7,847 nt of DNA from a virus. Its lineage: Duplodnaviria > Heunggongvirae > Uroviricota > Caudoviricetes. Position 1 is the first letter of the stretch, and the number at the start of each line of letters is the position of its first letter. The position numbers and the translations under genes were made by a program. Positions 1 through 7,847 of the stretch are shown one piece after another. Location: IMG/VR virus record IMGVR_UViG_2671180338_000002, positions 1 through 7,847 of that record. One strand, given 5' to 3'. The notes below the pieces were generated by a model. The model did not search any database. It was not told where the DNA came from and worked only from the letters and a program-made list of their open reading frames with translations.

Positions 1-1
1 G

Positions 2-109
2 GCGAATTACCGTCTTATATCACTGGCGCTGACATCTCCGGATGACGGGGGCAGCTGTTATCTCTGGCTCAACCGTGGGCAACCACCCGCAGTTAACCGG
101 CGACGATAA
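2..109 (+). CDS. FII: Head-tail joining protein FII, C-terminal fragment (5' end lies outside the window)
   Basis: Reading frame from position 2 translates to ANYRLISLALTSPDDGGSCYLWLNRGQPPAVNRRR then TAA at 107-109; this resembles the C-terminus of lambda gpFII as I recall it (SPDDGGSC..LW..PPAVNRRR) and sits immediately upstream of Z as in lambda. Confidence 0.7.
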   Translation, partial: ANYRLISLALTSPDDGGSCYLWLNRGQPPAVNRRR

Positions 110-123
110 ACGCAGGGTGAATT

Positions 124-699
124 ATGGCGATAAAAGGGCTTGATCAGGCGATTGACAATCTGAACCGGGTTCGTAAAAACGCCATTCCGGCTGCTTCTGC
201 AATGACCATTAACCGCGTGGCCACAACGGCGATTAATCAGTCTTCGTCACAGGTTGCCCGGGAAACCAGGGTGAGACGGAAACTGGTAAAGGAACGGTCC
301 AGACTGAAACGGGCGACGGTCAGAAATCCGAATGCCAGAATTATCGTTAACCGCGGTGATCTCCCTGTGATTAAGCTGGGGATCAGAATGCTGGGGCGTC
401 GTCCGAACAGCATACTCAAAGCCGGTCAGCATCGTTATCAGCGGGCATTTATCCAGCGATTAAATAATGGGCGCTGGCATGTTATGCAACGTCTTCCCCA
501 GGCCAGATATGAGGAGGGCAATGACGACAAGGGAAGGAAAAAGCGTAATCGCCTTCCCATTCAGGTGGTGAAAATCCCGATGGCGGCCCCACTGAAACAG
601 GCATTTGATGAGAATGTTGACCGTATCCGGCGTGAACGCCTGCCTAAAGAACTGGCATACGCGCTGAAACAACAACTGAGGATTGCGATAAAACGATGA
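124..699 (+). CDS. Z: Tail completion protein Z
   Basis: 191-aa ORF starting MAIKGL.., ending ..[19 protein letters not shown]; recognisable as a lambda gpZ homologue; G-rich Shine-Dalgarno-like stretch (cagggtg) upstream; stop TGA overlaps the U start (ATGA at 696-699). Confidence 0.88.
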   Translation: MAIKGLDQAIDNLNRVRKNAIPAASAMTINRVATTAINQSSSQVARETRVRRKLVKERSRLKRATVRNPNARIIVNRGDLPVIKLGIRMLGRRPNSILKAGQHRYQRAFIQRLNNGRWHVMQRLPQARYEEGNDDKGRKKRNRLPIQVVKIPMAAPLKQAFDENVDRIRRERLPKELAYALKQQLRIAIKR

Positions 700-1091
700 A
701 ACACACTGACATTCGTGCCGCAGTGCTGGATGCACTCAAGCAGCATGAACACGGGGCGACGCTGTTTGATGGTCGCCCCGTTGTTTTTGACGAAGAGGAT
801 TTTCCTGCGATCGCGGTTTATCTGACGGATGCAGAGTATACCGGTGAAGAGCTGGATGCAGATACCTGGCGGGCCACACTGCATATTGAGGTGTTTTTAC
901 CGGCACAGGTACCTGATTCGGAGCTCGATCAGTGGATGGAAAGCCGGATTTATCCGGCGATGACTGCGATCCCTGCACTGGCAGGACTGATTACCACGAT
1001 GGTTACGCAGGGCTATGAGTATCGTCGTGATGACGATATGGCGTTATGGAGCTCTGCGGATCTGACTTATTCCATTACATACGAGATGTGA
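696..1091 (+). CDS. U: Tail terminator protein U
   Basis: 131-aa [17 protein letters not shown]...[17 protein letters not shown]...[14 protein letters not shown], recognisable as lambda gpU; start overlaps Z stop; position between Z and V. Confidence 0.9.
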
Positions 1092-1098
1092 GGACGAT

Positions 1099-1851
1099 AT
1101 GGCAACACCAAATCCCCTGGAGCCGGTAAAAGGTGCCGGTACCACTCTGTGGGTTTACAACGGCAAGGCTGATGCTTATGCAAACCCGTTGTCAGACGAT
1201 GACTGGCAGCGACTGGCTAAGGTGAAGGATCTGACGCCGGGCGAGATGACGGCTGAATCCTATGATGATAACTACCTGGATGATGAAGACGCGGACTGGA
1301 GCGCGACCGGGCAGGGGCAGAAATCTGCAGGTGATACCAGTTTTACGCTGGCCTGGAAACCGGGAGAGGAAGGCCAGAAAGGGCTTATAGGCTGGTTTGA
1401 AAGCGGCGATGTCCGGGCCTATAAAATCCGTTTTCCGAATGGCACGGTGGATGTGTTTCGTGGCTGGGTCAGCAGTATCGGTAAGGCCGTGACGGCGAAA
1501 GAAGTGATCACCCGCACGGTGAAAGTCACTAACGTGGGTAAACCTTCTGTAGCGGAAGAACGCAGCAAAATTACGCCGGTCAGTGCGATTAAGGTGACGC
1601 CGACATCCGGTACGGTGGCAAAAGGGAAAACAACCACCCTGACGGTTTCTTTTGAGCCGGAAAGTGCAACCGACAAGACGTTCAGAGCGGTTTCCGCCGA
1701 TCCGTCGAAAGCCACCATTAGTGTGAAAGATATGACAATTACGGTAAACGGCGTGGCGACAGGTAAGGTGCAGATCCCTGTGGTGAGCGGAAATGGTCAG
1801 TTCGCCGCAGTGGCTGAAGTCACCGTTACTGAAGCGGGCGCTGCAGGGTAA
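1099..1851 (+). CDS. V: Major tail tube protein V with C-terminal Ig-like domain
   Basis: 250-aa ORF with ..[66 protein letters not shown].., recognisable as lambda gpV; GAGGA SD 6-7 nt upstream; the C-terminal ~90 aa ([20 protein letters not shown]...[10 protein letters not shown]) look like a Big_2-type Ig-like domain. Confidence 0.92.
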
Positions 1852-1864
1852 ACGGAGGTAATAC

Positions 1865-2296
1865 ATGTTTCTGAAAACAGAACAATTTGAATATAACGGT
1901 GTGTCTGTCACGCTTTCCGAATTGTCTGCGCTGCAGCGTATCAAGCATCTTGCCCTCCTGAAACGGCGTGCAGAACAGGCAGAATCCAGCGGCAACCTGC
2001 AGGTAAGCGTGGAAGATCTCGTCAGAACCGGCGCGTTTCTGGTGGCGATGTCCCTGTGGCATAACCATCCACAGAAAACGCAGTCACCGTCAATGAATGA
2101 GGCCGTGATGAAGATAGAGCAGGAAGTGCTCACCACCTGGCCTGCCGATGCCATTGCCCGGGCGGAAGACGTGGTGTTGTGCCTGTCCGGGATGATCGAA
2201 GCTGTTCGTCCGGATACTGATATTACTGAAGTGGCGAAAAATAACACGCTGACTGATGATGATTTTTCTGCGGGAAAGTCTTCGACGGCGAGCTGA
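1865..2296 (+). CDS. G: Tail assembly chaperone G (zero-frame product)
   Basis: 143-aa ORF MFLKTEQFEYNGVSVTLSELSALQRIKHLALLKRRAEQAE...AMSLWHNHPQKTQSPSMNEA.., recognisable as lambda gpG; GGAGG SD upstream; contains the in-frame slippery heptamer G GGA AAG near its 3' end. Confidence 0.9.
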   Translation: MFLKTEQFEYNGVSVTLSELSALQRIKHLALLKRRAEQAESSGNLQVSVEDLVRTGAFLVAMSLWHNHPQKTQSPSMNEAVMKIEQEVLTTWPADAIARAEDVVLCLSGMIEAVRPDTDITEVAKNNTLTDDDFSAGKSSTAS

Positions 2297-2736
2297 ACTT
2301 TGCCCTCAGACTGGCGCGTGAGATGGGGAGACCCGACTGGCGCGCCATGCTTGCCGGGATGACATCCACCGAATATGCCGACTGGCGCCGTTTTTACCGC
2401 ACGCATTATTTTCAGGATACCCAGCTGGATATGCATTTTTCCGGGCTGACGTACGCTGTACTCAGCCTGTTTTTTTGCGATCCGGATATGCATCCCTCTG
2501 ATTTCAGTCTGCTTGTCCCCCGGCATGAGGAAGAGCAGGTGGAGAGGCCGGATGAGGACAAAATGCTGATGCAGAAAGCGGCAGGACTTGCCGGAGGCGT
2601 CCGGTTCGGTGGGGACGGAGGGCGCGATATTTTATCGTCTGCGGATGTGGCGGATGTCATGGTGGATGATGCCGCATTAATGATGGCTTCAGCGGGGATT
2701 CCGGGAGGTGTGAGATATGTCCCAGCCGGTTGGTGA
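1865..2736 (+). CDS. GT: Tail assembly chaperone G-T fusion made by programmed -1 ribosomal frameshift at 2272-2278; the T-frame part is read from 2278 to the stop at 2734-2736
   Basis: Slippery sequence GGGAAAG at 2272-2278 is in the G frame as G GGA AAG; the -1 frame continues VFDGELNFALRLAREMGRPDWRAMLAGMTSTEYADWRRFY...GGVRYVPAGW, which I recognise as lambda gpT. The T frame has no independent in-context start before 2323. Confidence 0.85.
2272..2278 (+). promoter_or_regulatory. -1 programmed ribosomal frameshift slippery heptamer (G GGA AAG)
   Basis: Exact X XXY YYZ heptamer in the G zero frame, 6 codons before the G stop, with an open -1 frame downstream encoding the T homologue. Confidence 0.85.
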
Positions 2737-5290
2737 TCTTGTTATTGACCTGAGTCTGGATGCTGTCCGTTTCGATGAGCAGATGAGCCGGGTAAGGCGT
2801 CATTTTTCAGGTCTGGATACCGACGCCAGAAAAACCGCCAGTGCTGTTGAACAGGGCCTGAGCCGCCAGGCGCTGGCTGCACAAAAAGCCGGGATTTCCG
2901 TCGGGCAGTATAAAGCGGCCATGCGAACCCTGCCCGCACAGTTTACGGATATCGCCACGCAGCTTGCCGGTGGTCAGAATCCCTGGCTGATCCTGCTGCA
3001 ACAGGGCGGTCAGGTGAAGGACTCCTTCGGCGGGATGATCCCCATGTTCAGGGGGCTTGCCGATGCGATCCCCCTGCCGATGGTCGGGGTCACCTCGCTG
3101 GCGGTGGCGACAGGTGCACTGGTGTACGCCTGGTACCAGGGAGATTCCACGCTTTCAGCGTTTAATAAAACCCTGGTTCTTTCCGGTAATCAGTCCGGAC
3201 TGACTGCCGATCGTATGCTGACTCTCTCAAGAGCCGGGCAGGCAGCAGGGCTGACGTTTAACCAGGCGAGAGAGTCACTGGCAGCCCTGGTGAATGCCGG
3301 TGTGCGTGGTGGTGAACAGTTTGATGCCATCAACCAGAGTGTCGCGCGTTTTGCGTCTGCATCCGGTGTGGAGGTGGATAAAGTCGCTGAAGCCTTCGGG
3401 AAGCTGACCACTGACCCGACGTCGGGACTGATGGCGATGGCGCGCCAGTTCCGTAACGTGACGGCAGAGCAGATTGCGTATGTTGCACAGCTGCAGCGTT
3501 CCGGAGACGAGGCCGGGGCATTGCAGGCGGCGAACGATATCGCCACGAAAGGCTTTGATGAGCAGACCCGTCGCCTGAAAGAAAACATGGGAACACTGGA
3601 GACCTGGGCGGATAAAACAGGGAAGGCATTCAAATCGATGTGGGATGCCATTCTGGATATCGGTCGTCCGGAATCCTCAGCGGATATGCTCGCCAGTGCG
3701 CAGAAGGCATTTGATGAGGCGGATAAAAAATGGCAGTGGTACCAGAGTCGGAGCCAGCGCCGCGGTAAAACCTCCTCTTTCCGGGCCAACCTTCAGGGCG
3801 CATGGGATGACCGGGAAAATGCCCGTCTGGGTCTGGCAGCGGCAACGCTGCAGTCGGATATGGAAAAAGCCGGTGAACTGGCGGCAAGGGACAGGGCTGA
3901 GCGTGAGTCGTCACAGCTGAAGTATACCGGAGAGGCGCAGAAGGCGTATGAGCGCCTGCTGACGCCACTGGAGAAATATACCGCCCGGCAGGAAGAGCTG
4001 AATAAGGCCCTGAAAGACGGGAAAATCCTGCAGGCGGATTACAACACGCTGATGGCGTCGGCAAAAAAGGATTATGAGTCGACGCAGAAAAAGCCGTCCG
4101 GTGTGAAGGTGTCTGCCGGTGAGCGCCAGGAAGACCAGGCGCATGCAGCCCTGCTGGCGCTTGAAACTGAGCTCAGGACGCTGGAGAAGCACAGCGGTGC
4201 GAATGAAAAAATCAGCCAGCAGCGCCGTGATTTATGGAAAGCGGAAAATCAGTATGTGGTCCTGAAAGAGGCCGCCACGAAACGGCAGTTATCTGAGCAG
4301 GAAAAATCCCTGCTGGCCCATGAGAAAGAAACGCTGGAGTACAAACGCCAGCTGGCTGAGCTGGGCGACAAGATTGAACACCAGAAACGGCTGAATGAGC
4401 TGGCACAGCAGGCGGCGCGGTTTGAACAGCAGCAGAGCGCGAAGCAGGCGGCAATCAGCGCAAAAGCCCGCGGACTCACCGACCGTCAGGCGCAGCGGGA
4501 GTCGGAAGAGCAGCGCCTTCGTGAGGTGTACGGTGATAATCCGGCTGCGCTGGCGAAGGCCACATCTGCACTGAAGAACACCTGGTCTGCGGAGGAGCAG
4601 CTTCGTGGAAGCTGGATGGCCGGGATGAAGTCCGGCTGGGGCGAGTGGGCGGAAAGTGCGACGGACAGTTTTTCGCAGGTTAAAAACGCGGCCACGCAGA
4701 CCTTTGACGGTATTGCACAGAATATGGCAGCGATGCTGATCGGCAGCGAACAGAACTGGCGTGGTTTCACCCGTTCTGTGCTGTCCATGCTGACAGAGAT
4801 TTTTCTGAAGCAGGCGATGGTGGGGATAGTCGGGAGTATCGGCAGCGCCATTGGCGGTGCTTTCGGTGGTGGTGCGTCTGCCTCCACGGGGACGGCCATT
4901 CAGGCTGCGGCGGCGAACTTCCATTTCGCGACCGGGGGATTTACGGGGACGGGGGGTAAATATGAACCTGCGGGGATTGTTCATCGCGGGGAGTTTGTCT
5001 TCACGAAGGAGGCGACCAGCCGGATTGGTGTCGGCAATCTGTACCGCCTGATGCGGGGCTATGCGGAAGGTGGTTATGTCGGCGGTGCCGGAAGTCCGGC
5101 GCAGATGCGGCGGGCGGAAGGCATTAATTTTAATCAGAACAATCACGTGGTGATTCAGAACGACGGCCCCAACGGGCGGGCAGGGCCGCAGCTGATGAAA
5201 GCGGTGTATGAGATGGCCCGCAAGGGGGCACAGGATGAACTCCGGCTGCAGTTGCGTGATGGCGGTATGTTATCAGGGAGCGGTGGATGA
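2717..5290 (+). CDS. H: Tail tape measure protein H
   Basis: 857-aa ORF MSQPVGDLVIDLSLDAVRFDEQMSRVRRHFSG...; long alpha-helical/coiled-coil middle region rich in Q/E/K/R/A, Gly-rich hydrophobic C-terminal segment; recognisable along its length as lambda gpH; GGGAGG SD 8 nt upstream; start lies 20 nt inside the end of the T frame. Confidence 0.95.
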   Translation: MSQPVGDLVIDLSLDAVRFDEQMSRVRRHFSGLDTDARKTASAVEQGLSRQALAAQKAGISVGQYKAAMRTLPAQFTDIATQLAGGQNPWLILLQQGGQVKDSFGGMIPMFRGLADAIPLPMVGVTSLAVATGALVYAWYQGDSTLSAFNKTLVLSGNQSGLTADRMLTLSRAGQAAGLTFNQARESLAALVNAGVRGGEQFDAINQSVARFASASGVEVDKVAEAFGKLTTDPTSGLMAMARQFRNVTAEQIAYVAQLQRSGDEAGALQAANDIATKGFDEQTRRLKENMGTLETWADKTGKAFKSMWDAILDIGRPESSADMLASAQKAFDEADKKWQWYQSRSQRRGKTSSFRANLQGAWDDRENARLGLAAATLQSDMEKAGELAARDRAERESSQLKYTGEAQKAYERLLTPLEKYTARQEELNKALKDGKILQADYNTLMASAKKDYESTQKKPSGVKVSAGERQEDQAHAALLALETELRTLEKHSGANEKISQQRRDLWKAENQYVVLKEAATKRQLSEQEKSLLAHEKETLEYKRQLAELGDKIEHQKRLNELAQQAARFEQQQSAKQAAISAKARGLTDRQAQRESEEQRLREVYGDNPAALAKATSALKNTWSAEEQLRGSWMAGMKSGWGEWAESATDSFSQVKNAATQTFDGIAQNMAAMLIGSEQNWRGFTRSVLSMLTEIFLKQAMVGIVGSIGSAIGGAFGGGASASTGTAIQAAAANFHFATGGFTGTGGKYEPAGIVHRGEFVFTKEATSRIGVGNLYRLMRGYAEGGYVGGAGSPAQMRRAEGINFNQNNHVVIQNDGPNGRAGPQLMKAVYEMARKGAQDELRLQLRDGGMLSGSGG

Positions 5291-5616
5291 AAACCTTTCG
5301 CTGGAAAGTGAAGCCGGATATGGAGGTGAACTCGCAGCCATCGGTGCGTGAAGTGCGTTTTGGTGACGGGTACTCACAGCGTATGGCGGCAGGGCTGAAT
5401 GCTGACCTGAAAACATACAGGGTGACGCTTTCCGTGACCCGGGAGGAGGCCCGGCATCTGGAAGCGTTCCTGGCAGAGCACGGTGGCTGGAAGGCATTTT
5501 TGTGGAAGCCACCCTATGCATACCGGCAGATAAAGGTGACCTGTGCCGGGTGGTCTGCGCGGGTCGGGATGTTGCGCGTTGAGTTCAGCGCGGAGTTTAA
5601 GCAGGTGGTGAACTGA
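5287..5616 (+). CDS. M: Tail tip assembly protein M
   Basis: 109-aa ORF MKTFRWKVKPDMEVNSQPSVREVRFGDGYSQR...WKPPYAYRQIKVTCAGWSARVGMLRVEFSAEFKQVVN, recognisable as lambda gpM; start overlaps H stop (ATGA). Confidence 0.9.
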   Translation: MKTFRWKVKPDMEVNSQPSVREVRFGDGYSQRMAAGLNADLKTYRVTLSVTREEARHLEAFLAEHGGWKAFLWKPPYAYRQIKVTCAGWSARVGMLRVEFSAEFKQVVN

Positions 5617-6314
5617 TGCAGGATATTCGCGAAGAAAGTCTGAACGAGTCGGTTAAGTCAGAGCAGTCACCGCGGGTGGTACTCTGGGAAATCGACCTGA
5701 CGGTACAGGGTGGTGAGCGGTATTTTTTCTGTAATGAGCTGAATGAAAAAGGGGAGCCGGTCACCTGGCAGGGGCGTAAGTATGAGGCATACCCGATTGA
5801 CGGCAGCGGCTTTGAGATGAACGGCCGGGGCAGCAGTGCCAGACCGTCGCTGACGGTGTCCAATCTGTTCGGTCTGGTCACCGGGATGGCGGAAGACCTG
5901 CAGAGTCTGGTGGGGGCCACGGTGGTCCGCCGCCGGGTGTATGCCCGTTTTCTGGATGCGGTGAATTTCGTTGCGGGCAATCCGGAGGCGGACCCGGAGC
6001 AGGAGCTGAGTGACCGCTGGGTGGTGGAGCAGATGTCGCAGCTGACAGCCATGACGGCCTCGTTTGTGCTGGCTACACCGACCGAGACGGACGGGGCGCT
6101 GTTTCCCGGTCGCATCATGCTGGCGAACACCTGTATGTGGGATTACCGGGGAGATGAATGCGGGTATAACGGTCCTGCGGTGGCGGATGAGTTCGACAAC
6201 CCCACCACGGATATCCGTAAGGACAGATGCAGCAAGTGCATGCGCGGGTGTGAACTGCGCAGGAATGTCGGCAATTTTGGCGGTTTCCTTTCCATTAATA
6301 AACTTTCGCAGTAA
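5616..6314 (+). CDS. L: Tail tip protein L, with a C-terminal cysteine cluster
   Basis: 232-aa ORF MQDIREESLNE..VVLWEIDLT..GGERYFFCNE..GEPVTWQGRKYEAYPI..FPGRIMLANTCMWDYRGDECGYNGPAVADEFD..CSKCMRGC..VGNFGGFLSINKLSQ, recognisable as lambda gpL; start ATG overlaps M stop (TGATG). Confidence 0.92.
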   Translation: MQDIREESLNESVKSEQSPRVVLWEIDLTVQGGERYFFCNELNEKGEPVTWQGRKYEAYPIDGSGFEMNGRGSSARPSLTVSNLFGLVTGMAEDLQSLVGATVVRRRVYARFLDAVNFVAGNPEADPEQELSDRWVVEQMSQLTAMTASFVLATPTETDGALFPGRIMLANTCMWDYRGDECGYNGPAVADEFDNPTTDIRKDRCSKCMRGCELRRNVGNFGGFLSINKLSQ

Positions 6315-6324
6315 ATCCCGGTTT

Positions 6325-7068
6325 ATGACACAGACTGAATCAGCGATTCTGGCACATGCCCGGCGGTGTGCGCCTGCGGAGTCGTGCGGCTTCGTGATAA
6401 GCACGCCGGAGGGGGAGCGGTATATCCCTTGTGTGAATATTTCCGCAGAGCCGGAGGCGTATTTTCGTATCGCACCGGAAGACTGGCTGCGGGCAGAGAT
6501 GCAGGGGGAGATTGTGGCACTGGTCCACAGTCATCCCGGTGGGCTGCCCTGGCTGAGCGAGGCTGACCGGCGGTTGCAGATAAAAAGCGCACTGCCCTGG
6601 TGGTTGGTCTGCCGGGGTGACATTCACAAATTCCGCTGTGTGCCACATCTGACAGGACGGCGCTTTGAGCACGGGGTGACGGACTGTTACACGCTGTTCC
6701 GGGATGCTTATCATCTGGCGGGGACTGAAATGCCGGATTTTCATCGCGAGGATGACTGGTGGCGCAACGGTCAGAACCTTTACCTGGACAATATGGCGGT
6801 CACCGGCTTTTACCGGGTGCCCCTGTCCTCTGCACAGGCGGGCGATATTCTGCTGTGCTGCTTTGGTGCTTCGGTACCGAACCATGCCGCCATTTACTGC
6901 GGCAACGGTGAGCTGCTTCACCATCTGCCTGAACAACTGAGTAAACGGGAGAGGTATTCCGAAAAATGGCAACGACGAACGCATTCAGTCTGGCGTCACC
7001 GCCACTGGCACGCATCTGCCTTCACGGGGATTTACAACGATTTGGCCGCCGCCTCAGCCTGTATGTGA
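6325..7068 (+). CDS. K: Tail tip assembly protein K, predicted JAB/MPN (JAMM) plus NlpC/P60 two-domain protein; start codon uncertain (longest in-context ORF given; an internal ATG at 6499 is the alternative)
   Basis: ORF in frame from the ATG at 6325 just after the L stop; contains the JAMM-like motif HSHPGGLPWLSEAD (6526-6567) and a downstream Cys (GVTDCYTLF, Cys codon 6685-6687) and His (PNHAAIY) typical of NlpC/P60 papain-like peptidases; recognisable as a lambda gpK homologue. No clear SD before 6325. Confidence 0.82.
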   Translation: MTQTESAILAHARRCAPAESCGFVISTPEGERYIPCVNISAEPEAYFRIAPEDWLRAEMQGEIVALVHSHPGGLPWLSEADRRLQIKSALPWWLVCRGDIHKFRCVPHLTGRRFEHGVTDCYTLFRDAYHLAGTEMPDFHREDDWWRNGQNLYLDNMAVTGFYRVPLSSAQAGDILLCCFGASVPNHAAIYCGNGELLHHLPEQLSKRERYSEKWQRRTHSVWRHRHWHASAFTGIYNDLAAASACM

Positions 7069-7679
7069 ACACGGCAGCGGAAGCCATTCGCGCCCTGTCG
7101 ATGCAGATGCCGGGCTTTCGCCGTCAGATGAACGAAGGCTGGTACCAGATACGTATTGCCGGTTATGACACGGCACCGGAGGCGGTGTACGCCCGTCTTC
7201 ACGAACAGCTGGGTGAGGGAACGGTCATCCACATTGTGCCGCGACTGGCCGGGGCCGGAAAGGGTGGACTGCAGATTGTGCTGGGGGCGGCAGCCATCGT
7301 GGGCTCTTTCTTCACTGCCGGGGCATCAATGGCGTTATGGGGTTCAGCCCTGGCAGCCGGTGGTTTTTCTGCCACCACGATGCTGTTTTCACTTGGAGCC
7401 AGCATGATTCTGGGCGGTGTGGCCCAGATGCTGGCCCCGAAGGCAAAAACACCGGATTACCGCGCAACGGATAACGGCAGACAGAACACGTACTTTTCCT
7501 CACTGGATAACATGATTGCCCAGGGGAACCCGATGCCGGTGCCTTACGGGGAAATGCTGGTTGGCTCCCGCCGTATATCCCAGGACATCAGCACCCGTGA
7601 TGAAGGCGGGGGCGGAAAGGTCGTGNNNNNNNNNNNNNNNNNNNNNNNNNAGGTCGTGGTTATCGGGCGGCAGGGGTAA
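6966..7679 (+). CDS. I: Tail tip assembly protein I (interrupted by a 25-nt N-run at 7626-7650)
   Basis: ORF MATTNAFSLASPPLARICLHGDLQRFGRRLSLYVNTAAEAIRAL... with an N-terminal compact domain ending ..IHIVPRLAGAGKGG followed by a Gly/Ala-rich hydrophobic C-terminal half; recognisable as lambda gpI; overlaps the 3' end of K by 103 nt in a different frame, as K and I do in lambda. Confidence 0.83.
   Translation: MATTNAFSLASPPLARICLHGDLQRFGRRLSLYVNTAAEAIRALSMQMPGFRRQMNEGWYQIRIAGYDTAPEAVYARLHEQLGEGTVIHIVPRLAGAGKGGLQIVLGAAAIVGSFFTAGASMALWGSALAAGGFSATTMLFSLGASMILGGVAQMLAPKAKTPDYRATDNGRQNTYFSSLDNMIAQGNPMPVPYGEMLVGSRRISQDISTRDEGGGGKVVXXXXXXXXXVVVIGRQG
7626..7650. other. Run of 25 N (assembly gap or masked bases) within the 3' end of gene I
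   Basis: Literal n characters at 7626-7650; flanked on both sides by the identical octamer AGGTCGTG (7618-7625 and 7651-7658). Confidence 0.99.
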
Positions 7680-7725
7680 AAAGAATAAAAAAATCCCGCA
7701 GTGATCGCGGACAGGAACTGCGGGA
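7680..7725 (-). terminator. Candidate rho-independent terminator for a leftward (minus-strand) transcript
   Basis: Inverted repeat TCCCGCAGT (7694-7702) / ACTGCGGGA (7717-7725), a 9-bp GC-rich stem with a 14-nt loop; on the minus strand the stem is followed immediately by TTTTTTTATTCTTT (plus 7680-7693). On the plus strand no U-run follows, so it is not a plus-strand terminator. Confidence 0.45.
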
Positions 7726-7789
7726 GAGTTACGAAGATTAAGTGTAAGGAATTATTCTTATATCACGACAAAAAAATTAACGCAGAGAA

Positions 7790-7817
7790 ATTATACGCGC
7801 CACAGTCAGTTTGTGAA
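7790..7817 (-). promoter_or_regulatory. Candidate sigma70 promoter on the minus strand (-35 TTCACA, 16-nt spacer, -10 TATAAT)
   Basis: Minus-strand reading: TTCACA (plus 7812-7817), 16 nt, TATAAT (plus 7790-7795), a perfect -10 hexamer and 4/6 match to the -35 consensus, inside an AT-rich non-coding stretch. Confidence 0.35.
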
Positions 7818-7847
7818 AATGTGAAGATATTCAGAATTTTTATGCCA

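What the first reader, a model, noticed from the sequence alone, without database searches (positions are those of the whole stretch)
6325..7679. K/I pair: predicted JAB peptidase next to a ubiquitin-like protein ending in Gly-Gly
The N-terminal ~100 aa of I form a compact domain ending ..IVPRLAGAGKGG (Gly-Gly codons at 7263-7268), followed by a Gly/Ala-rich hydrophobic tail. K carries a JAMM-type metalloprotease motif plus an NlpC/P60 domain. Comparative analyses by Iyer, Burroughs and Aravind proposed that the lambda-family tail assembly proteins I (ubiquitin-like beta-grasp) and K (JAB + NlpC/P60) form a ubiquitin-like processing module. This copy preserves the catalytic-motif residues and the diglycine. 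To my knowledge the biochemical role in tail tip assembly has not been shown experimentally. The 103-nt K/I overlap (6966-7068) keeps the two translationally linked.
Basis: partly seen in the sequence, partly recalled or inferred. Interest (0 to 1): 0.45.

Follow-up and report, generated by a model that had tools for sequence, protein, structure and literature searches.

The report
Lambda-type tail proteins K and I
This is an ordinary, intact copy of the phage-lambda tail-tip assembly genes K (a two-headed protease) and I (a tail plug made with a removable ubiquitin-like cap); the idea that K clips the cap off I dates from 2006 and a 2025 meeting talk reports it as shown.

Summary
K (6325-7068, 247 aa) is a Prok-JAB plus NlpC/P60 protein with both catalytic motifs intact. 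I (6966-7679) is a Lambda_tail_I protein, and Gly100-Gly101 lie at 7263-7268. The K/I overlap is 103 nt.

- Iyer et al. predicted it in 2006.
- Lambda cryo-EM shows only the C-terminal part of gpI in virions.
- An F-pyocin preprint shows that the N-domain is proteolytically removed.
- A report of a 2025 meeting says the Davidson lab showed that gpK cleaves the Ubl off gpI.

Corrections:
- The fold ends at about residue 95. The family-wide conserved glycine is G96, which lines up with the ThiS/MoaD C-terminal GG. The GG at 100-101 is less conserved, so the scissile bond is unresolved.
- The 25-N run plus a duplicated 8-mer inside I is an assembly or masking artefact. The true I is 226 aa.
- RefSeq starts I at GTG 7065, which cuts off beta1-beta2.

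The locus is 100% identical to prophages in many E. coli genomes. In passing: an unannotated sRNA-like module lies in the I-J gap.

The parts
6325..7068 (+). Gene K: tail-tip assembly protein, 247 aa, with an N-terminal JAB/MPN+ metalloprotease domain and a C-terminal NlpC/P60 cysteine peptidase domain.
   Evidence: ORF. Pfam Prok-JAB plus NLPC_P60. AF2 mean pLDDT 82.8. Foldseek matches to PfJAMM1, Rpn11 and CSN5, and to MepS, LytE and CwlO. 98% identical to database 'C40 family peptidase / phage tail protein' entries.
6331..6639 (+). JAB (JAMM) domain of K, residues 3-105. Catalytic Glu19 lies at 6379-6381, and H68-x-H70-x7-S78-x2-D81 at 6526-6567.
   Evidence: Pfam. The motif is conserved in 23 of 24 close homologues; the exception, P0164, is frameshifted across it. 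It is also conserved in 13/13 diverse phages. Structural match to 5lda_A: E 4.7e-5, target-normalised TM 0.66.
6655..6996 (+). NlpC/P60 domain of K, residues 111-224. Cys121 lies at 6685-6687, His187 at 6883-6885 and His199 at 6919-6921.
   Evidence: Pfam. The triad is conserved in all aligned homologues. Foldseek matches to Acd33800, MepS/Spr, LytE and CwlO.
6966..7068 (+). K/I overlap of 103 nt. It encodes the last 34 codons of K and, in the -1 frame, the first 34 codons of I, including beta1 and beta2 of the beta-grasp.
   Evidence: Read. ATG 6966 is the only ATG/GTG/TTG in the I frame between the upstream stop (6942-6944) and GTG 7065. Beta1-beta2 (residues 15-32) are predicted with pLDDT about 72, and G21, L23 and G27 are at least 90% conserved in diverse homologues.
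6966..7679 (+). Gene I: precursor of the tail-tip plug/insertion protein. The true length is 226 aa; the window copy reads 237 codons because of the artefact at 7618-7658.
   Evidence: Pfam Lambda_tail_I. phmmer to lambda gpI chain 8iyk_I, E 8e-94. Identical genomes give ...GGGGKVVVIGRQG*.
7005..7250 (+). Ubiquitin-like (MoaD/ThiS-type) beta-grasp domain of I, residues about 14-95.
7251..7268 (+). Gly-rich linker G96-A97-G98-K99-G100-G101, the presumed processing site. G96 (7251-7253) is the family-conserved glycine.
   Evidence: Conservation counts. pLDDT falls below 50 from residue 96. Profile position 84 (= G96) aligns with residue 89 of the 90-residue CysO chain 4n6e_B.
7269..7445 (+). Two hydrophobic Gly/Ala-rich helices, residues about 102-160. 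They correspond to H1/H2 of lambda gpI, which are predicted transmembrane helices.
   Evidence: Sequence. Helix predicted from residue 108. Description of lambda gpI H1/H2 (PMC11101478; PMC10721106).
7446..7676 (+). C-terminal structural domain of I (plug plus beta-strands that thread through J). It corresponds to lambda gpI residues about 159-223, which are seen in virions.
   Evidence: phmmer to 9e7m_Ia, which holds lambda gpI residues about 134-223 only: E 2e-37. Cryo-EM descriptions.
7618..7658 (.). Artefact: AGGTCGTG, then 25 N (7626-7650), then AGGTCGTG. This adds 33 extra bases relative to real genomes.
   Evidence: Alignment to PPompW_132418. 100%-identical E. coli genomes span 515 nt where the query spans 548 nt. 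Translation of the ATCC 25922 copy.

Best explanation
The window is the distal half of a lambda-type tail operon (Z, U, V, G/T, H, M, L, K, I) from an E. coli lambdoid prophage.

I is made as a precursor with three parts: an N-terminal MoaD/ThiS-like ubiquitin-fold domain (residues about 14-95), a short Gly-rich linker (96-101), and the structural part. The structural part has two hydrophobic helices and a C-terminal plug domain.

K is a non-virion assembly enzyme. During tail-tip assembly, I docks with J and L. The zinc-dependent JAB domain of K then cuts the linker and releases the Ubl. The C-terminal piece stays in the tip lumen as a trimer that holds the C-terminus of the tape-measure protein and plugs the tube. 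The Ubl therefore acts as a removable cap or checkpoint that orders the assembly steps.

Shown here: domain identities, folds, intact catalytic residues, and conservation of the pair across phages. Taken from the literature: the Ubl is absent from virions, the F-pyocin homologue is cleaved, and a meeting report states that gpK cleaves gpI. Inferred: that this copy behaves the same way, the exact scissile bond (after G96 or A97, or after G101), and the role of the NlpC/P60 domain.
For: Context: Pfam matches to Z, U, V, G, T, H, M and L, plus the G-T slippery site GGGAAAG at 2272-2278.

K: JAB plus NlpC/P60 with all catalytic residues. The model has pLDDT 82.8 and resembles PfJAMM1 solved with SAMP2 (5lda), Rpn11 and CSN5.

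Pairing: All 14 diverse phages sampled carry a K with Prok-JAB and NLPC_P60 domains upstream of an I. The catalytic motifs and P92/G96 were checked and found intact in 13 of them. Hosts were Escherichia, Morganella, Burkholderia, Acinetobacter, Pseudomonas, Vibrio, Serratia, Erwinia and Ralstonia.

Literature:
- Prediction by Iyer et al. 2006 (PMC1779556).
- gpK was not detected in virions, and only gpI 135-223, 134-222 or 101 onward was resolved (PMC10721106, PMC12617516, PMC11101478).
- Virion mass spectrometry found one gpI peptide with 9.87% coverage, which equals 22 residues. That matches the C-terminal tryptic peptide (my inference).
- The PA0640 N-domain is present in stalled tips but absent from mature F-pyocin, and the K homologue PA0639 is essential.
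- A meeting report says gpK cleaves the Ubl from gpI after gpI joins the tip complex (PMC12908700).
Against: - Nothing here tests catalysis.
- The only direct statement that K cleaves I is a conference summary. I found no data paper.
- PA0640 expressed alone in E. coli lost its N-domain to unknown host proteases, so K is not strictly needed for removal in that setting.
- No position in the linker is a strictly conserved Gly-Gly, which canonical JAMM enzymes prefer.
- The AF2 model of the I N-domain is of moderate confidence: pLDDT 72-78, from a shallow alignment of 35 close relatives.
Confidence: 0.85

Rival explanations
1. The Ubl of I is removed, but not by the JAB site. The cut is made by the NlpC/P60 cysteine peptidase domain of K or by host proteases, and the JAB domain has another substrate or only binds the Ubl.
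For: The NlpC/P60 triad is as conserved as the JAMM motif in all sampled phages. PA0640 alone is trimmed by host proteases in E. coli. No strict GG occurs at any linker position.
Against: The JAB fold matches enzymes that cut after beta-grasp modifiers, such as PfJAMM1 with SAMP2. The meeting report attributes the cleavage to gpK and names its 'deubiquitinating domain'. Iyer et al. found JAB-Ubl association across many unrelated operons.
Confidence: 0.08
2. I is not cleaved. The N-terminal domain stays attached in the virion and is merely disordered in the cryo-EM maps.
For: [quoted passage not shown] One even speculates that it could be a cell-wall enzyme.
Against: F-pyocin mass spectrometry finds N-domain peptides only in stalled precursors. 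The lambda virion data fit a single C-terminal peptide, although the Ubl would yield several good tryptic peptides. The meeting report describes cleavage. The fold is a beta-grasp, not a hydrolase.
Confidence: 0.03
3. The released Ubl acts as a true modifier or sulfur carrier. After cleavage its C-terminus is activated and either conjugated to a tail or host protein, or thiocarboxylated, for example in connection with the Fe-S cluster of L.
For: The closest folds are the sulfur carriers and modifiers MoaD, ThiS, CysO, SAMP and Urm1. Iyer et al. mention possible thiolation.
Against: The window encodes no E1-like adenylating enzyme or E2; all its ORFs are tail proteins. Position 97 is mostly Ala/Ser and is Arg in two of the 13 sampled phages, so it is not a conserved terminal Gly. 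No report of conjugates exists.
Confidence: 0.02

Closest known systems
Bacteriophage lambda gpK / gpI (tail tip assembly proteins K and I)
   Same: Same gene order (L-K-I), same 103-nt K/I overlap (lambda coordinates from memory) and same domain architecture. I matches lambda gpI over its full length: 8iyk_I E 8e-94, and 66% identity by tblastn to lambda DE3. PRxAGAxxGG sits at the same residue numbers.
   Different: Sequence divergence of about 34% in I. The I-J spacer is about 343 nt and carries an extra sRNA-like module; lambda has a short gap (from memory). Otherwise nothing differs.
Archaeal JAMM1 with SAMP (P. furiosus JAMM1-SAMP2, PDB 5LDA)
   Same: A minimal JAB/MPN+ metalloprotease acting on a MoaD/ThiS-type beta-grasp protein. 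This is the best structural match for the K JAB half. SAMP1 is among the best matches for the I N-domain.
   Different: JAMM1 removes SAMP from conjugates made by an E1. In K/I the Ubl is genetically fused to its 'substrate', the cut is a one-off maturation step, no E1 is present, and K carries an extra NlpC/P60 domain.
Mec+/CysO and QbsD/QbsE (bacterial JAB peptidases that trim sulfur-carrier Ubls); knowledge of these systems is from memory plus Iyer et al.
   Different: Those act in cofactor or amino-acid biosynthesis with E1-like enzymes and a thiocarboxylate. K/I acts in virion assembly.
F-type pyocin PA0639 / PA0640 (Pseudomonas aeruginosa)
   Same: PA0640 is a gpI homologue. The chain 25vf_9 (200 aa), which I take to be PA0640 or a close relative, matches I at E 3e-14 and the I N-domain profile at E 7e-12. 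Only its C-terminal part is in the particle, its N-domain is removed at maturation, and the K homologue is essential.
   Different: It belongs to a tailocin, not a phage. The preprint does not identify the protease.
Phage T5 baseplate hub protein pb3 plug domain
   Same: It occupies the same position in the tip lumen as the gpI trimer, and is thought to insert into the outer membrane.
   Different: It is an internal domain of one large protein, with no Ubl cap or dedicated protease.

Membership tests
JAB/MPN+ (JAMM) metalloproteases (Pfam PF14464 Prok-JAB) | Profile match above the curated threshold | tested here: met
   59.2 bits against a cut-off of 25, E 4.4e-16, residues 3-105 covering profile positions 3-113 of 114.
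JAB/MPN+ (JAMM) metalloproteases (Pfam PF14464 Prok-JAB) | JAMM motif E...HxHx7Sx2D (zinc ligands plus catalytic Glu and Ser) | tested here: met
   E19, H68, H70, S78 and D81 are present and conserved in 13/13 diverse phage K proteins.
JAB/MPN+ (JAMM) metalloproteases (Pfam PF14464 Prok-JAB) | MPN fold | tested here: met
   AF2 model with pLDDT 82.8. Foldseek matches to 5lda_A/5ld9_A (PfJAMM1), 4ocm_B (Rpn11) and 4d10_E (CSN5), with E between 5e-5 and 4e-4.
JAB/MPN+ (JAMM) metalloproteases (Pfam PF14464 Prok-JAB) | Zinc-dependent cleavage after the C-terminal tail of a beta-grasp protein | not testable with these tools
   Only a meeting report covers lambda gpK (PMC12908700).
NlpC/P60 (C40) peptidases (Pfam PF00877) | Profile match above threshold, and papain-like fold | tested here: met
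   48.9 bits against 23, residues 111-224 covering profile positions 1-105 of 105. Foldseek matches to 9ubf_A, MepS (8xup), LytE (8i2e) and CwlO (8wt3).
NlpC/P60 (C40) peptidases (Pfam PF00877) | Catalytic Cys-His-His/polar triad | tested here: met
   C121 (DCY), H187 (NHAA) and H199 (LLHH) are conserved in all aligned homologues.
NlpC/P60 (C40) peptidases (Pfam PF00877) | Peptidoglycan or other defined substrate | not testable with these tools
   The substrate is unknown. gpK is absent from virions, which argues against a role in cell-wall penetration.
Lambda tail assembly protein I (Pfam PF06805; TAPI of Iyer et al.) | Profile match above threshold | tested here: met
   62 bits against 23.8, residues 15-97.
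Lambda tail assembly protein I (Pfam PF06805; TAPI of Iyer et al.) | N-terminal ThiS/MoaD-like beta-grasp fold | tested here: met
Lambda tail assembly protein I (Pfam PF06805; TAPI of Iyer et al.) | Conserved glycine at the C-terminal end of the beta-grasp, followed by a Gly-rich linker | tested here: met
   G96 occurs in 88/93 representatives and 13/13 phage loci. The linker is G96-A-G-K-G-G101.
Lambda tail assembly protein I (Pfam PF06805; TAPI of Iyer et al.) | C-terminal structural (TAPI-C / plug) domain | tested here: met
   Residues 137-221 match 9e7m_Ia at E 2e-37.
Lambda tail assembly protein I (Pfam PF06805; TAPI of Iyer et al.) | Gene neighbourhood L-K-I-J | tested here: met
   L, K and I are in the window. 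J lies beyond the window end, but follows I after 343 nt in the 100%-identical ATCC 25922 prophage.
Conjugatable ubiquitin-like modifiers / sulfur carriers (Ub, SAMP, ThiS, MoaD) | Beta-grasp fold | tested here: met
Conjugatable ubiquitin-like modifiers / sulfur carriers (Ub, SAMP, ThiS, MoaD) | Terminal Gly-Gly, free or exposed by processing, strictly conserved | tested here: inconclusive
   G96 is followed by A/S/R/G. GG at 100-101 is present here, but G100 occurs in only 43/93 representatives, and Erwinia phage Eho49 lacks residues 98-102.
Conjugatable ubiquitin-like modifiers / sulfur carriers (Ub, SAMP, ThiS, MoaD) | Cognate E1-like adenylating enzyme | tested here: not met
   The window has none; all its ORFs are tail proteins. 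The rest of the prophage was not examined. I therefore file this as a Ubl-fold processing module, not a conjugation system.

The most novel reading that the evidence does not exclude
K may be a dual maturation protease. Its JAB site removes the Ubl from I. Its NlpC/P60 site is equally conserved in every phage sampled, although K never enters the virion. [quoted passage not shown] The catalyst of that cleavage is stated to be unknown (PMC12617516).

Probability: 0.12. Interest if true: 0.5.

Novelty: already known. Interest (0 to 1): 0.15.

Why it matters
If the K/I mechanism is as described, a virus uses a ubiquitin-fold domain and a JAMM 'deubiquitinase' as a built-in assembly checkpoint. It does so without any conjugation machinery, which bears on how the ubiquitin toolkit evolved before eukaryotes. 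That point belongs to lambda research, not to this window: it was predicted in 2006 and reportedly demonstrated in 2025.

This window adds small practical notes:
- The common RefSeq start for I (GTG overlapping the K stop) deletes two strands of the Ubl.
- The conserved glycine is G96 rather than the GG.
- Both K active sites are conserved in 13/13 diverse phages, and the K/I domain pairing holds in all 14 sampled.
- The NlpC/P60 half still lacks a known substrate.

Tried and rejected
1. A programmed -1 frameshift producing a K-I fusion. The databases hold K-I fusion proteins, but their junctions fall at different places in the overlap: after ...QRRT...QRRTH...HRAW and ...HSLW. The overlap has no X-XXY-YYZ heptamer (read). 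I rejected this idea; the fusions look like sporadic indels or pseudogenes.

2. The search for related loci with I-family alignments failed twice because no stretch was conserved enough. I used tblastn against phage records instead.

3. A profile search meant to deepen the AF2 alignment returned only enterobacterial relatives, so the I model rests on a shallow alignment.

5. I could not retrieve the Structure 2024 lambda tail paper (8IYK), nor any data paper for the Davidson result. The exact first modelled residue of gpI ('101 onward') is therefore second-hand.

6. For the sRNA-like module in the I-J gap:
- Rfam gave nothing at gathering threshold and only chance-level hits at E <= 1.
- A full-text search for its sequence found nothing.
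- The Pas-sRNA preprint prints no sequences to compare against.

7. K as a virion cell-wall hydrolase is unlikely, because gpK was not detected in virions.
Full report
**Observation**

The window carries ten same-strand ORFs. Pfam identifies them as lambda Z, U, V (with an Ig-like Big_2 domain), G, T, H, M, L, K and I. The lambda G-T slippery heptamer GGGAAAG sits at 2272-2278, at the 3' end of G.

K runs from ATG 6325 to the stop at 7066-7068 and encodes 247 aa. I runs from ATG 6966 to the stop at 7677-7679.

K matches Prok-JAB (residues 3-105, E 4.4e-16) and NLPC_P60 (residues 111-224, E 7e-13). I matches Lambda_tail_I (residues 15-97, E 7.3e-17). These matches are far beyond chance.

**Origin**

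The K/I region (window 6000-7847) is 97% identical to PPompW prophages of EHEC. The stretch 7300-7847 is 100% identical to prophages in E. coli ATCC 25922 and many other complete genomes. It is found in 1,886 of 5,426 complete genomes.

In ATCC 25922 the operon continues with J, lom, stf and tfa. This is therefore an ordinary lambdoid prophage tail module.

**K**

The JAMM motif is complete: E19, H68-S-H70, S78 and D81. So is the NlpC/P60 triad: C121, H187 and H199. Both are conserved in 23 of 24 close homologues; the exception, P0164, is frameshifted across the JAMM motif. Both are also conserved in 13 of 13 K proteins from diverse phages of Morganella, Burkholderia, Acinetobacter, Pseudomonas, Vibrio, Serratia, Erwinia, Ralstonia and Escherichia, including HK022 and T1-like phages. 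A fourteenth, very divergent Acinetobacter phage also has both domains.

The AlphaFold2 model has mean pLDDT 82.8. Its N-terminal half superposes on Pyrococcus furiosus JAMM1, including the entry solved with the Ubl SAMP2 (5lda), and on Rpn11 and CSN5. Its C-terminal half superposes on DL-endopeptidases such as MepS/Spr, LytE, CwlO and Acd33800.

No K protein has a solved structure. By sequence, the PDB holds only one weak match (E 7e-5), the JAB-type chain 2kks_A.

**I**

The AlphaFold2 model of residues 1-130 is of moderate confidence. pLDDT is 72-78 for residues 11-95, and below 50 for residues 1-10 and from residue 96 onward. The secondary-structure order is beta-beta-alpha-beta-alpha-beta.

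Downstream come two hydrophobic helices and a C-terminal domain. That domain matches the lambda gpI fragment deposited from virions: 9e7m, E 2e-37; full-length 8iyk_I, E 8e-94.

**Where the Ubl ends**

I collected 92 cluster representatives plus the window copy from an exhaustive HMMER search and counted conservation across these 93 sequences:

| Position | Count (of 93) |
|---|---|
| P92 | 88 |
| G96 | 88 |
| A97 | 67 (otherwise mostly S, R or G) |
| G100 | 43 |
| G101 | 75 |
| G107 | 88 |

In a cleaned set of 74 sequences, P92 and G107 are invariant and G96 is at least 90% conserved.

Among the 13 phage loci, G96 is present in all. GG at 100-101 appears in seven (eight counting the window copy). 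Erwinia phage Eho49 lacks residues 98-102 entirely.

One lambda paper describes gpI as resolved 'from position 101 onward' in the closed tail (PMC11101478). If exact, this would argue against a cut after G101. I could not check the coordinates, so the scissile bond remains open.

**Literature**

Iyer, Burroughs and Aravind (2006) identified the Ubl in tail assembly protein I. They noted its conserved C-terminal glycine and its linkage to the JAB plus NlpC/P60 protein K, and they proposed that the JAB releases the Ubl (PMC1779556).

Lambda cryo-EM and mass spectrometry show that gpK is not in virions. Only the C-terminal part of gpI is seen, as a trimeric plug holding the C-terminus of gpH (PMC10721106, PMC12617516, PMC11101478).

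The virion mass-spectrometry table lists one gpI peptide with 9.87% coverage. That corresponds to 22 residues, the length of the C-terminal tryptic peptide (my inference).

A 2026 preprint on F-pyocin shows that N-domain peptides of the gpI homologue PA0640 occur in stalled tips but not in mature particles. It shows that the K homologue PA0639 is essential, and it leaves the protease unidentified. It also notes that host proteases trim PA0640 when it is expressed alone.

[quoted passage not shown] The cleavage occurs only after gpI has bound other tip proteins (PMC12908700). I found no full paper.

**Mechanism and rivals**

The best-supported model is a self-contained maturation step. I enters the J-L tip complex with its Ubl attached. 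The JAB domain of K cuts the linker, the Ubl and K leave, and the remaining part of I anchors the tape measure and plugs the tube. My confidence is 0.85.

- Rival 1: the cut is made by the NlpC/P60 domain or by host proteases (0.08).
- Rival 2: there is no cleavage, only disorder in the maps (0.03).
- Rival 3: the freed Ubl acts as a modifier or sulfur carrier (0.02). The window has no E1, and position 97 is not a conserved glycine.

The function of the strictly conserved NlpC/P60 site remains unexplained. One speculative candidate is the gpH to gpH* cleavage, whose catalyst is unknown.

**Overlap, starts and the artefact**

ATG 6966 is the only start codon in the I frame upstream of beta1-beta2, which belong to the conserved fold. 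The 103-nt overlap is therefore real.

RefSeq/PGAP instead starts I at GTG 7065, overlapping the K stop. This gives a 193-aa protein that lacks the first two strands, and many database entries share this truncation.

Translational coupling is not a family requirement. In other phages the overlap ranges from 7 to 73 nt. In HK022, a Pseudomonas phage, a Ralstonia phage and a Vibrio phage, K and I are separated by 0.3-1.7 kb of inserted genes.

The 25-N run at 7626-7650, flanked by duplicated AGGTCGTG, adds 33 bases that identical genomes lack. It is an assembly or masking artefact, and the true I is 226 aa. K-I fusion proteins in the databases have varied junctions and look like sporadic indels.

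**Verdict**

The feature is a textbook lambda K/I pair in a common E. coli prophage. The mechanism was predicted in 2006 and has reportedly been demonstrated. Novelty: already known. Interest: 0.15.

**In passing**

The first 165 nt or so after I form a discrete module that is not annotated as an RNA in any record examined. On the minus strand it has a sigma-70-like promoter and, about 95 nt downstream, an intrinsic terminator. It has no ORF and no Rfam match.

Matches to the I-J spacer occur in 66 phage records at 70-98% identity, mostly covering this 165-nt module. The wider query 7300-7847, which contains the module, matches 1,643 complete E. coli genomes at 80% coverage or more.

Ten variants show an invariant AATCTTC stretch next to an invariant terminator stem, with a variable 5' part. 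This is the layout of an Hfq-type sRNA. It may correspond to one of the recently named Pas sRNAs, but I could not verify this.

Noticed in passing
window 7683-7817, minus strand (continues in L014 9348-9515): An sRNA-like module lies in the I-J gap and is not annotated as an RNA in any record examined. It has a promoter-like TTCACA-16-TATAAT (window 7817-7790) and an intrinsic terminator CCCGCAG-loop-CTGCGGG followed by a T-run (window about 7724-7686). The predicted RNA is about 100 nt, with no ORF and no Rfam hit. In ten variants, AATCTTC and the terminator stem are invariant while the 5' part varies. Matches to the I-J spacer occur in 66 phage records; the wider query 7300-7847, which contains the module, matches 1,643 complete E. 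coli genomes at 80% coverage or more, with up to 11 places per genome. It may be one of the Pas sRNAs, but this is not verified.
   Followed up: partly
window 7618-7658: A run of 25 N flanked by duplicated AGGTCGTG lies inside the 3' end of gene I. Identical genomes lack these 33 bases, so it is a scaffold-gap or masking artefact and not a real insertion.
   Followed up: yes
window 7065 (GTG) versus 6966 (ATG): RefSeq/PGAP and many database entries start gene I at the GTG that overlaps the K stop codon, giving 193 aa. This removes residues 1-33, which include beta1-beta2 of the ubiquitin-like fold. The long form from ATG 6966 is needed for the complete domain.
   Followed up: yes
window 6325-6470 (K residues 1-48): The full JAB domain needs the N-terminal 48 or so residues, including catalytic Glu19. 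A review cites lambda gpK as 199 aa (PMC7291167), which is 48 residues shorter than this 247-aa K. If that shorter start is used (my inference, not checked against the lambda record), it would cut off the start of the JAB domain.
   Followed up: partly
L014 9548-9590 (beyond the window end, between the sRNA-like module and J): A second strong hairpin, AAACCCCGGTATC-loop-GATACCGGGGTTT, has T-rich runs on both sides. It looks like a bidirectional terminator just upstream of J.
   Followed up: no
L005 2215-3439 (HK022); L007 1788-2015; L008 840-2433: The K-I and I-J junctions are insertion hot-spots for 'moron' genes in other phages. HK022 carries gp20, gp22 and the minus-strand srb. Vibrio phage pVa-3 has 1.7 kb between K and I, including two opposite-strand genes.
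   Followed up: partly
window 2272-2278: The lambda G-T programmed -1 frameshift heptamer GGGAAAG sits at the 3' end of G (1865-2296), ahead of the T reading frame (2323-2736).
   Followed up: partly
window 4600-5290 (C-terminal part of H, 2717-5290): The tape-measure protein has a Gly-rich C-terminal region (GGAFGGGASASTG..., GGFTGTGGK...). It is comparable to the region where lambda gpH is cut to gpH* by an unidentified protease.
   Followed up: no
proteins P0146, P0163, P0232, P0080, P0096, P0443: Public databases contain K-I (and L-K, L-I) fusion ORFs. Their junctions fall at different points of the overlap, consistent with sequencing errors or decaying prophages rather than a regulated fusion.
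   Followed up: yes

What the first reader, a model, noticed from the sequence alone, without database searches (positions are those of the whole stretch)
7680..7847. Abrupt shift to AT-rich non-coding DNA after gene I, where lambda has the J start
Through 7679 the window is GC-rich, densely coding DNA in lambda order. In lambda, J begins about 60 nt after I. Here the final ~170 nt are strongly AT-rich (runs such as AAAGAATAAAAAAA and ACAAAAAAATTAAC), contain no ORF on the track, and show no J-like N-terminus (the only ATG near the end, at 7841, reads Met-Pro at the window edge). This looks like the boundary of a horizontally acquired insertion (moron) between I and J, or a rearranged junction; the window ends before its content is visible.
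Basis: partly seen in the sequence, partly recalled or inferred. Interest (0 to 1): 0.5.

Follow-up and report, generated by a model that had tools for sequence, protein, structure and literature searches.

The report
Prophage small-RNA gene between tail genes
The AT-rich stretch after tail gene I is not the edge of an inserted gene cassette: it is a compact, backwards-facing small regulatory RNA gene, a divergent copy of the known prophage sRNA PasB, which sits between tail genes I and J in about a third of complete E. coli genomes.

Summary
Bases 7680-7847 are 36% GC against 57% upstream (z = -5.1), with no credible ORF and no J start. The cassette interpretation is wrong. In complete E. coli genomes carrying this exact sequence, J starts 343 nt after the I stop, about 175 nt past the window end; lambda's spacer is 60 nt. 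The extra DNA is a self-contained minus-strand transcription unit: an 11/12 sigma-70 promoter (7817-7790), an AT-rich body without AUG, and a hairpin plus U7 terminator (7724-7687). It occupies the same I-J slot and orientation as PasB, an 83-nt Hfq-dependent sRNA validated by Northern blot and RIL-seq in EPEC E2348/69; 20 of the 23 bases of the PasB Northern probe match 7692-7711 exactly. The window's allele keeps PasB's promoter (45/47) and terminator stem but has a diverged body (40/65). Repeating the search settings of the only published PasB survey finds 956 of 5,426 genomes and none of this allele; a sensitive search finds the family in 1,842, about 650 with this allele. Expression of this allele was not tested. 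A 25-N run in gene I (7626-7650) with an 8-bp duplicate is an assembly artefact. Verdict: a new member of a known family, of modest interest.

The parts
6966..7679 (+). Tail assembly gene I. The lambda-like start at 6966 overlaps K by 103 nt; RefSeq homologues are annotated from the position equivalent to 7065. The stop codon TAA is at 7677-7679.
   Evidence: Pfam Lambda_tail_I, E = 6e-17. RefSeq annotates identical DNA as 'tail assembly protein'. The K/I overlap matches lambda.
7626..7650 (.). Run of 25 N followed by a duplicated AGGTCGTG (7618-7625 and 7651-7658). Together these add 33 nt that are absent from complete genomes. This is a scaffold or assembly artefact, not biology.
   Evidence: The left flank ends at L001 9007 and the right flank starts at L001 9000. 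The best complete genome spans 7,780 nt against 7,813 nt in the window, a difference of 33. An independent E. albertii draft contig starts at the same point, L001 9004.
7687..7783 (-). Predicted primary transcript of a pasB-family small RNA ('W-type' allele): 97 nt from G7783 to the end of the U7 tail at 7687. The position equivalent to the published, coverage-based 5' end of reference PasB is T7770, which would give about 84 nt.
   Evidence: A profile built from reference-type alleles only matches 7783->7688 on the minus strand end to end, E = 6.9e-12. Bases 1-20 of the PasB Northern probe match 7692-7711 exactly. The RNA has no AUG.
7687..7724 (-). Rho-independent terminator of the sRNA: outer stem CCCGCAG (7724-7718) / CTGCGGG (7701-7695), a 16-nt loop, one A, then U7 (7693-7687).
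   Evidence: Terminator scan and RNA fold. The outer stem is invariant in 38 unique alleles while the loop varies from 10 to 16 nt. On the plus strand no T-run follows the hairpin.
7733..7741 (-). UUAAUCUUC, the conserved single-stranded core just 5' of the terminator. AUCUU is invariant across alleles. This is the candidate seed.
   Evidence: Family alignments. The position agrees with the PasB seed proposed in bioRxiv 10.64898/2026.05.13.724894.
7746..7759 (-). (A-R-N)3 tract AAGAAUAAU (7759-7751) followed by UCCUU (7750-7746). This is a candidate Hfq distal-face motif next to an anti-Shine-Dalgarno-like pentamer.
   Evidence: Of 38 alleles, 35 have at least 3 consecutive ARN triplets at this position despite different sequences. 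The W-type shuffle fraction is 0.03-0.05 and the reference type has 5 triplets at <0.002. The functional reading is inference.
7790..7817 (-). Sigma-70 promoter of the sRNA: -35 TTCACA (7817-7812), 16-nt spacer, -10 TATAAT (7795-7790).
   Evidence: It matches 11 of 12 consensus positions; 2 sites were found against 0.5 expected. The 47-nt upstream and promoter block is 45/47 identical to the promoter of Northern-validated PasB in E2348/69.
7820..7835 (.). Conserved palindrome-like block TGTGAAGATATTCAGA (TCTGA-N6-TCACA on the sRNA strand), which is CRP-like. It is retained even in alleles whose -35 has diverged.
   Evidence: It has one mismatch to TGTGA-N6-TCACA; 3 hits in the window against 0.18 expected. 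It is conserved in VT1-Sakai, Stx2a_WGPS8 and 1720a-02. Its centre lies about -44.5 from the predicted start site, which is not a canonical CRP position. This is a lead only.
7836..7847 (+). The first 12 nt of the J-proximal half of the spacer, which continues beyond the window. In identical genomes a strong hairpin plus T-tract follows, and J starts 343 nt after the I stop, equivalent to about position 8023.

Best explanation
Bases 7680-7847 are the first half of a 343-nt I-J intergenic spacer. It carries a complete, autonomously transcribed small-RNA gene of the PasB family on the minus strand, convergent with the tail operon. A sigma-70 promoter (7817-7790) starts transcription near 7783. 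The RNA runs through a U-run, an (A-R-N)3 tract, UCCUU and a conserved UUAAUCUUC core, and ends at a 7-bp GC-rich hairpin plus U7 (7724-7687), 8 nt short of the I stop codon. By homology with PasB of EPEC E2348/69, it is most likely made in the lysogen from its own promoter, stabilised by Hfq, and acts in trans by base-pairing with host and accessory-genome mRNAs. In Hendrix's sense it is a minimal 'sRNA moron': AT-rich, with its own promoter and terminator, and absent from lambda at this junction. Shown here: the anatomy, the position, the homology and the distribution. Inferred: expression, Hfq dependence and trans-action of this particular allele.
For: The promoter and terminator were found by scan. 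J follows directly in complete genomes. Published PasB coordinates (NC_011601.1 1466261-1466343, minus strand; PMC8550237 Table S6) fall between I (ends 1466255) and gpJ (starts 1466496) in E2348/69, the same slot and orientation as here. Twenty of the 23 bases of the PasB probe match 7692-7711 exactly on the expected strand. A profile built without any window-type sequence matches the window end to end at E = 6.9e-12. Module identities to reference PasB are promoter 45/47, body 40/65 and terminator 32/38. Hybrid alleles link the two types. Lengths from 144 to 154 nt, covering every value but 153, and U-run length polymorphism rule out coding constraint, and the RNA has no AUG. The ARN tract and AUCUU core are conserved across diverged alleles. 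Reference PasB is Northern-validated, drops 5- to 100-fold in delta-hfq, and has 37 RIL-seq interactions (PMC8550237). The allele is at least 99% identical in 633 complete genomes.
Against: There are no expression data for this allele. No Rfam family exists, and nothing in 7000-7847 reached a gathering score. The body alone is only marginally similar to reference PasB (E = 0.012). The terminator stem never varies, so there is no covariation support. The W-type fold is only modestly better than shuffles (z = -2.1). The published 5' end of PasB lies 15 nt downstream of the promoter-predicted start, so the true 5' end is uncertain. The promoter is better conserved than the RNA, which could mean that the act of transcription or a DNA site matters more than the RNA product.
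Confidence: 0.8

Rival explanations
1. The unit acts mainly in cis. The RNA is perfectly complementary to the I-J untranslated segment of the late transcript, and transcription converges on the late operon. It could therefore trigger RNase III cleavage or transcriptional interference and so tune J and downstream tail-fibre expression. Trans targets would be secondary.
For: The gene is convergent and lies inside the late operon. The promoter block (45/47) is better conserved than the RNA body (40/65). The position is fixed at I-J in all 117 resolved loci.
Against: Reference PasB has 37 Hfq-dependent RIL-seq partners in the core and accessory genome (PMC8550237). The RNA overlaps neither the I coding sequence nor the J ribosome-binding site, ending 8 nt from the I stop and starting at least 90 nt before J. 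Late transcription is Q-antiterminated and very strong.
Confidence: 0.12
2. The stretch is an inert, decaying spacer. The promoter-like and terminator-like sites are remnants and no functional RNA is made from this allele.
For: No expression data exist for this allele. The body is diverged. The fold z-score is modest. One locus (L053) has lost part of the spacer.
Against: The 151-nt unit is at least 99% identical in 633 genomes, and the family is present in 1,842 of 5,426, with up to 9 copies per genome. An 11/12 promoter and a U7 terminator are both intact. The ARN tract and AUCUU core are retained across alleles that otherwise differ by about 40%.
Confidence: 0.06
3. One reading: the AT-rich DNA is the left edge of a horizontally acquired protein-coding cassette or a rearranged junction between I and J.
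For: The GC drop is abrupt. The window ends before J. An N-run lies nearby.
Against: In complete genomes with identical sequence J starts 343 nt after I, with no gene between. The whole window is contiguous at 99.1% in NZ_AP022650.1. The only spanning ORF (113 aa, GTG start) crosses hairpins and is broken by length variants, and the distal half is unrelated in E2348/69.
Confidence: 0.01
4. The junction is an assembly chimera. The N-run at 7626-7650 joins a tail operon to unrelated AT-rich DNA.
For: There are 25 N plus an 8-bp duplicate 27 nt before the I stop.
Against: Both flanks are adjacent and collinear in complete genomes, differing only by the 33 artefactual bases. The right flank still contains the last 29 nt of gene I.
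Confidence: 0.01

Closest known systems
PasB (pathogenicity-associated sRNA B) of EPEC O127:H6 E2348/69, prophage PP6 (Pearl Mizrahi et al. 2021, PMC8550237; Zhu, Shabalina & Storz 2026, bioRxiv 10.64898/2026.05.13.724894)
   Same: It has the same slot (between tail genes I and J) and the same antisense orientation. The promoter is near-identical (45/47). The terminator outer stem, U7 tail and terminator 3' half are identical. The ARN tract, UCCUU and AUCUU(C) core are shared. The first 20 bases of the Northern probe match exactly.
   Different: The RNA body is only 62% identical (40/65, with indels). The terminator loop is 5 nt longer. The ARN tract has 3 triplets rather than 5. The spacer is the long form (343 nt against 240 nt), with an unrelated J-proximal half. 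The allele is not retrieved with the search settings of the published survey. It has no expression or interaction data of its own.
Prophage anti-sRNAs AgvB/AsxR (EcOnc01-03) of EHEC O157 (Tree et al. 2014, PMC4104026)
   Same: These are also short Hfq-binding sRNAs encoded at fixed positions in lambdoid prophages with their own promoter and terminator. The family has a conserved 3' module and a variable 5' part, and carries an ARN motif.
   Different: They sit at a different site (downstream of PR' and stx, not in the tail operon). They share no sequence similarity with this RNA and are shorter (51-60 nt). They act by sponging core sRNAs, which is not shown for PasB.
Classical lambdoid 'morons' (Juhala et al. 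2000, as cited in PMC4104026), for example lom and bor
   Same: This is extra DNA between two conserved phage genes, with deviant base composition and its own promoter and terminator. It is presumed to be expressed from the prophage.
   Different: The cargo is a roughly 100-nt non-coding RNA, not a protein gene. The I-J junction is not one of the classical moron sites.
Lambda OOP RNA (own knowledge)
   Same: It is a short RNA (77 nt) with its own promoter and intrinsic terminator, transcribed convergently against a phage operon.
   Different: OOP overlaps and acts on the cII mRNA 3' end through RNase III. The RNA here overlaps no coding sequence, and its relative PasB has many trans partners.

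Membership tests
PasB sRNA family | Encoded in the intergenic spacer between lambdoid tail genes I and J, on the strand opposite the tail operon | tested here: met
   The reference coordinates lie between I and gpJ in E2348/69. In the window the unit starts 8 nt after the I stop on the minus strand, and J follows in identical genomes.
PasB sRNA family | Detectable sequence homology to reference PasB over the whole RNA | tested here: met
   An nhmmer profile of 16 reference-type alleles, with no window-type sequence, matches 7783->7688 over model positions 1-97 at E = 6.9e-12. The body alone gives only E = 0.012, so the signal is carried largely by the 5' start and the terminator. Hybrid alleles bridge the two types.
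PasB sRNA family | Own sigma-70 promoter shared with reference PasB | tested here: met
   TTCACA-16-TATAAT matches 11 of 12 positions. The block is 45/47 identical to the E2348/69 upstream block.
PasB sRNA family | [quoted passage not shown] | tested here: met
   CCCGCAG/CTGCGGG plus AU7. The stem is invariant across 38 alleles, so there is no covariation for or against it.
PasB sRNA family | Conserved single-stranded seed just upstream of the terminator | tested here: met
   UUAAUCUUC is present at 7741-7733, and AUCUU is invariant across alleles. That this is the seed is a proposal of the 2026 preprint, not an experimental result.
PasB sRNA family | Expressed as an RNA of about 83 nt whose level depends on Hfq and which forms Hfq-mediated chimeras with mRNAs | not testable with these tools
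   This is shown only for the E2348/69 allele (PMC8550237: Northern blot; log2FC -6.8 and -2.4 in delta-hfq; 37 interactions).
Moron (autonomous insertion in a lambdoid operon) | Extra DNA between two genes that are adjacent in related phages | tested here: met
   The spacer is 343 nt against lambda's 60 nt. The alignment shows the sRNA module inserted between the I stop and the J-proximal hairpin.
Moron (autonomous insertion in a lambdoid operon) | Own promoter and terminator, and a base composition unlike the neighbouring genes | tested here: met
   body 29% GC and tail 36% GC, against 57% for the operon.
Moron (autonomous insertion in a lambdoid operon) | Carries a protein-coding gene expressed from the prophage | tested here: not met
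   There is no conserved ORF. Length polymorphism breaks any frame, and the RNA has no AUG. It is moron-like in architecture only.
CRP-activated promoter | TGTGA-N6-TCACA site centred at -41.5 (class II) or at -61.5 or further upstream (class I) | tested here: inconclusive
   A site with one mismatch lies at 7820-7835 and is conserved in all alleles. Its centre is about -44.5 from the predicted start site, which is non-canonical. PasB is higher in the condition where Spf is lower (PMC8550237), which is compatible with CRP activation but only correlative.

The most novel reading that the evidence does not exclude
The I-J sRNA slot may be a conserved expression frame: a near-invariant promoter with an upstream regulator site, plus an invariant terminator, within which the RNA body diversifies and recombines. 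The window's allele would then be a distinct, expressed, Hfq-dependent regulator with a partly different target set. It is common in extraintestinal E. coli and was missed by the published PasB survey, so the family would be about twice as widespread as reported (1,842 against 956 of 5,426 complete genomes).
Probability: 0.35. Interest if true: 0.4.

Novelty: new member of a known kind. Interest (0 to 1): 0.25.

Why it matters
The result explains an apparent anomaly in a very common prophage region as a known type of element, and shows that no hidden cassette sits between I and J. It also flags three practical gaps. First, the sRNA is unannotated in all the RefSeq genomes examined and has no Rfam model. 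Second, the most frequent allele in this sample appears to lie outside the only published distribution survey, so estimates of PasB prevalence and pathovar association may be biased towards EPEC/EHEC-type alleles. Third, many E. coli lysogens carry one to nine copies of an Hfq-competing sRNA family whose targets are unknown. None of this changes how prophage sRNAs are thought to work.

Tried and rejected
Rfam (E-value mode) on 7000-7847 and on the full spacer gave only sub-threshold chance hits, such as PK-repZ at 18 bits against a gathering score of 44 and SSRC34_2 at 27 against 48. I rejected these.

Protein-coding readings were rejected. A 113-aa GTG ORF spans the spacer in L001, but it crosses two hairpins, is broken by U-run length variants, and its distal half is unrelated in E2348/69.

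Covariation support for the sRNA terminator was sought, but the stem is invariant and therefore uninformative.

A literal search of the literature for the terminator sequence found nothing.

I tried to cross-reference the EHEC EcOnc catalogue of Tree et al. 2014 for an earlier name. Its supplement gives no positional descriptors I could match without Sakai coordinates, so this was not completed.

The CRP-site idea was examined. The motif is significant and conserved, but its spacing is non-canonical, so I kept it as a lead only.

I looked for a divergent plus-strand promoter that might drive a second small RNA ending at the J-proximal hairpin. None was found by scan or by eye.

The 444-aa antisense ORF at 1192-2526 has no Pfam hit and is only 227 aa in the related locus, so it is spurious.

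Full report
OBSERVATION. The last 168 bases of the window (7680-7847) are 36.3% GC, against 56.9% for 1-7679. None of the 7,458 equal-sized windows upstream falls below 48.2%, giving z = -5.1. Pfam confirms the upstream genes as lambda-like V, G, T, H, M, L, K and I, and I ends at TAA 7677-7679. The window contains no J start. Lambda's own I-J spacer is 60 nt: I ends at 15444 and J starts at 15505. The terminal ATG is at 7842, not 7841. The tail contains a 70% GC hairpin.

WHAT FOLLOWS THE WINDOW. Bases 7652-7847 occur at 100% identity in hundreds of complete E. coli genomes. In two that I inspected, J (gpJ) starts 343 nt after the I stop with nothing annotated between them. The best-matching complete genome, NZ_AP022650.1, holds window 35-7847 as a single place at 99.1% identity. 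Across 137 fetched loci, 117 could be resolved. In all of them J follows the I stop after either about 343 nt (79 loci) or about 240 nt (37 loci), with one locus at 295 nt. There is therefore no cassette and no rearrangement. If the sequence continued, J would start about 175 nt beyond the window end.

ANATOMY. Read on the minus strand, the AT-rich DNA is a complete small transcription unit.
- The promoter is TTCACA-16 nt-TATAAT at 7817-7790, matching 11 of 12 consensus positions; the scan found 2 sites against 0.5 expected.
- The predicted start is G7783.
- The body is 29% GC, with no AUG.
- The terminator is a hairpin, CCCGCAG/CTGCGGG with a 16-nt loop (7724-7695), followed by A and U7 (7694-7687).
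- The RNA would end 8 nt before the complement of the I stop codon.
- On the plus strand no T-run follows the hairpin, so it is not a terminator for the tail operon.

IDENTITY. Pearl Mizrahi et al. 2021 (PMC8550237) discovered five prophage sRNAs in EPEC E2348/69 by Hfq RIL-seq. Their Table S6 lists PasB at NC_011601.1 1466343-1466261 on the minus strand, 83 nt long, in prophage PP6, with Northern probe AATCCCGCAGTGATCGCGGAGCT. In that genome the coordinates fall between the tail assembly gene I (ends 1466255) and gpJ (starts 1466496). That is the same slot and orientation as in the window. The first 20 probe bases match window 7692-7711 exactly, on the strand expected for a minus-strand RNA.

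An alignment shows a near-identical promoter and an identical terminator 3' half, but a diverged body. By module, identity is 45/47 for the upstream and promoter block, 40/65 for the body, and 32/38 for the terminator. A profile built only from 16 reference-type alleles matches the window end to end (7783->7688, minus strand) at E = 6.9e-12. The body alone reaches only E = 0.012. Rfam has no model for this RNA, and only chance sub-threshold hits appeared.

THE FAMILY. Scans of IMG/VR with the terminator and promoter motifs gave 38 unique alleles in 140 copies. There are at least three body types: the window's 'W-type'; the reference 'E-type', including the published PasB-2, whose C27A change I recover at exactly the stated position; and a shorter type. 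Hybrids between types also occur.
- Lengths cover every value from 144 to 154 nt except 153, and the U-run varies in length, so no reading frame is maintained.
- Three conserved features were not imposed by my search anchors. The CCCGCAG arm is invariant. The AUCUU core is invariant within UUAAUCUUC, just 5' of the terminator, where Zhu et al. 2026 place the predicted PasB seed. An A-R-N repeat tract followed by UCCUU is also conserved: 35 of 38 alleles have at least 3 triplets. W-type has AAG-AAU-AAU, which 3-5% of shuffles equal, and E-type has five triplets, which fewer than 0.2% of shuffles equal.
- Three more diverged alleles from Stx phages (VT1-Sakai, Stx2a_WGPS8 and 1720a-02) keep these features and the upstream TCTGA-N6-TCACA block, although their -35 regions differ.
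- The terminator stem never varies, so covariation says nothing for or against it.

DISTRIBUTION AND WHAT IS NEW. A sensitive search with the window's 151-nt unit finds the family in 1,842 of 5,426 complete E. coli genomes, with up to 9 copies per genome. By best identity per record, 633 are at 99% or above, 17 at 95-99%, 187 at 90-95%, 187 at 80-90% and 829 at 60-80%. No copy is annotated. Among one genome per species of GTDB, the promoter motif occurs only in E. albertii and in one contaminant contig.

The only survey of PasB (Zhu, Shabalina & Storz 2026, bioRxiv 10.64898/2026.05.13.724894) used the 83-nt E2348/69 sequence with blastn word size 28 and required more than 75% query coverage. 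[quoted passage not shown] The window's allele shares at most 25 consecutive bases with that query. Repeating that search on the RefSeq set gives 956 genomes, all at 90% identity or above with full coverage, so no W-type locus is retrieved.

I therefore infer that the W-type, and about 886 carrier genomes in all, lie outside the published picture. I could not inspect the survey's hit table, so this is an inference from its methods and my re-run, not a demonstrated omission.

HOW IT MOST LIKELY WORKS. Three things are shown for the reference allele only. It gives a Northern band of the predicted size. It depends strongly on Hfq, with log2 fold changes of -6.8 and -2.4 in delta-hfq. It has 37 RIL-seq interactions with core and accessory transcripts, and higher expression under the non-activating condition (PMC8550237). 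Its function is explicitly 'not elucidated'.

For the window's allele I infer the same mode. It would be transcribed in the lysogen from its own sigma-70 promoter. Hfq would bind it through the U7-tailed terminator and the ARN tract. It would pair in trans through the single-stranded UCCUU...UUAAUCUUC region. UCCUU is complementary to AAGGA, so occlusion of ribosome-binding sites is a plausible mechanism, but that too is inference.

A cis role cannot be excluded. The RNA is fully complementary to the I-J untranslated segment of the late mRNA and converges on late transcription. The promoter being better conserved than the RNA body fits that idea, or fits a conserved regulator site.

The conserved upstream block has one mismatch to the CRP core; the window has 3 such hits against 0.18 expected. 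PasB behaves oppositely to the CRP-repressed Spf in the published conditions. However, the site's centre lies about -44.5 from the predicted start, which is non-canonical. This remains a lead, not a finding.

COMPARISON WITH LAMBDA. Aligning the junctions shows that lambda's 60-nt spacer already contains a plus-strand hairpin with a T-tract just before J. Both spacer types here carry an analogous but non-homologous hairpin in the same place. The two short subtypes differ by a compensatory change in that stem. What is added relative to lambda is the sRNA module of about 160 nt, inserted between the I stop and that hairpin; the long form adds about 100 further nt. Architecturally this is a moron with an RNA cargo.

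THE N-RUN. Bases 7626-7650 are N, and AGGTCGTG is repeated on both sides. The flanks map to overlapping positions in L001 (left flank ending at 9007, right flank starting at 9000). The best complete genome is exactly 33 nt shorter across the region. An independent E. albertii draft contig begins at the same point. The site is therefore a repeat boundary where short-read assemblies break. Gene I is really 33 nt shorter than the 6966-7679 ORF suggests.

VERDICT. The cassette or rearrangement interpretation is not supported, although 'moron-like' is fair as a description of the architecture. The element belongs to the known PasB sRNA family, as a divergent and very common allele that the published survey probably missed. 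It is a new member of a known kind, of modest interest.

Noticed in passing
window 7626-7650 (with 7618-7625 and 7651-7658): There is a run of 25 N inside gene I, flanked by a duplicated AGGTCGTG. Together these add 33 nt that are absent from complete genomes, so the listed I ORF is artificially long. An E. albertii draft contig (L125) starts at the same point, which suggests a repeat boundary where assemblies break.
   Followed up: yes
L126 (NZ_JBHTEB010000006.1, 'Streptomyces flavalbus' tig00003715, 3,408 nt): The contig is 96.8% identical over its full length to the E. coli prophage K-I-pasB-J region. Its GC is 58.6%, far too low for Streptomyces (own knowledge), so it is almost certainly a contaminant in that assembly. 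It carries a hybrid pasB allele.
   Followed up: partly
L001 9243-9281; L003 about 2860-2900; L004 (lambda) 1465-1493. All lie beyond the window end.: Every I-J spacer type, including lambda's 60-nt spacer, has a strong plus-strand hairpin followed by a T-tract just upstream of J. The sequences are non-homologous, and the two short subtypes show a compensatory stem change (CAGGCACC/GGTGCCTG against CAGGCATCC/GGATGCCTG). A terminator-like element inside the late operon is unexplained. It may be an insulator in the lysogen or an mRNA-processing or stability element.
   Followed up: partly
window 7820-7835: The CRP-like block TCTGA-N6-TCACA is conserved upstream of the sRNA promoter in all alleles, including those whose -35 has diverged. 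Its spacing to the -10 is 3 bp longer than in class II CRP promoters.
   Followed up: partly
L001 and L002 annotation tables: The RefSeq locus tags skip one number exactly between I and J (RS22950 to RS22960, and RS11320 to RS11330). A feature may once have been called in the spacer and later withdrawn. No RNA gene is annotated there in any record examined.
   Followed up: no
window 1192-2526, minus strand: A 444-aa antisense ORF spans the V, G and T genes. It has no Pfam match, and the corresponding ORF in the related locus L001 is only 227 aa, so it is spurious.
   Followed up: yes
window 2272-2278: GGGAAAG lies 18 nt before the G stop codon. This is the slippery heptamer expected for the lambda-type G/GT -1 frameshift (own knowledge). 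It is the only copy in the window, although one copy is about what chance would give.
   Followed up: partly
window 3501-5000 compared with L001: The tape-measure gene H is mosaic. Identity to L001 drops to 74-80% across about 1.5 kb, while the flanking tail genes are 94-99% identical. The spacer itself is 100% identical.
   Followed up: no
L053 (IMGVR_UViG_2671180417_000014): One long-type spacer has a clean 47-nt deletion that removes the J-proximal hairpin, giving a 295-nt spacer. The hairpin is therefore dispensable in at least one prophage.
   Followed up: no
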